Positions 1 through 64,000 of a stretch of DNA of 64,000 nucleotides are shown one piece after another. The position numbers were made by a program, and so were the translations under genes. This DNA comes from a virus. Where the stretch lies: positions 11,152 through 75,151 of IMG/VR virus record IMGVR_UViG_3300009320_000011. One strand, given 5' to 3'. Positions within the stretch are counted from its first letter, which is position 1, and the number at the start of each line of letters is the position of its first letter. The notes under the pieces were generated by a model that was not told the DNA's origin, made no database searches, and saw nothing but the letters and a program-made list of their open reading frames with translations.

Positions 1-357
1 ACCAACCAAAATTTAATATCAGATGTGTCAAATGCTAGTTACCAAAATATGCAGTATACATTTATTAATTCTGTTGGCAAGCGTTGGATAAATAAATATG
101 GTTTGGCAATTGCAAAGGAAATGCTTGGTTGGATTCGTAGTAAATATAATACAGTACCAATACCCGATAATGAAGTAACATTGAATGGCGACGCGCTGAT
201 TACGTCAGCTGAAACTGATAAACAACATTTAATTGAGGAATTGCAAGCAACATTAGAGGAATCAAGTAGAACAAAATTATTAGAAAAACGAAAAGATGAA
301 TCAGAATTCGTTCAGGAAGAAATGAATAAGATTCCTCTCCAAATTTACGTTGGGTAA
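1..357 (+). CDS. Neck/head-completion protein (T4 gp13-like), C-terminal part; the start lies outside the window
   Basis: Frame is open from base 1; motif YGLAIAKEMLGWIRSKY..IPIP..EVTLNG..L and C-terminal IPLQIYVG are typical of gp13-like neck proteins; lies upstream of a gp14-like gene. Confidence 0.7.
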   Translation, partial: TNQNLISDVSNASYQNMQYTFINSVGKRWINKYGLAIAKEMLGWIRSKYNTVPIPDNEVTLNGDALITSAETDKQHLIEELQATLEESSRTKLLEKRKDESEFVQEEMNKIPLQIYVG

Positions 358-361
358 AATT

Positions 362-784
362 ATGATAAAATTAAAACAAATATTAGAGTATGGAGAAACT
401 CTTAAAGCTTTGCATAAAGCATCATCCACAAAAGAGATTGAAGCACTTAAGAAAGACATAAGAAAGGATTCAGGCTGGAGTAATAGTGATATTGATTATA
501 TGTTGAGAAAATATAGAAAAGACATAAAATATAAAGGACCGGATATATATCAACCACCACCAAAAACTGTTCCAGTTAAAAAAATACAATGGAATGATTC
601 AAAATATAAGAAATGGATTAAAGACTCAGCATCTGGTGGTGGAAAATATCATTCATATGATATGGCACAGAATGCAAAAATGGAGCATGGTTTATTGGAT
701 TTTGTAAAGAAAAAAATTAGAAGAGAATATGGTGATGAAACGCCTTTAGAAAGAATTCAATGGGATATTGAAGCTCATATATAA
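362..784 (+). CDS. Hypothetical protein with short leader MIKLKQILE (leader family B)
   Basis: ATG at 362; N-terminus matches the MKLKxLLxE-type leader on several other ORFs. Confidence 0.6.
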   Translation: MIKLKQILEYGETLKALHKASSTKEIEALKKDIRKDSGWSNSDIDYMLRKYRKDIKYKGPDIYQPPPKTVPVKKIQWNDSKYKKWIKDSASGGGKYHSYDMAQNAKMEHGLLDFVKKKIRREYGDETPLERIQWDIEAHI

Positions 785-785
785 T

Positions 786-1136
786 ATGAAATTACTCGAA
801 AAAATAATAGGACAACTATCTGATAAAATTGATGTAGTGGTTATGATCGATAAAACGCAGCACGCCGGAAATCGTCAAGATCGACATGAAGATCATATTG
901 AAGAACCCGAAATTATGACTGTAGCGAATAAATCAATTGAACAAGTAGCAAAATTATTAATGTTCGATAGAATAGATGTAGGTGATTATATTCATATACA
1001 TGATAAAAGGTCTGATCTAAATTTAGTTGGGTTAATACAAACAAATGGAAATCGGCTACAAATTAAAGTAATTACTGTGATGAGAAAAAAGAATTTCAAA
1101 GCAAAAGAAAATACATATACAGTGGAGGTGAATTAA
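786..1136 (+). CDS. Hypothetical protein, possibly BECR/RelE-like RNase fold
   Basis: ATG at 786; TxHAxxR motif and C-terminal VITVMRK strand; fold assignment is inference. Confidence 0.45.
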   Translation: MKLLEKIIGQLSDKIDVVVMIDKTQHAGNRQDRHEDHIEEPEIMTVANKSIEQVAKLLMFDRIDVGDYIHIHDKRSDLNLVGLIQTNGNRLQIKVITVMRKKNFKAKENTYTVEVN

Positions 1137-1639
1137 TGCTCTGGGGATCTGATCGGGATGTGAGCTTCATTAAAAAAATTAATGAAGAATTAATAACAGA
1201 TGTTATTGATACCGAAGTTGCGGTATATAAACTTATTGTCGGACAATCAGGAAAAAATGTATATGATGAATCTGGTGGCAAAAATAAATCGTATTATTAT
1301 CCAATTAAAATATCATGTCTGATCAAACGAGATGTACAGCAATTTGAATCAGACGAATTTGGTGTCAACTATAAAGCAGCTGGTAGATTTGCATTCTTAC
1401 GTGATACGTTAGTTGAAAAATCATTATATGTTGAAGTGGGTGATATAATCGAATGGGATAATGAATTTCATGAAATCGATACAGTTGAAGAAAATAAATA
1501 TTTTGTAGGCAAAAATACAGAAACAGATCTAGGCGGAAATACGCATGGATACAATGTTTCATTAATCTGTGATACGCATCTTACGAATCGAGAGAGATTG
1601 CAACTTGTGGATCGTCGATATGGAGATAACAATGACTGA
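1136..1639 (+). CDS. Neck/head-closure protein (T4 gp14-like)
   Basis: D..F...INEEL, NVYDES..K.Y, VGDII.W...F.EI motifs; position between gp13-like and gp15-like genes. Confidence 0.7.
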   Translation: MLWGSDRDVSFIKKINEELITDVIDTEVAVYKLIVGQSGKNVYDESGGKNKSYYYPIKISCLIKRDVQQFESDEFGVNYKAAGRFAFLRDTLVEKSLYVEVGDIIEWDNEFHEIDTVEENKYFVGKNTETDLGGNTHGYNVSLICDTHLTNRERLQLVDRRYGDNND

Positions 1640-1850
1640 AAAAATAAGACAAATAATTAGAGAAGAAATCAAAAAAGCAATCAACGAAGGATCAGCCATA
1701 AATAAAGCAGATAATGAGATATATCGTGGTCTAACTGAATTAAGAAAAGCAATTATGAAAGAGAAACCCGAGGCTATAGAGGAATTTAGAAAGATAAAAA
1801 AGGCGGTAGATAAAGCATTGTCTAATTTTTATCAAAAATATGATTTATAG
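1632..1850 (+). CDS. Leader family A small protein (MTEKIRQIIREEIKKAINE-)
   Basis: GGAG upstream of ATG 1632; shared leader. Confidence 0.75.
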   Translation: MTEKIRQIIREEIKKAINEGSAINKADNEIYRGLTELRKAIMKEKPEAIEEFRKIKKAVDKALSNFYQKYDL

Positions 1851-2075
1851 GAGATAATCGAGAGTGTTAGGCTTAGTATACGTCCACACCCATATAGTAA
1901 AAAAGATGAAAAAATGATAATGAAAGTTGTAAAGGACTATGGTGGTAAACTCGAAGATGTGGGAGATAAAGGAGCAACATTCATTTTCAACTCACCAACA
2001 ATGAATGATTATAAATTAGCGCAAGCACTTAGAAATGCAAAACTAAAGAATTATGATGTTACTGAAATAGGATAA
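1851..2075 (+). pseudogene. Cargo-like ORF lacking its leader and start (EIIE-SVRL...); an internal ATG at 1914 could be used
   Basis: 74 open codons after TAG 1848-1850; the AGGAG RBS is followed by no ATG; begins at an IIE site. Confidence 0.4.
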
Positions 2076-2077
2076 AC

Positions 2078-2956
2078 ATGGCACGCACTTACCGAAAACC
2101 GGAACTAAAAAAGACTTACAGCTCAACTTCTGATAACAAGGAATTTGTTAGAGCGGAACAGGTTCGTCATGATAAAGACGATGTAAAAGACCTTGGAATT
2201 GGGTTAGAGGATATTGATGAAGCATTTAAGTTCTTTTTAACTGATATAATTAAACCACATATAACTGAAGGCGGTGAAAGAATAAAAGTGCCGGTGTTAT
2301 ATGCAAATTCTGATAAGTGGGTCTCAATACAAAAAAATGGCGTATTACGTGATGAAAAAAATAGACTAATGCTGCCATTAATTGCATTTAGACGCAATTC
2401 AATTGAAGAGAGAGCTGATCTAAAAAGATTGGAAGTCAAAAAATTCGATAATGATGCTAGATATACATTTTCAACTCAATATAACAAATATAATAGCTAT
2501 AGTAAATTTTCAAAATTAAATAATGTAAAACCAGCAAAAGAATTTTATACAGTAACAATACCAGATTATGTACGAATTCCATATGATGTGATTATTTGGA
2601 CGCAATATAACGAACAAGTTAATAAAATTATCGAACAAATAATATTTCATGAAGGCAGTGCATATGGTGAAAAATATAAATTCACAATTAAATCTGATGA
2701 TTTTACGTTCGAATCTGTAAACGAAACAGGACAAGATAAATTGGTCAAATGTACAGCTACACTACACGCGAATGCCTACATAGTACCAGAGGATGTTGGA
2801 TTTATTACAAATATGAAGAAATCATTTTCACCACAAAAAATAGTATTAACTGAAAAAGTAACGGACGATATCAACCAAGTATCAGCTCCAGCGAATACTG
2901 TGAAGAAAAGTTACATTTCTAGTGAAAAAATTAACGAAAAAAACAGAATAAATTGA
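2078..2956 (+). CDS. Tail terminator/sheath stabiliser (T4 gp15-like)
   Basis: IKVPVLYANSDKW, LPLIAFRR and PDYVRIPYDVIIWTQYNEQVNKIIEQI motifs; upstream of the sheath gene. Confidence 0.75.
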   Translation: MARTYRKPELKKTYSSTSDNKEFVRAEQVRHDKDDVKDLGIGLEDIDEAFKFFLTDIIKPHITEGGERIKVPVLYANSDKWVSIQKNGVLRDEKNRLMLPLIAFRRNSIEERADLKRLEVKKFDNDARYTFSTQYNKYNSYSKFSKLNNVKPAKEFYTVTIPDYVRIPYDVIIWTQYNEQVNKIIEQIIFHEGSAYGEKYKFTIKSDDFTFESVNETGQDKLVKCTATLHANAYIVPEDVGFITNMKKSFSPQKIVLTEKVTDDINQVSAPANTVKKSYISSEKINEKNRIN

Positions 2957-3016
2957 TTTTGAAGTTTTTTTCTTATATATATAGATGAACAATTAATCAA
3001 AAAAAACAAAAAATTT

Positions 3017-3280
3017 ATGGAAGAAAAAATTAAGTTTTCAGAAGAAGAATTATCCAAATTAAAGGATATTCAAACTGAGTTTGCAAATATTGTTAGTAAT
3101 CTTGGCCAACTTGAAGCACAAATTATTAACATAAACAATCAAAAAGGATTTTTAATTGAAAAATACAATGAAATCCAGACAAATCAAAATAAACTAGCAC
3201 AAGAATTTAGTGCTAAATACGGAACGGGGACATTAGATCTTGAAACAGGTGAGTTCGTTCCACAAGAACAAACGGAGTAA
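3017..3280 (+). CDS. Small coiled-coil protein
   Basis: Heptad-rich sequence ending KYGTGTLDLETGEF. Confidence 0.65.
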   Translation: MEEKIKFSEEELSKLKDIQTEFANIVSNLGQLEAQIININNQKGFLIEKYNEIQTNQNKLAQEFSAKYGTGTLDLETGEFVPQEQTE

Positions 3281-3282
3281 AA

Positions 3283-3507
3283 ATGAAAAAATCTGAATTC
3301 CGAGAATTAATACGAGAAGAAGCTAAGAAACAATTAAATGAATACGCACTAGATGCATCACATAGACGCTTAAATGAATCTATAAAACATTATGTTAAAG
3401 AATACCAAAGTGCGTTCGGTGATGAATTTTTACATGAAGGAATAGCACAGTCATTAAAAAGATTCGTACCAGCAGACCAAGTTAAAAAGATAAAAGAATA
3501 TTTATAG
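3283..3507 (+). CDS. Leader family A small protein (MKKSEFRELIREEAKKQLNE-)
   Basis: GGAG RBS; shared leader. Confidence 0.75.
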   Translation: MKKSEFRELIREEAKKQLNEYALDASHRRLNESIKHYVKEYQSAFGDEFLHEGIAQSLKRFVPADQVKKIKEYL

Positions 3508-3568
3508 TAGGAATTTAGAAAATTAACAAAAAAACAAACATAATTAATAACAAAAAAGGAGTTAAATA

Positions 3569-5335
3569 GTGAGTAGTGAAAAAATTATTTCTGCTGGTGT
3601 ATTTACCAGAGAAAATGATCAATCTTTTTTACCACAAGGAATAGGAGAAATTGGAGCAGCAATAGTTGGTCCAACCGTAAAAGGTCGAGCATTGGTACCG
3701 ACGTTGGTATCATCTTATGCTGAATACCAGGAATTGTTTGGTGATACATTCGATTCGGGTAGTGACTCATATCAATACTTGACATCAATGTTAGCCGATA
3801 GTTATCTGAAATATGGTAATAATTTATTGGTAACAAAAATATTAGCTGGCAGTTATAGTGCAGCTGATAGTCAAATTCCAAAAACCGGTAGTCTTTGGAC
3901 AGATGCAGAGAATGTAGCTGCATCAGCATCATTTACATTATATACACTGGGTGATGGAGCTATTTTGAATAGTACAAGCTCAATCGGCACAAATAACCTA
4001 TTATCAAGTGGTTCAAAAGATAACTTCCAGTGGGAAGTATCAAACGTAAATAGTACTAAAGGAACATTTACATTATTGATTCGTCGTGGTGATGATAATA
4101 TAAAACGTAAGGTTATTCTTGAACAATGGAATAACTTGAACATGGATCCAAAATCATCCAATTATATTGTAAAAAGAATCGGAGATCAAGTATATACAAT
4201 ACGTGATTCTGGTACGACAACACCATTCTTACAATTAAGTGGATCATACGAGAACAAATCAAAATATGTACGCGTATCAATTAATAGTACATACCAAACA
4301 CCAGATTATCTTGATGAAAACGGGAACGTAAGAAAACCAGAATATAGTGGTTCACTACCAGGACCATCAAGTGGATCATTCGCAAACGGCTCAGACGGTA
4401 ATGTAAAACATCCACAAAATTTCTATGAAAATATCGCAAACGCAAATACACAAGGATACGATCCTAATGTAGAAGGCAGCGGTAGTACAGCATATTTAGA
4501 TGCTTTGAAAATTTTATCAAATCAACTAGAATACGACTTTAACTTACTATTGTTACCGGGAATCATCGACAACCAATCAAACCATGAAGCAGTAGCAACT
4601 AAAGCAGTTGATGTATGTGAAGATCGTGGTGATTGCTTCTGTATACTTGATCCATGTATTTATGCATCATCAATTACAGATGCAACTACTGAAGCGGGGA
4701 CACGTGATACAAACTACTCGGCACACTACTGGCCGTGGGTAAAAATGCCAGATATTCAAACGGGCAAAAATGTGTGGGTACCAGCGTCAATCGCTGCAGC
4801 ACGTGCATTTACATTCAATGATAAAATCGGTTATCCATGGTATGCACCAGCAGGTCTAAATCGTGGAGCATTAGATAATGTAATATCAGCAGAAAGAAAA
4901 CTGACTAGAGGTAATTTAGATGATCTATATGATGCTAATGTTAATCCAGTAGCAACATTCCCAAGAGAAGGTGTAGTAATTTGGGGACAAAAAACACTCC
5001 AAAAGAAAGCATCGGCACTTGATCGAATTAATGTTCGTAGATTGTTAATAGCAGCTAAGAAATTTGTTGCATCAAGTTCGAGATATTTAGTTTTCGACCA
5101 AAATACAACAGCATTAAGAAATAAATTCTTGAATATCTGTAATCCTTATTTCGAGGACATACAGAGTAAACAAGGACTTTATGCATTTCGTTGTGTTATG
5201 GATGAAACAAATAATACATCTGATACTATTGATCGTAACGAATTACATGGAGCAATATATCTGCAACCTTCTAGAACAGCGGAATTTATTTTAATTGATT
5301 TCAACATTTTGCCGACTGGCGCTGTTTTCGCTTAA
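3569..5335 (+). CDS. Tail sheath protein (T4 gp18-like)
   Basis: SAGVFTREND, PWYAPAGLNRG, NPVATFPREGVVIWGQKTLQ..SALDRINVRRL, YLQPSRTAEFI motifs; GTG start after AGGAG. Confidence 0.95.
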   Translation: MSSEKIISAGVFTRENDQSFLPQGIGEIGAAIVGPTVKGRALVPTLVSSYAEYQELFGDTFDSGSDSYQYLTSMLADSYLKYGNNLLVTKILAGSYSAADSQIPKTGSLWTDAENVAASASFTLYTLGDGAILNSTSSIGTNNLLSSGSKDNFQWEVSNVNSTKGTFTLLIRRGDDNIKRKVILEQWNNLNMDPKSSNYIVKRIGDQVYTIRDSGTTTPFLQLSGSYENKSKYVRVSINSTYQTPDYLDENGNVRKPEYSGSLPGPSSGSFANGSDGNVKHPQNFYENIANANTQGYDPNVEGSGSTAYLDALKILSNQLEYDFNLLLLPGIIDNQSNHEAVATKAVDVCEDRGDCFCILDPCIYASSITDATTEAGTRDTNYSAHYWPWVKMPDIQTGKNVWVPASIAAARAFTFNDKIGYPWYAPAGLNRGALDNVISAERKLTRGNLDDLYDANVNPVATFPREGVVIWGQKTLQKKASALDRINVRRLLIAAKKFVASSSRYLVFDQNTTALRNKFLNICNPYFEDIQSKQGLYAFRCVMDETNNTSDTIDRNELHGAIYLQPSRTAEFILIDFNILPTGAVFA

Positions 5336-5358
5336 CATACACTAAAATAAAAACTGAG

Positions 5359-5387
5359 AAAAGATGGTAGAAATACCATCTTTTTTT
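5359..5387 (+). terminator. Intrinsic terminator after the sheath gene
   Basis: AAAAGATGGTA-GAAA-TACCATCTTTT followed by a T run. Confidence 0.85.
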
Positions 5388-5395
5388 ATGCAAAA

Positions 5396-5427
5396 CTTGT
5401 TTTTCTCAACTAATAGTATTATATTCG
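5396..5427 (+). promoter_or_regulatory. Bacteroidota-type sigma70-like promoter (variant)
   Basis: CTTG-N20-TATATTCG; same geometry as the sites at 24766, 28185 and 42807. Confidence 0.5.
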
Positions 5428-5452
5428 TACTACAATACTTTCTTAATTTTCT

Positions 5453-5476
5453 TATATTTATACTAAAGTGGAGCAT
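5453..5476 (+). promoter_or_regulatory. Putative late promoter TATATTTATA plus RBS
   Basis: ATATTTATACTAAAGTGGAGCAT is repeated exactly at 12252-12274; core also at 10753, 16222 and 42831. Confidence 0.6.
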
Positions 5477-5478
5477 AA

Positions 5479-5757
5479 ATGAAATTGAAGGATATTCTCA
5501 GAGAATCAAAAGAACGAATAATAGCTAATGACATATCAGATTACTGGAGAACACATATTGGCAAATGGTCTCCAATATTATTCAAATCAAAACTAGAAAA
5601 ATATATAGATGACGTACTACAATATCACAGCGTAACATCAGATGATTTACCAAAAAAAGTAGCTGACTACTGGTTTAATAAACTGCATGGTACAACAAAT
5701 GAAAATTCCATAAAACAAAAGATTAGAAGCTTTATTGAAAAGGAGCTAAAAAAATGA
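5479..5757 (+). CDS. Leader family B small protein (MKLKDILRE-)
   Basis: Shared short leader; GGAG RBS. Confidence 0.7.
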   Translation: MKLKDILRESKERIIANDISDYWRTHIGKWSPILFKSKLEKYIDDVLQYHSVTSDDLPKKVADYWFNKLHGTTNENSIKQKIRSFIEKELKK

Positions 5758-5972
5758 AAAGATCAGAACTAAGAAAATTAGTACGAGAAGAAGTTAAGAA
5801 AGCGCTTTTAAAAGAAAATGCTAAAGAAAAACTGATAGATAAATTACTAAACACAAAATATGCGGACGATGATCCAAAATACGATCAATCAAATTATAAA
5901 TATCTAAATAGTTTGCCTATTCAGAAGTTGAAAAAGATGATCGACGACTGGGATGATTATGAAGAAAGATAA
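5754..5972 (+). CDS. Leader family A small protein (MKRSELRKLVREEVKKALLKE-)
   Basis: Shared leader; ATGA overlap with the previous gene. Confidence 0.75.
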   Translation: MKRSELRKLVREEVKKALLKENAKEKLIDKLLNTKYADDDPKYDQSNYKYLNSLPIQKLKKMIDDWDDYEER

Positions 5973-5975
5973 TAT

Positions 5976-6035
5976 ATGAAAACATCTGAATTCCGAAAAT
6001 TAGTACGAGAAGAAATTAGAAAAGAATTAAAATAA
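5976..6035 (+). pseudogene. Leader-only mini-ORF MKTSEFRKLVREEIRKELK*
   Basis: Translated by hand; a family A leader with no cargo. Confidence 0.6.
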
Positions 6036-6051
6036 GTGGAGTAAAACAATT

Positions 6052-6130
6052 ATGAAACGATCAGAATTAAAACAAATATCAAAAAGTTAATTGACAAATG
6101 GTCAACTGACGTAAAAAAGAAAGGTATTTA
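6052..6130 (+). pseudogene. Internally deleted family A gene (MKRSELKQI joined out of frame to ...IKKLIDKWSTDVKKKGI*)
   Basis: Leader start, then frame change into a short open C-terminal remnant. Confidence 0.55.
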
Positions 6131-6136
6131 AATAAA

Positions 6137-6463
6137 ATGAAACGAAGAAAGATAATATATGAATCAGAACTAAAACAACTAATTCGGGAAGAAATTAGAA
6201 AGCAATTAAGTGAAGTAAATTTAGACAATAATCAAAAGCTTGAATTAATTAAAAAAGAAAAGGGATATATCGAATTTCGGGGCCAAAAAATGGAAATCAT
6301 CTCAGTGAGAAATAAATTAATATTTTTTGATAATGGTTCGACTTTACAAGACATATATCCAGAAGCTTTAACTCTTTCAGATAAAAAGTATAAAGGCAAA
6401 AATGTTTGGAAACTGAGTTTGGACAAAGCATTCCAGAAACATTATCTATATAATATAAGGTAA
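6137..6463 (+). CDS. Leader family A protein (..SELKQLIREEIRKQLSE-)
   Basis: Shared leader with an N-terminal extension. Confidence 0.75.
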   Translation: MKRRKIIYESELKQLIREEIRKQLSEVNLDNNQKLELIKKEKGYIEFRGQKMEIISVRNKLIFFDNGSTLQDIYPEALTLSDKKYKGKNVWKLSLDKAFQKHYLYNIR

Positions 6464-6515
6464 AAACATTTGGATTTGGAATGCAGGATTCAAAATAAAT
6501 GGGAGTAATAACATT

Positions 6516-6597
6516 ATGAAACGATCAGAACTAAAACAATTTAGTTAAAAAATTAAAAGGCTGGAAATATAAACTAGTATCAGGAAAAATCATATGA
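6516..6597 (+). pseudogene. Internally deleted family A gene (MKRSELKQ joined out of frame to LVKKLKGWKYKLVSGKII*)
   Basis: GGGAG RBS and leader start, early stop; the remnant's stop overlaps the next ATG. Confidence 0.55.
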
Positions 6598-6854
6598 AAA
6601 AATCAGAACTAAGACAAATCATAAAAGAAGAGATTATAAAAGAGTTGAATGAATTTAATTGGCCACAATCGAAATTGAGTCCAATATTTGTCAATCATTT
6701 AAAAACTGAACTTGATTCTAAATTTCGTGGATATGATATATATGGGAAAGGATATGACATATATGTAGATGGCATAAAAATAATGACTGTGAATCCAGAT
6801 AAAGACTCAGTTAATACTATAGTTCAAAAAATAAAACAAACACTGGGAAAATAA
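6594..6854 (+). CDS. Leader family A protein (MKKSELRQIIKEEIIKELNE-)
   Basis: Shared leader. Confidence 0.8.
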   Translation: MKKSELRQIIKEEIIKELNEFNWPQSKLSPIFVNHLKTELDSKFRGYDIYGKGYDIYVDGIKIMTVNPDKDSVNTIVQKIKQTLGK

Positions 6855-6856
6855 CT

Positions 6857-7105
6857 ATGAAAAAATCAGAATTAAGACAAATCATAAGAGAAGAAATCAA
6901 AAGTATTCTAAAAGAGAGCTATAAAATTGATACCGACTCAGCATCTGATGCTGATAAAATAAAAGATATACTAAGGAAAAAGAAAATTAAATTCAAACAA
7001 ACTGGATCTATAATTACAATTATGTTAAATAGAAAATCAGCACAATCATCTATGATAAATTCACAATTTGATAAGATTGTTGGCAACCATTGGAAAGAGA
7101 TATAA
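6857..7105 (+). CDS. Leader family A protein (MKKSELRQIIREEIKSILKE-)
   Basis: Shared leader. Confidence 0.8.
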   Translation: MKKSELRQIIREEIKSILKESYKIDTDSASDADKIKDILRKKKIKFKQTGSIITIMLNRKSAQSSMINSQFDKIVGNHWKEI

Positions 7106-7108
7106 TTT

Positions 7109-7990
7109 ATGAAAAAATCAGAAATAAGAAAAATAATTAAAGAGGAAATCAAAATTGCTATACGTGAATCTAATATTCCCAGCAATATCGAAAAATGGAT
7201 TAAGCAACGTGGACCAGAAACTACTAGAGATGTTAGAACGATAGGCAATTGGGTGAAAAAAATTACAGGTCACGGAATTTCTGGTGGGACTGCAATTGGG
7301 AAAGGATATGATACTCTCGTACTAGACATTAAATACCAAGATGCTGCTATTTATTATGATACTTATGAAGGAACAATAAAATTATATGGAAAAAAGGTCG
7401 TTGGATTTCAAGAATTCAAAAGAGTATTTCAATATTACAACACTAAATTAACTGAATCCAAAATCAAAAAAGGTGATATCGTAAAACCAAAAATTGGTCC
7501 ACACAAAGGACTAAAACATAAAGTTATCCATGATTTTGGTAATGGTAAATATAATATACAGCCAATCGGATTGAAACCAAAACAAATAAGATATAGATTG
7601 GGAGCTGCTGGAGCAAAAGAACAAGATTTGGAATTAGTGGAATCAAAAGAACCAATTTTAGAGAAAGAAGATATAACCCCACAAGACGGACAATATCTAA
7701 GTTTCAGTGATGCAGATAGAAATATTAGACCAATTTGGGTAAAGGGTAAAAAGATTAAGGTTGGAAACAAAGGAAAAGCACCATATGCTGTTATAGGAAA
7801 AAAGAAAGATAAACTTCAATTTATAGGCAATTATTTTTATGTTGATATTGATAACATAAAACAAAGAGGAACAATATCTGGTAAACCGGCTTGGATACTA
7901 AAAAATTATAAGAAAGCAATCAATGGAAAAGACTTAGAAGCAAAATTACTCAATCGAAGCGGTGATTTTGTATATTATATAAATCTATAG
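7109..7990 (+). CDS. Leader family A multi-module protein (MKKSEIRKIIKEEIKIAIRE-) with a KOW/SH3-like module
   Basis: Shared leader; internal LTE/LVE/ILE junctions; IKKGDIVKPKIGPHKG resembles KOW. Confidence 0.75.
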   Translation: MKKSEIRKIIKEEIKIAIRESNIPSNIEKWIKQRGPETTRDVRTIGNWVKKITGHGISGGTAIGKGYDTLVLDIKYQDAAIYYDTYEGTIKLYGKKVVGFQEFKRVFQYYNTKLTESKIKKGDIVKPKIGPHKGLKHKVIHDFGNGKYNIQPIGLKPKQIRYRLGAAGAKEQDLELVESKEPILEKEDITPQDGQYLSFSDADRNIRPIWVKGKKIKVGNKGKAPYAVIGKKKDKLQFIGNYFYVDIDNIKQRGTISGKPAWILKNYKKAINGKDLEAKLLNRSGDFVYYINL

Positions 7991-7992
7991 AT

Positions 7993-8172
7993 ATGAAACT
8001 AAAACATCTCATAGAATCTGATCCGCAAACATATAAACGATTATCATATGTCCGAGCGAGCATTGGTAATATAAGGCGAACACTTCGTCAAATAGACTGG
8101 ACGAAAGCAACTGATAATGAAAAACGAGAAATCAAAAGAACGATACAACAGTTAGTTCAAATTATAAAGTAG
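7993..8172 (+). CDS. Leader family B small protein (MKLKHLIE-), 59 aa, absent from the ORF track
   Basis: Translated by hand: MKLKHLIESDPQTYKRL...QIIK*. Confidence 0.65.
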   Translation: MKLKHLIESDPQTYKRLSYVRASIGNIRRTLRQIDWTKATDNEKREIKRTIQQLVQIIK

Positions 8173-8179
8173 GAGAAAT

Positions 8180-8403
8180 ATGAAAAATCAGAATTAAGAC
8201 AAATCATAAGAGAAGAAATTCAAAAAGCATTAAATGAAATTTCTAGATTATCATTTCGAGAATGGTTTGCTGAAAACAAAAATTCAGATGAGCTAACACA
8301 TATGTATAATGATTATAAACACGAACAAAAACAAATGGGACTTAAAGCAGATCCATTCATTAAATGGGCTAAAGAATACTTCAAGTCTGTAATAGATAAA
8401 TGA
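8180..8403 (+). pseudogene. Family A gene with a 1-nt deletion in the A run after ATG ([MKK]SELRQIIREEIQKALNE-)
   Basis: AGGAG RBS; ATG followed by 5 A rather than 6; adding one A gives an intact ~74-aa ORF. Could be a sequencing error. Confidence 0.6.
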
Positions 8404-9002
8404 AAAATCTACTAAAAATACTACTAATAGTACTTCTTACATCATGTGCAACATTAACATATGATTATGATGATGTATATTATACTACAGAGCAAACCGT
8501 TAATTTTATACCTGGAATATATCAATACTATACTCCACCACTAATATTCTATTGGGACTATACGTATTCCGGATGGCAGTATAATTTATATTGTAATTGC
8601 TATCAGTATTATAGTTGGTATTCATGTCGTTGGTATAATTATTATTGGATATACAATCAATATCCAAGATGGTATGCATACAATCACTATTATGGAAGAC
8701 GCTATTCACCAATGCCGAATCATAAAAGACAGGTTCAAAAAATTACAACACCAAACCAAAGACCAGTAACATCAAATAAAAGACAAATCATACCAAAACA
8801 AAGACCATCAAATAATCGAACTAGACAAATCACACCAAAACGAAGACCACCAACTTACCAAAATTTTACACCAAGAACTCAATCAAATAAAAATAAATCA
8901 CATATATATAATAGAAGCACACCACAAAGAAGAAGTGAACCACAAAGAATTAATCCAATACGAACTGCACCAAAATCAAAAATAGGAGCTAGAAGAAAAT
9001 GA
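8400..9002 (+). CDS. Lipoprotein with a Tyr/Trp-rich core and an Arg/Pro/Gln-rich tail
   Basis: MKNLLKILLIVLLTS-C lipobox; low-complexity segments. Confidence 0.7.
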   Translation: MKNLLKILLIVLLTSCATLTYDYDDVYYTTEQTVNFIPGIYQYYTPPLIFYWDYTYSGWQYNLYCNCYQYYSWYSCRWYNYYWIYNQYPRWYAYNHYYGRRYSPMPNHKRQVQKITTPNQRPVTSNKRQIIPKQRPSNNRTRQITPKRRPPTYQNFTPRTQSNKNKSHIYNRSTPQRRSEPQRINPIRTAPKSKIGARRK

Positions 9003-9220
9003 CCGAAATCAAACAAAAAATTAGAGACATGATTGCGGAGGAAATCAAAAATTTCAAATCAATCAAAGAAGCAACCACTGAAAAAGTGGATGGAATTCTT
9101 GTCGTAACAAATTCAAACGGATCAGTTGAACTGCATTTACCACAAGGTATGAAAGGCGTAGAGCTTAAGAAATGGTTAGCAAAACATCCAGACATAGATA
9201 AGAAGTGGTCTAAGAAATAG
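8999..9220 (+). CDS. Leader family A-like protein (MTEIKQKIRDMIAEEIKNFKSIKE-)
   Basis: Divergent version of the shared leader. Confidence 0.65.
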   Translation: MTEIKQKIRDMIAEEIKNFKSIKEATTEKVDGILVVTNSNGSVELHLPQGMKGVELKKWLAKHPDIDKKWSKK

Positions 9221-10676
9221 TCAATAAGAATTTATAGTTACCACAATCCCAGAATCTCTTATATCCATTATTATACATATTAGCGACTTCAGTTAGGAGA
9301 GGATCAAAATTCTCCAACCGGTCCTTTAATTTATGTTTCTGAAATACTTGTCGATTATATATATTTAAGGCATTCTTAAAATAATAGTAATTTGGTTTGG
9401 TAGCATTAATTAATTTGAATCCATTTTTGGTGTATAAATCACCGATACTAAAACATCTATCAGCATATGATAAGATGTTTTTTGGTGCGTAGTTTTTTAT
9501 AAAATGGGATAACATTTTTGAGAATCCACCCGTAATAGTTGTGAACAATTCAGATGAATATCTGGTTAGTTCCCAATCGTAGTTTTTATCAAATCTCGAT
9601 TTATTAAAACAAATCATAGATACTAATATATCGTCATAATATAATCCAATATTTATTGAGGTATTACAATTACCTTGCAGGTGAGTTCTATCTAAAAAAT
9701 CTTTTTTATCTTTAGCGGATACTAGTTTGATGATACATTTTCTTGCATATATTCTGGTATTCTTATTTAGTTTAGAAGATAATATAGACTTTACAATATC
9801 TTGTTTTAATATCCACTGGTGGGAGAATATATGTATTAACTGAATGCCCTTAAAAGCGCATTTTTTTGTTTTATTAATGTGGTATTTTTCATCTATAAAT
9901 AGATTTGAATGCCAATATAATCCATCATGCTCTACTCCAATATTGTGATCCGGAAGGAGTATATCTATTTCAAACCCATTTAATATTTTTCTATCATTTC
10001 GAATTATTGGAATATTAAAGTTGGATAAATATAATGCTATCTCATCTTCTGGTTTTGATTTATTTGAACTAGATGACTTAGAGCACATTCTACAATGTGG
10101 TATATATCCATCATCTAAACAAGCTTTTATTTTATAACCACATACGGCACACTCAAAGTCATATTGCACTCTGGTTGAAACACCATTTTTTTCAAAGAAA
10201 TCTTTATCAAATAATGGAGTGATATGTTTCCAGTTTAATACTTGATCATACTTTTTTAATCTTCTGGCCATAAAATTATTGTACCCACGACTGCCATATC
10301 TTTTTAATTTTGTTTCCATCATCTTTTTTGGGTTGCTGTAATTTAGATTACCATATCGATCTAATTTTGTTTTATTTATCTTTGATATAATTTCATCAGA
10401 ATGGAACGGAGAATCAACGCCATATCGCTCTATCATGGTCTGCTTGTATTTATCTTTAACATCAGGATGGTTGGTATAATGCACGCCACCATACTTAGTA
10501 TCTACTGTATTTTTCATTGAATTATTTTTTTTGTTTATTTCAATTGGTGATGTGTTCGAACATTTTTTACTACAATATAATTTTGGTCTTTTTTTATTGA
10601 TTTCAAATGTGTTACTGCAATCTGGATGACTACATAATCTAATTTCATACAAATCATTGTTCTTTTTTCTTGGCAT
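9210..10676 (-). mobile_element. Free-standing homing endonuclease (Hef-like, PD-(D/E)XK/Vsr-type domain with a GNAT-like C-terminal domain)
   Basis: Zn motifs, KYG/RYG repeats, EIDILLP..IGVEHDGLYWHS, IYARKC, WELTRY, SYADR; probable start MPRKK at 10676; the only convincing minus-strand gene. Confidence 0.75.
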
Positions 10677-10797
10677 AATAATTTTGTTTTGGTTTGAATA
10701 CAACTATAATTATATCTTTTTTATTAAATAAATACAAGAAATAAAAAAAAGTTATATTTATACTAAACAAAGTACAACAACAAAAAAGGAGAATAAA

Positions 10798-11286
10798 ATG
10801 CCAGACTTGTTAGATCCACAAGAAATAATGTTCACAAGTTTTGAACCGAAAGTAGCTAATAGGTTCATTATGTACGTAGATGGAATACCAGCATATTTAA
10901 TTAACGCAGCAGGCACGCCGAATCCATCATTTGGTGAAATTACACTTGAACATATAAACGTAAAACGCAAATTAAAAGGAAAAGCTGTTTGGGCTGATAT
11001 CACGATATCATTATACGATCCAATTGTACCATCAGCTGCTCAAGCGGTAATGGAGTGGATTCGTCTATCTCATGAAGCAGTAACTGGCCGCGACGGCTAC
11101 TCAGATTTCTATAAAAAGGATTTGACATTTAATGCACTTGGACCAGTGGGCGATAAAGTTGGTCAGTGGACATTAAAAGGAGCTTGGATCAAAGATGCTA
11201 AATTCGGTGATTACGATTGGGCAACTGAAGATGCTATAAAAGTTGAGGTATCAATAGCATATGACTACGCAATATTAGATTACTGA
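10798..11286 (+). CDS. Tail tube protein (T4 gp19-like)
   Basis: FEPKVANRF, KGKAVWADITISLYDPIVPSAAQAVMEW, GRDGYSDFYKKD, WTLKGAW. Confidence 0.9.
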   Translation: MPDLLDPQEIMFTSFEPKVANRFIMYVDGIPAYLINAAGTPNPSFGEITLEHINVKRKLKGKAVWADITISLYDPIVPSAAQAVMEWIRLSHEAVTGRDGYSDFYKKDLTFNALGPVGDKVGQWTLKGAWIKDAKFGDYDWATEDAIKVEVSIAYDYAILDY

Positions 11287-11331
11287 TTTTTTAACAATTA
11301 AATCTAAGAAAACATAATCAAAACTCATTCT

Positions 11332-11371
11332 AAAACTTCTTTTTCGTATACTTATATGAAAGAGGAGTTTT
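11332..11371 (+). promoter_or_regulatory. RBS-sequestering hairpin containing a late-promoter-like motif
   Basis: 19-bp inverted repeat (3 G.U) covering GAGGAG; TATACTTATA at the apex. Confidence 0.7.
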
Positions 11372-11374
11372 TTT

Positions 11375-12252
11375 ATGCAACAATTTCAATGTAAAATATG
11401 TAATAAAGAATTTGAATCATATGATTCTTTACGTCGTCATTCGGGAAATGTTCACAAAATTAAGTCTGAACAATTTAATGTCGACTTTTACCACAACGGA
11501 ATCCATCCGACTTGCAAATGTGGTTGTGGAGAAGAAACAAATTTCAATGGTCGCGGCTTTAAAGATTATAAGCGGGGACACATAGCCAGAATCCATAACA
11601 ACTGGGGACATAACCAGAAAGCAATAGATAATTCATCTAATACAAGACGCGAACAATTCAAATCTGGCGAACGAATCCAATGGAATAAAGGAAAATCATG
11701 GGACGAAACATTCAGTAAAGAAGTACAAGAAAAATTGTTGAATGATCTAAGAGATCCAGTTCGATGCAAAAAAATATCAAAATCACACACCGGCAAAAAA
11801 CATTCAGAAGAACATAATAAGAATAATGCCGCTTCAGTTAAAAAAGCTTGGGAAAATCCAGAGTTGAGAGAAAAACAGAGATTCAATAGGATCGAATATT
11901 TTACAAAACATAGAAAAATAGCAAAACAAAATTAGAAGAAGTGTTTTGTAAAATATTAGATGACATGGGAATAGATTATTATTTTCAATATGCAGTTGAT
12001 GGATATTTATATGATTTTAGGATTAAGAATCAAAATATATTGATCGAGGTTGATGGTGATTGGTACCATTGTAATCCAGAAAGAGGAATTATACCGGAAT
12101 ATGCTATTCAGAAACATACAGTGGAACATGATTTGGTAAAAGATAAAGCAGCTAAAGATAATGGTTATACCCTACTTCGTTTCTGGGAAAATGACATAAA
12201 CAACAATCGAAAAAATGTTATAAAAGAGCTAATTAAAAACATTTATTTTTGA
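11375..12252 (+). mobile_element. Homing endonuclease (C2H2 + CxCGC + NUMOD3-like + DUF559/Vsr-like domain), frameshifted near 11915
   Basis: CKCGCG, HTGKKHSEE and YDF..LIEVDGDWYH..LLRFWE motifs; the two ORFs join if one A is added to the A run (...RKNSKTKLEEVFCK...). Confidence 0.7.
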
Positions 12253-12276
12253 TATTTATACTAAAGTGGAGCATGT

Positions 12277-12537
12277 ATGAAAAAATCAGAATTTCGAAAA
12301 TTGATCAGAGAAGAAGTCAAATCAATACTTAAAGAGGGAGCTGACTGGATTGTATTAGATTCTATACATTCTTTAATTGATAGTTATACTCTAGCAATAT
12401 ATCCAATGGTTAATGGTAAAATCAATATACACGTTGAAGTTGAGCCAGGAACTAAAGATTATAATATGTTGATCAAGAAATTAGATTCCAAAGATCGTAA
12501 AATATACACATCAGTTAAAAAAGAGGCAGGAAAATAA
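12277..12537 (+). CDS. Leader family A protein (MKKSEFRKLIREEVKSILKE-)
   Basis: Shared leader; promoter/RBS cassette upstream. Confidence 0.8.
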   Translation: MKKSEFRKLIREEVKSILKEGADWIVLDSIHSLIDSYTLAIYPMVNGKINIHVEVEPGTKDYNMLIKKLDSKDRKIYTSVKKEAGK

Positions 12538-12538
12538 A

Positions 12539-12802
12539 ATGAAAATATCAGAACTAAGACAAATGATAAGAGAAGAATTAAAATTATTTGAAGCATCACA
12601 AGCAACATGGGAAGTCATATTTGATGATTTGAATTTAAGTGGATTTGATTTTCCACGTGGAGTAGAATTGCGTAGAAAAAATAAATATAAAGTTAAAGCT
12701 AGAGGAACTGATGAAGCAATTAGAAAAGCAGCCAAAGAAGCTGGTGTAAAAGGCAATGGTTGGATGGCAGTTGATGTATATTCTGTGAAAAAAATGGGTT
12801 AA
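12539..12802 (+). CDS. Leader family A protein (MKISELRQMIREELKLFE-)
   Basis: Shared leader. Confidence 0.8.
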   Translation: MKISELRQMIREELKLFEASQATWEVIFDDLNLSGFDFPRGVELRRKNKYKVKARGTDEAIRKAAKEAGVKGNGWMAVDVYSVKKMG

Positions 12803-12807
12803 AAATT

Positions 12808-13326
12808 GTGAAAAAATATACCATATATCGTGGATGGCATTATGCATTTTTTCTAATCGGAAGATTATTCGGATGGCACTATAATAAGAAAAAATTCAAA
12901 ATTACATTTAAGGTAGACCAAGATGGGTATTGGGAACCACCTCGTAATTATGATGATTATGATCTAAATAAGGTATCAGGACTAACTTTTGGATTATTTG
13001 GCATTCATGAAAATAGCGTACGGCTAACATCTGTTCCAGATTTTGATACTAAAAATATTTTGGATATATATGGATATACATATGATTCATCTATAAAAGA
13101 GCATACTGCTAAAATATTATGTAGTATAACATGTGGTATAGAACAAGTAGCAATAGTAGAATTACATGAGAAGCATTATTATTTTTTATTGAATGGTCGT
13201 GTATTAAAAATGAATAATAAAACACCAGACCCAAAACTCCAAAAAGAGAATTATCCATTTCATGGTGGAAATAATACAGCACCAAATACATATAGAGTTT
13301 GGACAAAAGTAGAGGTAATAAAATGA
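12808..13326 (+). CDS. Hypothetical protein, paralog of the ORF starting at 63788
   Basis: Shares YWxPPR..DDYDxNK..GLxFG...HxNSxR with 63788. Confidence 0.7.
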   Translation: MKKYTIYRGWHYAFFLIGRLFGWHYNKKKFKITFKVDQDGYWEPPRNYDDYDLNKVSGLTFGLFGIHENSVRLTSVPDFDTKNILDIYGYTYDSSIKEHTAKILCSITCGIEQVAIVELHEKHYYFLLNGRVLKMNNKTPDPKLQKENYPFHGGNNTAPNTYRVWTKVEVIK

Positions 13327-13835
13327 AAATATCAGAACTAAGACAAATAATACGAGAAGAAATCAATCTTCAGTTAAATGAGAAAAATATAAAAACCCAA
13401 AAGTGGAATAAAGTACAGAGTTGGGAGACCACACCAAAAGGTGTTCCACCAAAATATGAAGCCGACCAGATATTATTTAAAATTGAAGATGATAAAGGAA
13501 AAATAAAAGAATCATTAATAAGAGAAGCTAGTCTTGATGGCGAAATCCAGAAAATGCTTAGAACATTAGCAAAAATTAAAGCCGATCCAAATAGGGAAGA
13601 ATATGTAATAGATGTTGGTGAGTGGACAAGACACCCAGCAAATTTAATGGTTACTCTGAATTACAGAGATAAAAAAATGAATAATAAAATGAAATTTCAA
13701 CCATTACTTGCGTTTCCAAAAAAATTAGATATATATAAGGTTGTTAGAAAAACACTAACAAAATTAGAGAAGGCGGGTTATTCTATTAATATAGGTGGCG
13801 GTGAAAAAAATCTTATAAAATATACATTAAAATAA
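13323..13835 (+). CDS. Leader family A protein (MKISELRQIIREEINLQLNE-)
   Basis: ATG 13323 after GAGG; first ~27 nt identical to 12539; internal LIRE junction. Confidence 0.8.
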   Translation: MKISELRQIIREEINLQLNEKNIKTQKWNKVQSWETTPKGVPPKYEADQILFKIEDDKGKIKESLIREASLDGEIQKMLRTLAKIKADPNREEYVIDVGEWTRHPANLMVTLNYRDKKMNNKMKFQPLLAFPKKLDIYKVVRKTLTKLEKAGYSINIGGGEKNLIKYTLK

Positions 13836-13846
13836 GGAGAAACAAA

Positions 13847-14002
13847 ATGAAAAAATATATTATACCAGCATGCATTTATGCAGCAATAATAGGATTACTA
13901 ATATTTACAATTGTTGAAAAGGCGTGGGTTGGAACTGGAATATTTAGTGCAGCATTACTAGGATTCTCAGGATTTTTATTTTACAAATCAAAACAGAAGT
14001 AA
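13847..14002 (+). CDS. Small two-TM membrane protein (51 aa), holin-like topology
   Basis: AAGGAG RBS; MKKYIIPACIYAAIIGLLIFTIVEKAWVGTGIFSAALLGFSGFLFYKSKQK*. Confidence 0.6.
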   Translation: MKKYIIPACIYAAIIGLLIFTIVEKAWVGTGIFSAALLGFSGFLFYKSKQK

Positions 14003-14005
14003 AAA

Positions 14006-14305
14006 ATGGAATTAAGTAAAATAGCTAGAGAATTAATTAAAGAGGATGCATCTACTCTAATAGATTTGAAAAAAATAGCAAAATTAATACAAGCAAAAAC
14101 CAATGGTAAACTAAAATATATATCAAATTTACGTAATTCTGTTAAAGTATCAATAATGGGAAACGATGATATATTAGAAAAAGTATCTAGGAAAGGTGTG
14201 TATAGAATAAAAAAATTGGGATTTGTAGATACGCCAAAATATTTGATAGATTTGGTAAAAGATTATAGTCCTCCAAAAGGCGGAACTCAATCTTCACAAT
14301 TTTGA
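14006..14305 (+). CDS. Small protein with leader variant MELSKIARELIKE-
   Basis: Short leader ending in IKE. Confidence 0.65.
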   Translation: MELSKIARELIKEDASTLIDLKKIAKLIQAKTNGKLKYISNLRNSVKVSIMGNDDILEKVSRKGVYRIKKLGFVDTPKYLIDLVKDYSPPKGGTQSSQF

Positions 14306-14323
14306 AAAGTAGAGGAAAATGAT

Positions 14324-14845
14324 ATGAAACTAAAAAATCTAATTATAGAAGCATTACCATCCAGCATAACAGATAAGTATTCTCTGCATGATTGGAGACA
14401 TTATTTAAGACAACTGGGACTAAAGCCATGGCATATTAAAATAACACAAAATGGGTTTGAAGCTAGTTTAAGTTCTGCTAGTAAAAATAAACCAAACTTA
14501 AGTGATTTTACACAAGTAAAAGGTAGTTGGGTTAGACTATCTTTTAAGGATGTACATAATAAAAAAATAACAAAATCATTATATGCTCTATTTCAACCCA
14601 TAAAAGAAGAAACCGGTCTAACTAAAATATTTGATAAAACTGTATCTGAATATAAGGAACTTCTTGTAAAACAAGAGAAGATAAAAAAGGAATATTTATC
14701 AAAATCACCAGAAGAAAAAGCAAAAGCTAAAGATGCTTACATAAGATCAATTAAAAAAATCAATAATGATATTAAAAAAGCTGAAGTTAAATTAAATAGC
14801 GCGATAATAAATTTAAGAGTTCCGGCGGAGGATGAATTATTATGA
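14324..14845 (+). CDS. Leader family B protein (MKLKNLIIE-)
   Basis: Shared short leader; internal IKE junction before a coiled coil. Confidence 0.7.
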   Translation: MKLKNLIIEALPSSITDKYSLHDWRHYLRQLGLKPWHIKITQNGFEASLSSASKNKPNLSDFTQVKGSWVRLSFKDVHNKKITKSLYALFQPIKEETGLTKIFDKTVSEYKELLVKQEKIKKEYLSKSPEEKAKAKDAYIRSIKKINNDIKKAEVKLNSAIINLRVPAEDELL

Positions 14846-15144
14846 AATTAAAAAATTTACTTAAAGAAGAAAAACTGGCTGAAGCAACTCAAAAGGCATT
14901 TGGAGGCATAAAATTCAATGTTAGATTTTATCCAAAAGATAATATTATTAATTTTACACAAGTAAATTCAAGAGATAACCCAGATGAAAGTAAAATAAAA
15001 TCTGAAATATCAACGTATCTAAATAAAAAATTAAATTTGAAAATTAATGCCCCCAGATATCCAATAAAATCACCAATATCAGGAATCAATTTCAAATTAT
15101 ATGACAATGACATCGAAGAACTAATACTTCGACAATTAAAATAA
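14842..15144 (+). CDS. Leader family B protein (MKLKNLLKE-)
   Basis: Shared short leader. Confidence 0.7.
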   Translation: MKLKNLLKEEKLAEATQKAFGGIKFNVRFYPKDNIINFTQVNSRDNPDESKIKSEISTYLNKKLNLKINAPRYPIKSPISGINFKLYDNDIEELILRQLK

Positions 15145-15171
15145 ATGTTACATTAAAAAGGAGTTACAAAA

Positions 15172-15990
15172 ATGACAAAAGTTACAGATCAAGAATTAAA
15201 AAAAATGGCCCTAGAAGGGCACACTAAAAAATCAAATTTTCCTACTGAAGTAATTGATTTACCAAGCAAGGGCTTGTTATATCCAGAAAATCATCCATTA
15301 CGAGAAGGCAGAATCGAAATCAGATATATGACTGCAAAAGATGAAGATATTCTAACAACTCAATCCCTAATTAAGAAGATGATTGTTATTGATAAACTAT
15401 TGGAATCAGTTATAGTCACACCAGTTAACATGAATGATTTGCTTATTGGTGATAAAAATGCTATTATGATAGCAACTCGTATATTGGGATATGGTGCTAA
15501 ATATAACGCGACAATATTATGTCCCAATTGTGGTTTCAAAAATAAAAAAATTGTAGACCTAAATTCACTAGAACATAAACCAATTGATGAATCACTATAT
15601 AAGAGCGGCAATGAATTTTCATTTGAATTACCACAATCAAAGGTAAAAATTAAATTCAAATTATTAACACATCTTGATAATAAGCTGATTGACCGTGAGA
15701 TTGAAAAAACAAAAATCAACTTGAAGAAATCTGGTGTCGAAGGAATTGATTCTAGTCTAACAACCAGACTATCTAGTTCAATTACATTAGTTGATGGCAA
15801 TGATGATCCAAAACACATTAAAGAATTCGTTGATACCATGTTATCAAGCGACTCAAGAGCGTTGAGATCATATATTTCAGAAGTATCACCTGACGTTGAT
15901 ATGGATATACCATTTGATTGCGACGATTGTGGTAACGAGGATATGGTTCGGTTAGTACCAGACGTTGAATTTTTTTGGCCTGGGGTCTGA
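15172..15990 (+). CDS. Baseplate hub assembly/tail assembly chaperone (T4 gp26-like)
   Basis: LPSKGLLYP, YMTAKDEDIL, RILGYG, two CxxC pairs, C-terminal FFWP; upstream of the tape measure gene. Confidence 0.8.
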   Translation: MTKVTDQELKKMALEGHTKKSNFPTEVIDLPSKGLLYPENHPLREGRIEIRYMTAKDEDILTTQSLIKKMIVIDKLLESVIVTPVNMNDLLIGDKNAIMIATRILGYGAKYNATILCPNCGFKNKKIVDLNSLEHKPIDESLYKSGNEFSFELPQSKVKIKFKLLTHLDNKLIDREIEKTKINLKKSGVEGIDSSLTTRLSSSITLVDGNDDPKHIKEFVDTMLSSDSRALRSYISEVSPDVDMDIPFDCDDCGNEDMVRLVPDVEFFWPGV

Positions 15991-16207
15991 ATATAGGCCC
16001 GTTCTACATTCCGAGATATTCGACTTGGTTTTCCATTCAAAGGGCGGATTCGACTGGGCATCAGTATATTTTGACATGCCCATCTATTTACGACACTTTT
16101 ATATCAAAAAATTAGATGAGTACAATAAAAAACGGAACAAGGAAATTGAAGATGCAAATAAAGGTTCTAGCGGAAAATCAATTAGCAAACCTGGCATTCA
16201 TCAATAA
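15970..16207 (+). CDS. Tail chaperone extension, probably reached by frameshift at the T7 run
   Basis: +1-frame ORF FFGLGSEYRPVLHSEIFDL..GGFDW..MPIYLR with no good start or RBS. Confidence 0.65.
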
Positions 16208-16248
16208 AAAAGTTAAAATTTTATATTTATATAAAATGGGAGCATAAT

Positions 16249-16437
16249 ATGAAAAAAAGGAGACTTACCGAAGGAATACTAACATCAGTATTTAAGGTGT
16301 TATTTAAGGGAAAAGTAGATGTTATAGAAAAAGCATTAAGAGACGACCCAATATTAAAACAACAAGTAAAAAAAATACACAAAAATTTAGATGAATTAAC
16401 AAAATATGTTGAAGATAATTTTGGTGAAAATTATTAA
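16249..16437 (+). CDS. Small protein (MKKRRLTE-G) before the tape measure gene
   Basis: Promoter motif and GGGAG upstream; TAATG overlap with the next gene. Confidence 0.6.
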   Translation: MKKRRLTEGILTSVFKVLFKGKVDVIEKALRDDPILKQQVKKIHKNLDELTKYVEDNFGENY

Positions 16438-19400
16438 TGGGAAATAATGATAATCTAATAAAACAACAGATTCAAAAATTAAGTTTACAAGAGAAAGAGC
16501 TTAAAAGCAAGAGGAGTGCTCTGCAATTGGAAAAACAGACAGAATCTGTCAAAAAGAAAATATTAAAGTTAGATAAAGAAATTCAAGATGTTAAACAAAA
16601 AACAAATGAAATTCAAGAAAAATTTAATACTTCTGAAGCCGAGATTAATCAATCTGAAGCCGAGATTAATCAAATATTATCACAAAATAGAGATAAAATA
16701 AAAGATATACTTAATTTGTCTAACGACTTGAGTGCTGATTTATCTAAACAACTTGGGGTTAAACAATTAATCAATATTGTAGATCGGGTACAAACTGATA
16801 ATGCTAGAAGAATCAATCAGGATAAGGCTAAGGAATATAATATAAGATTGCAAATAAATGATATAGGTGATGAAATATTAAATAATGAAAAAGAAATATT
16901 ATCCGGCAATTCAGATGGGTTGGATATTTCTCAACAATTATTAGATGTCGAGTATATTAGGCGAGATATACTAGAATCATCTAAGGATCTGAGTGATGAG
17001 CAACAAAAAAAATTATTAAAAGAATTAAATGTAAGAGAGAAATTACTAGAGACTCAACAAGAAATAATTATACATGAAAAACGCAGGAATGAATTAATAG
17101 ACGAGGGAGTGGGCAAGATAGAATCAGCATTTGAATCTATTGAGTCTGGTTTGAAATCTATTCCTGGCGGAGGTATGCTCTCTAAAGTTCTTGGAATAGA
17201 AACATTTGGAAAAGATTTTACCAAAACAATTAAGGATAATTTAGTAGCCGGAAGATCGGCATTTGAAGGACTTGGATCAACTGTGTCATCATCATTCAAG
17301 GTGATTGGAAGCGCACTTACATCAACACTTGGATCTGTATTGGGATTAGTTGCGATTTTTGCAATATTGTATAGTGTATTATCTGGAATCACAGAACAAG
17401 TAATGGAAACTTCCAAAGAGTTGGGAATATCTACTGGTCAAGCTAAGAAACTGGTCGATAATTCAAAGGAATGGGTCGGGCGTCTGGGACATGGATTAGC
17501 GACATCAGAGGAAATATTAAAAGCTCAAGGCGCTATTGTTAAAGAATATGGATCAACTAATAATATATCAGAAGAACTAACTGATAACATACTAACAATG
17601 GAACATGCATTCGGCGTCGCGGGGGAAACTACAGCCAAAGTATCAAAATCATTGGAAGGAATGGGGCTTAGCAAGGAATCAATTGCAACATCTAATATAT
17701 TAGCCGGAAATTTAGCGGAAGCAGCTGGTGTACCAATCGATGCTGTTATGGAGGATGTTGCAAATAGTTCCGAAATGATACACAAGTTTTTACCAAAAAT
17801 GGGTCCAGAAATATATAAGGCAGCAGTTGAAGCAAAACGTCTTGGTCTAACATTGAGTGAAATTGGTAAAGTTGGTGAACAATTACTAGACGTACAATCA
17901 AATCTTGAAAAGGAAATGACAGCTCAAGTAATGTTGGGTAAACAAATCGATTTTGATAAATCAAGACAATTATTTGCAAATAAAGAACCACTGAAAGCAA
18001 TTGAAGTTTTAATGAAAGGTATTGGCGACATAAATGATCTTAATTATTATAAACAACAAGCAATCACAGAAGCAACTGGATTGACTGTTGATCAAATCGC
18101 TGAATATCAAAGAAAACAAAAAGAGATTAATGAATTAAAAATAAAAGATCCAATCGCACACCAAGCATATAAGAAAGCTATAAAGGATTTGGAAGATCTA
18201 AACAAATTGAAGAAACAATCAGTTGAAGAAGAAGCAGCATCAAATCTCGAAGCCAGGAGAATGGCTATTTTGTGGGATGAAATAAAGCAATCGTTGATAA
18301 AAGCATTGGCGCCAATAGCTGAAAGACTGCTCCCAATATTGAAGGCTATAGCTTGGGTACTTAGCGGTATAGCAGAACAAGGTTGGATAATCCAGGGAAT
18401 ATTTATTACATTGGGAACAATATGGGCTGGAAAACTTCTATTAGGAACAATAACTAAATTGAAAAAATTGGGAAGTTTAGCGAAAACAGTTTTTACTAAA
18501 ATGATTTCGCAAAGAGCGGCAGCAACAGGAGGATCTGGTGGTTATAGTTCTTTATTTAATAAACAAGCAACACCGAAAACACCCACCGCAGGTACTGGTG
18601 GCAAACCATCCAAAATGATGCAAGGTTTATCAAAAATTGACTGGAAAAAAATGTTAGCCGGAGCAGCCGCGATGTTGATAGTAGCGGCAGCAGTTTGGGT
18701 AATGGCTAAAGCGATGCAAGAATTTAGTACCGGCGTTAAATGGTCGGGAGTAGCGAAGGGGTTAGTTTCTCTAGGAGCACTAGCAATTGTTGTTGCTGCA
18801 TTAAGTTTTATATCTCAAAATATTATTCTTGGTGCTGTCGCCATGGTGATAATGGCCGGTGGATTGTGGGTATTAGCAAAAGCAATGCAAGAATTTAGTA
18901 CTGGCGTTGAATGGGATGGTATATGGAAAGGATTGACCGCGCTGGGCGCCTTTGCAATAGTTACAGCGGCCATGGCATTCGTGGCACCATTAATTTTAAT
19001 TGGTGCAGCTGCTATAATAGTTATGTCTGCTGGGCTTTGGGTTTTTGCTATAGCGTTACAAGCAATTGCTAGTGTTGATACTGATTCCATCTTTAATGGG
19101 CTCAAATCATTAGCCGATATAGGACCAGGGTTATTATTGGCGGCAATAGGCATCGGAGCTATATCTCTGGCAATGGCCGCGTTTGCTGGAGGATCTATAT
19201 TGGGATTAATTGGGTCTGTATTTAGTGAAATTGGTATAGTTCGCACATTAACAAAACTAAGCAATTTGGCACCAGGATTAAATAGTGTCGCTGAATCATT
19301 AAACTCAATAAAAGCATCAATGGATAGTTTGGATGGAACCAAAGCCGACATCAGTATAAATATTCCCAGCAATATCGAAAAATGGATTGAGCAACGTGGA

Positions 19401-19682
19401 CCAGAAACTACTAGAAGTACCAATAAAGCGGAAACAATAGGAACTGAAGGACAGAAAATTACACCACAAACACAAAATATACCAGTAACTGCTACAACAA
19501 CTTCAGGAACAGATGGGTTGGATCGTATTGCATTATTGATTCAACAATTAATTGGATCTGTAAATCAACCACAAAAGATATATATTGGAAACAAAGTAAT
19601 AAATGAAATAACAAGACAACAGCAATTATCAAGACACCAATCCGCTGGATTTGATGGTAAGTATGGATATGCAATACAGTAA
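16437..19682 (+). CDS. Tape measure protein
   Basis: 1081 aa; coiled-coil N-terminus, Ala/Gly-rich hydrophobic repeats (AKAMQEFSTGV x2); follows the tail chaperone. Confidence 0.85.
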   Translation: MGNNDNLIKQQIQKLSLQEKELKSKRSALQLEKQTESVKKKILKLDKEIQDVKQKTNEIQEKFNTSEAEINQSEAEINQILSQNRDKIKDILNLSNDLSADLSKQLGVKQLINIVDRVQTDNARRINQDKAKEYNIRLQINDIGDEILNNEKEILSGNSDGLDISQQLLDVEYIRRDILESSKDLSDEQQKKLLKELNVREKLLETQQEIIIHEKRRNELIDEGVGKIESAFESIESGLKSIPGGGMLSKVLGIETFGKDFTKTIKDNLVAGRSAFEGLGSTVSSSFKVIGSALTSTLGSVLGLVAIFAILYSVLSGITEQVMETSKELGISTGQAKKLVDNSKEWVGRLGHGLATSEEILKAQGAIVKEYGSTNNISEELTDNILTMEHAFGVAGETTAKVSKSLEGMGLSKESIATSNILAGNLAEAAGVPIDAVMEDVANSSEMIHKFLPKMGPEIYKAAVEAKRLGLTLSEIGKVGEQLLDVQSNLEKEMTAQVMLGKQIDFDKSRQLFANKEPLKAIEVLMKGIGDINDLNYYKQQAITEATGLTVDQIAEYQRKQKEINELKIKDPIAHQAYKKAIKDLEDLNKLKKQSVEEEAASNLEARRMAILWDEIKQSLIKALAPIAERLLPILKAIAWVLSGIAEQGWIIQGIFITLGTIWAGKLLLGTITKLKKLGSLAKTVFTKMISQRAAATGGSGGYSSLFNKQATPKTPTAGTGGKPSKMMQGLSKIDWKKMLAGAAAMLIVAAAVWVMAKAMQEFSTGVKWSGVAKGLVSLGALAIVVAALSFISQNIILGAVAMVIMAGGLWVLAKAMQEFSTGVEWDGIWKGLTALGAFAIVTAAMAFVAPLILIGAAAIIVMSAGLWVFAIALQAIASVDTDSIFNGLKSLADIGPGLLLAAIGIGAISLAMAAFAGGSILGLIGSVFSEIGIVRTLTKLSNLAPGLNSVAESLNSIKASMDSLDGTKADISINIPSNIEKWIEQRGPETTRSTNKAETIGTEGQKITPQTQNIPVTATTTSGTDGLDRIALLIQQLIGSVNQPQKIYIGNKVINEITRQQQLSRHQSAGFDGKYGYAIQ
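16632..16673 (+). repeat. Perfect 21-nt tandem duplication (SEAEINQ x2)
   Basis: TCTGAAGCCGAGATTAATCAA occurs twice in tandem. Confidence 0.9.
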
Positions 19683-19696
19683 GAGAGGTATATTAA

Positions 19697-21649
19697 ATGG
19701 CGTTAGTTGATATGAAATCTAATTTGGTTAAAGAACCAATCAAGCGTGTAATTGATCCATATGGTTTGCATAAAAAACCACACATAGCCGATCATTCGAA
19801 GTTGGATATAGATACTTTACCAGAAGTATATAACAGAGAAAGCGCTTTCTCTAATGATGCTATTAACCAACAATACGATAAATTTAATCTTCGAAGAGAT
19901 GCTCATAATTCTAGTTATATAAAGGAACCATATATACTTCATGGAATTCAAAAGGACGGAGGATCAACACCAAATACACCACCATATTTAACTGGAGCAG
20001 AGCATCTGGTTGAAGATATTGCTCGCATAGGGAAATTCTTTATTAGTCCAAAGGGACTGGTATTTTTAGCAAAACAGGTTGGATTACAATTAATGAATCC
20101 AAAGGTGGAAACTTTACCAAATTGGCCAGTGGCGCTTATACCAAGTACTAGGATATATAATCTTGGTGTTAATACAATGGCAGCGGTTGCTACACCTATG
20201 TTACACCCATGGATATATATGCAGAGACATGGAGTGGATCCATTGGGAATAATAGGTCCGGATTACGGAAAAGTTGTAAAGTGGAATAATGTGCTTGGAC
20301 TTAATAGATTGGTTAGTATGACGAGTGATAATATGATATCAGACAGCGCTGACGGAACAGAGGCCAGCGAAACTCGAAGAGATAATAGAAAAAAATATTA
20401 TAATATACTACAGGCTAAAGCGGGGAATGATCCACTGTTTAATTTCTTGAAAGGTTTCTTTGGATCATCATTCGGACAAAAGGTATTTAATATAATAAAC
20501 CAACCAAAATATTTTGAAAAAAGAAGTATACTTAAAGAATTTAGACAGATGAATATTGGATCGGTGTCTGGTCGGATGGGTCCAAATTCATTTTTTGGCA
20601 TCGGCCGGACAAATATAAAAATTAGTAAAGACAGAACTCCACAGAGTTCTCTAGGATCATTGCCATGGTTCAACCTTCTTCCAGGAAGCAAACCAGAAAA
20701 ATATTCAATAGGCACAGATCCGGTTTCACTAAATAGACCATTAAATGAAGCTGAAAAAACTGATTTTACTAAAAAATTAAGAGAATCAGTAAAACATCCA
20801 CCGTCTTTTAGTGATGAATCAAGATATTCGACATTAGCATATAAGAACTTTCCAGTAAACGGGCAGTATCTAGATACACTATCACCCATGCCGATTCCTG
20901 TGGGAGAATTTCCCGATTTTAGAAATGGATTAGCTGAACCTTCGCGCAAGATTTATAAAGATTATAATCCGAAAACTAAATTTGGGATGGCTGATTATAA
21001 GCAATCAACTGACAAGGATAAGAGTGATTATACAACAGAACTGCCAGATGCTTCAGATAAAATCAATGCACGGGACTATGATGAAAAAACTAAAAAGAGC
21101 CTAGAATTACCAAATAATATTCGTGATTACGTAACATTTAGATTTAGTAATTTTAATGAAAAAGAACACATTATATTTAGAGCAACAATAACTGGTTTAA
21201 CTGATACATTTTCTCCATCATGGAACTCAGTAAATATACTGGGAAGAGCCGATCCAGCTTACATATACTCTCAGTTTGAGAGAACAGTATCATTTAATTT
21301 TGCTGTTGCAGCTATGTCAAGAGCTGAATTAACAACAAATTATAAAAGACTTAACGCTTTGGCTGGATATACAACACCAGAATATTCAGATCATGGTATG
21401 GTAGCTCCTTTTATTCGTGTAACAATCGGCAATTACTTTAAAAATACACCAGCAATAATAACTGGACTAACATATACTGTTAATGATGAATCACCGTGGG
21501 AAATTAATTTAGAAGGAAAACCAGAAGCACCACAATTACCGCACGTTATTGATGTACAACTAGGATTGACAATCATAAATAACTATAGACCTGAATTTGG
21601 TGGAAAATTCTTTAGCGTTGATAAAGAAATAATAGAAAATCCAGTTTAA
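19697..21649 (+). CDS. Baseplate/tail-tube initiator-like protein
   Basis: C-terminal FRATITGLTDTFSPSW...GRADPAYIYSQFERTVSFNF...PFIRVTIG..PWEI domain; follows the tape measure gene. Confidence 0.65.
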   Translation: MALVDMKSNLVKEPIKRVIDPYGLHKKPHIADHSKLDIDTLPEVYNRESAFSNDAINQQYDKFNLRRDAHNSSYIKEPYILHGIQKDGGSTPNTPPYLTGAEHLVEDIARIGKFFISPKGLVFLAKQVGLQLMNPKVETLPNWPVALIPSTRIYNLGVNTMAAVATPMLHPWIYMQRHGVDPLGIIGPDYGKVVKWNNVLGLNRLVSMTSDNMISDSADGTEASETRRDNRKKYYNILQAKAGNDPLFNFLKGFFGSSFGQKVFNIINQPKYFEKRSILKEFRQMNIGSVSGRMGPNSFFGIGRTNIKISKDRTPQSSLGSLPWFNLLPGSKPEKYSIGTDPVSLNRPLNEAEKTDFTKKLRESVKHPPSFSDESRYSTLAYKNFPVNGQYLDTLSPMPIPVGEFPDFRNGLAEPSRKIYKDYNPKTKFGMADYKQSTDKDKSDYTTELPDASDKINARDYDEKTKKSLELPNNIRDYVTFRFSNFNEKEHIIFRATITGLTDTFSPSWNSVNILGRADPAYIYSQFERTVSFNFAVAAMSRAELTTNYKRLNALAGYTTPEYSDHGMVAPFIRVTIGNYFKNTPAIITGLTYTVNDESPWEINLEGKPEAPQLPHVIDVQLGLTIINNYRPEFGGKFFSVDKEIIENPV

Positions 21650-21661
21650 GGAGAGCGAATC

Positions 21662-21973
21662 ATGAATATTGAAAGATACGGAACAAACAAAATCATTCTA
21701 AAGAATAAAAAACGGATGTATAATACAACAATATATCCTAAAATAGAAAAAAGCGCTAAAGATATATATATTTATACTGTCAAAGGCGATCGACTGGATT
21801 TGATAGCTGAAGATTATTATAATGATGTTGAACTGTGGTTTGTTATAGCACATGCAAATGGCATTGGACGTGGTAGTATGTATGTCGAACCAAATAAACA
21901 GGTTAGGATACCAGAGATAACAAAAGTAAATCAATTTCTATTGGAATTAGAAGACTTGAATAAAGTAAGGTAA
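21662..21973 (+). CDS. Baseplate wedge LysM-like protein (gp53/tail X-like)
   Basis: GDRLDLIAEDYY.D..LWFVIAHAN..RIP. Confidence 0.8.
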   Translation: MNIERYGTNKIILKNKKRMYNTTIYPKIEKSAKDIYIYTVKGDRLDLIAEDYYNDVELWFVIAHANGIGRGSMYVEPNKQVRIPEITKVNQFLLELEDLNKVR

Positions 21974-21977
21974 CCAA

Positions 21978-22304
21978 ATGAAATATTCAGAAATAATTAA
22001 AAATTATACCGATAAAATATCTGGTGGTAAAGGCGATAATAGTAAACCAGAAGATTTTGATAAAAAAGAAGTAATCGTAGGACTATACGTGGAAAGAGAG
22101 CATACAAGCAATCCACAAGAATCATTATCAATTGTGCTGGATCATCTCACTGAAAATCCAAAATATTATACCGACTTAGTTAATTCTGGAATCGTTGATG
22201 AAAAAGAAGCAATCACCGCAGCCAAAAAATTTGGAATGATAAATGATGAATCAATTAAAGAAATGGTCAGACTATTAATAAGAAAAGAATTAAAAGGTTT
22301 TTAA
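21978..22304 (+). CDS. Conserved phage protein (DUF5661-like) with a C-terminal leader-like helix
   Basis: GLYVEREHT..I.LDHLTENPKYY; ends ESIKEMVRLLIRKEL. Confidence 0.6.
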   Translation: MKYSEIIKNYTDKISGGKGDNSKPEDFDKKEVIVGLYVEREHTSNPQESLSIVLDHLTENPKYYTDLVNSGIVDEKEAITAAKKFGMINDESIKEMVRLLIRKELKGF

Positions 22305-22305
22305 C

Positions 22306-24129
22306 ATGGCAGGCCGCTCAAAAGCATATTGGGAAAAGGATAGAACAAAACCAATAGCATATGAATTCCCGTATCAAAAAACGGTGAAGGCATCTGTTAG
22401 TTGTAAGGGTCAAATTATATCTACTGATCAAAGTAAGTTCGATGATTTTTATGATACTGACCGGCACTTACCAAAATCAGCAACACTAACATCTATTGAT
22501 ATATCAACAGAAGGATATATGGGTACAATAAAAAAAGCAAGTGTTAATTTTACAATTCACGACATTAGAGATATAGGATCATATGAAAATGGATTACTTA
22601 GACCAGGAACAACTGTGACCATTAATTATGGTTGGTCGGGAGATGGCAAATCTCAAGGCGGAGGCGAGTTCGTGGGAGAGACATTTAATTTTGGTTTTTC
22701 AATGAATGATTATGGTGGAGCGGATTGCAATTTAGAATGTCTAGGACCAGGCGCTAGTGCTTTATGGTTGTCTGTAAATAGAGATATACCAAATGGACCA
22801 GAGGATGAAGATGAACACGGACACAGCATGATAGTAAATACAATAATGGCATTTATTAGAGATTATATACGCGTGAATAGAGAAAAGTCTATACCAAAAT
22901 ACATGATAAATACAAAGAACGGCGTCGGTCAGTTTGAAATAAATGGAGGAGAAGAAGACAAAGATGAAGACAGTGATTCTTTTTCATATCCAGGATGGTA
23001 TATTTCTTTAGGATCTTTAATAAAGTTAATGAACAAATATTGTTTATATACGGCGATCATATCTGAAGATAAAGCATATGAACCAATAAATACTATGCCG
23101 ACGGCACGATATGTAAAGGGCATACCATCTGGCAATTATCTAAAATTTGCATTTCCAAATCCAGAGGGATATTATAATAAGAAAGTAACTTTCGAAAAGC
23201 ATTCAGCTGCTCAAAAGGTGCCTTTTGTTGAAGGCGATAAAGCTCTTTTGGGAAATGCATTAATAAATATTGATTATCTATTTTCTATTTTTGAACGTGA
23301 TATTGCTAAAGATGATAATGTTGATGTTACCGTAAAAACTCTATTCAGGGTTCTTTTTAGAGATTTATCTGAAGTTAGTGGAGGCGCCTATAATTTAGCA
23401 CTAACACTTAAACCGAACGTCGGCTCCAACAATTTATGGTACAATAAAAGAGTAGCGTTACACATACATGATATATCGGATTATGGTAAAGACGGACCCA
23501 AAGAATATACATTTACACCATTTGTAGAGGGATCTGTTGTCCGAAATATGTCATTATCAACTCAAATACCTGATTTACTGGTTAAAGAAATGTATTTGGT
23601 TGCTAGGGGAGAAGCATCCAAAAATAAACTTGTAAATTTTATGATGGATAAATCAGATAATGCGATAGATCAAAATCAAACTTCAACTAATCCGTTTGCT
23701 TTCCCATTGCCCGTCCCAGAAAGTACGTATAGTGGCGTCGGCATAGATTGGGAGCTGCTGGAGCAAAAGCAAAAGCAAAAGCAAAAGGAATTACAAGCTG
23801 CCTATGAAAAAATTAAAAAATTAAAAGAAACACTTGCTGAACACAATGGAGCACCTGAAATGGCTACACAACTTATATCAGCGAATAGAGATGCCGTTAG
23901 CCAAGACCCAAAGTCTACAGTAAATGATTCTATATATCCATTAAATTTAAGCGTAACACTTGATGGTGATGATAAAATTTTACCAGGAGATTATATAACT
24001 AGTGGTTGGCTTCCAAGAAAATATCAAAAAGGTCTTGATTTTATGGTAACAAAAATTTCACATAAAATAACTGTCAATGATTGGGAAACAGACATAGAAA
24101 CACAGTGCAAGGTTAAGAAATCATCATGA
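22306..24129 (+). CDS. Baseplate hub protein (gp27/gpD-like)
   Basis: LLRPG..V.I.YGW; C-terminal PLNLSVTLDG..ISHKI...WET.IET. Confidence 0.65.
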   Translation: MAGRSKAYWEKDRTKPIAYEFPYQKTVKASVSCKGQIISTDQSKFDDFYDTDRHLPKSATLTSIDISTEGYMGTIKKASVNFTIHDIRDIGSYENGLLRPGTTVTINYGWSGDGKSQGGGEFVGETFNFGFSMNDYGGADCNLECLGPGASALWLSVNRDIPNGPEDEDEHGHSMIVNTIMAFIRDYIRVNREKSIPKYMINTKNGVGQFEINGGEEDKDEDSDSFSYPGWYISLGSLIKLMNKYCLYTAIISEDKAYEPINTMPTARYVKGIPSGNYLKFAFPNPEGYYNKKVTFEKHSAAQKVPFVEGDKALLGNALINIDYLFSIFERDIAKDDNVDVTVKTLFRVLFRDLSEVSGGAYNLALTLKPNVGSNNLWYNKRVALHIHDISDYGKDGPKEYTFTPFVEGSVVRNMSLSTQIPDLLVKEMYLVARGEASKNKLVNFMMDKSDNAIDQNQTSTNPFAFPLPVPESTYSGVGIDWELLEQKQKQKQKELQAAYEKIKKLKETLAEHNGAPEMATQLISANRDAVSQDPKSTVNDSIYPLNLSVTLDGDDKILPGDYITSGWLPRKYQKGLDFMVTKISHKITVNDWETDIETQCKVKKSS

Positions 24130-24770
24130 CAGTCTATAGAAAAAGAATATATTATCCCGAATCCCAAATGACGTTGGGACTAACTACTGATGGTGGCGAA
24201 TATATGACATTAGATGATGTTGAATATATAGGAGCGTATCATAAATATAGTGATGGCGCAATATATACTGGTGGTTCATATACATCTAATTCAAAACCAT
24301 TGATCAAATATAGATTAAATGAACCAGAATCGTCTTTGTTATATGATAAAATAGTCCAACATGCATTTCCTAAAAAATCACTATTAACACCACAGCAACC
24401 AATATTAACAGAAGATGATTATAAGATTGGCAGCATTTCGAGATATATAGCAGTGAGAATTAATGATTATACTGGTGATTCTGTAATTGAAATATCAGAA
24501 AAAGACTATACAAAATTTAGAGTAAAGAAAACATCAGCGTCGTTCATATACAATCTCATCGAAATCAAATGGAAATTAACTGGATCAATGAATGATATAT
24601 ATGATAAAGATGTTAGATTGGAAAGTGGCGTGTATGATACAAACAAACGGATCATAGAATCAGCGTCACAGAGAACTGGATTCTCATGTCTAAAAAATGT
24701 TATAACTGACTATTTGAGATATACCATATATGATCCAAATACACCAGTTCAGATTAAAAATATGTTTTGA
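24126..24770 (+). CDS. Hypothetical protein at the end of the baseplate cluster
   Basis: Intact ORF with EYIGAYH..IYTG and IKWKLTG segments; overlaps the hub gene stop. Confidence 0.6.
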   Translation: MTVYRKRIYYPESQMTLGLTTDGGEYMTLDDVEYIGAYHKYSDGAIYTGGSYTSNSKPLIKYRLNEPESSLLYDKIVQHAFPKKSLLTPQQPILTEDDYKIGSISRYIAVRINDYTGDSVIEISEKDYTKFRVKKTSASFIYNLIEIKWKLTGSMNDIYDKDVRLESGVYDTNKRIIESASQRTGFSCLKNVITDYLRYTIYDPNTPVQIKNMF

Positions 24771-24796
24771 TAATTCAAGTTTTTTTTGTATATTTG
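24766..24796 (+). promoter_or_regulatory. Bacteroidota-type -33/-7 promoter
   Basis: TTTG-N19-TATATTTG, an exact match to the TTTG/TAnnTTTG consensus. Confidence 0.65.
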
Positions 24797-24800
24797 TATA

Positions 24801-26138
24801 ATGATTATTGATAATTTAGATGGCTTTAATGTTTTTTTGGAAGATGCTTCCAAAAAGAATGTATTATTGATTCCAATATATTCTGATATAAACAAACATT
24901 CGGTTAATAACCGAATCAGTCTGCTTTATATTCATGTAATTGGCGGCAATACATATGTGATTCCATCAAATCATTCCGAATCACTAGTGGATAAAAAGTT
25001 AATTGACAAAATAAAACTCGATGGTCTGGTTTTTGTATTAAACAAAAAGAGGTTCATGTATCATATGAAATTTGAATCAATGTTTGATTATAATACATTG
25101 AATTACTTTTATACAAATAATCCAATTGACATAGAATCATATGAAAATAACTGTATATCATATTATACTAGACGTCGTGGCAATATCAAGAATATTATTG
25201 ACATAGTACCGCTTATAAAAATAGTGGAAATGTGTAATAAGATCAGAGATAATTTTATAGAATTCTATAAAAATACAAAAATCACCGATCAATTTGCATA
25301 CTATGATCTGGCGTTTAATGATACATTGTTTAATATTGAAAAAAATGGATTAAAAGTAACTGATAGATTCCATCACTTGTTTAACTACAATCAACTAGTG
25401 TCATCTCTTGTGTACAGCGAGTATAATATATTCACACGCACAGGTCGTACGAGCAATGCATTTGGTGGCGTAAATTTTTCTGCAATCAATAATAACGAAG
25501 ATCGAGAGTGCTTTATTAGTAGATTTGGCAAAGATGGCATGATGATCCAATTTGACCATACAGCATATCATTTATATTTGGTTGCATCTTTAATTGGTTA
25601 TACATTTCCAAAGGACGTGAGTGCTCATGAATATCTGGGTAGATTTTATTATAATAAAGAATCACTGACTGAAGATGAAATTGCAGAAGCAAAAAAAATA
25701 AATTTTAATATATTGTATGGCGGCATAGATGAGGATTTCTTGAGCATACCATTTTTCAATTTAACAAATTCTTACATAGAAGAACAATGGAAAAGTTTTG
25801 AAAATGATACTTATATCTGTAGTCCGATTTTTAAGAGGAAAATCAAAAAATCATCTATCGATGATATGAGTCCAAATAAACTGTTTAACTATTTAATTCA
25901 ATCAATGGAATCGGAAACAAGTATAATGAATATTAATAAGGTCGTTAAACTACTGGATAGTTTCAAATCAAAAATAATATTATATACTTATGATAGCATA
26001 TTGGTTGATTTTAATAAAGCTGATGGGGGTGAATTGATTACGGATATTAAGAATACTTTGGAATGTGAAGGAAAATATCCGACATCAGTTAAAATTGGTT
26101 ATGATTATTTCAATATAATAAATGTAGATAAACTATGA
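24801..26138 (+). CDS. Family A DNA polymerase-like protein
   Basis: TRTGRTSN, motif A QFDHTAYH, motif B AKKINFNILYG, NYLIQS, motif C YTYDS. Confidence 0.75.
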   Translation: MIIDNLDGFNVFLEDASKKNVLLIPIYSDINKHSVNNRISLLYIHVIGGNTYVIPSNHSESLVDKKLIDKIKLDGLVFVLNKKRFMYHMKFESMFDYNTLNYFYTNNPIDIESYENNCISYYTRRRGNIKNIIDIVPLIKIVEMCNKIRDNFIEFYKNTKITDQFAYYDLAFNDTLFNIEKNGLKVTDRFHHLFNYNQLVSSLVYSEYNIFTRTGRTSNAFGGVNFSAINNNEDRECFISRFGKDGMMIQFDHTAYHLYLVASLIGYTFPKDVSAHEYLGRFYYNKESLTEDEIAEAKKINFNILYGGIDEDFLSIPFFNLTNSYIEEQWKSFENDTYICSPIFKRKIKKSSIDDMSPNKLFNYLIQSMESETSIMNINKVVKLLDSFKSKIILYTYDSILVDFNKADGGELITDIKNTLECEGKYPTSVKIGYDYFNIINVDKL

Positions 26139-27742
26139 TAAATCAAAAATTAATACTTAAAAAGTGGGCACAAAGTATACCCAATGGTGTAATTGATACT
26201 AAAAATATTGTACATCAAGCAAATTTAATTGAAATATTGCGAGATATGAACATTGAAGAAGATCAAATTCAAGAAGTAATGTCGAGTATTCGTGGCGAAA
26301 TCAATGAAGAACAAATGGTACCCAATCCAAATCCGAGTCCAAATAAAAAAAAGGACATGGTTACACTAGCGTATGCTAGAACATTTTATGAGAAGGGCGG
26401 TGATACTGGACTATCTGATGATGAAATAGTGAAAAAAGCAAAAGAGGATAGTAAAGGTAAAGATAAAAAGGAAACTGAAGACACCAAACAGAAAAAGGAT
26501 GTAATTAGTGTATCTGATAAAACTAAACAGGATTATTCCGAAATCTTATCAAATATGGATACGATGACCGAACAAGCTGATCAAACCACAAAAGATAGAA
26601 TAAAAATTCTAAAGCAATCAATTAATAAATTTATGGAATCGGATAACTATGAAGACCAAGTATCAGCAATACGTGAAATGGTTGAATATGGTTTAATAGA
26701 GGCTCCAATTGGATCTAAAAGTAAAAAAATATATTTATCAGATAATACAACACTACCATATAAATTTATTACTAAAAGTAGTGGAACTCAACTAACAGCT
26801 GCTATGATAAAAATTATTAGGGCTGAAGGAATAGACGTTCCACTCCGATCAAGTGGCAGAAGAACCGGATCAGCATACTATGGAGCTCACAATGAGAGTG
26901 GAATTGCATCTTATGTTTTTTCAAGTAAAGAAAATAAAGATATATATGAATCTGCTAAAACAGAACTAATTGGAGCTGGAGAAACCGAAGAACAAAAATA
27001 TGATGATATAAATAAAAAAACAGCAAAACTTATATTAGAAGCATTGCCGGAAGGATCTAAGGTTACGGATTGTTTAGCCGTTGGTGGAATAGGTAAATTG
27101 GAATTAGAAAAAATGGGAATATCCAATAGAACGGATCCAACCGATATCGTGGTTACCTATAAAGATAAGGAAGGCAACACTAAATACACGAAATTATCAG
27201 CCAAAATATATTCTGATCCGAGTAGAATTACAATGAAAAATGCTGGAATGACAGACGCTGGAGTAACATATTTGGGTGACGCTGGAAAAGAAGTAGATGA
27301 TGTTGTTCTAGCTATGAGAGAAAAACACAAGTGGGATGATTCGATGTCTGTTCAAGAGAAAAAACAAAAAAAGGTAGATTTTAAGAAGGAATATATGAAT
27401 ATGTTTTTCTCAAAAATGGAGGAATTATCCAAAACAGATGCGGGACAAGACCAACTCATTAAAATGTGGAGTGATATACATGGCTGCGGTGCAGATGTAA
27501 GTACATCAATAGCAAATAAACGCACAGGGAATGTTGAATTAAAACCACCAAATTATTATTGTATTGGTATAAAAAAACCACTCAAAACATCACACGATGG
27601 AACTAAAATGATAATTGAAGTAGATGGTAATAATGATTCTTTTATTCAAATTGATGTTAAAACAGAGGATAAAGCAGCACCGGTATTGTTATTTAGACAT
27701 ATAACAAAAAAAATTAAAAAAACAAAAGATGATAAAAAATAG
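26135..27742 (+). CDS. Large hypothetical protein with a possible C-terminal PD-(D/E)XK-like fold
   Basis: 535-aa ORF; TDPTDIVV...KLSAK resembles a restriction-endonuclease core (inference). Confidence 0.5.
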   Translation: MINQKLILKKWAQSIPNGVIDTKNIVHQANLIEILRDMNIEEDQIQEVMSSIRGEINEEQMVPNPNPSPNKKKDMVTLAYARTFYEKGGDTGLSDDEIVKKAKEDSKGKDKKETEDTKQKKDVISVSDKTKQDYSEILSNMDTMTEQADQTTKDRIKILKQSINKFMESDNYEDQVSAIREMVEYGLIEAPIGSKSKKIYLSDNTTLPYKFITKSSGTQLTAAMIKIIRAEGIDVPLRSSGRRTGSAYYGAHNESGIASYVFSSKENKDIYESAKTELIGAGETEEQKYDDINKKTAKLILEALPEGSKVTDCLAVGGIGKLELEKMGISNRTDPTDIVVTYKDKEGNTKYTKLSAKIYSDPSRITMKNAGMTDAGVTYLGDAGKEVDDVVLAMREKHKWDDSMSVQEKKQKKVDFKKEYMNMFFSKMEELSKTDAGQDQLIKMWSDIHGCGADVSTSIANKRTGNVELKPPNYYCIGIKKPLKTSHDGTKMIIEVDGNNDSFIQIDVKTEDKAAPVLLFRHITKKIKKTKDDKK

Positions 27743-27789
27743 AATTTTGGTATTGAAAATTTAATTAGCAAAATACTCGGAGAAAATGA

Positions 27790-28182
27790 TTGAAGTTACA
27801 ACTAATAGTCACATTCACTAACAAAAAATCACTACAAAATGTTACTAAAAACATCGTAGATAAATTTGATAACATATTAAATAATAAAATATATGTACTA
27901 TCAACATCTGGCGAAAAATTAATATGTAGTTATTCTGTTCAGTTAAAAGAGCCAATAGCTTTTCTATCTGATAGTATTTTGGTACATAGGAAAAAATATA
28001 CGAATACGTTATATTCTATAAATGCACTAAATTTCATAATAAAAAGAATGAACAATGGTTTGTTAGATAAAACATTACAAATTCCATGGGACAATTATGA
28101 GAATTGCTTATTAATTATTGATAACGGAGAATTAAAAAAAATAAATACAAACCTATCAGAAATAATAAATATTGAAAAATAA
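27790..28182 (+). CDS. Conserved hypothetical protein upstream of the ssDNA-binding gene
   Basis: VHRKKYTNTLYSINALN motif; TTG start after GGAG. Confidence 0.6.
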   Translation: MKLQLIVTFTNKKSLQNVTKNIVDKFDNILNNKIYVLSTSGEKLICSYSVQLKEPIAFLSDSILVHRKKYTNTLYSINALNFIIKRMNNGLLDKTLQIPWDNYENCLLIIDNGELKKINTNLSEIINIEK

Positions 28183-28184
28183 AG

Positions 28185-28216
28185 CTTGTACAACTGAAAA
28201 AAAAGTTGTATATTCG
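28185..28216 (+). promoter_or_regulatory. Bacteroidota-type promoter (variant)
   Basis: CTTG-N20-TATATTCG. Confidence 0.55.
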
Positions 28217-28259
28217 TGTAAATTAAACATTAATTAAAACTAAAAAAGGAGAATTAAAA

Positions 28260-29081
28260 ATGCCAATTGACAAAAAAATTATTAAAGAGAAATTAGAAAG
28301 AATTTCACAATCAGCCAGACGTAGAAAAATCGTTTGGAAACCAGACGCAGGAGACCAATATGTACGTATTGTTCCTTATAAATCAAATCCGGGCTTCCCA
28401 TTTATTGAACTATATTTCCATTATGGATTTATGGGTAAGAACATTTTATCACCAACAACATTTGATGAACCAGACCCATTGGTAGAATATGCCAATAAAC
28501 TGAGAGAATCAGGTGATAAAAAGGATTATGAAAATTCTAAAAAGTTATTTCCAAAAATGAGAGTTTATGCTCCGATCCTTGTTCGTGGTGAAGAAGGAGA
28601 AGGTGTTAAATTCTGGGGATTTAATAAAACCATTTATGAAGAATTCTTAGGAATATTAAGTGATCCTGTTTGGGGCGATATTACTGACCCAGCAGAAGGT
28701 AGAGATGTAAAAGTAACATTTATACCAGCAAAGAGTAAGGATACATATCCAAAAACTACTATTGTGGTACAACCAAATATTACACCAATTAGTACAGATA
28801 CGGCGATCATATCTGAAGTGAAGAATCAAGCACCAATATCTGATGCTTATACAACACCAACATATGAGGAAATGGTTGATTTGTTAAATGAATATTTGGA
28901 GGTTACACCTGAATCAGATGAAGAAGAAGAAGACAAACCGAAAGAGCCAACAGAAAAAGGTTATGATGATCTACCATTCGATAGCAAAGAAGTTCCAGAA
29001 AAAAAGGAATCAACCAAGAATGTTAGAGGCATCGATAAACTAAAAAGCGAGTTGGATAACTTATTCCCATCAGAAGAATAA
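28260..29081 (+). CDS. Single-stranded DNA-binding protein (T4 gp32-like)
   Basis: VRIVP, PFIELYFHY, EGVKFWGF, GDITDP.EGRD, acidic tail ending LDNLF. Confidence 0.85.
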   Translation: MPIDKKIIKEKLERISQSARRRKIVWKPDAGDQYVRIVPYKSNPGFPFIELYFHYGFMGKNILSPTTFDEPDPLVEYANKLRESGDKKDYENSKKLFPKMRVYAPILVRGEEGEGVKFWGFNKTIYEEFLGILSDPVWGDITDPAEGRDVKVTFIPAKSKDTYPKTTIVVQPNITPISTDTAIISEVKNQAPISDAYTTPTYEEMVDLLNEYLEVTPESDEEEEDKPKEPTEKGYDDLPFDSKEVPEKKESTKNVRGIDKLKSELDNLFPSEE

Positions 29082-29099
29082 ATAAATTAAGAGATTTTT

Positions 29100-30296
29100 A
29101 TGGAAAATAAAAGAAGTGAACTCGCTGAGTTATTAGCGAACACGCTTAATAATAAATTTAAAGCAACCAATTATAAAACAGCCTATTTTCTTGAAGACGA
29201 TCCCGATGCACCCACAAATGTAAATGAGTGGGTGCCAACTGGGTCATCTATACTTGATATTAAAATATCAAATAAACCAAATGGAGGATTTCCCGTTGGT
29301 CGTATAATTGAGCTTCTAGGATTGGAGGCTAGCGGAAAATCTTTACTAGCCGCGCATGCACTAGCCAATACACAGAAACTGGGAGGCATAGCAGTTTATA
29401 TTGAAACTGAAAGTTCAGTAAGCAAAGAATTTCTAAGAGCAATCGGGGTTGATTTGAAGAATTTGGTATATGTACCACTTGATACAATTGAAGACGTATT
29501 TGAAGCGATTGAATCAATTATCGAAAAAATCAGAAAAACAAGTAAAGATGTTCTAGTAACTATAGTAGTTGACTCAGTTGCAGCAACAACTACAAAACTG
29601 GAAATGTCATCTGACTATGATAAAGCCGGATATAATACTGGTAAGTCTATTATCATTTCACAGGCCTTACGTAAAATAACCAATACAATCGCTCGTGAGC
29701 GAGTGTGTTTAATATTCACAAATCAGCTTAGAAAAAACATGAACTCAATGCCTGGAACCGATCCATATACCACAAGTGGTGGTATGGCTCTTGCGTTTCA
29801 TTCATCTGTTAGAATCCGATTGAGAAATATGGGCAAATTAAAAACCAAGGCAGGCGGTGTTGAAGAAGTAGTCGGTATGAAGACTCGAGTTGTTATTACA
29901 AAGAACCGAGTTGGTCCACCGTGGAAGGAATTGGTGTATGATATATATTTCAATTCTGGAATTGATAATTGTGGTGGTTGGTTGACCACAATGAAGGAAA
30001 GAAAACTTGTCAAACAAGCGGGAGCTTGGTACGAGTATACAGATAAAGATACTGGTGAAGTTCTAAAATTTCAATCTAAAACATTTGAATCAGACATATT
30101 ATCTGATGAAACTAGAAAAGAAACAATATATAATGATATATGTAATTCATTGATATCAAAATATAGAGCCAATGAAGATGGTGGTATTGATGATATCAAA
30201 GTTGATGAGAACATATATGATGAAGATATTGATGAACTAACAGACTCGGAAGATGATGCAAAACCATCAGCAAAAATAAAACCAAATGTCAAATAA
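29100..30296 (+). CDS. uvsX: RecA/UvsX recombinase
   Basis: Walker A GLEASGKS, IVVDSVAA, IFTNQLR, TSGG.AL.FHSSVR, KNRVGPP. Confidence 0.95.
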   Translation: MENKRSELAELLANTLNNKFKATNYKTAYFLEDDPDAPTNVNEWVPTGSSILDIKISNKPNGGFPVGRIIELLGLEASGKSLLAAHALANTQKLGGIAVYIETESSVSKEFLRAIGVDLKNLVYVPLDTIEDVFEAIESIIEKIRKTSKDVLVTIVVDSVAATTTKLEMSSDYDKAGYNTGKSIIISQALRKITNTIARERVCLIFTNQLRKNMNSMPGTDPYTTSGGMALAFHSSVRIRLRNMGKLKTKAGGVEEVVGMKTRVVITKNRVGPPWKELVYDIYFNSGIDNCGGWLTTMKERKLVKQAGAWYEYTDKDTGEVLKFQSKTFESDILSDETRKETIYNDICNSLISKYRANEDGGIDDIKVDENIYDEDIDELTDSEDDAKPSAKIKPNVK

Positions 30297-31311
30297 TATA
30301 ATAAATAGGAGTAAAGCAGAGTCCATCCACCAAGACATTAATTCAAAGGTGTTGATAGTGGATGGACTTTAACTCAACTTATATATTCGTTGTTTTGCCG
30401 CTATACCCGCAATGAATGGCGAAGGATATCATGTCGGTGGTATAACAGGATTTTTGAAATCAATTGCGTATGCCATCCGACAATTTAATCCAACAAGATG
30501 TATAATTGTGTTTGATGGAAAAAATGGATCGGTTAGACGCAGGAAATTATACCCAGATTATAAACATAAAAGTACTATTTCATCAAAGTATAATCGGATG
30601 TATAAAAATGATGCTGACGAAGTGGCATCGATGAAAAAACAATTTTCTAGATTACTTGATTATTTAAGTACTTTACCTATATCTATAATATCAATAGATG
30701 GTATTGAAGCTGATGATACAATAGCATATGCATCAACTGAAATACTAAAAGATAGTGATGTAGTTATATTATCAACTGATAGGGATTTCTTACAATTGGT
30801 CGACAAACGAATCAATGTGTGGAGTCCTATTAAAAAGATACTATATAATGTTGATACAATTAAAGAGGAATTTGGTATAAGTCCTAATAATTTTTTATTG
30901 TATAAAATGTTCGTCGGAGATAATTCAGATAATATTCCGGGAATCAAGGGAGTTGGAATTAAAACAATTGAAAAAAGATTTTCATTTCTAAAAGAGGACA
31001 AAGAATATAGCATTAATGATATTATTAATGAATGTGTATTAAATCAAAATACTAAAATCAAAATATATGATTCCGTAATAAACCAAAAAGATCAACTGTT
31101 GTTAAATAAACAACTGATGGATTTGAAAAATTTAGACATATCAGGAAACTCAAAATTATTAATAGGATATAAAATAGAAGAGAAAATAGAAAGCTTAAAT
31201 AAAATAGCATTCGTTGGAATGTTATTAAAGGATGATATTATTAACTTGGTTGGTGATGTACATTTCTGGCTAAAAAACTCATTCGATAAATTGAACTACT
31301 ATGCAAAGTGA
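30286..31311 (+). CDS. 5'-3' exonuclease/flap endonuclease (T4 RNase H-like), interrupted by in-frame TAA at 30370-30372
   Basis: VLIVDGL*LNLYIR, VFDG, EADD, STDRDFLQL, GDNSDNIPGIKGVG; the start at 30286 is in frame with the track ORF at 30412. Confidence 0.85.
30309..30375 (+). promoter_or_regulatory. Hairpin plus codon-STOP-codon element in the exonuclease gene
   Basis: AGAGTCCATCCAC (30318-30330) pairs with GTGGATGGACTTT (30358-30370); CTT TAA CTC. Confidence 0.75.
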
Positions 31312-32695
31312 TAACTTAAAAGAACACGACGATAACTTTCAAGCTAAATTAATAGCTTCTTTTATCACTGATAAGTTTTTCTTTCAACAAGTAATTGATG
31401 TTATTGATCCAAAGCATTTTACTACAGAGATGGACCAGTTTGTCGTTAAATTAATGTTTGATCACTTTTTGGATTATAAACAATTACCGACAGGAACTGT
31501 AATAAAAACTGAAATTGAAAAGATTAAAGATGATGTATTGAGATCATCAATATATGATAGATTAAAAAAAGTTCAATCGGTTATTGACTCGACTGATTTA
31601 CAATATGTCAAGGATGAATATTTGAAATTCTGTCTAACCAAAGAAATCGAATCAGCACTAATAAAATCAGCTGACTTATTACAAGTTGGTGAATTAGATG
31701 GAATAAAAACACTAGTCAGTAATGCATTTAATTCAATATCGGATCGCGATTTTGGTCATAATTACTTAAAAGGATTTGAAGATAGATACGAGAAAGATAT
31801 CCGAAATCCAATACCAACTCCATGGCCGGTTATTAATAAAATAATGGATGGCGGATTATCTGGAGGAGAACTTGGGTGTGTAATCTCACCGCCCGGAAGA
31901 GGAAAAACATGGAGTTTGTCGGCAATTGGTTCTCACGCTCTTAAGATTGGAAAAAATGTATTACATTATACACTTGAAATTAATGAGCATTATGTGGCAA
32001 AACGATATGATTCAATATACAGCGGCGTACCATTTTCAGAACTAAGGTTCAAAAAAGAAGAGGTATTTGATAGTATTAAAAGTTATGATGAATCAACTCT
32101 AATAATAAAAAAATATGGTGGCAAAAAAGCATCAATACAAACTCTTACTGCTCATATTGAAAAATGTATCAATAATGGAATAAAGCCAGATTTGATTGTT
32201 GTAGATTATGCTGATTTACTAAAACCTACAATATATCATAATAAAGAATCACATGCGATATTGCAAGACATATATGTCGACTTATGCGTATTGGCCGAAG
32301 AATATAATATACCGTGCTGGACTGCATCACAAACCGGAAGACATGCTATAAACTTAGATATTATTGAAGATGATTCAATTGCCGGATCATATGGCAAAAT
32401 AATGGAATCATATTTTGTTATGACAGTATCAAGAAATGTAACAGATAAAGAAGGCGGAACAGCAAAAATCTTTGTGGCAAAGAATAGATTTGGTCCAGAT
32501 GGATTAACTTTTCCTTCGAAATTTAATGCAAGCAACGGCCGGATATTGATATATGAAAAAGATAGCATTGAAGGAAAAAAAGTAACGAATGATCTAGACA
32601 ATGATATACCAACAAGAGTTGAATTACGTGATAGGTTCAATGATTTGATGGGCAAAGACAAAAAATTAGATGATAAAAAAATAGATTTAGGATAA
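31301..32695 (+). CDS. Replicative DnaB-like helicase (T4 gp41-like)
   Basis: SPPGRGKT, HYTLE, VVDYADLL, WTASQ, KNRFGPDG. Confidence 0.9.
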   Translation: MQSDNLKEHDDNFQAKLIASFITDKFFFQQVIDVIDPKHFTTEMDQFVVKLMFDHFLDYKQLPTGTVIKTEIEKIKDDVLRSSIYDRLKKVQSVIDSTDLQYVKDEYLKFCLTKEIESALIKSADLLQVGELDGIKTLVSNAFNSISDRDFGHNYLKGFEDRYEKDIRNPIPTPWPVINKIMDGGLSGGELGCVISPPGRGKTWSLSAIGSHALKIGKNVLHYTLEINEHYVAKRYDSIYSGVPFSELRFKKEEVFDSIKSYDESTLIIKKYGGKKASIQTLTAHIEKCINNGIKPDLIVVDYADLLKPTIYHNKESHAILQDIYVDLCVLAEEYNIPCWTASQTGRHAINLDIIEDDSIAGSYGKIMESYFVMTVSRNVTDKEGGTAKIFVAKNRFGPDGLTFPSKFNASNGRILIYEKDSIEGKKVTNDLDNDIPTRVELRDRFNDLMGKDKKLDDKKIDLG

Positions 32696-32716
32696 TATTT
32701 AGGAGGATATATATAC

Positions 32717-33919
32717 ATGCTATACAATTATAATGATGTTTTAGAAAAAACAAAACAGTATTTTGATGGTGATGAGTTAGCAGCTATAGCTTGGATCAAT
32801 AAATACGCTTTAAAGGACTCAGATAAAAATATATATGAGCTAACTCCAGATGATATGCACAATAGACTGGCTGATGAAATATCTAGAGTGGAAAATACAT
32901 ATGATAATCCAATAACCAGACAACAAATATATGAATTATTAAAAGACTTTCAATATGTTATTCCACAAGGCGGACCAATGGCCGGCATAGGAAATAACTA
33001 TCAGATTACATCCTTATCAAATTGTTTTGTCGTTGGCAGTGATCCACCGGCAGATTCATATGGTGGTATATTAAAAACTGACGAACAACAAGTTCAACTG
33101 ATGAAACGTAGGGGAGGAGTTGGACATGATTTGTCGCACTTAAGACCATCAAATTCATCTGTACAAAATTCAGCATTAACGTCAACTGGTGTTACTTCAT
33201 TTATGGAGAGATATTCTAATTCAACTAGGGAAGTAGCACAAGACGGTCGTCGTGGTGCTTTAATGCTAACACTATCGATAAAACACCCCGATGTACTTGA
33301 ATTTATTAAGATTAAATCTAATTTAGATAAAGTTACTGGAGCAAATGTGTCTATAAAATTGACTGATGAATTTTTGAAATCGGTTATTGCTGATAAAAAA
33401 TTTACACATACATTTCCAATTAATGCAACTGGCGATGATATAAAACAGACAAAAGAAGTTAATGCTATTGACTTATGGAATCAAATTGTATTTAATGCTT
33501 GGAATACTGCTGAACCTGGAATATTATTTTGGGATAAAATTATATCTGAAAGTCCAGCTGATTGTTATAAATCAGATGGATTTGAAACAGTGAGCACGAA
33601 TCCATGTGTTTCGGGCGATACAATAATAACAACCAATATTGGCAAATTGACAGTTAAAGAAATTTTTGAAAGATTTAATAATGGTGAAAAATTTATTATT
33701 GATTCGTTTAATGTTAAAGAAAACAAACTAGAAAAAGATGAAATAGAGGATATATTATTGACAAAAAGAAATGCGAATACTATAGAATTAATTTTAGAAG
33801 ATAATTCAACACTTGTTTTAACACCAGACCATAAAGTGTTTACTAAAAATAGAGGATGGGTCAATGCGTGCCAGCTTTGTGAAGAAGATATTTTATTAAA
33901 GATTGATGAAAAAAGTTGA
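32717..33919 (+). CDS. nrdJ: Class II ribonucleotide reductase fragment 1 plus split-intein N-half (from 33605)
   Basis: SLSNCFV, RRGGVGHDLS, RRGALM, AEPGILFWD, STNP/CVSGDT..LTPDHKV. Confidence 0.9.
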   Translation: MLYNYNDVLEKTKQYFDGDELAAIAWINKYALKDSDKNIYELTPDDMHNRLADEISRVENTYDNPITRQQIYELLKDFQYVIPQGGPMAGIGNNYQITSLSNCFVVGSDPPADSYGGILKTDEQQVQLMKRRGGVGHDLSHLRPSNSSVQNSALTSTGVTSFMERYSNSTREVAQDGRRGALMLTLSIKHPDVLEFIKIKSNLDKVTGANVSIKLTDEFLKSVIADKKFTHTFPINATGDDIKQTKEVNAIDLWNQIVFNAWNTAEPGILFWDKIISESPADCYKSDGFETVSTNPCVSGDTIITTNIGKLTVKEIFERFNNGEKFIIDSFNVKENKLEKDEIEDILLTKRNANTIELILEDNSTLVLTPDHKVFTKNRGWVNACQLCEEDILLKIDEKS

Positions 33920-33969
33920 AAAATTTATTTTCGTGATATATATAGTATATTAAAGATGGGCACAGATTT

Positions 33970-34737
33970 ATGGAAAATGAAAATTTAGATGAGTTTAGAA
34001 ATTTTATATCTGATATATATGAGCAAAAATTTTTTGATGTTAAAGGTAAGGCGCGATTTCATAATATTGAAAAAATTAAAAATGACAAAAGATATGAAAA
34101 TTCTAAAAAGATTATTGAAAAATATTATTATGAAAAAGGATTTGGCATAAAATATTTTATAAAATATTTCAAATTGAATGTTTCTTACCCAGTTCTTAGA
34201 AAGTGTTTCTTAAATTTTTTTGAAATAAAATTGAGGAGTTATGAAGAAATAACAGATAATTTACGCAAACTAAGAAGGGAAAAAATAGAATATGAGAGAG
34301 AAAACAATATGGGATGGTTTTCTGAAGAATCAAGAAGAAAGACAAAAATAAGAAATTCTATACAGAGGGGGATCCAAGGTTATTTTTTTAATGAGAGCAG
34401 AAATAAATTCGTTTGGTTAAGAAGTTCTTGGGAATATATTTTTGCAAAATGGCTTAATAAAAATAAATTTGATTGGGACGTTGAAGTAGAAATGTATAAT
34501 GTGGGAGGCAAGAAATATAGGCCAGATTTCTTTATATTTGAAAATAGCAAGATAACAAAAATTATAGAAGTTAAAGGCTATTGGAAAAATAATAATTGGA
34601 AATTTGAAGTATTAGGTGAACAATTAAAAGATAAAAATATAGAATTTATTTTGATAGAAAATATTTTACCCTATTGTTCACTTAAATTCAAAGATGAGGT
34701 GGAAACTTGGAAACTAGAAAGAAAGGCAGACAAATGA
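33970..34737 (+). mobile_element. Free-standing PD-(D/E)XK homing endonuclease between intein halves
   Basis: LRSSWE, YRPDFF..IIEVKGYW. Confidence 0.75.
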
Positions 34738-35780
34738 AAGTTATAGAAACAAAAATAAAAAAAATCAATATTCATAAGAATGAAACTGTTTATGATTTGA
34801 AAGTTAAAAAAAATAATAACTTTTTTGCTAATGATTTATTGGTCCACAATTGTTCAGAAATTCCGTTGTGTATTTTTGATTCTTGTCGTCTATTAGCAAT
34901 AAATTTATATAGTTATGTTTCAAATCCATTTACAAAAAAAGCAAAATTTGATTTTGATTTGTTTAAACAACATATTGGATTTGTTACACGTATTATGGAC
35001 GATATTATTGATTTGGAGCTTGAAAAAATTAAAGTGATTATTACAAAAATAGATAATGATCCAGAACTACCCGAGATTAAATTGGTTGAAAAACGCCTAT
35101 GGGAAAATATTTATCACAAAACATCAGCTGGTCGCAGAACAGGAATTGGAATCACAGCTGAAGGAGACATGTTAGCCGCATTGGGTATTCAATATGCTAG
35201 TAAAAAGGCCATTGGATTCTCTACACGCGTGCATAAATTATTGGCAATAGAATCATATCGTGAATCAATTAATCTATCAAAAGAGAGAGGTAGTTTTTCA
35301 ATATGGAATTTAGATAAAGAAAAAGATAATCCATTTATTAAAAGAATAATGGAAGCTGAACCTGATTTATTGGATGATTACAAAAAATATGGTAGACGAA
35401 ATATATCAATGTTAACTGTCGCGCCGACTGGGTGTTTAGTTGATTCAACTAAAATTAAAACAGATCACGGATATATAACATTGGCAGAATTATTTTTGGT
35501 TAATGGATATGATCTGGAGAGACTTAGGGGACTACGAGATATGTGGATAGAACCAACCCAGGATATATATGTGTATAATATATTTGGTGAGAAGAATAGA
35601 ATCACGAAATTATATTGGGCGGGTGAATATAACACGAAAAGAATTAGATTGAGCGATGATAATTTGTTGGAGTCAACCATGAATCATAAATTTTTAGTTA
35701 AACTAAATAATAAAGAAGCAATATGGAAGAAGGCAGTTGATTTACGGGTTGGTGATATTATTATTAAGAAAATTGAATAA
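34734..35780 (+). CDS. nrdJ: NrdJ fragment 2: intein C-half (34734-34850), extein, second intein N-half (from 35433)
   Basis: VYDLKV..NNFFANDLLVHN/CSEIPL ... RRTGIG ... TVAPTG/CLVDST..STMNHKF. Confidence 0.9.
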   Translation: MKVIETKIKKINIHKNETVYDLKVKKNNNFFANDLLVHNCSEIPLCIFDSCRLLAINLYSYVSNPFTKKAKFDFDLFKQHIGFVTRIMDDIIDLELEKIKVIITKIDNDPELPEIKLVEKRLWENIYHKTSAGRRTGIGITAEGDMLAALGIQYASKKAIGFSTRVHKLLAIESYRESINLSKERGSFSIWNLDKEKDNPFIKRIMEAEPDLLDDYKKYGRRNISMLTVAPTGCLVDSTKIKTDHGYITLAELFLVNGYDLERLRGLRDMWIEPTQDIYVYNIFGEKNRITKLYWAGEYNTKRIRLSDDNLLESTMNHKFLVKLNNKEAIWKKAVDLRVGDIIIKKIE

Positions 35781-35795
35781 ATATTTGATATTTTT

Positions 35796-35843
35796 ACTAT
35801 TGCTCTATACTTATACTAAAGGAACATAAATAGGAGCAATAGT
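35796..35843 (+). promoter_or_regulatory. RBS/start-sequestering hairpin with a late-promoter-like motif in the loop
   Basis: ACTATTGCTC pairs with GAGCAATAGT; TATACTTATA at 35806-35815. Confidence 0.7.
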
Positions 35844-36966
35844 GAGAAATATAAAAAAAATATCGTATTTGGAAAAATATAACAAACTAGTTGAAGAACA
35901 TGGACCAATAGAGGGAATGAATCAATATTACCGATTTATTAGGGGGGTGTCATTAGAAAAATATATATTGAAATATGGTGAAATAGATGGTAAGAAAAAA
36001 TACGACGAATGGAAAGATATACAAAAGAATTCGGGGGTTTCTTTGGATAAAATGATTAAAAAATATGGTGAAATAGATGGTAAGAAAAAATATGAGAATT
36101 GGAAACAAGATACTAGACAAGATTTAAACGCGTTTATAAAAAGATATGGCCGCATTAGTGGTGAAGAAAAATATAATGAATTTAAAAGAAAATCATTGGC
36201 CGCATTATCTAAAGTGGATCAATCAAAAAAGAAGTCAATTAGAAAATTAAATTATTGGATGGATGTTACTAACGGTGATGTTCAACTTGCAAAAAGAAAA
36301 TTATCCGAATATCAAAATACAGCAAGTTTAGATAAATTTATAAATAAATATGGGGATGTAGATGGTAAAAGACGGTATTTGGAAACAAATGCAAAAAGAG
36401 GAACGACACTACGAACAATGATCGAAAAATATGGTGAAGTAGAAGGTAAAGAAAAATACGAGATTTGGAGGAATACCAATAAGCACTTGAAAGAGGATTG
36501 GATAAAAAAATATGGTGAAGTAGACGGTAATAGGAGATATCTAGAATTAACAAAAAAGAAAATAGAAAGAACCAAAAGATATTCTGATATTGGTTTGGAA
36601 TTCTGTGAAGAAATATATAAGAAACTTTGTCATAAATATAGCAATTTTTATTACGGGGAATCAGAATATATGTTTTTTATATTTGAAGATGATGTAAGGA
36701 TAATAGTCCCAGATATGTATATAAAAGATATAAATTTGGTTATCGAATTTTATGGTGATTTCTGGCATAAAAATCCATTAATATATGATATTTCGCAAGA
36801 ATTTGTAAAAGAAACATGGGAACGAGACGAAAAACGGATCTCCATACTAGAAAAGAAAATAAATTCCAATGTAATAATAGTGTGGGAATATGATTATCGC
36901 AAAGATCCGGATGGTGTAATAAATAAAATAGTGGATGAAATAATTATGAATTATGGAAAAGATTAA
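35842..36966 (+). mobile_element. Free-standing Vsr-like homing endonuclease with KYGE.DGK..Y repeats
   Basis: At least six KYGxxxG repeats; VPDMY...IEFYGDFWH..IVWE. Confidence 0.75.
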
Positions 36967-38104
36967 TATAGAGAATATACAATATGAAGAATTAACTGTG
37001 ATTAGTGTAGATGATAATGTTGCTGAAACAATGGATATTGAAGTTGAGAACGATCATTATTATGAACTAGATGGTGGGATATATTCGCACAATACTGTAT
37101 CATTATTAACACAAACCACATCGGGCATTGAACCGTTATTTATGCCATATTATAAAAGAAATAAAAAAATTAATTCAAATGATGTTGATGCAAAGGTACA
37201 TCATACGGATGCTTCGGGTGATAGTTGGGAACAATATAATGTATTTCATCCAAAACTAAAACACTGGATGGAATTGATGGGGCATACTAATATTGAGGAT
37301 AAAATAGATGATGAGTTAAATAATATATTTGAAAAATCTCCATACTTTGGATCAACTGCAAATGACATTAATTGGTTGGATAAAGTTAAAATGCAAGGTG
37401 AAATACAAAAGTGGGTCGACCATTCAATATCAGTAACAGTTAATTTACCAAATACAGCAACAGAAGAATTAATATCAGATATATTTAAGCAGTCTTGGAA
37501 ATCAGGCTGCAAGGGCATTACAGTATATCGCGATGGTTGTCGTGCCGGTGTTTTGATATCAAATAACGATTTAGATAGAAATGGGACTAAAATCCAACAT
37601 AACTCAGCACCAAAACGTCCAAAAATACTTGATTGTGATATACACCAAATAACAGCTCTTGGTAAAAAATGGGTTGTATTGGTTGGTTTATTAGAAGGAG
37701 ATCCATATGAAGTTTTTGCATTCAAACAAGATAAAATAACTATATCACCAAAATTTACAAAAGGATTATTAACACGACATAAGAGCGGCCATTATAAACT
37801 AGAAATACCAGACACAATAGAATTCAATGATATTACAAATTTGTTTGAACGTGATGAGCAAGAATCTCTCACTAGAATTTTATCATGGGGATTACGACAC
37901 GGCGGCGGCGTTAAATATGCAATGGAACAACTGAATAAATCGGGTGAATCAATAGCATCATTTAGTAAAGCTATTTCACGAACATTGAAAAAATATATTA
38001 ATGACGGTGATAAATCTAGTGTGCTATGTCCTGAGTGTGGCGGTGAAATGATATATCAAGAGGGATGCATACGCTGCAAATCTTGTTCGTGGAGTAAATG
38101 TTAA
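36953..38104 (+). CDS. nrdJ: NrdJ fragment 3: intein C-half (36953-37093) plus C-terminal extein with a Zn ribbon
   Basis: TMDIEV..HYY..GIYSHN/TVSLL..SGIEP, VDHSISVTVN, KGITVYRDG, CPECG..EGC..C..C.WSKC. Confidence 0.9.
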   Translation: MEKINIENIQYEELTVISVDDNVAETMDIEVENDHYYELDGGIYSHNTVSLLTQTTSGIEPLFMPYYKRNKKINSNDVDAKVHHTDASGDSWEQYNVFHPKLKHWMELMGHTNIEDKIDDELNNIFEKSPYFGSTANDINWLDKVKMQGEIQKWVDHSISVTVNLPNTATEELISDIFKQSWKSGCKGITVYRDGCRAGVLISNNDLDRNGTKIQHNSAPKRPKILDCDIHQITALGKKWVVLVGLLEGDPYEVFAFKQDKITISPKFTKGLLTRHKSGHYKLEIPDTIEFNDITNLFERDEQESLTRILSWGLRHGGGVKYAMEQLNKSGESIASFSKAISRTLKKYINDGDKSSVLCPECGGEMIYQEGCIRCKSCSWSKC

Positions 38105-38108
38105 AATT

Positions 38109-38441
38109 ATGAAAAAGGTATTACTTGAAGAATTGAATTGGCCAAATGATTTCGATAGCGATTGGTTAAATGAGATAATAGAATCTGTTAATGAAACATC
38201 TGATTGGAATGGAAAAGCTAAAATGGTAATTACACAAAAAGATGTTGATGATTATAATGGATTATTTGATAATATGCTGGGATGGGAATTCCAAATTCAA
38301 CAAAATAAACATGAAGACCATAAGACCGATGGCCAAATGGTTGAATATCAAATTAGCATAACTGATAATAAAAAACAAAAAACACAATTTTATACTGAAA
38401 TGTGTTTGATGGTTGGTTGGAACATTAAGTTATTAAAATAG
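38109..38441 (+). CDS. Hypothetical protein
   Basis: Intact ORF in operon orientation. Confidence 0.55.
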   Translation: MKKVLLEELNWPNDFDSDWLNEIIESVNETSDWNGKAKMVITQKDVDDYNGLFDNMLGWEFQIQQNKHEDHKTDGQMVEYQISITDNKKQKTQFYTEMCLMVGWNIKLLK

Positions 38442-38469
38442 TATTGAAATGAAAAAAAATAAATAACGA

Positions 38470-41211
38470 ATGTACCAAAATCTTTTTTTCGATCGAGAAA
38501 GTTATGTAATGCACGTCTTCGACGATGCTAAAGGATACTATAAATCCAAATACAATTCGTATGCCTATGTATTAGATGCTGGTGGTATGTATAATACACT
38601 GGATGGCAAAACTGTTAAGAGGATACCGGGATATAAGGTTAAAGAATATGATAAAAGTTTATTATATGAATCAGATGTAAAACCAGAAATAAGGTTTTTG
38701 ATCGACAAGTACGGACTATCAGATGAACCATCCAAAAATCATATTACACTATTTTTTGATATCGAAGTCGAATCAGCTGATGGTTTCCCAGACCAAGTAT
38801 TAGCTGAGCAAGAGGTAACTGCAATATCATGTTGGATAAAAGAGATAGATTCATCTATACTACTTCTTCTTGATAAAAGCGACATTATAAAAGATGTAAA
38901 TAAGAAAAATGTTAAAATTATATCATTCAAAGATGAAGTATCTTTATTGGATGAATTTATTAATATATTACACAAAATCAAACCAACGATACTAACTGGT
39001 TGGAATATAAATAACTTTGATATACCATATCTATATAATAGGTATACCAATATATTTGGTGAAGATGTAGCAAAACAATTAAGTCCAATTAACATAGTTA
39101 AAGAGGATCATTATAACGACGGTGAATATAAAATAGCTGGTGTAAATTGTTTAGACTATTTATTATTATATAAGAAATTCGAATCAAACCAGAAACAAGC
39201 ATATTCACTTGATTTTATTGGTGAATTGGAGATAGGACTTGGCAAGGTAAAATATGACAAATCATTGGATGATCTATACAATACAGACATCGAAGGATTT
39301 ATTGAGTATTGTTTTCGTGATGTTGAAATTGTAAAACAACTTGATGAAAAATTAAACCATATTGAACTGACTAAGATGGTATGTCATAAAGGACACGTAC
39401 CATACGAAGATATATTTATGTCGTCTAGATATTTAGAAGGAGCGATATTAACGTATTTGAAAAATAATGAAATAGTATCACCCAATAAAAAACCAGAAAT
39501 CAAACTTGTATTATCTCGAGATCATAACTTAGATGAATCAAAATTATATGTTAGAAGCATACCAAAAGAAACACCATTAAGTGGTATGTTAGGCATAAAG
39601 AAATCAAAATCCTCATTTGTATATGTCGACTATAAAGAATATAAGGGGAACTATTTCATATTAAAGGAACCACTAAAAGAATATATAGATAAAACTTATA
39701 AGGTATCGTTCGAGTTTACAGGAGCTAGAGTTAAACCACCAAAACCAGGTAGGTTTAAGTGGATGTTTGATTTAGACTTAAAATCAATGTATCCGTTTTC
39801 AATTATTACATTGAATATATCTCCAGAAACAAAAAAAGGCAAAGTATTTGAATTTGACCCATATGAGTTTTATAATAATAAAGACGCAAATATAAGAGTC
39901 ATATTTGACTCAGATGAATTATTGATTACGTATTCTGAATTAAGGAAATTGTTGATAAAATATAATTGTTCTATATCATCCAATGGAATAATTTATTCAC
40001 TTGAAAAACGTGGTTTGATACCAAATATACTTGAATTGTGGTCTTTTGAGCGCGATGATGTAAAGGAAAAACGCGATGAACATAAAGAAGGATCAAAGAA
40101 ATATCAGTATTTCGATAGACTCCAGGAAAGGCAAAAGGTTTTGCTTAACTCAATTTATGGGTGTCTTGGTCTGCAATCATTTCGTTGGTATGATTTAGAT
40201 AATGCGGAAGCAACAACGTCGAGTGGAAGGACATTAATAACATATTCAGAAAAAGTTGCAAATTTATTTTATAATAAAGAGTTAAATATCGATGTAAGTG
40301 CATCAAAAAATAATCAAGTAGATTATTGTGCTTACATCGATACGTAGATGGATTCATTATTCTTTTCAACTTTACCAATTATTGAAAAAAGATATCCAAC
40401 TGAGGATTATGAAAATGATTCTTTTATGATTAATAAAACACTTGAAATCACTAGAGAAATACAAAACTTTATTAATGATTCGTATAAAAATTATTCAAAT
40501 GGATTTCATTGTGTTAAAAATCATAGCTACAAAATTAAGCAAGAACTTGTAGCAAAATCCGGATTTTGGTTAGATGTAAAGAAACGATATGCATTACTAA
40601 TAGTTGATAAAGAGGGCGTGAGACTTGAAAAACCAAAATTAGATGTAAAGGGATTGGATACTGTACGTAGTGATTTTCCAAATAGTATGCGTGAGTTTAT
40701 GAAGGAAACATTAATGCATATATTAGAGTTTAAGTCAAAAGAGTTTTTGGATAAACATATTGAGCAATTCAAAGAAAAAATAAATTCAATTGAAGTAAAA
40801 GATATCGCTCGACCATCTTCAGTAAATGGTATTGGTAAGTATTCTGGAAGAAAAACACCAGGAGGATTGACTGAAATTAAAAAAGGAGCTCAATCACATA
40901 TAAAAGGATGTATATATTATAATGATTTGATTAATATATTTGATCAATCAAAAGATTACGAGCACATCAGGAATAAAGATAAAATTAAGAGTGTTTACTT
41001 GAAAGACAATCCATATCAATTTGAATCTTTATCTTATCGGGGATATGACGATCCGCCAGAAATTATTGAATTTATTGAAAAATATATAGACCGAAATAAA
41101 ATCTTTGAATTATTGCTGGTAAATAAATTAAATTCATTCTATAAAGCTTTGGGCTGGGGCGAGATTAATGCGTTAATAAATAAAAACATAAATAAATTTT
41201 TTGATTTTTAG
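38470..41211 (+). CDS. Family B DNA polymerase (T4 gp43-like), interrupted by TAG ATG inside motif C
   Basis: FFDIEV, TGWNI..FDIPY, DLKSMYP, KVLLNSIYG, YIDT*MDS, KKRYA, VKG; both track ORFs are in the same frame. Confidence 0.9.
40287..40353 (+). promoter_or_regulatory. Hairpin plus codon-STOP-codon element in PolB
   Basis: TATCGATGTAAGTGCA (40287-40302) pairs with TGTGCTTACATCGATA (40327-40342); inner ATAATC/GATTAT stem; ACG TAG ATG. Confidence 0.75.
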
Positions 41212-41964
41212 ATGATATACAATTATAAAGACGGAGACATAGACTTTAGTGATATAACTCTTAATTTAAGAGCTGATCAAAAGAGAAAAGTAAGAACTAA
41301 AAATACTGATATACTATACAAATATCAGAATAAGTATTATACGAAATACAAATCGAATTACCGACGGTTGCTTTGGAATACTAAGACCGCGATGAGTAAT
41401 AATTATATTTTGGCATGCAAATTTATAGATTTCAGCACGGTCGATTCATTTATCGATATTGGATGTGGAACTGGAGAGTTTATAGATTATGTTATATCAA
41501 ATCATGAAATAGACAATATTGTTGGCGTCGATGCCGTACCAAATTTTGTTGATTATGCTAAAAAAGAAAATAAAAATCATAATGTAGAATTTATAAATGA
41601 CAATCTATTTAATATACCAAATAACGATGGCATTAAAACATATGATCTCTGCACTATGATTGGTGTATTGCAGGTATTAGATCTAAATTCAATGGAGCAT
41701 ATTTTTGATGTAATCAAAGAAGTAGTAAATAGTGGCGGTCAAATTTGGCTAACATCAGTTAATTATTATAAGTATATAAAACATCGTTTTAGTACAGACA
41801 ATCGACGATTGGCTGGAACTTGGAAACATAAAGTTGAAGAAGTGGTATATTATATGAAAGATGATTTTCATGATATTAAATTCGGTTCTTTCGATAAAGA
41901 TGGAGAAATAGCTGAAAATAAATACGACGGCAGATATATTTTCGTTTATGGAGTTAAAAACTAA
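41212..41964 (+). CDS. Class I SAM-dependent methyltransferase
   Basis: FIDIGCGTG, VGVD. Confidence 0.8.
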   Translation: MIYNYKDGDIDFSDITLNLRADQKRKVRTKNTDILYKYQNKYYTKYKSNYRRLLWNTKTAMSNNYILACKFIDFSTVDSFIDIGCGTGEFIDYVISNHEIDNIVGVDAVPNFVDYAKKENKNHNVEFINDNLFNIPNNDGIKTYDLCTMIGVLQVLDLNSMEHIFDVIKEVVNSGGQIWLTSVNYYKYIKHRFSTDNRRLAGTWKHKVEEVVYYMKDDFHDIKFGSFDKDGEIAENKYDGRYIFVYGVKN

Positions 41965-41970
41965 TTAAAA

Positions 41971-42804
41971 ATGGATCCAAATAAAATTAAAATAGATGAT
42001 TTTTTCTCGTTGCCATATTATATTTCATTTTATAATCTGATGTGCAAGCCACTTCCAAATAATATTGGATTCATAAAGAATAAGAATCAAATGGTATTAT
42101 TCAAGCAAGAATATATCGAAGACGCTCAGCCATTTCTAGACGGCATAAAGAAAATTATACTGTTTAATATGAGCGAGGATAATTATGATTTATTTCTGAA
42201 ACGTGGAATAAAGCATGCTAAATCTAAAAATGATAGCATTATTTCAATATTTGATGGTGATTTTTTCAAATTGGAAGGAAAAAAACATAGACATTTAAGA
42301 TATAGAAGAAATCATTATACAAAACGATTTAATTTTGAGGTTAGAGACAGCGTTAGATCAATGTATGATTTTGATATTTTTATAAAGAAGTGGAATAATA
42401 TGAGAAAAGATGCACACTTTCAATTACATACTGGCTATGATGTTAGATTCATTAAAGAGAATCTGAACAATTATAAAGATAAACTAGTGCAAAAGTGGTT
42501 TTATGATGATAATGAATTAGTCGGATATTCAGTCGTTGATAGAGCGTCTAATGGCAAATATAATCTATTATGTAGGAAAGCTTTCACTGATGAAAAATAT
42601 ACTGATTTATGTATGTATATGGATTATTGTGTATTCAAATTAATCTACGATGATATAAAAAAACCTTATTTAGTTAATATGGGCGCTGGACAATCTGGAG
42701 TTAAACAATATAAAGAGACTAAATTTCCATATTTTGCTTCATATAAATTGATAACAGCTAAATATGATGTAGTTAATGACCAGGTAGTAAATAATTTCTG
42801 GTAA
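41971..42804 (+). CDS. DUF2156/GNAT-like (aminoacyl-transferase-like) protein
   Basis: LEGKKHRHLR..RNHY and VNMG...GVKQYK resemble the DUF2156 C-terminal domain. Confidence 0.45.
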   Translation: MDPNKIKIDDFFSLPYYISFYNLMCKPLPNNIGFIKNKNQMVLFKQEYIEDAQPFLDGIKKIILFNMSEDNYDLFLKRGIKHAKSKNDSIISIFDGDFFKLEGKKHRHLRYRRNHYTKRFNFEVRDSVRSMYDFDIFIKKWNNMRKDAHFQLHTGYDVRFIKENLNNYKDKLVQKWFYDDNELVGYSVVDRASNGKYNLLCRKAFTDEKYTDLCMYMDYCVFKLIYDDIKKPYLVNMGAGQSGVKQYKETKFPYFASYKLITAKYDVVNDQVVNNFW

Positions 42805-42806
42805 AG

Positions 42807-42840
42807 CTTGTAGCTGTCCCATAATTTTTGTATATTTATA
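42807..42840 (+). promoter_or_regulatory. Promoter (CTTG-N20-TATATTTA, overlapping the TATATTTATA motif)
   Basis: Same geometry as the other sites; ATG follows at 42844. Confidence 0.5.
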
Positions 42841-42843
42841 TAA

Positions 42844-44376
42844 ATGAAGTATTTTTACGAGAAAACAGATTTCGACAAATTCAAATCAAATATATCATAT
42901 GATGATATACTGGGCATGGACGAATGTCAATTTACCGCTTGGGTAAAGCTATTGAGATTAGAAGTCATCCAGAACTGGAACAATGGAATCCCTCCGGTCG
43001 TAGGAAAAAATGAAATTGATATCATAAAGTCATTCCGGAAAATCAGAGGGTTTTTTACACCAGACTTGATTTTACCAGACAAGGATTGCTTGGGAATAAT
43101 CCGAAATTTCAATAAAACTGGAAGTGAAATAAATCAATTTTTCCCAACAATGCTCAAAACTAAAATTACTATAAGTAAAAACCCAGATAAAGCAAAATCA
43201 ATATATGATGTGATTTCAAAGGATTGTTTTCTAGATAGGTTTATTCATATAATGAAGCGGACACTCAAACGTGATTCAATGTACATATATTCAAAATCGC
43301 TAACAAAACAGACAAATGAGGATGAAATTTGTTATATGGGCGGTGATGGATATAAATGGATTATTGATAATATTAAAAAACTAACAAATTATGGCATATG
43401 GTTAAATGAAGTAGATGATTGCAGTGATGATGAATACGTATATCTCATCAAATCAGACATCGAAAAATTAATTGAATCAAATCATATAACGCAAAAAGAA
43501 CTAACAAATATATCCGATCTAAAAGACGATAAAAAATACTTAATTCGATATTATAAAAAAAATCAACAAATATTTCCAGGAATAATTCAAATACTCAGAC
43601 TAAGTCTTGGAACGCAACCAGTTGTGAATTTTCCACCAACTACTGCAAAATTACTGTACGAAAAGTATACAGAACACATAGATAAGGATGTGATCAATAT
43701 ATATGATCCAAGTGCTGGCTGGGGCGGTCGTATTTTGGGAGCAATGTCATTATCAAAAAGAGTACATTATGTTGGAGTAGATCCAAATATAGATAATTTC
43801 ATATCAGGACCCAATATTACAAGGTATGAATACTTAGCTGACTTCTATAATGAAAAATGTATTGGATCAACAAATGAAAATTTTAATAAGTTTTTTGAAT
43901 CAAAAGAAAATAAAAATACATATGACATATATCCATCGGGAAGTGAAAATATACACTTGAATCCCGATTTTCAAAAATATAAAGGAAAGATTGATTTTGT
44001 GTTTACGTCGCCTCCCTACTTTAATCGAGAACAATATGGCGATTCTGATGGTCAATCATATATTCAATATCCTAAATATGAAGACTGGAGGGATAATTTT
44101 CTAAAACCAACATTGAAAACAGCAGTTGAATATCTGGACAATGATAGGTATTTGGCGTGGAATATAGCATCAATTAAAATAGGCAAAGATGAGTATTTAC
44201 CGTTACAAGAAGATTCAGTGCAAATACTGAAGGATTTGGGAATGGAATATATTGGATATTATCGGATGTTAATGACGAAAATGATTGGAATCCGACCGAA
44301 AGGAGTATTAAATTGGATAGAGATAAAAGGAGTTTGGTATAAATATGAGCCAATATTTCTGGCATATAAAAATTAA
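42844..44376 (+). CDS. Amino (N4-C/N6-A) DNA methyltransferase-like protein
   Basis: YDPSAGWGGR followed by FTSPPYF..E.Y. Confidence 0.8.
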   Translation: MKYFYEKTDFDKFKSNISYDDILGMDECQFTAWVKLLRLEVIQNWNNGIPPVVGKNEIDIIKSFRKIRGFFTPDLILPDKDCLGIIRNFNKTGSEINQFFPTMLKTKITISKNPDKAKSIYDVISKDCFLDRFIHIMKRTLKRDSMYIYSKSLTKQTNEDEICYMGGDGYKWIIDNIKKLTNYGIWLNEVDDCSDDEYVYLIKSDIEKLIESNHITQKELTNISDLKDDKKYLIRYYKKNQQIFPGIIQILRLSLGTQPVVNFPPTTAKLLYEKYTEHIDKDVINIYDPSAGWGGRILGAMSLSKRVHYVGVDPNIDNFISGPNITRYEYLADFYNEKCIGSTNENFNKFFESKENKNTYDIYPSGSENIHLNPDFQKYKGKIDFVFTSPPYFNREQYGDSDGQSYIQYPKYEDWRDNFLKPTLKTAVEYLDNDRYLAWNIASIKIGKDEYLPLQEDSVQILKDLGMEYIGYYRMLMTKMIGIRPKGVLNWIEIKGVWYKYEPIFLAYKN

Positions 44377-44379
44377 ATT

Positions 44380-44604
44380 ATGAAAAAAGAAGAAAAAGTA
44401 ATTAATGGGGTCTTAGAACATATTTCATCAATAGAAGAAAAAACTGGTTTTGCTCATAGAATAATATTTGAAGTCGTAAACTGGTCTTCAATGAATTATT
44501 ATGAAGCAATGGGATTACTAGAGGGAGTAAAAATTGATTATCACGAAACTTGGAGCAAAATCATACAAGAAGAAAATGAAGAAGATAGAAAAAAATTAAA
44601 TTAA
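44380..44604 (+). CDS. Hypothetical protein
   Basis: Intact ORF in operon. Confidence 0.55.
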   Translation: MKKEEKVINGVLEHISSIEEKTGFAHRIIFEVVNWSSMNYYEAMGLLEGVKIDYHETWSKIIQEENEEDRKKLN

Positions 44605-44614
44605 ATAATAAATT

Positions 44615-44905
44615 ATGAAAGAATATAATGTAAAATATAAAGTGGGTGCCGATGTTTATATATTATCATCAAAGAAAATTTATAAAAGTAGAATTGACAA
44701 AATTAGAGTTATAGAAAGTCAACCATACAGTGAATTTGAGTATGGTAGACATCCTGGAGAAAAAGGAAGCGTTGTTGAAAAAGATGGAATTGAAATTGAT
44801 TATTTAGTAATTACGTATAAAACCGATAATTATACATCATATGATTGGTATAGTCAAGATGATATTTTTGATAATGAAGAAGAACTAATAAGGAAAATTA
44901 AATAA
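44615..44905 (+). CDS. Hypothetical protein (SH3-like)
   Basis: KYKVGADVY start; intact ORF. Confidence 0.55.
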   Translation: MKEYNVKYKVGADVYILSSKKIYKSRIDKIRVIESQPYSEFEYGRHPGEKGSVVEKDGIEIDYLVITYKTDNYTSYDWYSQDDIFDNEEELIRKIK

Positions 44906-44920
44906 TAATAAAAACAAATC

Positions 44921-45643
44921 ATGAAAAAAGAAAGTTTATTACAATTCATTGACAAGTACAGTCTCGGAGATAATATCTCTACTGTACTAATTAAATCAGA
45001 GAACGACACAGTATCTGTTGATTTTATATCTGATGATAAAACAACAAAAGGAACTGTCGTGATGAATGATTTTAAGGACTTGGGTGAAGCCGAACTTGGA
45101 ATCTATAATACCGGAAAGCTAAAGAAAATGCTTGATGTACTGGACGATACTATTGATATTGAGTACAAAAAAGAATCTTCAGCAAACAAAATATCATCTG
45201 TCATTTTATCGGATAAAAAAATCAAAACAAAGTATGTTGTATGCGAACAGAGTGTAATTCCGGTAGTTCCAAAAATGAAAGCAGAACCACCATATGAAAT
45301 CGAAGTTGATATCGACACAGATTTTATTGATGATTTTATTCGAGTAAATAATGCTATTGATGCAGAAACATTTACTGCAATTGCAGACGATGATTCTATT
45401 AAGTTTGTTTTTGGTTATGTAAAACATACCAATACAAATACAATTACACTTGATATTAAGGCAAAAACGCAATCAAAAATTGATGAAGTAACATTAAATT
45501 CAAATATGTTAACTGAAGTATTGAAAGCAAATAGAGGCTTAAGTGGATCAATTAAAATATCATCTGCTGGGTTATCATTTATTAAGTTTACTTCTACTAA
45601 ATTTGAAACTGAATATTATTTAGTTGCTGCTCAAAGTATTTAA
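44921..45643 (+). CDS. Sliding clamp (T4 gp45-like)
   Basis: 240 aa; LGIYN...L, ISSAGL..I.F...EYYLVA; close to the clamp loader genes. Confidence 0.75.
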   Translation: MKKESLLQFIDKYSLGDNISTVLIKSENDTVSVDFISDDKTTKGTVVMNDFKDLGEAELGIYNTGKLKKMLDVLDDTIDIEYKKESSANKISSVILSDKKIKTKYVVCEQSVIPVVPKMKAEPPYEIEVDIDTDFIDDFIRVNNAIDAETFTAIADDDSIKFVFGYVKHTNTNTITLDIKAKTQSKIDEVTLNSNMLTEVLKANRGLSGSIKISSAGLSFIKFTSTKFETEYYLVAAQSI

Positions 45644-45645
45644 TT

Positions 45646-46851
45646 ATGTCTGCTAAAACTGGATATACACCAACACCACTACATCCTTATTTTGAGAGAT
45701 TTTTGAATCGGGAACCATACCTCTATATTACAAAAGAGGAACACGATTATATAGTTAAAAATTTCGAAGTAAGAGAAGGTAGGATACAGTTAGCAAATGT
45801 TATGGTTACTTATCCACCACCGATCCGCGAACATTCGTTGAAAGATTGCTATGTCGATTATCTGAAATTGAAGTCTACTCGTCTTAATGAGTTGTTTGTT
45901 ACTGGCGATTGGAATTTTAGGAATGAAAAGGATTTTAAGCATTCTGTTAAACTAGATGGTAAGAACACATACATAAGACGCATAATGACTGGCAATATAT
46001 CTAGTGATTTCTTCCATATAAAAAATAGATGGAGTTCATCTTCAATTAGGTTTCCAGCTCCAATTGATGTATGGAATCAACACAAATATTCGTACTTAAT
46101 AGCTGGAGCTTTTTATACACTTGGGTTTGAAGAATTCAATCTAAGTGCGTTTAAGACTATGACAGCATTGCGTACATATATATGTTCTCAGTTTAAGCCA
46201 AACGTAGCTAAAGTACTGTATGATTATTTCAAAGCAGAATCTGTCTTGGATTTCTCGATGGGATGGGGAGATCGACTAGCTGGGTTTTTCGCAGCAAACA
46301 CAGCACAATTATATGTTGGCGTAGATCCAAAAGTTGATAATCATCCGATATATAATGAACAAGCCGAGCATTATCAAAAATGGAACGGCTGGTTTGAAGT
46401 TAGCAAAAAAACAGACTTCATAATTGCTCCAGCTGAAGATGCTGATTTATCAAAATATGAAAATAAAATTGATTTGGTATTTACATCACCACCATACTTC
46501 GATACAGAAGTATATTCTGGTGAAGAAACTCAATCATGCAATAAATATAAAACAATCAACGACTGGAATGAATTATTTCTACATAAAGCAATAGACAATG
46601 TATGGAAAACAATAAAACCAGGCGGACATATGTTGATCAATATAGCTGACGTAAAAAGAGGCAATACATATATGAATATATGTGATATAATGATTGAATA
46701 TGTTGAAGGAAAACATAAAGCAAAATACATAGGAGCAATTGGAATGCAAATGACGCTGAGACCAAATTCAGCCGCGAGAACTGAAGAGTTCGAAGGTGAT
46801 AAGAATTCAGTATTTTGCGAGCCAGTTTGGATATTTAAGAAACTAGGATAA
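45646..46851 (+). CDS. Amino DNA methyltransferase-like protein (paralog of 42844)
   Basis: SQFKP..AK, LDFSMGWGDR, FTSPPYFDTEVY, EPVWIF. Confidence 0.8.
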   Translation: MSAKTGYTPTPLHPYFERFLNREPYLYITKEEHDYIVKNFEVREGRIQLANVMVTYPPPIREHSLKDCYVDYLKLKSTRLNELFVTGDWNFRNEKDFKHSVKLDGKNTYIRRIMTGNISSDFFHIKNRWSSSSIRFPAPIDVWNQHKYSYLIAGAFYTLGFEEFNLSAFKTMTALRTYICSQFKPNVAKVLYDYFKAESVLDFSMGWGDRLAGFFAANTAQLYVGVDPKVDNHPIYNEQAEHYQKWNGWFEVSKKTDFIIAPAEDADLSKYENKIDLVFTSPPYFDTEVYSGEETQSCNKYKTINDWNELFLHKAIDNVWKTIKPGGHMLINIADVKRGNTYMNICDIMIEYVEGKHKAKYIGAIGMQMTLRPNSAARTEEFEGDKNSVFCEPVWIFKKLG

Positions 46852-46854
46852 ATT

Positions 46855-47100
46855 ATGAAAAATAGAACAAAACAGGAAGTAGTAGTGAATAATATAATAT
46901 TAGACACTCCAAAAAAGTATAAATCAGCCGTTAATAAAATGGCAAAAATGTTAGCAAAAGATGACCCAGATGGTAAAATTTTAGAGGAAATGAAAAAACT
47001 AGAGAAGGCTGGATTTGATAATAATTATATCATGAAATATATGGTCCATGCAATGAAACACAGTAATAGAACTGATGCTGATATGGAATTATTTGATTAA
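46855..47100 (+). CDS. Hypothetical protein
   Basis: Intact ORF. Confidence 0.55.
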   Translation: MKNRTKQEVVVNNIILDTPKKYKSAVNKMAKMLAKDDPDGKILEEMKKLEKAGFDNNYIMKYMVHAMKHSNRTDADMELFD

Positions 47101-47115
47101 TAAATTTAAGATTAT

Positions 47116-47364
47116 ATGATTGACAAAAATAAAGAACATTTTTTCTGGAATGAGCGGTACCGCCCCCAAAATTTAGATGATTATGTGGGCAATGAAGCAT
47201 TAATACAGAGCGTCAAAATATGGATAGAAAGTGGCGAAATCCCAAATCTATTATTATATGGGAAAGCTGGGACGGGCAAATGTTTGGATTATTCTGAGTA
47301 TATTGATATTGAGATGGAAGTATCTGATGATGAATATAAGATACTAAAACAATATGAAATTTGA
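47116..47364 (+). CDS. Clamp loader ATPase (gp44/RFC-like) N-extein plus 27-aa intein N-fragment
   Basis: WNERYRP, LLLYGKAGTGK/CLDYSEYI... Confidence 0.85.
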   Translation: MIDKNKEHFFWNERYRPQNLDDYVGNEALIQSVKIWIESGEIPNLLLYGKAGTGKCLDYSEYIDIEMEVSDDEYKILKQYEI

Positions 47365-47502
47365 AATATTTTCTAGAAAACATATACTAATTTAATATTC
47401 TTATGCCATTCGTGTCATGCTAGAACCGCAAACTCGCATGATGATGGTTGGATTGATTATTATGTAAATAAAAATAAACAGTTTTATGAAAAAGAAATTT
47501 AG
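47354..47502 (+). pseudogene. Internally deleted HNH endonuclease remnant between the intein halves
   Basis: ATG 47354 gives MKFEIFSRKH; the frame from 47389 reads NLIFLCHSCHARTA...*. Confidence 0.65.
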
Positions 47503-48661
47503 GTTACCAGTTGGAGAACTTTTTAAGTTTTTTAATTTATTGGATATTGATGATAATGATACTGTTGATATTAATAGATATTTAGCTATTAAAAATCAAT
47601 ATAATAAATATAAACGTATTAATTCTTTAATAAAAAAACAGGGTCAAGTAAATATATATAAATTTGAAGATGATATAAATATTAAATGTGATGAAAAACA
47701 TTTAGTTAGATGTAATAATAGATTTATATGTATAAAAGATGCCGATACAGTTGATACAATATATGGAAATAAAAAAAAGATGGGGGCAATATCAGGAACT
47801 ATTAAAGATGTTTATGATTTTTCAATAGATAGTCCACACGAATATATAACATCTAATGGTGTTATTTGCCACAATACATCTTTAGCAAAATTATTGGTTA
47901 AGAATATAGATTGTGATTTCATGTATGTTAATGCCAGTGATAAAGGTAATATTGATTTTCTTAGAAACGAAATCATACCATTCGCAACATCAATTGGATT
48001 TAAGGATCGTAAAATTATAATTCTTGATGAAGCGGATTATTTATCATTTGGTGGAATGGGTGGTTCTCAACAAGCACTTAGAAATACAATGGAAGCATCA
48101 TCTAGAAATACAAGATTTATTTTAACTTGTAATTATGTTGAAAAAATAATTGATCCAATCAAAAGTCGTTGCGATGTATACCATATAACACCACCATCCA
48201 GGAAAGAGGTCGCTGTATTATTAACTAAAATTCTTAATAAAGAGCAAGTGGAATATGATGTATCTGATTTAGCAGTAGTTGTTAATTCAACATATCCGGA
48301 TATGAGGAGAGCTATTAATTTGATTCAACGACAATCCATTAATGGTAAACTTAAGATTAGCAAACAATCAATTATTGAATCAAATTATATGCTAAAAATA
48401 GCAGAAGAACTAAAATCCAATAAAGAACCAAAAGAAAAATTCAAATCAATACGTAAAATAATATCAGATAGTAAAGTAAGAGATTTCGAAGATTTATATA
48501 GATTTCTATTTGATAATGTAGATGACTATGCAAAAGGAAATATAGCATCTGTTATATTAGAAATAGCCGAGACTCAGTTTCAGTCGACTTTCGTGGTGGA
48601 TAAAGAAATTGCGGTAACAAGCTTATTGGTGAAATTAATTAGGACCATAAATGAAAAATAA
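47486..48661 (+). CDS. 130-aa intein C-fragment plus clamp loader ATPase C-extein
   Basis: CDEKHL, VYDFSI..HEY..NGVICHN/TSLAK; NASD, ILDEAD, SRC, PDMR. Confidence 0.9.
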   Translation: MKKKFRLPVGELFKFFNLLDIDDNDTVDINRYLAIKNQYNKYKRINSLIKKQGQVNIYKFEDDINIKCDEKHLVRCNNRFICIKDADTVDTIYGNKKKMGAISGTIKDVYDFSIDSPHEYITSNGVICHNTSLAKLLVKNIDCDFMYVNASDKGNIDFLRNEIIPFATSIGFKDRKIIILDEADYLSFGGMGGSQQALRNTMEASSRNTRFILTCNYVEKIIDPIKSRCDVYHITPPSRKEVAVLLTKILNKEQVEYDVSDLAVVVNSTYPDMRRAINLIQRQSINGKLKISKQSIIESNYMLKIAEELKSNKEPKEKFKSIRKIISDSKVRDFEDLYRFLFDNVDDYAKGNIASVILEIAETQFQSTFVVDKEIAVTSLLVKLIRTINEK

Positions 48662-48676
48662 AGGAGGAATAAAATA

Positions 48677-48877
48677 ATGACAAAACAAAATATTAATATA
48701 TCTGGTTTACCAAAAATTACATGTGAAGAATGCGATAGCGAAGTATTTGAACAAGTGTTCGTAATACATAAATTATCAGCATTAGATCCAGTAAATCCAG
48801 ATGGACAGGAAAGAATAATTCCTGCAATGGCTTTTAGATGTGCAAAATGTAGAGAAATACTTGACTATGAATACTAA
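48677..48877 (+). CDS. Small Zn-ribbon protein
   Basis: CEEC...CAKC. Confidence 0.7.
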   Translation: MTKQNINISGLPKITCEECDSEVFEQVFVIHKLSALDPVNPDGQERIIPAMAFRCAKCREILDYEY

Positions 48878-49337
48878 GAAAAAAGATGGCAACAAGGCAA
48901 AGACTATATTTGATAATATAAATGACCTAACAAATAAAAAAACACCGTGGTCAGAATATGATGAAATGGATAGAAAATCATTTAATGTATTTATGTTAAA
49001 TAGATGGTTATCTATGGATTTTGATTTAATTGATCTAGTTGATTATTTACAACAATATACAATTAATATACTGGATAAAGCATCTACATATAAAGTATAT
49101 TTTGATCTATTACCAAAAAAGAAAATATATAACAAATATATTGGCAAATCAAAGGGAAAAAGTAATAAGGAATTACTCGAAATATTATCAAAACATTTCC
49201 AAATCAGCCACACAGAAGCAGAAGATTATTTGGAAATAATAAATAAAAATGAAGATGGAAGATTATATCTTATTGGTGTAATGAAAATATACGGAATGGA
49301 CGATAAAGAAATAAAAAAAATAATCGGAAAAACATGA
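48867..49337 (+). CDS. Clamp loader small subunit (T4 gp62-like)
   Basis: IFD.IN, FMLNRWLS, LPKKK...KYI, S..EA.DY; synteny with gp44. Confidence 0.75.
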   Translation: MNTKKKDGNKAKTIFDNINDLTNKKTPWSEYDEMDRKSFNVFMLNRWLSMDFDLIDLVDYLQQYTINILDKASTYKVYFDLLPKKKIYNKYIGKSKGKSNKELLEILSKHFQISHTEAEDYLEIINKNEDGRLYLIGVMKIYGMDDKEIKKIIGKT

Positions 49338-50278
49338 TTAATCATAAAGCGATAGAAGGTGTTAGAAATACTGTGGATAATAAATCTGGCACAATAGTGT
49401 CGTATACTCAGTTTAGTATGTACTCATCATGTCCGTTATCATGGAAACTAAAATATATAGATAAGTTAGGCGATGATGTTTACAGCATCCACTTGCTTTT
49501 TGGATCGGCAATGCATACTGTGATCCAACGATATCTTCAAATGATGTTTGATACAACAATACAAAAACTAGAGGATTTTGACTGGAATAAATTATTAATG
49601 ACTGAAATGTTAAATGAATTTACTAATGCTAAAAAGAAAGGCAGTAAAGTTCAAATCACAAAAGATGAAATGTATTCTTTCTTAGAAGATGGTATAAAGA
49701 TATTAACTTGGTTCCGAAAAAATAGAGCAAAATATTATTCAAAACGAGGACACGACTTCGAAGGATCAGAAATACCAATCTATATACAGTTAACTGATAT
49801 AAATGAGAATATTTGGTTTTTAGCATATATTGATTTGATTATATCTGATACAACATATAAAAAGTTCTATATGCAAGATATTAAAACATCAACAAAAGGT
49901 TGGAATCAATACCAAAAGAAAGATAAAACAAAACTAGCTCAATTGGTTCTGTATAAATATTTTTTTAGTAAATTATATAAGATTAATATTGACGATATTG
50001 AAGCAAGTTATTTTATATTGAAGAGAGAAATATATGAGGATTCTATATATCCACAAAGAAGGGTACAAGAATTTAAACCATCAACTGGAAGTGTTACTAC
50101 AAATCGGGTGCTAAAGGAATTTAGAGAGTTTATTGAACACTGTTTTAATGATGATGGAAGTTATAATATAGAAGCAGAATATAAAGCTGTACATGGACCG
50201 AGAGAATACAACTGTACTTTTTGTGATTTTAAGGATAAACATGAATTATGCCACCTAAATAAAAGAACTGAATCATGA
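49334..50278 (+). CDS. PD-(D/E)XK exonuclease (Cas4/RecB-like)
   Basis: SYTQ....CP, FGSAMH, YIDL, DIKTS, QL.LY, C..CDF...C. Confidence 0.8.
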   Translation: MINHKAIEGVRNTVDNKSGTIVSYTQFSMYSSCPLSWKLKYIDKLGDDVYSIHLLFGSAMHTVIQRYLQMMFDTTIQKLEDFDWNKLLMTEMLNEFTNAKKKGSKVQITKDEMYSFLEDGIKILTWFRKNRAKYYSKRGHDFEGSEIPIYIQLTDINENIWFLAYIDLIISDTTYKKFYMQDIKTSTKGWNQYQKKDKTKLAQLVLYKYFFSKLYKINIDDIEASYFILKREIYEDSIYPQRRVQEFKPSTGSVTTNRVLKEFREFIEHCFNDDGSYNIEAEYKAVHGPREYNCTFCDFKDKHELCHLNKRTES

Positions 50279-50562
50279 GCAAAAAAGAAAAACCAATAAT
50301 ATTAGTTGTATATGTCGGCATATTCGATACAGACGCTGCATATACAAAACAATATATATGTGAAATTGAAGAATCACTAAATAAATCAAGGGGTATGTTT
50401 GGTGATGAAGATATTGTAATGTTTATCGTTCCAGATTACGATGATACTGGCATACGAATTGAGTGTATAAATCCTGTCTTCGTATCAGAATCAGAATTTA
50501 ATGAAATTGAAATCAAACTAAAAGAAACCAAAAAGAAACTTGATAAATATCTAGATGAATGA
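50275..50562 (+). CDS. Hypothetical protein
   Basis: Intact ORF with RIECINP. Confidence 0.55.
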   Translation: MSKKEKPIILVVYVGIFDTDAAYTKQYICEIEESLNKSRGMFGDEDIVMFIVPDYDDTGIRIECINPVFVSESEFNEIEIKLKETKKKLDKYLDE

Positions 50563-51340
50563 AATAGTAAAATATGAATTGGGCGAAGTCCGACTAGGAG
50601 ATTGCTTGGAACTTATGAAAGACATACCAGAAAAAAGTATTGATATGGTTCTTTGTGATCTGCCGTATGGAACTACTAGCTGTAAGTGGGATACTATTAT
50701 TCCACTTGAACCTCTCTGGAATGAATATGAAAGAATAATTAAAAAAAATATTGCAGTAGTATTATTTTGCCAACAACCATTTACTAGTTTTTTGATTAGT
50801 AGTAATTTTGAAATGTTTAAGTATATGTGGTATTGGAGAAAGTCGCGACCATCTGGTTATGTTAATGCAAAACTTAAACCACTAAAGGATATTGAGGAAA
50901 TAACAGTATTCTCATACGGAACTACAGCAAACGGATCAGCTAATAATATGACATATTATCCGCAAAATTTGGTTGAAGTGAATAAAGAGTGGAAAAGACC
51001 AAAAACATATAATACTAATAGAGCGGTTAATCCCGGTAGAAAGAGTAATAAGCTAAAAAGAATTATACGATTTGAAGGATATCCAAGGCAAATTTTAGAT
51101 TTTAGTATGCATAATGAGAACCAATATCATGATACTCAAAAACCGGTCGCACTTTTTGAATACTTAATTAAAACATATACGAACGAAGGAGATTTAGTTT
51201 TAGATAACTGCGCGGGAAGTGGAACGGCTGGGGTTGCTTGCATAAATACGAACCGTAGATTTATTCTTATGGAGAAAGAACAAAAATACTTTGAAATCAT
51301 AAAAGAAAGATTAAATAAACTAGAAAATAAATGGTGGTAA
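50555..51340 (+). CDS. Beta-class DNA methyltransferase (N6_N4_Mtase)
   Basis: GDCLE, CDLPYG, HDTQKPV, VLDNCAGSG. Confidence 0.9.
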   Translation: MNEIVKYELGEVRLGDCLELMKDIPEKSIDMVLCDLPYGTTSCKWDTIIPLEPLWNEYERIIKKNIAVVLFCQQPFTSFLISSNFEMFKYMWYWRKSRPSGYVNAKLKPLKDIEEITVFSYGTTANGSANNMTYYPQNLVEVNKEWKRPKTYNTNRAVNPGRKSNKLKRIIRFEGYPRQILDFSMHNENQYHDTQKPVALFEYLIKTYTNEGDLVLDNCAGSGTAGVACINTNRRFILMEKEQKYFEIIKERLNKLENKWW

Positions 51341-51343
51341 AAA

Positions 51344-51751
51344 ATGAAAATAGCAATAGTTGGCAGTAGAACTTTTTCTGATGAGATGATGATTCGAGAT
51401 TGCGTAAATCAACTCAAAGAAAAATATGAAGATAAACTAACAATAGTGTCGGGAGGAGCAAAAGATGGAGCTGATGCATATGCTAAGAAATATGCTATAT
51501 TTTTTAGCATTGAATACCACGAATATAATCCAGCTCATACTAGAAAGAACCAATATTCAATAATGCCACAATCATACTTTGGAAAAGGATATCATCCGTC
51601 TCACTTCTTCCATCGTAATACATTGATAGTTAAGAACTCAGATGTAGTTATAGCATTTATTAATCCACATACAAAATCAACTGGAACAAGACATACAATA
51701 AGTGAAGCAGAAAAGATTAATAAACCGGTATTAATTTTTGAACAAATATGA
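51344..51751 (+). CDS. SLOG/YspA-like (DUF2493) protein
   Basis: IAIVGSR, VSGGAKDGAD, RN.LIV..SD, STGT. Confidence 0.75.
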   Translation: MKIAIVGSRTFSDEMMIRDCVNQLKEKYEDKLTIVSGGAKDGADAYAKKYAIFFSIEYHEYNPAHTRKNQYSIMPQSYFGKGYHPSHFFHRNTLIVKNSDVVIAFINPHTKSTGTRHTISEAEKINKPVLIFEQI

Positions 51752-52962
51752 ATAAAGATCTAACTATAGATGTGGATGATATTGTATTGTTAGTTGAACC
51801 ACGACACAAAACTATTACATATAATATAGCGTTACTTAAATTTGCTAGATATTGTAAAGATAATAATGTTAAGTTTCAATATATAAGGGGGGTAATTAGG
51901 CCAGATATAGTTCCTACAAAAATATTTATGTCATGTATATTTTCATGTTATACTAGTACGTATGATAAAACTATAGATTTTTATCAAAGATTGTTTCCAT
52001 CTGCAAGGTTTATTGTTGGTGGGGTTTTTCCAACTATGAGTCCTGGTTATTTTGATAAACATAAGTCGTTTTTTTATGATATCGAAACATATAGTGGGGT
52101 GTGTTCTTTAATTGATAATGTGGTACCATTATATAATTGTGATATTAAAGATGAAGAAGTACCATTGCGGTTTGGTGGAAGATTAGAAAAATTAAAAAAT
52201 AAAAAGAATTTATTTGCATACTATACATCAAGAGGATGTAATAATAAATGTAAATATTGTGCTGTCCCAATGGTTGAAGGAAAAATATCTTGTAAAAAAT
52301 CTATGAGTGATGCAATAAGGTTTGCAAAAATGGAATTGGGATATAATTGTAAAAAATTAATACTACTTGATAATAATTTTGTAGCAAATCCAGAATATAA
52401 TAATATAATAACAGAAATAGTTGATGCTAATTTAAAGGTGGACATTGTATCTGGATTTGAAATGAAATTGTTTACTGATGAGGTTGCAAAAAATATTTCT
52501 AGATTAACATTCACTTCTCAAGGAAATGCACCAGGCACTGTGCCATATATTAGATTTGCTTATGATAGAAAGGCAGATAAGAAATGGTTGGATAGAACCA
52601 TTCTTTTAATTAAAAAATATAATATTAAGGCATATCCATTTTTATATATGCTGTATAACTTTAATGATACTCCAGAAGAAATATATGAAAGAATACAATA
52701 TTGTTATGAAATAACTCTAAAGTATAAACAATCTATTTTTATATTTCCACAAAGATACATACCATATGATTCGTTAAAAGTAAATGAATATGTATCACCA
52801 AATTGGACTGAAGATCAAGTACGGGGATTTAGATATTTAACAACAGTGGACACTCATGGATTTGTAGGCATAACAACTTCCGGTAGAATCTTTGATTATA
52901 TAGGTAAAACACAAGAAGAATTTATATACAAAATAGAAAACTATTTTACATTAAAAAAATAA
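51748..52962 (+). CDS. Radical SAM protein
   Basis: TSRGCNNKCKYC, LLDNN; IVGG upstream. Confidence 0.85.
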   Translation: MNKDLTIDVDDIVLLVEPRHKTITYNIALLKFARYCKDNNVKFQYIRGVIRPDIVPTKIFMSCIFSCYTSTYDKTIDFYQRLFPSARFIVGGVFPTMSPGYFDKHKSFFYDIETYSGVCSLIDNVVPLYNCDIKDEEVPLRFGGRLEKLKNKKNLFAYYTSRGCNNKCKYCAVPMVEGKISCKKSMSDAIRFAKMELGYNCKKLILLDNNFVANPEYNNIITEIVDANLKVDIVSGFEMKLFTDEVAKNISRLTFTSQGNAPGTVPYIRFAYDRKADKKWLDRTILLIKKYNIKAYPFLYMLYNFNDTPEEIYERIQYCYEITLKYKQSIFIFPQRYIPYDSLKVNEYVSPNWTEDQVRGFRYLTTVDTHGFVGITTSGRIFDYIGKTQEEFIYKIENYFTLKK

Positions 52963-53001
52963 TCCAATAAAATTGAAAACAATATATATAAGAAATAAGT
53001 T

Positions 53002-53226
53002 ATGAAACAAAAATACAGAAATATATCTTTCGAAATAACATCTCAATTAAATGATGAGATATCTGAAATAATAAATAATGGTGGAATTATAGATAGTATT
53101 ATACCACTACGATCTATAGTGTATCATGCAAGTGAGGCAAGGCAATCTCATCTACCGGGATCGCCCGGAAATATTGATGTAGATAAAATATGTTGCCAAG
53201 AGGTATTTGTATTATATCACAAATAA
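53002..53226 (+). CDS. Hypothetical protein
   Basis: Intact ORF. Confidence 0.45.
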   Translation: MKQKYRNISFEITSQLNDEISEIINNGGIIDSIIPLRSIVYHASEARQSHLPGSPGNIDVDKICCQEVFVLYHK

Positions 53227-53238
53227 AATCAATAAAAT

Positions 53239-53379
53239 ATGGAATGGATAAACGTAAAAGATAGACTGCCAACAAGAAGCGTAACTATTTTATTTTGTAC
53301 CGAAGACGTGCACTCTGAAGTTCTACAATTTATACCATGGAAGGAAAATTTACAAAAAGGACCAAGACTAATAAAATAA
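53239..53379 (+). CDS. Small DUF551-like protein or remnant (46 aa)
   Basis: MEWINVKDRLP start, translated by hand. Confidence 0.5.
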   Translation: MEWINVKDRLPTRSVTILFCTEDVHSEVLQFIPWKENLQKGPRLIK

Positions 53380-53386
53380 TAAAAAC

Positions 53387-54922
53387 ATGAGTGAACAGAA
53401 AATTAACTTACCAAAACTTAAGAAAATAGGGGAAAATACTAAGAAAAAGCCTTGTATATTATTACTCAGCGACGATTTGAGATTATTTTCAGGAATTGCT
53501 TGCATGTCCAAAGAAATTGTTCTTGGCATAGTCCATAAATATCGGATTGTGCAATTAGGTTCGGCGATTTCTAATCCCGACGTGGGCAAAATACTAGACC
53601 TCTCTGCTGAAATCGCAAAAGAAACCGGCGTAAAGGATGCAAATGTAAAACTTTATCCCTTCAATGGGTACGGGAATCAAGAGGTCCTTCGTGAACTAAT
53701 AAACCGAGAGCAGCCGGATGCAATACTCCATTATACAGATCCAAGATTCTGGAATTGGCTATACCAGATGGAACATGAAGTACGACAGTCAATTCCAGTG
53801 TTTTTTTATGCAATTTGGGACTGCCCACCCCCTCCACTGTGGAACAAACCATTCTATGAATCATGTGATTTGATTATGAATATATCAAAACAGACACATG
53901 CATTAGTAAAAGCCGTTATGGGCGACGATATTACTGTCGATCTTGAAAAAGAGGAAGCTGTGAGCAAGGGACACGGTAAAACATTATTAAGTTATGTTCC
54001 ACATGGAATCAACGAAAAATATTTCCATCCAATCACTGATGAATCCGAAAAAATCAAAGCCAAAGAAACAGTCACTAAAGTATGGGGCGATACATCAAAA
54101 TATGATTTCATCCTATTCTATAATAACCGGAACATCAGAAGAAAGATGACAGCAGATATAATTTATGCATATAGATTATTCTGTGAAGAATTACCAGAAG
54201 GTAAAGCAAAAAAATGTTTGCTAGCACTACATACAGCACCGATGGACGATGCTGGTACTAACTTACAAGCTGTGGTTGATACATTATGCCAAGATCAGAA
54301 TGTTATTTTCTCGAAAGATAAAGTATCAACTGTTGAATTAAATCATTTATATAATCGAGTGGATGTAACGATTATGGCATCATCAAATGAAGGGTTCGGG
54401 CTAGGAACAGCCGAATCACTTATGGCTGGAACTCCGATCATCGTAAATGTAACTGGAGGACTTCAAGATCAATGTGGCTTCAAAAATGAAAAAGGCGAAT
54501 ATTTAACAGTCAACGATTATAGTGAAGAGTGGCCATCAAACCACGATGGCAGATATCGTAATCACGGAGATTGGGTTAAAGTGGTTTGGCCATCCAACAG
54601 AAGTATTCAAGGATCAATACCAACACCATATATAGCGGACGATCGTTGTAGATTTGAAGATATTGCAGTCAAAATCAGAGAGTGGTATGACACCTCTAAA
54701 GAAGAACGAAAAGAACGAGGTCTAAATGGAAGAGAATATCTACTAAGACCAGAATCTGGCATGTCAGCATCTGAAATGTGTAATCGCTTTATAGAGGATA
54801 TGGATTTTGCATTGGAGAATTGGGCACCAAAAAAACGGTTCAAATTATACAAAGCTGAAAAAGTAGAAGTGAAAAAAACAAAATTAACAAAATCAACATT
54901 TACAGATAATAAATTTATATAA
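53387..54922 (+). CDS. GT-B glycosyltransferase (GT4-like)
   Basis: VPHGI, NRNIRRK, NEGFGL..AES..AGTPI. Confidence 0.85.
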   Translation: MSEQKINLPKLKKIGENTKKKPCILLLSDDLRLFSGIACMSKEIVLGIVHKYRIVQLGSAISNPDVGKILDLSAEIAKETGVKDANVKLYPFNGYGNQEVLRELINREQPDAILHYTDPRFWNWLYQMEHEVRQSIPVFFYAIWDCPPPPLWNKPFYESCDLIMNISKQTHALVKAVMGDDITVDLEKEEAVSKGHGKTLLSYVPHGINEKYFHPITDESEKIKAKETVTKVWGDTSKYDFILFYNNRNIRRKMTADIIYAYRLFCEELPEGKAKKCLLALHTAPMDDAGTNLQAVVDTLCQDQNVIFSKDKVSTVELNHLYNRVDVTIMASSNEGFGLGTAESLMAGTPIIVNVTGGLQDQCGFKNEKGEYLTVNDYSEEWPSNHDGRYRNHGDWVKVVWPSNRSIQGSIPTPYIADDRCRFEDIAVKIREWYDTSKEERKERGLNGREYLLRPESGMSASEMCNRFIEDMDFALENWAPKKRFKLYKAEKVEVKKTKLTKSTFTDNKFI

Positions 54923-54926
54923 AATT

Positions 54927-55184
54927 ATGGACTTCAAAGAAGTAAGAAAAGCAAAATCAAAATTATACGAGAAGTATAAAAAACTATTCAAAGAAGAAGA
55001 ACTAACATTTGATGTATTCATAACTAAAAGAGATGAAAAGTATGCACTTTATGTATTAGTAGAGGAATGTACTGATGAAGCAAAATCATTTACAAACGAA
55101 ACAATACCAAAATCATTCGAATACAAAGATAATACATATCGAGTTATTAGAGAATTTGGTGTATATACAATGATAAAACAGTAG
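54927..55184 (+). CDS. Hypothetical protein
   Basis: Intact ORF. Confidence 0.5.
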   Translation: MDFKEVRKAKSKLYEKYKKLFKEEELTFDVFITKRDEKYALYVLVEECTDEAKSFTNETIPKSFEYKDNTYRVIREFGVYTMIKQ

Positions 55185-55188
55185 AATT

Positions 55189-55500
55189 ATGAAAAAAGAA
55201 ATCAATTATTTAGAAGATATATATCCACTTACAATTGTAACAATGAGATATGGTGGAAAATATATTATATTTAATATGGAATCTGATAGTGAGCTTATAC
55301 ATGATATTCAATTAGGCGAATCAGCGATGTATGATACAGAAAAATATATTGAAGAAAAATATTCCGGATTGTTTGGAATAGGGAATACGATTTGCAATGC
55401 ATTTGTCGATTTTCAGAAAAGAGCTGGTAAAGAAAATGAAGTTGGATACGTCTATATTAACCCAGCAATAAATAAGATTTCTTATAAAACAGTAGAATAA
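55189..55500 (+). CDS. Hypothetical protein
   Basis: Intact ORF. Confidence 0.5.
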   Translation: MKKEINYLEDIYPLTIVTMRYGGKYIIFNMESDSELIHDIQLGESAMYDTEKYIEEKYSGLFGIGNTICNAFVDFQKRAGKENEVGYVYINPAINKISYKTVE

Positions 55501-55562
55501 TGTCTAAAATTGAAAAATGAAAATAGAAGAAAAATATTATAATACACAAAGAGAAAGATTAC

Positions 55563-56909
55563 ATGGAAAAAGATATTAAAGCGGAAGAAAATAAGAAGCT
55601 CTGCATCATTTCGAGCCCGATCGCTACACGCAGCGGATATGGAAGCCATGCGAGAGATTTAGTAAGATCCATAATTCGAGTTCACCCAGATTGGGATATT
55701 AAATTAATTAGCACAAAATGGGGGTCGTGCCCGATGAATGTACTAACTGAAGAGGTAGATGATGATTTGATCTCTAGACTTGTATTTCAACAAATGAATA
55801 AGCAGCCAGATATCTGGATCCAAATTACTATACCATCTGAGTTCCAACGTGTGGGAAAGTTTAATATAGGGATAACGGCAGCCATAGAGTCTAATATTTG
55901 CGATCCTAGCTGGATAGAAGGCGCGAATCGTATGGATCTAATTATAGCAACATCAAAACATTCCAAATCAACGCTGGCTGACGTTGGATTTGATAAAATG
56001 GACTCAAATACCAAAAAGAAAATCGGCGAAATTAAATTAAATAAACCGGTGGAAATACTCTTCGAAGGAATCTCAACGGACATCTATAAGAAGACTAAAG
56101 AAATTTCGAAAGAACTAAAGGATGAACTAAAACAAATTCCAGAAAAATTCTTATTTTGCTTTGTCGGACACTGGTTATCTGGAATCACCGGACAAGACCG
56201 AAAAGATGTAGGAATGCTAATTCGTACTTTCTGTGAAGCATTCAAATCAAAACAACCACAAAATCGACCAGGATTAATTCTAAAAACTAGCGGAGCAACA
56301 TTTTCAGCAATTGATCGTACTGAAATGTTAGAGAAGATAGACAACATCAGAAAAAAATTCAAGTATGATACACCAAATATCTATTTATTGCATGGTGATC
56401 TTACTGACCAAGAAATGAACAGCCTCTATAATCATGATAAAGTGAAGGTACATATAACATTTACAAAAGGTGAAGGCTTTGGTAGACCACTACTCGAAGC
56501 ATCCATCTCTGGAAAACCAATTATAGCATCTGGTTGGAGTGGACAACTTGATTTTTTGAATCCGAACTATAATACTCTATTACCAGGAACTCTAACTGAC
56601 GTACATCCGTCTGCTTTCGTTAAAAACATGATTATAAAAGGATCAAAATGGTTTACGGTTGATTATAACGAGGCAAAAAGAATAATGCTTGATATTTATA
56701 AGAGATATGACTCTTATCTTGAACTATCTCAGAAAAATACAGCATACAGTTCCGAAAACTTTAGTTTGGAGGTTATGGATAAAGTATTTAAGAATATATT
56801 GGATAAGCATATTAACTTACCAACTGAAATGAAATTGAATTTACCAAAATTGAATATGAAAAAAGAGGAACCAAAAGAATTTAAGATACCAAAACTAAAG
56901 AAAATGTAA
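55563..56909 (+). CDS. GT-B glycosyltransferase (GT4-like)
   Basis: TRSGYG.HAR, DRK, GEGFGRPLLEA..GKPII..WSG..DF. Confidence 0.85.
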   Translation: MEKDIKAEENKKLCIISSPIATRSGYGSHARDLVRSIIRVHPDWDIKLISTKWGSCPMNVLTEEVDDDLISRLVFQQMNKQPDIWIQITIPSEFQRVGKFNIGITAAIESNICDPSWIEGANRMDLIIATSKHSKSTLADVGFDKMDSNTKKKIGEIKLNKPVEILFEGISTDIYKKTKEISKELKDELKQIPEKFLFCFVGHWLSGITGQDRKDVGMLIRTFCEAFKSKQPQNRPGLILKTSGATFSAIDRTEMLEKIDNIRKKFKYDTPNIYLLHGDLTDQEMNSLYNHDKVKVHITFTKGEGFGRPLLEASISGKPIIASGWSGQLDFLNPNYNTLLPGTLTDVHPSAFVKNMIIKGSKWFTVDYNEAKRIMLDIYKRYDSYLELSQKNTAYSSENFSLEVMDKVFKNILDKHINLPTEMKLNLPKLNMKKEEPKEFKIPKLKKM

Positions 56910-56910
56910 A

Positions 56911-57228
56911 ATGAATGAATTAGAAAAAATATGCGTGAATAATCTTGGATCAGCCGGCCGACTAATATCTGCTAGTAAGAGTTTTTATCGTGATCAATTT
57001 CCCGACAATGAAGTATATTTTAATGCGAATATTATATGCGGATCAGTAGGTAAAATCTGGTTTGGAGACATAGATTGCACGATTGATTCTGAAGAACTAA
57101 TCAAAATCGCAGACGAAATTGATGAAGATATATATGTACTATATGAAATGGACGCAAGATTTGGAGAAGAAAATAAACCATTTGACGAGCTAAAAAAGAA
57201 AGCAGTCTGGTCTTCAGAAGGAAAATAA
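56911..57228 (+). CDS. Hypothetical protein
   Basis: FNAN..KIWFGDID; intact ORF. Confidence 0.55.
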   Translation: MNELEKICVNNLGSAGRLISASKSFYRDQFPDNEVYFNANIICGSVGKIWFGDIDCTIDSEELIKIADEIDEDIYVLYEMDARFGEENKPFDELKKKAVWSSEGK

Positions 57229-57229
57229 A

Positions 57230-57691
57230 ATGGGCTTCTATAACTCACATATACTAAATATAAACGATAAAATCCAGTTCTCAATACCAAACTTAGAAAA
57301 AGGAATGGTAATCAACTGTATGTATAAACCAGAATATGCAGTAACACCAAAGAAATATATGTTGTTGATTCTGAATCCAAGATATAAAAACAAAATTCAT
57401 GCATTGAGTCTAGATGAATTTAATGTAAATAATTTCAATCGATTGGCTGAAAATACTGGTTTGGTTTATATACCAAAAATAAGAAGATTTAGGAAATTAC
57501 GAATACCAAAATTAATTATGGAAGTCTCAAGTAGAAGATTCTATTATGGTAAACTAAAAAAAGAATTGAAAAATCATTACAACGGCGGCTACAGAACATT
57601 TCTTATAAATAAAATGACGACTATAACGCTAATCGATTATAAATTTAATGATCACATAGAACGAAAGTTTTTACTAGAAACAAGAAAATAA
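57230..57691 (+). CDS. Hypothetical basic protein
   Basis: Intact ORF. Confidence 0.55.
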   Translation: MGFYNSHILNINDKIQFSIPNLEKGMVINCMYKPEYAVTPKKYMLLILNPRYKNKIHALSLDEFNVNNFNRLAENTGLVYIPKIRRFRKLRIPKLIMEVSSRRFYYGKLKKELKNHYNGGYRTFLINKMTTITLIDYKFNDHIERKFLLETRK

Positions 57692-57706
57692 ACAAAAACA
57701 AAAATT

Positions 57707-58051
57707 ATGACTGAAAATAACAAATACACATATACAGCGTATGTCATTGATGTATATGACGGAGATTCTATTGCCGTAGATATTGATCTCGGTTTTGGAA
57801 TGATAATGATAAATAAGAAGATCAGATTATATGATATCAATGCCCCTGAAATTCGTGGCGACCAAAGAGAGAGGGGGTTACTCAGCAAAGAATGGCTATC
57901 TAGTAAAATTGAAGGTGAAACAATTATACTAAAAACATATAAAGATAAAACTGGAAAGTATGGTGGGTATTTAGCTGATGTATATCTGAATGGTGAAAAC
58001 TTGAATCAACGAATGATTAAAGAAGGTTTTGCTGTCAAATATGGAAAATAA
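57707..58051 (+). CDS. Thermonuclease (SNase-like)
   Basis: VYDGDS, IRL..INAPE, GKYG.YL, N..MIKEG.A. Confidence 0.85.
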   Translation: MTENNKYTYTAYVIDVYDGDSIAVDIDLGFGMIMINKKIRLYDINAPEIRGDQRERGLLSKEWLSSKIEGETIILKTYKDKTGKYGGYLADVYLNGENLNQRMIKEGFAVKYGK

Positions 58052-58466
58052 TACTGAAATATTAATTGAAAAACGAAGAAAATATCGTCGTCAAGCAGAT
58101 GAACTAATTAAAACAAATGATAATTGTAAAGATTCTGCAAAAAGCTTAAATGATGAATGGAAAGAATATCAAGAATTAGAAAAGAATTTTATTGATTTAT
58201 ACCATTTACCAGAAGAAGAAGGAAGAAAAATTAAAAAAATACATAATTCGTTAGTTGAAAAATTAAGTGGAGTTTTAATCGGAACACCAGAAGCTATTCT
58301 AGCAATTATGATAGAAGGATATAGTATTGTTTGTGATGATGAACCCACGATTAATTATTATCAATGTTGTTATTTAGATGGAAAATATTATATAAGAATT
58401 GTTATAAATAATATATTATATAGAATATTACAACCAACAATGGGTGGGTTTTTACATTCAAAATAA
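58041..58466 (+). CDS. Hypothetical protein
   Basis: Intact ORF from ATG 58041. Confidence 0.5.
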   Translation: MENNTEILIEKRRKYRRQADELIKTNDNCKDSAKSLNDEWKEYQELEKNFIDLYHLPEEEGRKIKKIHNSLVEKLSGVLIGTPEAILAIMIEGYSIVCDDEPTINYYQCCYLDGKYYIRIVINNILYRILQPTMGGFLHSK

Positions 58467-58477
58467 AAAAAATAGTT

Positions 58478-58702
58478 ATGAAACCAAGAGAAAGAAAACC
58501 AGAAAATGTATTTAGAATTATTGATAGAGAAACCGGCAATGCTATTGGATCATATAGTCGAGCATATTGTGATGAATATGATTTTAATAGCGTGGAAGAA
58601 GCTAGATTAGCTAATTGTCATGGAGTTTTTGAAGATAAGGAAAAATATAAAATAGCAAAATACAAAGTTACATATACATTAATTGAAGATGATTGTGAAT
58701 AA
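58478..58702 (+). CDS. Hypothetical protein
   Basis: Intact ORF. Confidence 0.55.
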   Translation: MKPRERKPENVFRIIDRETGNAIGSYSRAYCDEYDFNSVEEARLANCHGVFEDKEKYKIAKYKVTYTLIEDDCE

Positions 58703-59339
58703 TTTAACCATAAGTTACGGAATTACTGCTTACAACGAGCACGAAGAAATGGATCGTCTATTATCCATAATTGAAAAATTCAAAAAAGAGCATGATGAAA
58801 TTGTTATATTGATAGATGACACAAATCCGGTTCCAACTGAATTAATGATTGTGATTGATGAGTATTCAAAAGAACCAAATAATAATCTATCGGTTCACTA
58901 TCATAAATTGAATAAACATTTTGGAGATCATAAAAATTACCTTAATTCTAAATGTCAGAATGACTGGATAGTAAATTTGGATGCTGATGAGTTTCCACAT
59001 GAATTCTTGATAAAAAATATACATGAAATACTTGAATCAAATCCAGAAGTTGAATTGTTTAGAGTACCAAGAGTAAATATAGTAGAGAATATTACGCAGG
59101 ATCATATAAATCGTTGGAGGTGGAAAGTAAATGAGAAGGGCTGGCTCCAGTGGCCAGATTTTCAGAGCCGCATATTTCGTAATACTCCAGAAATCCATTG
59201 GACAAATCCGGTACACGAAGTAATCGTGGGACACAAAACAGTTGTTGCTCTTCCAGCAGAAGAACAATTTTGTTTGTATCACCCGAAAAAAATCTCAAAA
59301 CAAGAACAACAAAATCAGTTTTATTCAACAATAGCATAA
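58689..59339 (+). CDS. GT-A glycosyltransferase (GT2-like)
   Basis: ITAYNE, WIVNLDADE, WPDFQ.R, VHE. Confidence 0.85.
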   Translation: MIVNNLTISYGITAYNEHEEMDRLLSIIEKFKKEHDEIVILIDDTNPVPTELMIVIDEYSKEPNNNLSVHYHKLNKHFGDHKNYLNSKCQNDWIVNLDADEFPHEFLIKNIHEILESNPEVELFRVPRVNIVENITQDHINRWRWKVNEKGWLQWPDFQSRIFRNTPEIHWTNPVHEVIVGHKTVVALPAEEQFCLYHPKKISKQEQQNQFYSTIA

Positions 59340-59345
59340 TGAATC

Positions 59346-59456
59346 ATGAAACGATCTAGAGAAAAAATGAATCTTTCTACTATAATGACTGTATTATTTG
59401 TTGCTTTAATGATATTGCTTGGTGTAGTGGGATTTATATATAAAATAACCAGATGA
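59346..59456 (+). CDS. Small single-TM protein (36 aa)
   Basis: Hand translation gives a hydrophobic helix; stop overlaps the next ATG. Confidence 0.45.
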   Translation: MKRSREKMNLSTIMTVLFVALMILLGVVGFIYKITR

Positions 59457-59695
59457 AAGAAGATCTAGTAAACTATCCAAAACACTATAATCATTATCCA
59501 ATAGAAGTAAATGATATGATGGTTAGTATTTGGGGTGTCGAAAAAACCATCGACTATTGTGTTATGAACGCGTTTAAGTATCGTATGAGATTATTTCAAA
59601 AGGGAGATGATGAAAAAGCAAAAGAAGATTTTGAAAAAGAACAATGGTATCTAAATAAAGCAAAAGAATTGAAGAATGAAAATATTAACAGTTAG
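59453..59695 (+). CDS. DUF3310 (SaV/nucleotide kinase-like) protein
   Basis: VNYPKHY, NAFKY..R...K..ED..K..WY. Confidence 0.75.
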   Translation: MKEDLVNYPKHYNHYPIEVNDMMVSIWGVEKTIDYCVMNAFKYRMRLFQKGDDEKAKEDFEKEQWYLNKAKELKNENINS

Positions 59696-59915
59696 AGAAC
59701 GGATAGATTGGTTTAAGGACAATGAACCAAAAAATTGGAAAAGTCCAACCGGAGAACCATGGTCAGAATTTATTGAAAATGATTTGTGTACTGGCTCGTT
59801 TTCATTATATAGTTATGCATTTAATAATCCATATTATTGTGGACCAACTCCATATACTGATGATGAAGCAAGACATATTCTTTTGGATGATTTTGATATA
59901 CCAAGAAAATTATGA
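59676..59915 (+). CDS. Hypothetical protein
   Basis: Intact ORF overlapping both neighbours. Confidence 0.5.
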   Translation: MKILTVRERIDWFKDNEPKNWKSPTGEPWSEFIENDLCTGSFSLYSYAFNNPYYCGPTPYTDDEARHILLDDFDIPRKL

Positions 59916-60967
59916 TTAAAATTAGACTACTCGAACCAGGACTGCATCGAAATGAAACGACTTTCAGGCCACTGTGGAAGTTAAAAGAAGAATTCAAAGA
60001 TGTTGGTATTGAATTTATATGGTCTAGCGATTCATATGATTTTGCATTTGTTGGACAAGCATCAATTATTGATAAAAAAGCTTCACTACAAGAATCAATC
60101 GACAAAGGACTGAATTTTCTAAATAATATAACCGGCGATTATATAATAGTAGATGGTCAGGATTCTACATCACCAATTGGGACAATCGATGCATTCAGAC
60201 ATGTACACAATAATAAAAACTGCAAATTATTTCTAAAAAACTCATACTTAAAAGATTTTGATTTATATAAAAAACCGTGGGTAAATGGTCGCATATATTG
60301 GGGTGCAGGCAACTATTCAGTTCCTGATATCGATGAACTCAAACCAAAAATGAAATTAACTGGTTGTAACTGGTTAAATACAATACCATATAAGTTTTTT
60401 CCATATAATGGAAAATATTATGATGTATCATGCATGTTTACATATCCATCACCAAAACCAGTATATGAACATGAATTATTACAATCAGAATATTATGATA
60501 AACACCGAGAAGAACTTCTTAAAATACTTGGCAATAGATATAATATAGCAAAACTGGGTACAGTTAAAAAAGTAGAATTAAATACATATTACAATATATT
60601 GGCTAATTCAAAAATTATTACGGCACCACTTGGTTATGGTGAAATGGCACCTCGAGATTTAGAATCAGCTTTATTGGGAGGAATCTTACTGAAGCCGAAT
60701 ATGGATCATATATCAACAATACCAAATATATACGTTGCAGGAGAAACATACATTTCAGTTAAATATGATTGGTCAGATGTGCTTGAAAAAATTGATGAAG
60801 TACTATCAAAATATGAACATTATCAGGAATATTATGTTGAGAACATGAGAAAGAAGATAACAGAGGAGCTTGATAAGAACAAATTTATTTTGTATATTTA
60901 TAGCTTATTTAAAGAATTAGACAATGTACAGATTAACAATGATAAAATTAATGTAAATGAAAATTAG
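59912..60967 (+). CDS. Putative GT-B glycosyltransferase
   Basis: SKI..APLGYGE...RD.ES...G..L.KP C-terminal motif. Confidence 0.6.
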   Translation: MIKIRLLEPGLHRNETTFRPLWKLKEEFKDVGIEFIWSSDSYDFAFVGQASIIDKKASLQESIDKGLNFLNNITGDYIIVDGQDSTSPIGTIDAFRHVHNNKNCKLFLKNSYLKDFDLYKKPWVNGRIYWGAGNYSVPDIDELKPKMKLTGCNWLNTIPYKFFPYNGKYYDVSCMFTYPSPKPVYEHELLQSEYYDKHREELLKILGNRYNIAKLGTVKKVELNTYYNILANSKIITAPLGYGEMAPRDLESALLGGILLKPNMDHISTIPNIYVAGETYISVKYDWSDVLEKIDEVLSKYEHYQEYYVENMRKKITEELDKNKFILYIYSLFKELDNVQINNDKINVNEN

Positions 60968-62069
60968 AGAAACACCATTAAAGGTATTAGCCCCAATTGG
61001 AGATAATAAAGATGTAGAATGCATTCGAGAGGTCATTGAAAGTGGCTGGTGGGGAAAAGGACCAAAAGTAGATGAATTTGAAGATAAATTTGCAAAAATG
61101 GTTGGATCCAAATATGCTTTGGCCGTAACAAGTAATTCTCACGGTCAGGATTTAATTATGAAAGCAATGGGATTTAGAGGAATTGATGTTATTAATCCAA
61201 CGATGTCTTTTGTAGCTACTGCAGTTATTCCATTGTGGAATGATTGCACTTCAAATATTGTTGATATAGACGCAGTAAATCTTAATATAACAGCCGATGA
61301 AGTAGCTAAACATAAAAAGGACAATTCCGAAGTGTGCATTGCAGTGAATATGGCTGGAATTCCCGCTCCAATAGATGATATACGAAAAGTATTTGGTGGG
61401 TTCATTATAGAAGATTGTGCTCATAGTTGTTATACAAAGGGAGCTGGATTGAAAGGGGACGCGGCCGTCTGGTCGTTTCAAGCTGTCAAAACAATGCCAA
61501 TGGGCGATGGTGGAATGATAACAACCAATGATAAGAATTTATATGAAAAGATGAAAGAAATGATATGGTTTGGTGTTTCTTCAACTTGGAGTAGAGCATC
61601 TGGTAAAAGCGATGTACGTGCTGGTTATTCTTGGGATTATCAAGTGAGTATACTTGGATATAAATATTATATGATTGATATCTTGGCTGCACTTGGGCTA
61701 TCACAGATGAAAAAATTACCACAATTTTTGGATACTCGCAGACATATTCAAAAAAGATATAATGAAGAATTATCTTCAGTAATAGAACGACCTGCATATT
61801 CTGATACTGTTCAGTATTACTGTGCTAGACTGCCCCAAAAAAGGGATCAACTCATTGATTATTTAGCAAGTAAGAAAATACATAGCTCTGTTCATTTCAA
61901 ACCACTACATTTATATAATCTATTGAAGGTTGATAAAAAAATATTGCCAGTATCGGAGAAAGAATGGGTGAAGTTACTTAGTCTACCATGTCATAGCGGA
62001 ATGACAGATGACGATGTTGATTATGTTGTATATTGGGTTAATAAATTTTGTGAAGAAAAATATAAATGA
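60957..62069 (+). CDS. DegT/DnrJ/EryC1/StrS sugar aminotransferase
   Basis: GPKV..FE, IIEDCAH, SFQAVK...GDGG, GYKY, LSLP. Confidence 0.9.
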   Translation: MKIRETPLKVLAPIGDNKDVECIREVIESGWWGKGPKVDEFEDKFAKMVGSKYALAVTSNSHGQDLIMKAMGFRGIDVINPTMSFVATAVIPLWNDCTSNIVDIDAVNLNITADEVAKHKKDNSEVCIAVNMAGIPAPIDDIRKVFGGFIIEDCAHSCYTKGAGLKGDAAVWSFQAVKTMPMGDGGMITTNDKNLYEKMKEMIWFGVSSTWSRASGKSDVRAGYSWDYQVSILGYKYYMIDILAALGLSQMKKLPQFLDTRRHIQKRYNEELSSVIERPAYSDTVQYYCARLPQKRDQLIDYLASKKIHSSVHFKPLHLYNLLKVDKKILPVSEKEWVKLLSLPCHSGMTDDDVDYVVYWVNKFCEEKYK

Positions 62070-62761
62070 AAAATAGACTTATTTTAGGCGACGGGCTACT
62101 CGGATCAGAATTGATTAAACAAACTGGTTGGGATTATATAAGTAGAAAAAAAGATGGCATAGATTTTACTATACCAAATACTTATAAATCTATGCTAATT
62201 GGTTATGATGAAATAATAAATTGTATAGCATATACTAAAACTTATGATGATAATAGAGAAAAACACTGGAAAGTTAATTATGATGGTGTGGCAAATTTAG
62301 TGGAGATATGCAATGAACTAAATAAAAAATTAATACACGTATCTACAGACTATGTATATACTTATAGTAAAATTGGAGCAAATGAAAATGATGTACCAGT
62401 ACATTGTAGAAGTTGGTATGGCTATACTAAATTATTATCGGATGGATATGTGCAATTGAAATCTAATAATTTTTTACTATTGAGAGGTACACATAAGATA
62501 AATCCATTTCCATATGAAAAAGCTTGGATAAATCAGATCGGCAATTTTGATTATGTTGATATTATATCTGAAAAAATCATCAAATTAATTGAAAATAATG
62601 CCACTGGAATATATAATGTTGGAACTGATATTAAGACAATGTATGATTTGGCCAGAATAACAAACAAAGATGCGAAACCAACTTGTGATTTAGTTGATGA
62701 ATCAACTCCAACTAATTTAATGATGGATGTATCTAAGCTTGAAAGTTTTTTAATAAAATAA
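62066..62761 (+). CDS. RmlD-like dTDP-4-dehydrorhamnose reductase
   Basis: GDGLLG, INCIAYT, HVSTDYV, YGYTK. Confidence 0.8.
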   Translation: MKNRLILGDGLLGSELIKQTGWDYISRKKDGIDFTIPNTYKSMLIGYDEIINCIAYTKTYDDNREKHWKVNYDGVANLVEICNELNKKLIHVSTDYVYTYSKIGANENDVPVHCRSWYGYTKLLSDGYVQLKSNNFLLLRGTHKINPFPYEKAWINQIGNFDYVDIISEKIIKLIENNATGIYNVGTDIKTMYDLARITNKDAKPTCDLVDESTPTNLMMDVSKLESFLIK

Positions 62762-62763
62762 TT

Positions 62764-63096
62764 ATGTATAAATTAGTTATAGCAGTAGATTTTGATGGTA
62801 CGATTGTAGAACATGATTTTCCAAGAATAGGAAAACCATTACCAAATGCGTTTGAAGTATTGAAAGAATTACAAAAAATGGGACATATACTTATATTATG
62901 GACGTGCAGAACTGAGAGATATTTAGAAGAGGCATATGATTATTGTGAACAAAATGGGGTCGAATTTGATTATTTGAATGAAAATGCAGCCGGCTCATTC
63001 AAAGATAAATCATTTGCTTGGCCAAAAATATATTATGATGCAATTATTGATGATCGCAATATTGGTGGATTTATTTCTAATACTAAACGATGTTAA
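62764..63096 (+). CDS. HAD-superfamily phosphatase (BT0820-like)
   Basis: AVDFDGTI, LILWTCR, IIDDRN. Confidence 0.8.
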   Translation: MYKLVIAVDFDGTIVEHDFPRIGKPLPNAFEVLKELQKMGHILILWTCRTERYLEEAYDYCEQNGVEFDYLNENAAGSFKDKSFAWPKIYYDAIIDDRNIGGFISNTKRC

Positions 63097-63102
63097 TAGA
63101 TA

Positions 63103-63786
63103 ATGAAAGTAGGAATCATAGTAACCACAAATTATTCTGATGAATTTAGACCAAATGGTTTGGAATTAATCAATGCGTTTTTATACACATTATCCCAGAG
63201 CATCAAACACGAAATTATTGTATATTTGTTTAATAATGAATCGACGAATATACTAGCATTGAATTTCCAAAATCAACCAAACATAAAAATAGATTATGAA
63301 TATGTGCAAGATCAGAAAAAACGTGGTCTAACCGGAACTTGGAATGATGGAGTAAATAAGGCGGTAAGAGACAACTGTGATGTGATTGTGGTGTGTTGTG
63401 ATGATATATTATTTAACAGTACAATCAACGATTTTGTTGAAATAATATTGAGTGATGAATATAGATATAATGCGATATTTGGACCAGTAACAAATGGGGT
63501 TTTATCACACCATCAATATAGAAAAGAGCCTGGAGACAAAATAATAGAATTTAATGATGATCATCATGTATTGAATGGATTTTGTTTTGGATTCAAAAGC
63601 GAGATAGCCGATATTTTTAAATATGATGAAAAACATTTATTTGATCCAAATATAAAATGGGGTGGTAATGAAGAGGAATTTATGAATCGAGTTAAATCCA
63701 AAGGAGGAAAACTGGTCATATTAGAACCATGTTGGGTACATCATCACAAAATAAGAGGATGGAAAAAAGTACAAAATGGAGGATAA
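63103..63786 (+). CDS. GT-A glycosyltransferase (GT2-like)
   Basis: WNDG, CCDDI, GPVTN, NGFC, VHH. Confidence 0.7.
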   Translation: MKVGIIVTTNYSDEFRPNGLELINAFLYTLSQSIKHEIIVYLFNNESTNILALNFQNQPNIKIDYEYVQDQKKRGLTGTWNDGVNKAVRDNCDVIVVCCDDILFNSTINDFVEIILSDEYRYNAIFGPVTNGVLSHHQYRKEPGDKIIEFNDDHHVLNGFCFGFKSEIADIFKYDEKHLFDPNIKWGGNEEEFMNRVKSKGGKLVILEPCWVHHHKIRGWKKVQNGG

Positions 63787-63787
63787 A

Positions 63788-64000
63788 ATGAAAAAATATA
63801 CAATTAGAAAAAATAGACATTATGCAAAAGGCTGGATTTGGAGATTGTTCAATGTGCATTTTGGCATAAAATCAGTGCAATATGAAGTTATGTTTAGCGA
63901 AAGCTGTTATTGGAGACCACCAAGAGATAAAGATGATTATGATTCTAACAAGCTATGTGGATTAGGTTTTGGCTTTAATCATCACAGAAATTCTATTAGA
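63788..64000 (+). CDS. Paralog of 12808, truncated by the window end
   Basis: MKKYTIRKNRHYA...YWRPPRDKDDYDSNKLCGLGFGFNHHRNSIR. Confidence 0.7.
   Translation, partial: MKKYTIRKNRHYAKGWIWRLFNVHFGIKSVQYEVMFSESCYWRPPRDKDDYDSNKLCGLGFGFNHHRNSIR

Follow-up and report, generated by a model that had tools for sequence, protein, structure and literature searches.

The DNA analysed here (the window) comprises 64,000 nt of the IMG/VR record IMGVR_UViG_3300009320_000011 (positions 11,152-75,151), which belongs to a marine T4-like phage and is 75 kb long and ~38% complete. Two replication genes of the window, one for a 5'-3' exonuclease of the FEN type and one for a B-family DNA polymerase (PolB), are each interrupted by a stop codon inside a catalytic motif [Table 1]. 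The exonuclease gene starts at an ATG (30286) that overlaps the stop codon of the RecA/UvsX gene (uvsX, 29100-30296), and its N-terminal layout is the same in relatives. The junction reads AAG GTG TTG ATA GTG GAT GGA CTT TAA CTC AAC, and the frame of the first open reading frame continues past the TAA to 31311. In PolB, the junction reads TAC ATC GAT ACG TAG ATG GAT TCA.

Table 1 Interrupted exonuclease and PolB genes of the window and their associated hairpins.
Feature	Coordinates	Strand	Description
Exonuclease ORF1	30286..30369	+	28 codons, MSNNIINRSKAESIHQDINSKVLIVDGL; first catalytic Asp (VDG); terminal codon is take-off CTT (30367-30369)
Exonuclease hairpin	30318..30370	+	Perfect core 30320-30330/30358-30368 (11 bp); inner stem-loop; 3' arm formed by the V-D-G-L codons
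Exonuclease 6-nt gap	30370..30375	+	Stop TAA (30370-72), landing codon CTC (30373-75)
Exonuclease ORF2	30376..31311	+	From AAC (NLYIRCF...); remaining 5'-3' exonuclease/FEN domains; PF02739 (6.5e-28), PF01367 (3.2e-10)
PolB ORF1	38470..40344	+	625 codons; exonuclease domain, polymerase domain to motif C (YIDT); take-off ACG (40342-44)
PolB hairpin	40287..40342	+	Perfect core 40287-40298/40331-40342 (12 bp), extends to 16 bp; inner 6-bp stem
PolB 6-nt gap	40345..40350	+	Stop TAG (40345-47), landing codon ATG (40348-50)
PolB ORF2	40351..41211	+	From GAT (DSLFF...); second catalytic Asp of motif C, thumb

The part of the exonuclease located after the stop matched the Pfam profile 5_3_exonuc_N starting at profile position 9; when the gene was read through, the match spanned positions 1-164 with a single internal TAA. 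Since D-G-L/T-N is uninterrupted in 78 of the 80 relatives that a protein similarity search retrieved, the window exonuclease carries exactly 6 extra nt. The PolB of Microcystis phage Mel-JY01 has no break at the position corresponding to the second site, and upon removal of the 6 nt the halves of both genes match one Pfam domain or homologue without interruption. The anatomy of the sites was thus directly observed, and an earlier, sequence-only reading of this DNA, according to which 6 in-frame nt had been added to both catalytic-Asp motifs and the codons on either side of each stop differ by a single base, was borne out: ungapped relatives lack the 6 nt, and the take-off and landing codons are CTT and CTC in the exonuclease and ACG and ATG in PolB. 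The 13-16 bp stems that it had described next to the stops were also recovered, the perfect cores of 11 and 12 bp being lengthened by A-U and G-U pairs to 13 bp (exonuclease) and 16 bp (PolB).

In the Logan collection, a contig of a marine metagenome run that may be the source sample was identical to the window over positions 40288-40500 and retains the PolB insert; no contig bridging the exonuclease insert was shown. The look-up of metagenome contigs listed no indel variant at either site. These observations bear on the possibility that the genes are corrected at the nucleic acid level, the 6 nt being cut from the mRNA under the guidance of the hairpin or missing from some of the replicating DNA. 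The sequence-only reading had raised hairpin-guided RNA excision as an alternative, but no evidence in its favor was obtained. While the hairpin directly adjoins the insert, the 6 nt persist in the contig over the PolB site with no indel variant listed, the pattern of landing codons would have no role, and removal of 5-8 nt from mRNA is not known to us from any bacterium or phage. We give this explanation scarcely any credence.

Stop-led gaps were found at the identical codon in 54 distinct exonuclease alleles in IMG/VR, of which 45 had gaps of 6 nt, seven of 7 nt and two of 5 nt; one additional allele (L274) had a gap of 8 nt. The stop opening the gap was TAG in 30 of the 54 alleles, TGA in 17 and TAA in seven. 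As the search patterns for both the exonuclease and PolB demanded a leading stop, its universality is by design, and the apparent codon matching is inflated because the two 6-nt pattern scans imposed Y-T-N codons on either side of the stop. Take-off and landing codons had their first two bases in common in 43 of the 45 six-nt alleles, a match reached by none of 10,000 shuffles. When the landing codon was left free in the scan, a single allele (L280) was without a Leu/Phe-type landing codon. Sister clades carried TTG-TAG-TTA and CTC-TAA-CTT, respectively. Re-pairing is not the whole rule, since several of the 7-nt gaps had poorly matching landing triplets (CCA, AAC and AAA versus CTC and CTA), some with a match at one base only.

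Reassignment of the stops or a suppressor tRNA was considered and rejected, all three stops ending ordinary genes of the 75-kb record (TAA 43, TGA 16 and TAG 11 times) and no tRNA gene being present in it; the sequence-only reading had discounted reassignment as well. All three stops also occur at the site itself. ACG accounts for 8% of Thr codons in the record, and CTT and CTC for 13% and 3% of Leu codons. Readthrough, whereby a tRNA would read TAA or TAG and add two residues (DGL-X-L-N and DT-X-M-DS), could yield a full-length chain in the window, where the gaps are in frame, and the exonuclease alleles use TAG, a stop that is often weak, more than either of the others. It is, however, given very little credence here: the three stops interchange among close relatives (e.g., TAA in L105 and TGA in L253), gaps of 5, 7 or 8 nt at that site are unreadable in this manner, the record offers neither the tRNA nor the spared stop codon, and readthrough provides no reason for a landing codon to match the take-off codon at the nucleotide level. 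Furthermore, PolB would be expected to lose its activity with two residues added within DTD, a motif not known to us to vary in B-family polymerases, and the ungapped PolBs examined have no insert there.

Besides that of the window, seven PolB alleles carry a gap between the T and D of DTDS (eight in all), namely ACG+TAAATG, ACG+TAAATA, ACC+TGACA, ACT+TAACT, ACG+TAACC, ACG+TAGTGCG and ACG+TGAAGCG. Gap length in these seven is 5, 6 or 7 nt, the take-off codon is ACN, and the landing triplets of the PolB alleles are ACT, ACC, ACA, GCG, ATG and ATA. One allele (L305) consists of 568 open codons, a 7-nt gap and 281 codons in the +1 frame. In four others, a mini-ORF of 22-28 codons (MKIK...YIDT) with the common N-terminus MKIK.I precedes an out-of-frame C-terminal part of PolB of 279-282 codons; the relatives L157 and L222 represent genuine two-gene PolBs. 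Errors can be dismissed as the origin of the inserts, as can lesions private to this phage.

The PolB alleles also bear on whether the window polymerase might be made as two subunits, with termination at TAG, restart at the adjacent ATG to produce a 287-aa C-terminal subunit, and non-covalent assembly. TAG ATG is a stop-start junction, found also at an ordinary gene border (TAGATG at 41209); natural PolB C-fragments of ~300 aa exist (P0017, P0020-22, P0025-28); and the phage has other genes in pieces, with split inteins in ribonucleotide reductase and the clamp loader. Such a cut would nonetheless separate the two catalytic Asp residues of DTDS, whereas the known C-fragments begin ~14 residues before DTDS and leave the motif whole. 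L222 has ATA in place of ATG, a gap of 5 or 7 nt shifts the frame and provides no start codon in five other alleles, and the YIDT piece is a mere 22-28-aa peptide in the split alleles. No Shine-Dalgarno sequence lies upstream of the window ATG, and restart is inapplicable to the exonuclease, in which the next codon is CTC with no conserved start thereafter. A two-subunit PolB thus appears improbable to us. Gaps of 5, 7 or 8 nt are repairable only by bypassing; given the out-of-frame gaps and the PolB allele with ATA instead of ATG, readthrough and restart are ruled out in those relatives.

Both window hairpins are unusually stable. The exonuclease hairpin folds with a minimum free energy (MFE) of -27.5 kcal/mol (z = -5.6) and that of PolB with one of -24.1 kcal/mol (z = -6.1), with none of 200 shuffles folding as well in either case; perfect stems of at least 10 bp with a loop of at most 60 nt number only 15 in the 75-kb record. 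An equivalent hairpin was present in 28 of 28 sampled exonuclease gap alleles with TAA or TAG (-18 to -33 kcal/mol), the distance between the ends of stem and take-off codon being 0-4 nt, and the TGA alleles with full upstream sequence, as well as the odd-length alleles, folded at -21 to -37. Covariation in the exonuclease hairpin was observed (its score was 0.304, shuffles scored 0.179 and none of 500 attained 0.304), and the wobble bases of the Asp and Gly codons co-vary and pair with the 5' arm. The eight PolB gap alleles all have folding energies between -20 and -26, compared to -1.9 for the ungapped PolB of Mel-JY01 and -9.2 for that of HTVC008M; L003 folds at -17.4, with a stem ending 7 nt short of the motif. 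The 5' arm of the PolB hairpin codes for an extra segment, NIDVS, that is absent from ungapped PolBs, and the hairpin shows a compensatory change relative to L157. The search for homologs with recurring X-stop-X' inserts and covarying stems, proposed along with the sequence-only reading, thereby returned 54 exonuclease alleles and, counting the window, eight PolB alleles, along with covariation in the hairpins. A stimulatory role of the exonuclease hairpin nevertheless remains unproven, because 23 of 37 relatives without the insert also fold at -15 kcal/mol or below, and the structure is not specific to the gap.

In an exonuclease clade devoid of endonuclease, the gap has persisted over a dS of ~1 with a dN/dS of ~0.2 in the body 3' of the stop. 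By this measure, the exonuclease bodies downstream of the gap are under purifying selection, and both gene parts show selection. In another clade, uvsX and the exonuclease gene are separated by an HNH endonuclease with a NUMOD3 domain; the 5' piece of the exonuclease gene is near-identical among alleles (dS of at most 0.2), the bodies are saturated (dS >1.7), and similarity between L100 and L066 breaks exactly at the gap. Sequence divergence thus places the gap in this clade on a moving unit that also comprises an HNH homing endonuclease and a substitute for the 5' end of the gene. No endonuclease gene was found beside either window site: UvsX abuts the exonuclease gene and none flanks PolB. 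For want of an adjoining endonuclease, the origin of the window cassettes is argued by analogy with the relatives, and we infer that they are endonuclease-less derivatives.

As the gap marks a recombination breakpoint in certain relatives, one might regard the inserts as inactivating scars, left by selection for immunity to homing or by hairpin-induced insertion, with other gene copies or host enzymes substituting for the lost function. Hairpins can be mutation hotspots, which makes an insertion of this kind conceivable, and other copies of the genes cannot be excluded because the record is only ~38% complete. Such scars are difficult to reconcile with gene parts that are otherwise intact on both sides of the gap in all alleles, with the low dN/dS 3' of the stop, and with a stop that is retained while its identity varies and the catalytic codons upstream remain conserved. 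The replicative polymerase would need the same inactivating lesion in eight lineages, and the whole record holds a single match each to FEN and PolB. Little credence is accordingly given to inactivation.

Instead, we consider it probable, on the strength of the sequence comparisons, that both window sites are programmed translational bypass cassettes (stop-hops), likely derived from homing-endonuclease mobile elements. In this process, the ribosome would decode CUU-Leu (exonuclease) or ACG-Thr (PolB) at take-off, bringing the stop codon into the A site; a fraction of ribosomes would avoid termination, hold the peptidyl-tRNA and slide 6 nt; and the peptidyl-tRNA would re-pair with the near-cognate triplet CUC or AUG before decoding restarts at the next codon, with VDGLNLYIR (exonuclease) and YIDTDS (PolB) as expected products. 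Re-pairing from ACG to AUG requires a G-U pair at the middle position. The 3' arm of the hairpin would be inside the ribosome at take-off and probably zips up as the mRNA exits, aiding the hop in the manner proposed for the 5' stem-loop of T4 gene 60. The cassettes most likely descend from homing-endonuclease elements carrying a 5' gene piece, hairpin and gap, whose endonuclease genes would since have been lost beside both window sites; the gap is inferred to break the endonuclease target site and thereby to provide immunity. In the absence of protein, RNA or ribosome data for any allele, and with no RNA run listed for the window, the hop, its efficiency, the role of the hairpin, the immunity function and the spanning polypeptide are all inferences. 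A 6-nt hop had already been inferred in the sequence-only reading, and now draws support from the recurrence of the gaps, their odd lengths, the use of all three stops, the landing triplets, the covariation and the downstream purifying selection; its idea that homing-endonuclease sites are disrupted by the inserts accords with the HNH cassettes of relatives. The role in replication timing that it had also suggested received no support. We only narrowly favor the broader view that the sites are part of a large class of micro-bypasses borne by selfish elements, in which the zipping hairpin propels the ribosome across a stop-led gap of 5-8 nt, and that both enzymes of this phage are made only by hops.

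The nearest known system is gene 60 of phage T4, in which the stop also directly follows the take-off codon and the landing codon is matched or, as here, near-matched (bioRxiv 10.1101/2022.08.31.505936; PMC5009743; PMC5462505), and in which forward movement has been proposed to be driven by pairing of the mRNA upon its exit (bioRxiv 10.1101/2024.12.09.627546). The gene 60 gap is a component of the MobA element, whose endonuclease certain lineages no longer possess (bioRxiv 10.1101/2022.08.31.505936). Similarly, the gap in relatives forms the 3' end of a cassette that consists of an endonuclease gene, a new start and a replacement piece, split PolB alleles have a C-terminal extension on the upstream piece, and some lineages lost the endonuclease and kept the gap. 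In contrast to the 50-nt gap of gene 60, that of the window spans 6 nt (5-8 nt in relatives), which leaves no space for a take-off stem-loop or an internal Shine-Dalgarno sequence within it; the targets are FEN and PolB rather than a topoisomerase, and the nascent exonuclease peptide is only 28 aa long, with no KKYK-type signal shown. Homology with the gene 60 cassette at the sequence level was not seen.

Six-base stop-hops were found reported in the literature for engineered genes only, and no natural stop-hop was known as of 2016 (PMC5009743). The E. coli constructs share the X-stop-X' layout, X' being near-cognate to X, and CUU take-off with CUN landing is the commonest natural form here. 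Those constructs lack stimulatory signals, whereas the present sites are natural, conserved, located in catalytic motifs and invariably follow a strong hairpin. Hopping in the E. coli constructs is described as low-level (10.1101/2024.12.09.627546), so that either an essential polymerase would need far more or the phage must tolerate low amounts. Other short-gap candidates, the terminase of Streptomyces phage Hau3 and the mitochondrial byp inserts of Magnusiomyces capitatus, likewise have ribosomes skipping short non-coding inserts and tolerate two-of-three landing matches (PMC5009743), but concern other organisms and genes, have UUA or an unused codon in the A site, and have no conserved upstream hairpin described. 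No published description of such micro-bypass cassettes was found in the literature. If confirmed, natural stop-hops would be represented here for the first time, and T4 gene 60 would be joined by a second bypassing family that is far more widespread, with the replicative polymerase and the primer-removing nuclease of a phage both dependent on hops.

Split PolBs are known from gp43 of some T4-like phages and from archaea, and motif C of PolB is a known hotspot for selfish elements; a split intein occupies the DTD/S boundary (DTD|S) in P0013 and P0016. The window PolB resembles these in being interrupted at or beside motif C, and differs in lacking intein sequence or an independent C-terminal gene, in its break between the T and D of DTDS, and in the shift of reading frame at the break in its relatives. 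An intein or intron at the window sites was rejected, only 6 nt being extra; the intein matches of the window sit in the ribonucleotide reductase pieces. Split inteins occur in both the ribonucleotide reductase and the clamp loader of the phage.

The exonuclease frame of the window runs for 28 codons to VLIVDGL, meets TAA and goes on, still in frame, as L-NLYIRCF..., while its PolB frame runs for 625 codons to ...AYIDT, where TAG is followed by ATG GAT TCA (M-DSLFF...). The sequence-only reading had claimed six extra in-frame nucleotides inside each catalytic motif, and a hairpin ahead of each stop; both claims were borne out. Since D-G-L/T-N stands without insert in 78 of the 80 exonuclease relatives retrieved through protein similarity, and the PolB of Microcystis phage Mel-JY01 is uninterrupted at YIDTDS, exactly six extra bases can be assigned to each site. 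At the PolB site the insert is also present in a 215-nt metagenome contig, which reproduces positions 40288-40500 exactly. Perfect stems of at least 10 bp with a loop of at most 60 nt number only 15 in the whole record, and the hairpins fold at -27.5 kcal/mol (exonuclease, z = -5.6) and -24.1 kcal/mol (PolB, z = -6.1). The codons flanking the stops are unusual choices, given that ACG accounts for 8% of Thr codons in the record, and CTT and CTC for 13% and 3% of Leu codons.

The sequence-only reading had proposed testing homologs for recurring stop-led inserts with covarying upstream stems; the inserts were found at both sites and the covarying stems in exonuclease alleles. Two of the 80 exonuclease relatives read GAC GGC CTT TAG CTT AAT at the same codon, and pattern scans of IMG/VR yielded 54 distinct true exonuclease alleles with a stop-led gap after D-G-L, once spurious matches had been discarded. 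Over all the pattern scans, the matches set aside as spurious were DGL*FNFFIS..., which is another gene, loci L133 and L155-L162, and most of 73 metagenome matches. The gap measured 6 nt in 45 alleles, 5 nt in two (TAGTG) and 7 nt in seven (TAGCGTC, TAACGTC, TGACAAC, TAGAAAA); a 7-nt TGAGCCA (L271/L273) and an 8-nt allele (L274) fell outside the stricter filter of this tally. The stop was TAG in 30, TGA in 17 and TAA in seven, and close relatives may differ solely in its identity (e.g. L105 TAA vs L253 TGA). Gap alleles are dispersed over the entire family tree, at times sister to uninserted genes; the number of gains and losses was not estimated because the inserted and uninserted sets were sampled differently.

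Take-off and landing codons (those just before and after the stop) had their first two bases in common in 43 of the 45 six-nucleotide alleles, a level reached by none of 10000 shuffles. This figure is inflated, two of the scans having imposed Y-T-N on both sides of the stop; the scan that set no condition on the landing codon added only one further true 6-nt allele with an unmatched landing, L280 (CTT TGA GTA). One exonuclease clade has TTG-TAG-TTA where its sister has CTC-TAA-CTT. The landing match is poor in some 7-nt gaps, and re-pairing is thus not the sole rule.

Seven other PolB alleles carry a gap between the T and D of DTDS. The take-off codon is ACG in L157 (gap TAAATG; identical sequence in L154 and L180), L222 (TAAATA), L296 (TAACC), L297/L298 (TAGTGCG) and L305 (TGAAGCG), ACC in L288 (TGACA) and ACT in L291 (TAACT; also L293 and L299). 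The triplets before the resume codon (ACT, ACC, ACA, GCG, ATG, ATA) mostly share two to three bases with the take-off ACN. A two-subunit PolB whose second part restarts at ATG would suit only the ATG of the window; the sister alleles do not fit it, and L222, with ATA at that place, shows that a restart codon is not a conserved feature. The PolB frame of L305 is unsplit: 568 open codons lead to the 7-nt gap, beyond which 281 codons follow in the +1 frame. In four PolB alleles a mini-ORF of 22-28 codons (MKIK.I...VDV...YIDT) precedes an out-of-frame C part of 279-282 codons. As judged from these frames, neither readthrough nor reinitiation would be able to join YIDT to DS in such forms. Readthrough of the stop codon fails as an explanation, being contradicted by the out-of-frame gaps of relatives, by the use of all three stops at the site and by the absence of tRNA genes from the record. 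Whole-genome stop reassignment and a suppressor tRNA were likewise rejected.

The notion that the gaps are inactivating scars fails on the selection data. One clade (L092, L105, L107, L108, L149) has no endonuclease in the vicinity; in it the gap has been kept across a synonymous divergence of about 1, with a dN/dS of about 0.2 in the body downstream of the stop, which speaks against dead genes. A second clade has a homing endonuclease of about 200 aa (HNH+NUMOD3) between uvsX and the exonuclease gene; there, the part of the gene 5' of the gap is nearly identical between alleles (dS <=0.2), and the bodies are saturated (dS >1.7). Comparison of L100 with L066 shows 22-35 mismatches in every 50 nt ahead of the site and only 0-3 from a few tens of bases past it. 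Loci L085 and L087 have a different endonuclease at that place, with NUMOD3 and a VSR-like nuclease. No endonuclease flanks either site in the window. The MobA/gene 60 element combines an endonuclease with a C-terminal extension, an N-terminal extension that includes a homologous region, and a gap, and some lineages have lost the endonuclease (10.1101/2022.08.31.505936); this architecture is the one seen in the gap cassettes of the relatives. The upstream PolB pieces of L157 and L222 bear a related C-terminal extension of about 35-47 aa (R-I/V-x-V/I-x-L/F-EDGT-T/S...), and both loci have a new start and a short homologous segment upstream of the gap.

Other arrangements were observed around these loci. 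Three loci (L042, L043, L056) have the HNH endonuclease upstream and no gap; their target motifs, MIFDGLNAF, LIVDGLNMF and MVLDGLNTF against a clade consensus of MVFDGLNTFIR, would fit immunity by substitution rather than by gap. The extension on the split-PolB upstream piece (L157:1205-3079, minus strand; L222 upstream end, minus strand) is similar to the opening block of an intein N-half, and three small ORFs (62, 86 and 67 aa) lie between the two PolB pieces in L157. PolB is broken near motif C in other ways too among metagenome proteins: P0013 and P0016 are PolB C-fragments beginning with an intein C-half (...SN|SVFYSA), that is, a split intein at DTD|S, and P0017, P0020-22 and P0025-28 are PolB C-fragments of about 300 aa beginning some 14 residues before DTDS. 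In L002 (LR756508.1 258500-268500, from an uncultured phage of 484 kb), about 5 kb separates the N part of PolB from its C part, which suggests that a large insertion lies close to the same region.

An exonuclease stem-loop was found in 28/28 sampled TAA or TAG gap alleles (-18 to -33 kcal/mol), and TGA alleles with full upstream sequence and odd-length alleles folded at -21 to -37 kcal/mol. In the 28 sampled alleles the 3' arm consists of the (V/I/F)-x-D-G-(L) codons, and the stem stops at a distance of 0-4 nt from where the take-off codon ends. RNAalifold predicted no consensus structure on the MAFFT alignment, owing to gaps, and covarying pairs were therefore counted on a stem specified by hand. 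In this alignment of 26 alleles the wobble bases of Asp and Gly co-vary with the 5' arm, pair 31-81 being GC in 16 and AU in eight and pair 28-84 taking five pair types; the covariation score was 0.304 vs 0.179 for shuffled alignments (0/500 shuffles reached it). For the eight PolB gap alleles, folding energies all lie between -20 and -26 kcal/mol. In these alleles the 5' arm comes from an additional x-D-V-x segment missing from ungapped PolBs, which fold at -1.9 (Mel-JY01) and -9.2 kcal/mol (HTVC008M); that of L003 reaches -17.4 kcal/mol, but its stem stops 7 nt short of the motif. A compensatory change (GTAAG/CTTAC vs GTAGA/TCTAC) separates the PolB stem of the window from that of L157. Since 23 of 37 uninserted exonuclease relatives also reach -15 kcal/mol or lower at the same place, the exonuclease hairpin must either predate the gap or be left over from gaps since lost. 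Many gapless exonuclease loci, such as L050, L033, L048 and L068, keep a 10-12-bp hairpin with the F-D-G-L codons as 3' arm. As for the origin of the inserts, quasi-palindrome template switching was rejected by eye, the bases past the 3' arm not mirroring those before the 5' arm, as was simple tandem duplication, the insert not being a copy of its flank.

We hold the stop-hop reading, in which the ribosome skips the stop-led gap, with about two-thirds confidence, as no translation data exist. The take-off codon would occupy the P site and the stop the A site; the peptidyl-tRNA would then unpair, the mRNA slide, and the tRNA re-pair at a near-cognate landing triplet. The basal stem would be unable to form while the 3' arm of the hairpin is within the ribosome, and its zipping upon mRNA exit could give directionality; mRNA pairing on ribosome exit has been proposed as the directional driver for gene 60 (10.1101/2024.12.09.627546). 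The gap itself probably began as a means of shielding the endonuclease's own target. Every one of these steps, from hop to zipping to target-site protection, is inferred. Hairpin-guided excision of the insert from the RNA, the alternative offered by the sequence-only reading, found no support.

What is known of efficient programmed bypassing comes for the most part from a single studied case, T4 gene 60, together with the yeast mitochondrial inserts. In-frame stop-hops had been shown solely with synthetic constructs, no natural occurrence being known in 2016 (PMC5009743), and full-text literature searches, which did not cover most subscription journals, found no later report of a natural one. 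If true, the stop-hop reading would give mechanistic studies dozens of natural sequence variants of a minimal signal for bypassing, made up of hairpin, take-off codon, stop and landing triplet, explain why gene callers fragment the FEN and PolB genes of uncultured phages, and add a further case of a homing endonuclease guarding its own target by an insert that translation repairs. In annotation, a gene split in a catalytic motif by a stop-led gap of a few bases (e.g. 5-8 nt) after a hairpin should not by default be called a pseudogene.

The source record has 75,151 bases and a CheckV completeness estimate of about 38%; the window has a GC content of about 30%, with nearly all genes on the plus strand. 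Among cultured phages, the closest are Mel-JY01 and Flavobacterium phage immuto (37-43% protein identity), both of which have the SSB-RecA-exonuclease-helicase order in common with the window, and the closest relative of the PolB C part is P0002 (81% identity). The exonuclease gene is intact in immuto, Mel-JY01 and the metagenomic phage assembly LR756508, and the site folds weakly (-8 to -10 kcal/mol) in the latter two, the only ones checked. No isolate carrying the gap was found among the cultured relatives looked at. By blastn against cultured phages, the exonuclease region had no match and PolB only a 90-nt T4-like one. Small shares of the stretch are present in Logan contigs (three marine metagenome DNA runs, one study), and no RNA run was listed for it among sequencing runs. 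Particular to the window are the presence of exonuclease and PolB cassettes in one genome, both gaps in the in-frame 6-nt form, an unsplit PolB and no endonuclease adjoining either site, in a genome that also has split-intein genes and at least one free-standing endonuclease gene.

Coordinates of features in the window
Feature	Position	Strand	Remarks
Homing-endonuclease-like gene	11375-12252	+	free-standing
Its zinc-finger/NUMOD-like N part	11375-11935	+	TAG at 11933
Its VSR-like nuclease domain	~11929-12252	+	-1 frame
Perfect hairpin	11895-11910 / 11942-11957		16 bp, longest in record
T4-like replication module	28-49 kb
gp32-like SSB	within module
RecA/UvsX	29100-30296
5'-3' exonuclease/FEN	ATG 30286, TAA 30370, to 31311
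DnaB-like helicase	within module
Ribonucleotide reductase, large subunit	32717-38104	+	three ORFs, starting 32717, 34707, 36953
Nuclease-like ORF	33970-34737		between reductase pieces, unrelated
Hairpin ACTATTGCTC / GAGCAATAGT	35796-35843	+	10 bp
ORF of unknown function	35842-36966		between two reductase pieces, unrelated; GTG start
PolB	TAG 40345, to 41211
Methyltransferases	within module
Clamp loader, large subunit	47116-48661	+	two ORFs, 47116-47364 and 47486-48661
Perfect hairpin	48316-48387		13 bp, within second clamp-loader ORF

The break in the homing-endonuclease-like gene coincides with the loop of the 16-bp hairpin, and the gene is either decaying or another recoding site; its VSR-like domain is weakly similar (28-33% identity) to the gap-adjoining endonucleases of L085 and L087. 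Intein-splicing-domain matches close the first ribonucleotide-reductase ORF and open the second, in which there is another matched stretch. Translational control hairpins are known for T4 late and early transcripts, and the 10-bp hairpin at 35796-35843, which pairs with the Shine-Dalgarno GGAG of ORF 35842-36966 and the opening bases of its GTG start codon, looks like one.

Follow-up and report, generated by a model that had tools for sequence, protein, structure and literature searches.

Translational hops over a stop codon between matched codons have been obtained in synthetic systems only, with no natural occurrence known according to a 2016 review (PMC5009743), in which short natural counterparts of the bypassing in bacteriophage T4 gene 60 are said to have 'long been presumed'. 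In the synthetic Escherichia coli stop-hops (Weiss, Dunn, Atkins, Gesteland 1987, via PMC5009743), nine nucleotides give one amino acid and matched codons flank the stop, as they also do in the viral 5'-3' exonuclease (FEN) gene described here. The synthetic hops were engineered, unstimulated and of low efficiency, whereas the candidate device in FEN is natural, lies within a catalytic motif, occurs in at least 67 alleles and stands behind a co-varying hairpin. The original construct reportedly hopped between Leu codons on CUU-UAG-CUA, where our locus reads CUU-UAA-CUC, and the efficiency of such unstimulated hops is said to be low, about 1%. We found no report of a stop-hop in FEN genes in the literature.

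Several features are shared with T4 gene 60 (Huang 1988; Manning and Atkins, bioRxiv 10.1101/2022.08.31.505936), including a stop directly after the take-off codon, matched take-off and landing codons, resumption independent of frame (for FEN, as judged from sequence) and a scattered distribution over a phage replication-gene family, often adjoining a homing endonuclease. In both cases, mRNA pairing 5' of the ribosome is a proposed forward driver; for gene 60, this role has been suggested for pairing of the exiting mRNA (Wills et al., bioRxiv 10.1101/2024.12.09.627546). The two systems differ in most other respects. Gene 60 encodes a topoisomerase and FEN a nuclease, and the FEN gap measures 5–11 nt as compared to 50 nt in gene 60 (20 nt in one clade), leaving no room for a take-off stem-loop in the A site of the gene 60 type. 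A nascent-peptide signal of that type was not seen in FEN, where the nascent chain is only 28 aa long. The 3' arm of the FEN hairpin includes the take-off codon, whereas the 5' stem-loop of gene 60 ends 9 nt upstream of it. Lastly, the gene 60 bypass comes with a MobA homing-endonuclease cassette, while FEN in our sequence has no adjoining endonuclease gene. The FEN device falls outside the gene 60 cassette family.

Two further systems invite comparison. In the 'shifty stop' of prfB (RF2), CUU UGA C, as in FEN, a peptidyl-tRNA-Leu sits on CUU in front of a stop followed by C, with a stimulator upstream. The prfB event is a +1 frame change with a Shine-Dalgarno stimulator, whereas the event proposed here would leave the frame unchanged and have a hairpin as its stimulator; a prfB-like +1 shift would add two to three unconserved residues in FEN alleles with 7- and 10-nt gaps. 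The mitochondrial 'byp' elements of Magnusiomyces (81 instances, PMC5009743) resemble the FEN gaps as short mobile non-coding inserts in essential genes, skipped between matched codons. The FEN gaps are unlike them in being 5–11 nt long, in lying in phage genes and in having a coding hairpin upstream. The byp elements are GC-rich, 27–55 nt in length and a matter of mitochondrial translation.

An exonuclease gene interrupted in its first motif

The stretch of DNA analyzed here, referred to as the window (64,000 nt), comprises bases 11152–75151 of IMG/VR record IMGVR_UViG_3300009320_000011 (75 kb), a viral contig of 38% completeness according to CheckV. Its replication module encodes, on the plus strand, a gp32-like SSB (28260–29081), RecA/UvsX (29100–30296), the 5'-3' exonuclease (FEN; 30286–31311) and a DnaB-like helicase (31301–32695). 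The order SSB–RecA–FEN–DnaB is common to Flavobacterium phages (genus Immutovirus) and Microcystis phage Mel-JY01. The contig of the closest relative was binned as Bacteroidetes, and the host of the window phage is probably a marine member of the Bacteroidota. RecA and FEN overlap, the RecA stop codon (30294–96) falling just inside the beginning of FEN, and the window has no endonuclease ORF next to them.

FEN occupies one frame from 30286 to 31311, with TAA at 30370–72 as the single internal stop. As a previous reading of the sequence alone (hereafter, the sequence-only reading) had pointed out, ATG 30286 opens a 28-codon ORF, MSNNIINRSKAESIHQDINSKVLIVDGL, that is closed by TAA 30370–30372, contains VLIVDG and shares the reading frame of the downstream part, annotated here as a 299-codon ORF from ATG 30412; we found this ORF at the coordinates given there. 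The N-part (30286–30369, plus strand) runs from ATG to the proposed take-off codon CTT (Leu28, 30367–30369) and encodes VLIVDGL, which contributes the first strand along with the first catalytic Asp. The break itself reads GGA CTT TAA CTC AAC. It comprises a 6-nt gap (30370–30375), delimited by alignment and by the census below and made up of the stop and the proposed landing codon CTC (30373–75). The C-part (30376–31311) begins with the resume codon AAC (Asn, 30376–78) and continues for 310 further codons to a TGA stop.

The read-through translation of FEN scored 103 bits against PF02739 (cut-off 34.3) and 40.5 bits against PF01367 (cut-off 40), and the 75-kb record contains a single copy of the FEN domain match. 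Positions 1–164 of the PF02739 profile are covered only if both pieces are joined; in the 299-aa ORF alone, the match begins at position 24. The N-part aligns with residues 12–20 of Taq polymerase (VLLVDG), and VLIVDG, an hhhDG motif with the first metal-binding Asp, lies 5' of the TAA and would share a chain with the remainder solely in the event of bypass or read-through. The sequence-only reading had also stated that no re-initiation codon follows the stop and that a start at 30412 would lose the first Asp. Both statements hold, as there is no in-frame ATG, GTG or TTG between the stop and 30412, and the 299-aa ORF lacks profile positions 1–23. In a marine metagenome run that may be the source sample, a 151-nt unitig containing the TAA matched 30305–30455 exactly at a depth of ~2.7.

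The extent of the gap was defined by intact relatives. P0001 (93% identity; DNA locus L002) reads ...ESIHQDINSKVLIVDGLNLYIRCF and corresponds to the window minus 'TAA CTC'. Both L002 (93%) and a second locus, L003 (84%), are intact, with DGLN(L/T)(Y/F)IR and without the 6 nt. HMMER alignments placed a two-residue gap in Taq and Mycobacterium smegmatis Pol I opposite the 'xL' that a continuous translation would contain. Together, these relatives and the Pol I alignments show that, in the first catalytic motif of the window gene, the Leu codon is separated from the Asn codon by six additional bases. A two-residue insertion at this site was absent from ~107 intact FEN loci. Among cultured phages, the FEN region gave no match by blastn, and a first search of viral contigs with the FEN protein of the window itself also yielded no relative. 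Cultured relatives recovered by tblastn, vB_FspM_immuto (Flavobacterium) and Mel-JY01 (Microcystis), as well as the uncultured LR756508, have DG(L/M)N or DSMN without interruption, and the cultured relatives found in this search included none with the FEN gap.

Recurrence of the gap and selection on the gene

Relatives of the FEN family were initially collected as 34 loci from JGI metagenomes and 80 IMG/VR loci. For a census of interrupted genes, IMG/VR was scanned with two DNA patterns that left the landing triplet unconstrained. At least 67 distinct FEN alleles in 79 loci were identified, all broken at the same codon boundary. The gap measured 6 nt in 56 distinct alleles and 7 nt in eight, with one allele each for gaps of 5, 10 and 11 nt; one 8-nt and one further 7-nt allele failed a stricter FEN filter and were left out of these counts. 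Skipping the gap gives back DGL-N in every broken allele, at lengths of 5, 6, 7, 8, 10 and 11 nt. For example, L004 (84% identity), whose hairpin segment agrees with that of the window at 57 of 64 bases, carries a 10-nt gap at the same boundary (CTT-TAAGAAAATA-AAC), with its downstream part in the +1 frame. Other arrangements were CTT-TAGCTC-AAC in L016, CTA-TAGAAAA-AAC in L008 and CTT-TGACTA-AAT in L064 and L074.

An in-frame stop codon opens all of the gaps (67/67, in a census whose first scans required a stop), with TAG in 35, TGA in 23 and TAA in nine alleles, and the base after the stop is C in 61 of the 67. Among the 56 six-base gaps, 53 present CTN as the landing codon behind the stop. 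Each of the four synonymous codons is represented, and in 31 six-base alleles the landing codon differs from the take-off codon of the same allele. All alleles have CTN as their take-off codon, which the search pattern demanded. When the middle codon was left free (D-G-L-NNN-CTN-N-x-[FY]-I, IMG/VR), all 60 matches, each of them a stop-bearing locus already identified, had a stop there, and none of the 60 had a sense codon. Because these free-codon matches invariably carry a stop, it is the stop, and not a two-residue insertion, that is kept in the FEN family. Most gaps of 5, 7, 8 and 10 nt offer no landing triplet that matches in the right frame, presenting GTC, AAC, AAA, CCA, GTG, ACG or ATA, so the matched-codon rule is strict only in 6-nt gaps (and one of 11 nt).

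Interrupted genes appeared otherwise intact. In the 56 fully covered interrupted alleles, an unbroken ORF of 306–326 aa follows the Asn codon in every case, and a second lesion in the C-part was found in none. An ATG-led N-part of 22–48 codons is kept in all but two alleles, with conserved residues NS[RK]VLIVDGL that are also present in intact alleles. Values of dN/dS for the C-part among interrupted alleles ranged from 0.06 to 0.23. No conserved restart codon follows the gap in the 67 alleles; the position of the first in-frame start varies between codon 1 and codon 57, 11 of the 67 alleles lack ATG, GTG or TTG within 60 codons past the gap and 34 lack ATG over the same distance.

In a FastTree phylogeny comprising the C-parts of 59 interrupted and 96 intact genes, the number of changes between interrupted and intact states ranged from at least 12, counting well-supported branches only, to 18. 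Several clades are interrupted throughout and have long internal branches. The window sequence groups as sister to L002, which is intact (support 97). At synonymous sites, the N-part has diverged far less than the C-part (for example, 0.07 versus >2.7), a pattern that fits a constraint on the RNA and also a recent horizontal spread of an N-part cassette. N-part, hairpin and gap may thus travel horizontally as a unit, in which case the purifying selection on the C-part could partly predate each invasion. Hallmarks of homing endonucleases were detected in ~14–16 of 35 sampled ORFs (~40%) located directly upstream of such FEN genes, comprising NUMOD3 (11), HNH or HNH_5 (two to three) and REase_MTES_1575 (two).

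The hairpin in front of the stop

The sequence-only reading had described two segments that pair with each other. These arms, at 30318–30330 and 30358–30370, do form a 13-bp hairpin that ends at the stop, with a minimum free energy (MFE) of −25.0 kcal/mol and a z score of −5.8; shuffled versions averaged −10.1 ± 2.6, and 0 of 200 folded as well. The 5' arm, AGAGTCCATCCAC (30318–30330, plus strand), is the in-frame reverse complement of the V-D-G-L codons and encodes the peptide E-S-I-H. The 3' arm, GTGGATGGACTTT (30358–30370), consists of the Val-Asp-Gly-Leu codons themselves and the first base of the stop. In the MFE structure, the 27-nt loop between the arms contains an inner 6-bp helix (30334–39 with 30348–53). 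An additional pairing that had been suggested, between GAGT (30309–12) and ACTC (30372–75), fared less well: both sequences are present, but the match is a trivial one of 4 nt that is not conserved and lies outside the MFE structure of 30295–30410.

Across the family, the 76 nt ending at the stop had an MFE of −27.5 ± 3.7 kcal/mol in 65 interrupted alleles as compared to −12.6 ± 6.5 in 107 intact loci. Medians were −27.3 for interrupted and −11.2 for 92 distinct intact alleles (Mann-Whitney p = 5e-22, with alleles that are not phylogenetically independent). A hairpin with co-variation between the arms was present in all 65 alleles. Base pairing of its core, which extends from Val position 3 to Leu position 1, occurs in 98–100% of alleles (80% at Leu position 1). 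The third positions of Val, Asp and Gly are among these bases, likewise paired in 98–100% and with all four pair types represented, and the wobble positions of Asp and Gly are fully compensated; Gly position 3, for example, forms T-A in seven, G-C in 35, A-T in 13 and C-G in three alleles, in addition to wobble pairs. As in the window, the 5' arm in these alleles is the in-frame reverse complement of the V-D-G-L codons, giving peptides such as E-S-I-H and P-A-V-D. The hairpins fall into 28 families of <85% identity, all of which keep the stop and nearly all CTN.

In the intact sister L002, the stem is broken by two synonymous changes (z −0.25). An equally strong hairpin occurs in eight of the 92 intact alleles and is thus not gap-specific. 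Judged from these alleles, it either is older or more widespread than the gap or outlives gap loss. An intrinsic terminator was not predicted at the hairpin.

A proposed stop-hop, its rivals and a second site

On balance, we favor the reading that FEN yields a working flap endonuclease through a programmed short translational bypass, a stop-hop from CUU to CUC, and consider it somewhat more probable than all other explanations combined. The ribosome would decode Met1 to Leu28, bringing UAA into the A site with C as the next base. The peptidyl-tRNA-Leu would then release CUU (30367–69), the mRNA would slide by 6 nt, the same tRNA would pair anew with CUC (30373–75) and decoding would be taken up again at AAC (30376). 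The predicted product is a 339-aa protein with the canonical motif VLIVDGLNLYIR. At take-off, the ribosome would enclose the 3' arm of the hairpin, which would span roughly the P and E sites and the exit channel. As this arm emerges, the hairpin could re-zip, which would draw the mRNA forward and prevent a back-slip, as proposed for the 5' and extended stem-loops of T4 gene 60. In CTT TAA CTC, the stop is flanked by codons readable by one tRNA. C after a stop codon makes for poor termination and a leaky context.

A translational mechanism is suggested by the stop conserved in the A site, the matching Leu codons, gaps in all three frames and the absence of sense variants. The Leu-to-Leu hop assisted by a stem, as put forward in the sequence-only reading, is therefore the version that comparison favors, on the strength of CTN in 53 of 56 six-base gaps, the use of three different stops, the off-frame gaps and the lack of a conserved start. 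What the sequences show is the anatomy, its recurrence and the pattern of selection; that a hop takes place, how efficient it is and what part the hairpin plays are inferences.

The main rival to the hop is a dead gene. FEN would be inactive in this scenario, with the stop-bearing insert left by a selfish homing-endonuclease cassette or by mutation and the loss either tolerated or recent. The homing-endonuclease hallmarks in ~14–16 of 35 upstream ORFs, the very low synonymous divergence of the N-part, which fits a recent spread, and the at least 12 to 18 state changes on the tree are all compatible with it, and a contig of 38% completeness leaves room for a second FEN elsewhere. We nevertheless consider inactivity unlikely, given that none of the 56 fully covered alleles has a second lesion, that stop and CTN are kept over 28 hairpin families of <85% identity and that sense variants, expected to be neutral if the gene were dead, do not occur (0/60). 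Compensatory changes in the hairpin and the long internal branches of all-interrupted clades also argue against it, and in the window RecA abuts FEN without an endonuclease gene. Decoding of UAA by a near-cognate tRNA would instead give an active enzyme of 341 aa with two extra residues (DGL-x-L-N). The two window ORFs are indeed in frame, the C after the stop provides a leaky context and the Leu conserved behind it could have been selected as a residue. Such read-through cannot mend gaps of 5, 7, 8, 10 and 11 nt, which occur in close and distant alleles alike and include the 10-nt gap of L004 behind a hairpin with 57 of 64 bases as in the window. It would moreover lead one to expect fitter stop-to-sense mutants to be common, whereas they were found in 0 of 60 loci; with no two-residue insertion in ~107 intact loci and all three stop codons in use, we regard read-through as improbable.

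Two other readings would dispense with a continuous passage over the stop. Translation could end at TAA and restart at ATG 30412 or a non-canonical codon, with the 299-aa protein acting alone or together with the 28-aa peptide. ATG 30412 is present, and gene callers chose the homologous Met in relatives (P0004, and P0002 despite the intact DNA of L003). The likely hosts belong to the Bacteroidota, in which translation needs no Shine-Dalgarno sequence. A restart nevertheless seems very unlikely in view of the missing profile positions 1–23, which include the strand and the Asp aligned with VLLVDG of Taq, of a start codon that is not conserved (none in 11 of 67 alleles, and no ATG within 60 codons in 34 of 67) and of an N-part that remains open with VLIVDGL. 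Alternatively, the six bases might be gone before translation, with the 5' arm guiding their excision from the RNA, with transcription skipping them at the hairpin or with heterogeneity already present in the DNA. The sequence-only reading had kept an internal-guide excision in play because the 5' arm, GAGTCCATCCAC, is perfectly complementary to the gap-deleted GTGGATGGACTC. This idea did not survive comparison, as the stem becomes no longer when the gap is deleted from 54 alleles (0.06 versus 0.04 extra pairs). Excision would also have no need for a stop as the first triplet or for a matching Leu codon, there is no terminator-like site and the gap is present in the one read-level unitig. We know of no bacterial mechanism that excises 5–11 nt, and removal before translation is, in our assessment, the least probable of these readings.

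Stop reassignment or a suppressor tRNA was rejected. Plus-strand ORFs of at least 150 aa end in TAA (24), TGA (15) or TAG (6), all three stops are used at the FEN site and the same genome has TAA in FEN and TAG in its PolB gene. No tRNA gene was found in the window. A prfB-type +1 frameshift was likewise discarded for the window, where the downstream ORF is in frame 0 and the +1 frame runs into TGA after 15 codons; for L004 (CUU UAA G, 10-nt gap), it is possible that a +1 shift could read the gene.

If the stop-hop is real, it would represent a natural and recurrent example inside the catalytic motif of a replication nuclease. The FEN family would then offer a ready mutational series, in which dozens of natural variants differ in the length of the gap, the stop, the landing codon and the hairpin, and the exiting-mRNA pairing model would become directly testable on a minimal 6-nt system. 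Annotation pipelines would wrongly call such genes split or truncated, as for the 84% relative P0004, called as 299 aa from an internal Met. The hop would also bear on how homing-endonuclease cassettes invade essential genes without killing them.

A related arrangement exists elsewhere in the window. PolB is split in motif C, reading ...YIDT-TAG-ATG-DSLF, into parts at 38470–40347 and 40348–41211. Six bases (40345–50) are inserted here that all 61 PolB relatives lack, having SDTDS(L/A/C)(F/Y) instead. The stop is preceded, at a distance of 2 nt, by a hairpin at 40287–40342 (−23.2 kcal/mol, z −6.7), and the flanking codons, ACG and ATG, are unmatched. We tentatively entertain the view that FEN 30370–75 and PolB motif C 40345–50 are instances of one device composed of a coding hairpin, a take-off codon, a stop and a few non-coding bases. 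Re-zipping might then suffice as the driver even with unmatched landing (ACG to AUG in PolB; 7-, 8- and 10-nt gaps in FEN), and the gaps might be kept to blunt homing-endonuclease targets or tune dosage. With ATG directly after TAG, a genuinely split PolB is a serious alternative. A search with a restrictive DNA pattern turned up no further PolB interrupted by a gap in this motif, and the window contained no further hairpin–stop–continuation sites beyond FEN and PolB. A hit at 3721 in the window-wide hairpin–stop scan corresponded to an alternative frame of a 588-aa ORF.

Hairpins at interrupted and intact exonuclease alleles

The hairpin at the window's 5'-3' exonuclease (FEN) gene, a candidate stop-hop site, is predicted to be prolonged by an outer helix in which GUAAAGCA (30311-30318) pairs with UGUUUUGC (30391-30398), spanning the 6-nt gap. 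Folding of 30295-30410, outer helix included, gave a minimum free energy of -33.8 kcal/mol. Among the 5' regions of 92 intact FEN alleles, eight (L023, L059, L020, L021, L033, L005, L092 and L100) contain a hairpin that ends at the Leu codon and equals those of interrupted alleles in strength, the one in L023 having -40 kcal/mol, for example. Several of the eight adjoin interrupted clades on the FEN tree. These alleles may have lost the gap precisely, or could represent precursors.

An interrupted polymerase gene and a possibly split reductase gene in the window

The family-B DNA polymerase (PolB) is divided into two ORFs (38470-40347 and 40348-41211) within catalytic motif C, which reads YIDT-TAG-ATG-DSLF and carries six additional bases. 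DTDS is uninterrupted in all 61 IMG/VR relatives of this PolB. A hairpin (40287-40342; -23.2 kcal/mol, z -6.7) has its 3' end 2 nt upstream of the stop. While this architecture matches that of the FEN site, the flanking codons, ACG and ATG, are mismatched in PolB. Because of this mismatch and because the ATG could be used as a restart, a split polymerase that would restart at the ATG after the TAG is equally possible.

In a 383-aa ORF (36953-38104), the ribonucleotide-reductase barrel is matched solely over its C-terminal third (profile positions 391-523), and there is a weak match to a TSCPD domain. As the remainder of the reductase was not located, this gene may be split or unusual.

Replication genes in related loci and a possible host

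L004, an 84% relative with a 10-nt FEN gap, encodes a RecA of 525 aa (L004:1301-2878) and a DnaB of 611 aa (L004:3890-5725), both longer than their window counterparts and each with a weak Hint/intein-domain match, which points to insertions in three adjoining replication genes. L003, an intact 84% relative, features an extra 240-aa ORF (L003:2217-2939) between recA and FEN with no significant Pfam family; in its clade, an extra ORF is uncoupled from the gap. The L003 FEN N-terminus is short and divergent (MNLNDKVLVVDG) and lacks the hairpin.

The SSB-RecA-FEN-DnaB order (window 28260-32695) is common to Immutovirus Flavobacterium phages and Microcystis phage Mel-JY01, and the window contig shares 40-43% FEN identity with these phages (L308, MW353177.1; L309, PP395634.1). 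Together with the label Bacteroidetes on the contig of the closest relative, these similarities hint at a Bacteroidota host for the window phage.

Follow-up and report, generated by a model that had tools for sequence, protein, structure and literature searches.

Stop-hopping, in which a peptidyl-tRNA re-pairs on the far side of a stop codon, is established in synthetic constructs with matched codons around the stop, and a review of 2016 knew of no natural occurrence (PMC5009743). In the E. coli constructs of Weiss et al. 1987, to the extent that this review describes them, nine bases specify one residue. Other work has found that re-pairing in the P site tolerates mismatches (bioRxiv 2022.08.31.505936) and has proposed that forward bypassing in T4 gene 60 is driven by pairing of the mRNA as it leaves the ribosome (bioRxiv 2024.12.09.627546). 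Bypass in the terminase gene of Streptomyces phage Hau3 was shown by mass spectrometry in E. coli (PMC10732093). Our literature search, beyond whose range many journals lie, returned no description of phage cassettes of the kind that we report here. The engineered stop-hops of Weiss and colleagues are said to work at only ~1 percent.

We analyzed a 64-kb stretch of DNA (the window) that is part of a 75-kb IMG/VR record, ~38% complete and with 31% G+C, from a phage that is marine, to judge by the sequencing runs holding the record. The phage has a T4-like gene set, including gp32, a recA/uvsX-like gene, RNase H/FEN, a DnaB-like helicase, ribonucleotide reductase, the DNA polymerase PolB and the clamp loader. 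Its code is standard, given that ordinary genes end with all three stop codons (TAA 43, TGA 16 and TAG 11 among 70 ORFs), and we found no sign of stop-codon reassignment, with just two in-gene stops across the 75 kb. No tRNA gene was found within the 64-kb window, and Rfam gave no match across 29000-41500. Among the in-frame stops that join two open frames in the 75-kb record, only two stand behind a hairpin of -23 kcal/mol or below, namely the TAG of PolB and the CTT-TAA-CTC of the exonuclease gene. We consider it somewhat probable that a family of programmed 6-nt stop-hops, each driven by a hairpin, lets T4-like phages decode essential replication genes whose catalytic motifs are interrupted. 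PolB would be a rare member (ACG-stop-AUG) and the exonuclease a common one (CUN-stop-CUN, ~70 contigs).

The interrupted motif C of the phage polymerase

The upstream part of the gp43-like PolB (38470..40344, on the plus strand, as are all features given here; 625 codons by ORF list and translation) holds the exonuclease domain, palm/fingers and the first half of motif C (..CAYIDT), and matches the Pfam families DNA_pol_B_exo1 (2.5e-27) and DNA_pol_B (5e-19). It ends in ACG (40342..40344), the Thr codon of motif C and proposed take-off codon, and is followed by an in-frame TAG (40345..40347), the proposed occupant of the A site at take-off, and by ATG (40348..40350), the proposed landing codon or, under the rival explanation, a restart codon. 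The downstream part (40351..41211; DNA_pol_B 4e-6 and divDNApol) begins with the catalytic Asp-Ser of motif C (GAT TCA), and the remaining palm and thumb follow. The site therefore reads ..DYCAYIDT*MDSLFFS.. between ORFs of 625 and 287 aa, and the split of motif C as YIDT-TAG-ATG-DS, first noted from the sequence alone, is exact to the base in both sequence and translation. With the TAG read through, a single DNA_pol_B match extends over residues 383-775, and without the 6 nt the motif reads YIDTDS, the family consensus found in the fused relative P0002 and in 139 contiguous relatives. Pfam detected no intein in either part; just 6 nt intervene, with no Hint domain, and Pfam inteins are present in the neighboring ribonucleotide reductase pieces.

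Relatives of the downstream part align from its residue 2 (D) and are contiguous upstream, and motif C is uninterrupted (..DTDS..) in 60 IMG/VR relatives at 35-39% identity and in about 78 of a second clade. The best cultured relative of the downstream part is that of Microcystis phage Mel-JY01 (41%). The closest proteins overall, P0002 (87%) and P0004 (81%), are fused and lack the insert; they read ..NKELKTD[IV]DYCIY[IS]DTDS.., and a search of genome contigs for P0002 gave no match. An ENA protein 82% identical to the window's (P0003) ends at ..NIVGVDATKNNQQDYCIYIDT, with the stop positioned as in the window and a similar insertion, and the downstream part on its contig is called only from the equivalent of Met27 (P0122).

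The sequence in front of the stop can form an RNA hairpin (40287..40342), whose 16-bp outer stem pairs 40287-40302 (TATCGATGTAAGTGCA) with 40327-40342 (TGTGCTTACATCGATA), including 2 G.U pairs, and encloses a 6-bp inner stem (ATAATC/GATTAT) and a 5-nt loop (AAGTA). The final paired base is the A of ACG. All these elements, which the first-pass annotation had described, were confirmed, and the folding that it had called for gave -24.1 kcal/mol, stronger than each of 200 shuffles (-10.4 +/- 2.4; z -5.6; 0/200 as stable). When 63-nt stretches were tiled across the 64 kb (12,788 windows), the hairpin came among the three most stable. Its 3' arm encodes the conserved C-A-Y-I-D, and its 5' arm lies within an 8-codon insertion, the corresponding residues being missing from the fused relatives P0002 and P0004. 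The P0003 peptide V-G-V-D-A, when back-translated, is compatible with pairing to C-I-Y-I-D; set against the window's I-D-V-S-A / C-A-Y-I-D, this would couple an A-to-I change in one arm with S-to-D in the other, a correspondence deduced from protein only.

A hairpin ending at the Thr codon was found in 0/139 contiguous PolB relatives (mean -6.2, minimum -14.0, against -23.2 in the window and -21.1 in the second PolB cassette described below), and 0/22 ordinary coupled gene junctions of the window have a hairpin (best -11.0), so that the PolB junction is unlike the phage's other coupled junctions. The take-off codon is also uncommon: ACG makes up 8% of the Thr codons of the phage and occurs at the motif C position in 0/60 relatives (L001-L068). 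No Shine-Dalgarno motif precedes ATG 40348, and a second TAG-ATG abutment, likewise lacking a Shine-Dalgarno motif, joins the downstream part of PolB to the next gene (41209-41214).

Scans of viral, metagenome and genome contigs for YIDT-stop-M-DS or DT-stop-M-DS identified, besides chance or low-complexity matches, only one further case, found in two assemblies (L072 and L073; L174 is the same contig as L072). An IMG/VR scan for matched Thr codons at the PolB site (ACN-TAR-ACN) gave only chance matches. The downstream part of L072/L073 is 41% identical to that of the window, and the polymerase is of the two-gene gp43A/gp43B kind, with the cassette inside gp43B, 27 codons after its start. The site reads ..N-I-Y-I-D-T(ACG) TAA ATG D-S-V-F-F.. 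behind a perfect hairpin of 12-13 bp that ends just before ACG (-23.4 kcal/mol, z -3.6). The hairpin is thus present in 2/2 PolB cassettes, measures 12-16 bp and ends 2-3 nt before the stop, and the stop lies directly 3' of the take-off codon in both (ACG-TAG and ACG-TAA). In the relatives of L072/L073, namely L076 (94% identical), L077 and L099, gp43B is contiguous and the hairpin is missing. Since ACG is common at the motif C Thr codon of the L072 clade, its recurrence in both lineages carries little weight. PolB cassettes are found in two or three lineages only. The combination of hairpin and ACG-stop-ATG would have two origins, or would have passed from one distant polymerase to another as a short patch, and such a transfer of the cassette between PolB lineages is possible.

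Exonuclease cassettes in the same phage and beyond

The 5'-3' exonuclease gene (RNase H/FEN; 30286..31311, start ATG 30286) of the same phage carries a companion cassette. A 12-bp hairpin (30319-30330 / 30358-30369; -28.6 kcal/mol, z -6.3), whose 3' arm ends in CTT, leads into CTT (30367-69), TAA (30370-72) and CTC (30373-75), followed by 312 codons, and the gene reads ..K-V-L-I-V-D-G-L(CTT) TAA CTC(L)-N-L-Y-I-R... The true N-terminus, with the catalytic Asp, lies in the 28 codons ahead of the stop: the Pfam profile 5_3_exonuc_N is covered over 1-164 only across the stop, and the ORF from ATG 30412 covers 24-164. CTC is not a start codon, and with no start codon after the stop, restart is excluded at this site.

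Cassettes of this kind recur. Among homology-fetched exonuclease relatives, 2/80 have CTT-TAG-CTT at the same place, and 77/79 of those parsed read ..DG[L/T]N.. without a stop. Pattern scans of IMG/VR found 46 loci in which the stop is TAG or TAA, falling into 18 clusters at 80% identity, and 23 in which it is TGA, so that ~69 further phage contigs carry the cassette, with all three stops in use. In each locus a hairpin folds at -18 to -37 kcal/mol and leaves 0-4 nt unpaired ahead of the stop. The covariation analysis that the first-pass annotation had suggested for PolB, run on the exonuclease hairpins, revealed compensatory changes (one pair is A-T in 9 and G-C in 9). The first two bases are common to both flanking codons in 70/70 cassettes, the window's included, the pairs being CTN-CTN, TTG-TTA and, once, TTC-TTA. 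CTT is the take-off codon in most of them, yet is rare at this position in contiguous relatives (3/79). The anatomy of the cassettes, their recurrence, the covariation and the association of hairpin and stop are observations made directly on these sequences, and the matched flanking codons are the pattern that peptidyl-tRNA re-pairing across a stop would predict. Many contiguous exonuclease relatives retain the hairpin, which may therefore have another role and alone is no proof of a hop.

The scans also returned matches that we set aside. About 26 exonuclease-pattern matches (..IDGL*FNFFISLLLL..) belong to a false-positive family with a closed frame, and an AAT-TAA-ATA site (G001) is an ordinary gene end. 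A generic scan of the fetched loci for cassettes in other genes gave none that was convincing. When an exonuclease cassette was searched as DNA against cultured phages, nothing matched, and hence no isolate with the cassette was identified. Separately, the window has an ATG-TAA-ATA site at 47465 (-15.4).

One polymerase chain or two

We regard it as slightly the better bet that ribosomes pass the TAG-ATG of PolB by a programmed hop, in which tRNA-Thr moves 6 nt from ACG to AUG and YIDTDS is restored. That ribosomes hop here, with what efficiency, and that the hairpin drives them, we infer from the sequence. In the mechanism that we envisage, the ribosome would reach ACG in its P site with TAG, slowly decoded, in the A site. 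The 3' arm of the hairpin would then lie inside the mRNA channel, and its re-pairing with the exposed 5' arm would pull the mRNA forward. The peptidyl-tRNA-Thr (anticodon CGU) would leave ACG and re-pair 6 nt downstream on AUG (A-U, U.G, G-C), after which decoding would restart at GAU and yield one chain of ~911 aa with an intact YIDTDS. The choice of ACG would bring in a tRNA with C34, a base able to pair with the G of AUG, and the product would contain the tryptic junction peptide NNQVDYCAYIDTDSLFFSTLPIIEK.

The hop is favored for PolB because its geometry is common with the exonuclease cassettes, the ordinary junctions have no hairpin, ACG is a minority codon, and the alternative would leave a 27-aa peptide in L072/L073. 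The re-pairing from ACG to AUG, which had been conjectured from the sequence alone, gains from the exonuclease cassettes on ~69 contigs and from the second PolB lineage; its weak point is the middle base. With anticodon CGU, AUG would form two Watson-Crick pairs and a middle G.U, a departure from the 70/70 rule of the exonuclease, and this mismatch (C versus U) has no counterpart in those 70 cassettes. In addition, the landing codon is the start codon ATG in both PolB lineages, where a pure hop would favor ACN.

These two features, the landing ATG and the middle-base mismatch with ACG, keep alive the explanation that we consider the strongest rival, although a less likely one: a two-chain polymerase, in which ribosomes would terminate at TAG and restart at ATG, and chains of 625 and 287 aa would assemble, with motif C built from two chain ends. 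The hairpin would in that case bias the post-termination ribosome forward or block independent initiation. The downstream cistron has its own start (ATG 40348), and restart where stop and start abut with no Shine-Dalgarno motif nearby is normal for this phage, as at 41209-41214. Split polymerases have precedents as well: many metagenomic PolB relatives are split just upstream of motif C, the split gp43A/gp43B of Aeromonas phage 25 is active according to the account in PMC2988022, and an accidental split of Pfu polymerase by termination-reinitiation is functional as outlined in PMC3061061. Against this, two chains would cut the tight DTD turn and put an extra Met before the catalytic Asp; L072/L073 would need a third free piece, of 27 aa, carrying half of motif C; and the hairpin missing from ordinary coupled junctions, the choice of rare ACG and the exonuclease architecture, which has no start codon, would all be left unexplained. 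A two-subunit enzyme had already been raised by the first-pass annotation, and the ATG recurring in both PolB lineages and the ordinary TAG-ATG junction speak for it. It is also conceivable that outcomes are mixed, with some ribosomes terminating and restarting at ATG, so that both products could coexist.

We consider all the other explanations, even taken together, less probable still. Two extra residues between the aspartates of motif C, as simple readthrough to YIDT-X-M-DS would produce, should be disruptive in this family. Readthrough, whether through a suppressor tRNA or a changed code, would need an open frame before and after the stop, and the gene has one. However, TAA, TAG and TGA all end ordinary genes in the phage, the window has no tRNA gene, and the matched flanking codons would be unexplained; the use of three different stops across the exonuclease cassettes excludes a suppressor tRNA or changed code there, and makes readthrough very improbable for PolB. 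We give equally little credence to a dead or dying allele or an assembly artefact, the latter having been named at the outset as the outcome that would undo the case. The record is a metagenomic fragment, 38% complete. Nevertheless, the same termini occur on 3-4 contigs (3 JGI contigs carry the N-part protein and 4 the C-part), the relative that is 18% diverged retains the stop and ends at the same YIDT, and the second lineage comes from two assemblies; moreover, both halves are conserved and in frame with no other lesion, and this one phage has two catalytic motifs with an insert of exactly 6 nt each. Over 40288-40502, a Logan contig from a marine run is identical, and this run is possibly the source sample itself. 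Among the sequencing runs found to contain the sequence there was no RNA run, and an RNA run that was compared gave no match. RNA ligases and polynucleotide kinase are frequent among the genes of T4-like phages, but the removal of the six bases from the RNA by a hairpin-guided cut and re-ligation, the least probable explanation of all, would be without precedent and would make the matched codons needless.

Comparison with known systems

If the proposed hops are real, they would be the first natural stop-hops and would provide a minimal, sequence-defined bypass signal in a field where in-frame stop-hopping had been seen only in engineered constructs and bypassing rested on T4 gene 60 and a few others. 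The signal of ~60 nt (hairpin, codon, stop and matching codon) would offer a tractable test of mRNA refolding as the force behind forward sliding. Annotation would change too, since present annotations break such genes into two ORFs or list them as truncated or as pseudogenes, and for PolB the reading decides whether the enzyme is one chain or two. The cassettes also raise the question of why phages tolerate inserts in catalytic-motif DNA, a site that homing endonucleases and inteins favor. It has been proposed that the insert of T4 gene 60, 50 nt long, spoils a homing target, and, purely as speculation, the 6-nt inserts could spoil endonuclease or intein targets in the same manner; immunity to homing endonucleases is one testable idea.

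Several described systems share features with these cassettes. Inteins occupy the same hot spot in motif C, at YxD|TDS in the huge phage LR756508 and at DTD|S in the PolB16 split intein (PMC10189870), whereas the PolB of the window has only 6 nt and no Hint domain. The gp43A/gp43B of Aeromonas phages 25 and 44RR (Petrov 2010, as reported in PMC2988022) is likewise a T4-like PolB, made from two cistrons whose products co-purify and are active; in that account an untranslated spacer or an endonuclease gene lies between the cistrons, while here the frames abut, with 6 nt inside the DTD turn. The terminase gene of Hau3 (PMC10732093) resembles our cassettes in its short insert (10 nt), its essential function and a proposed 5' stem-loop stimulator, but there a rare UUA sense codon triggers bypass, the frame changes and the proposed role is regulatory, whereas here a stop would occupy the A site and the frame is kept.

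T4 gene 60 (bioRxiv 2022.08.31.505936) is, like PolB, a replication gene interrupted at an invariant residue, with a stop after the take-off codon and structured mRNA, and its take-off and landing codons match. It differs in that its gap is 50 nt long and contains a Shine-Dalgarno motif, its take-off stem-loop takes in the stop, a nascent-peptide signal is involved and the gene is linked to mobA; the phage cassettes have a 6-nt gap and no adjacent endonuclease gene. Moreover, its 5' stem-loop is not conserved, while the 5' hairpin of the phage cassettes is conserved and ends at the take-off codon. The synthetic stop-hops, within what PMC5009743 relates of Weiss et al. 1987, have the same organization, since matched or near-matched codons flank a stop, re-pairing spans 6 nt and the frame is kept; those constructs were engineered, whereas the phage cassettes are natural, lie in essential genes and possess a dedicated 5' hairpin.

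The exonuclease stop site and its hairpin

The window's clearest candidate for a stop-hop, the proposed 6-nt hop of peptidyl-tRNA across a stop codon onto a near-matching codon, lies in the 5'-3' exonuclease/RNase H gene (30286-31311), which is broken within ..VDGL|N.. by CTT-TAA-CTC (stop at 30370-30372). This site is preceded by a 12-bp hairpin (z -6.3), and the codon 3' of the stop, CTC, is not a start codon. We found the same cassette, ..DG-L-stop-L-N.., on about 69 phage contigs from IMG/VR (loci L272, L291, L303-L379 and L415-L439), with TAG, TAA or TGA as the stop, flanking Leu codons that belong to the same codon box in every case, and covariation in the 5' hairpins. Many stop-free exonuclease genes also retain a covarying hairpin of 15-20 bp, as low as -25.6 kcal/mol, at the cassette position (L223-L302; for example L273, L286 and L299). 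The exonuclease hairpin may be older than the stop insert, or may have persisted after the insert's loss.

The third-strongest hairpin of the window (29195-29250; -26.4 kcal/mol, z -3.8) lies within a recA/uvsX-like gene, with no stop nearby.

Splits and insertions at motif C of PolB

Many T4-like PolBs are split into gp43A and gp43B a short way upstream of motif C, among them that of contig L073 (473-3079, minus strand), where three small ORFs separate the two genes, and proteins P0005-P0007, P0020, P0029, P0046, P0051, P0066 and P0069. The tail of gp43A (..I.LEDG..I.L....V.V.R.G......V.DL.E.DEI) and the head of gp43B (MKIKKI.R.EV..) in these proteins resemble strands of a degenerate intein that lack the catalytic residues. 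The PolB of a 484-kb uncultured phage (L074, LR756508.1) is interrupted at ..YTD|TDS.. by a full intein, making motif C a hot spot for several kinds of insertion.

Where the window's PolB ends, the TAG of the C-terminal part immediately adjoins the ATG of a methyltransferase gene (41209-41214); this phage often joins stop to start in this way, with no Shine-Dalgarno motif.

A ribonucleotide reductase in pieces

The ribonucleotide reductase large subunit (32717-38104) is encoded in three pieces (32717-33919, 34707-35780 and 36953-38104), with intein-splicing halves at its first two breaks and ORFs intervening at 33970-34737 and 35842-36966. The former, with weak, sub-threshold Pfam matches to DUF790 and HSDR_N, is possibly a nuclease; no family was found for the latter. 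Together, the pieces, intein halves and intervening ORFs resemble the 'fractured gene' organisation described by Dassa et al. 2009.
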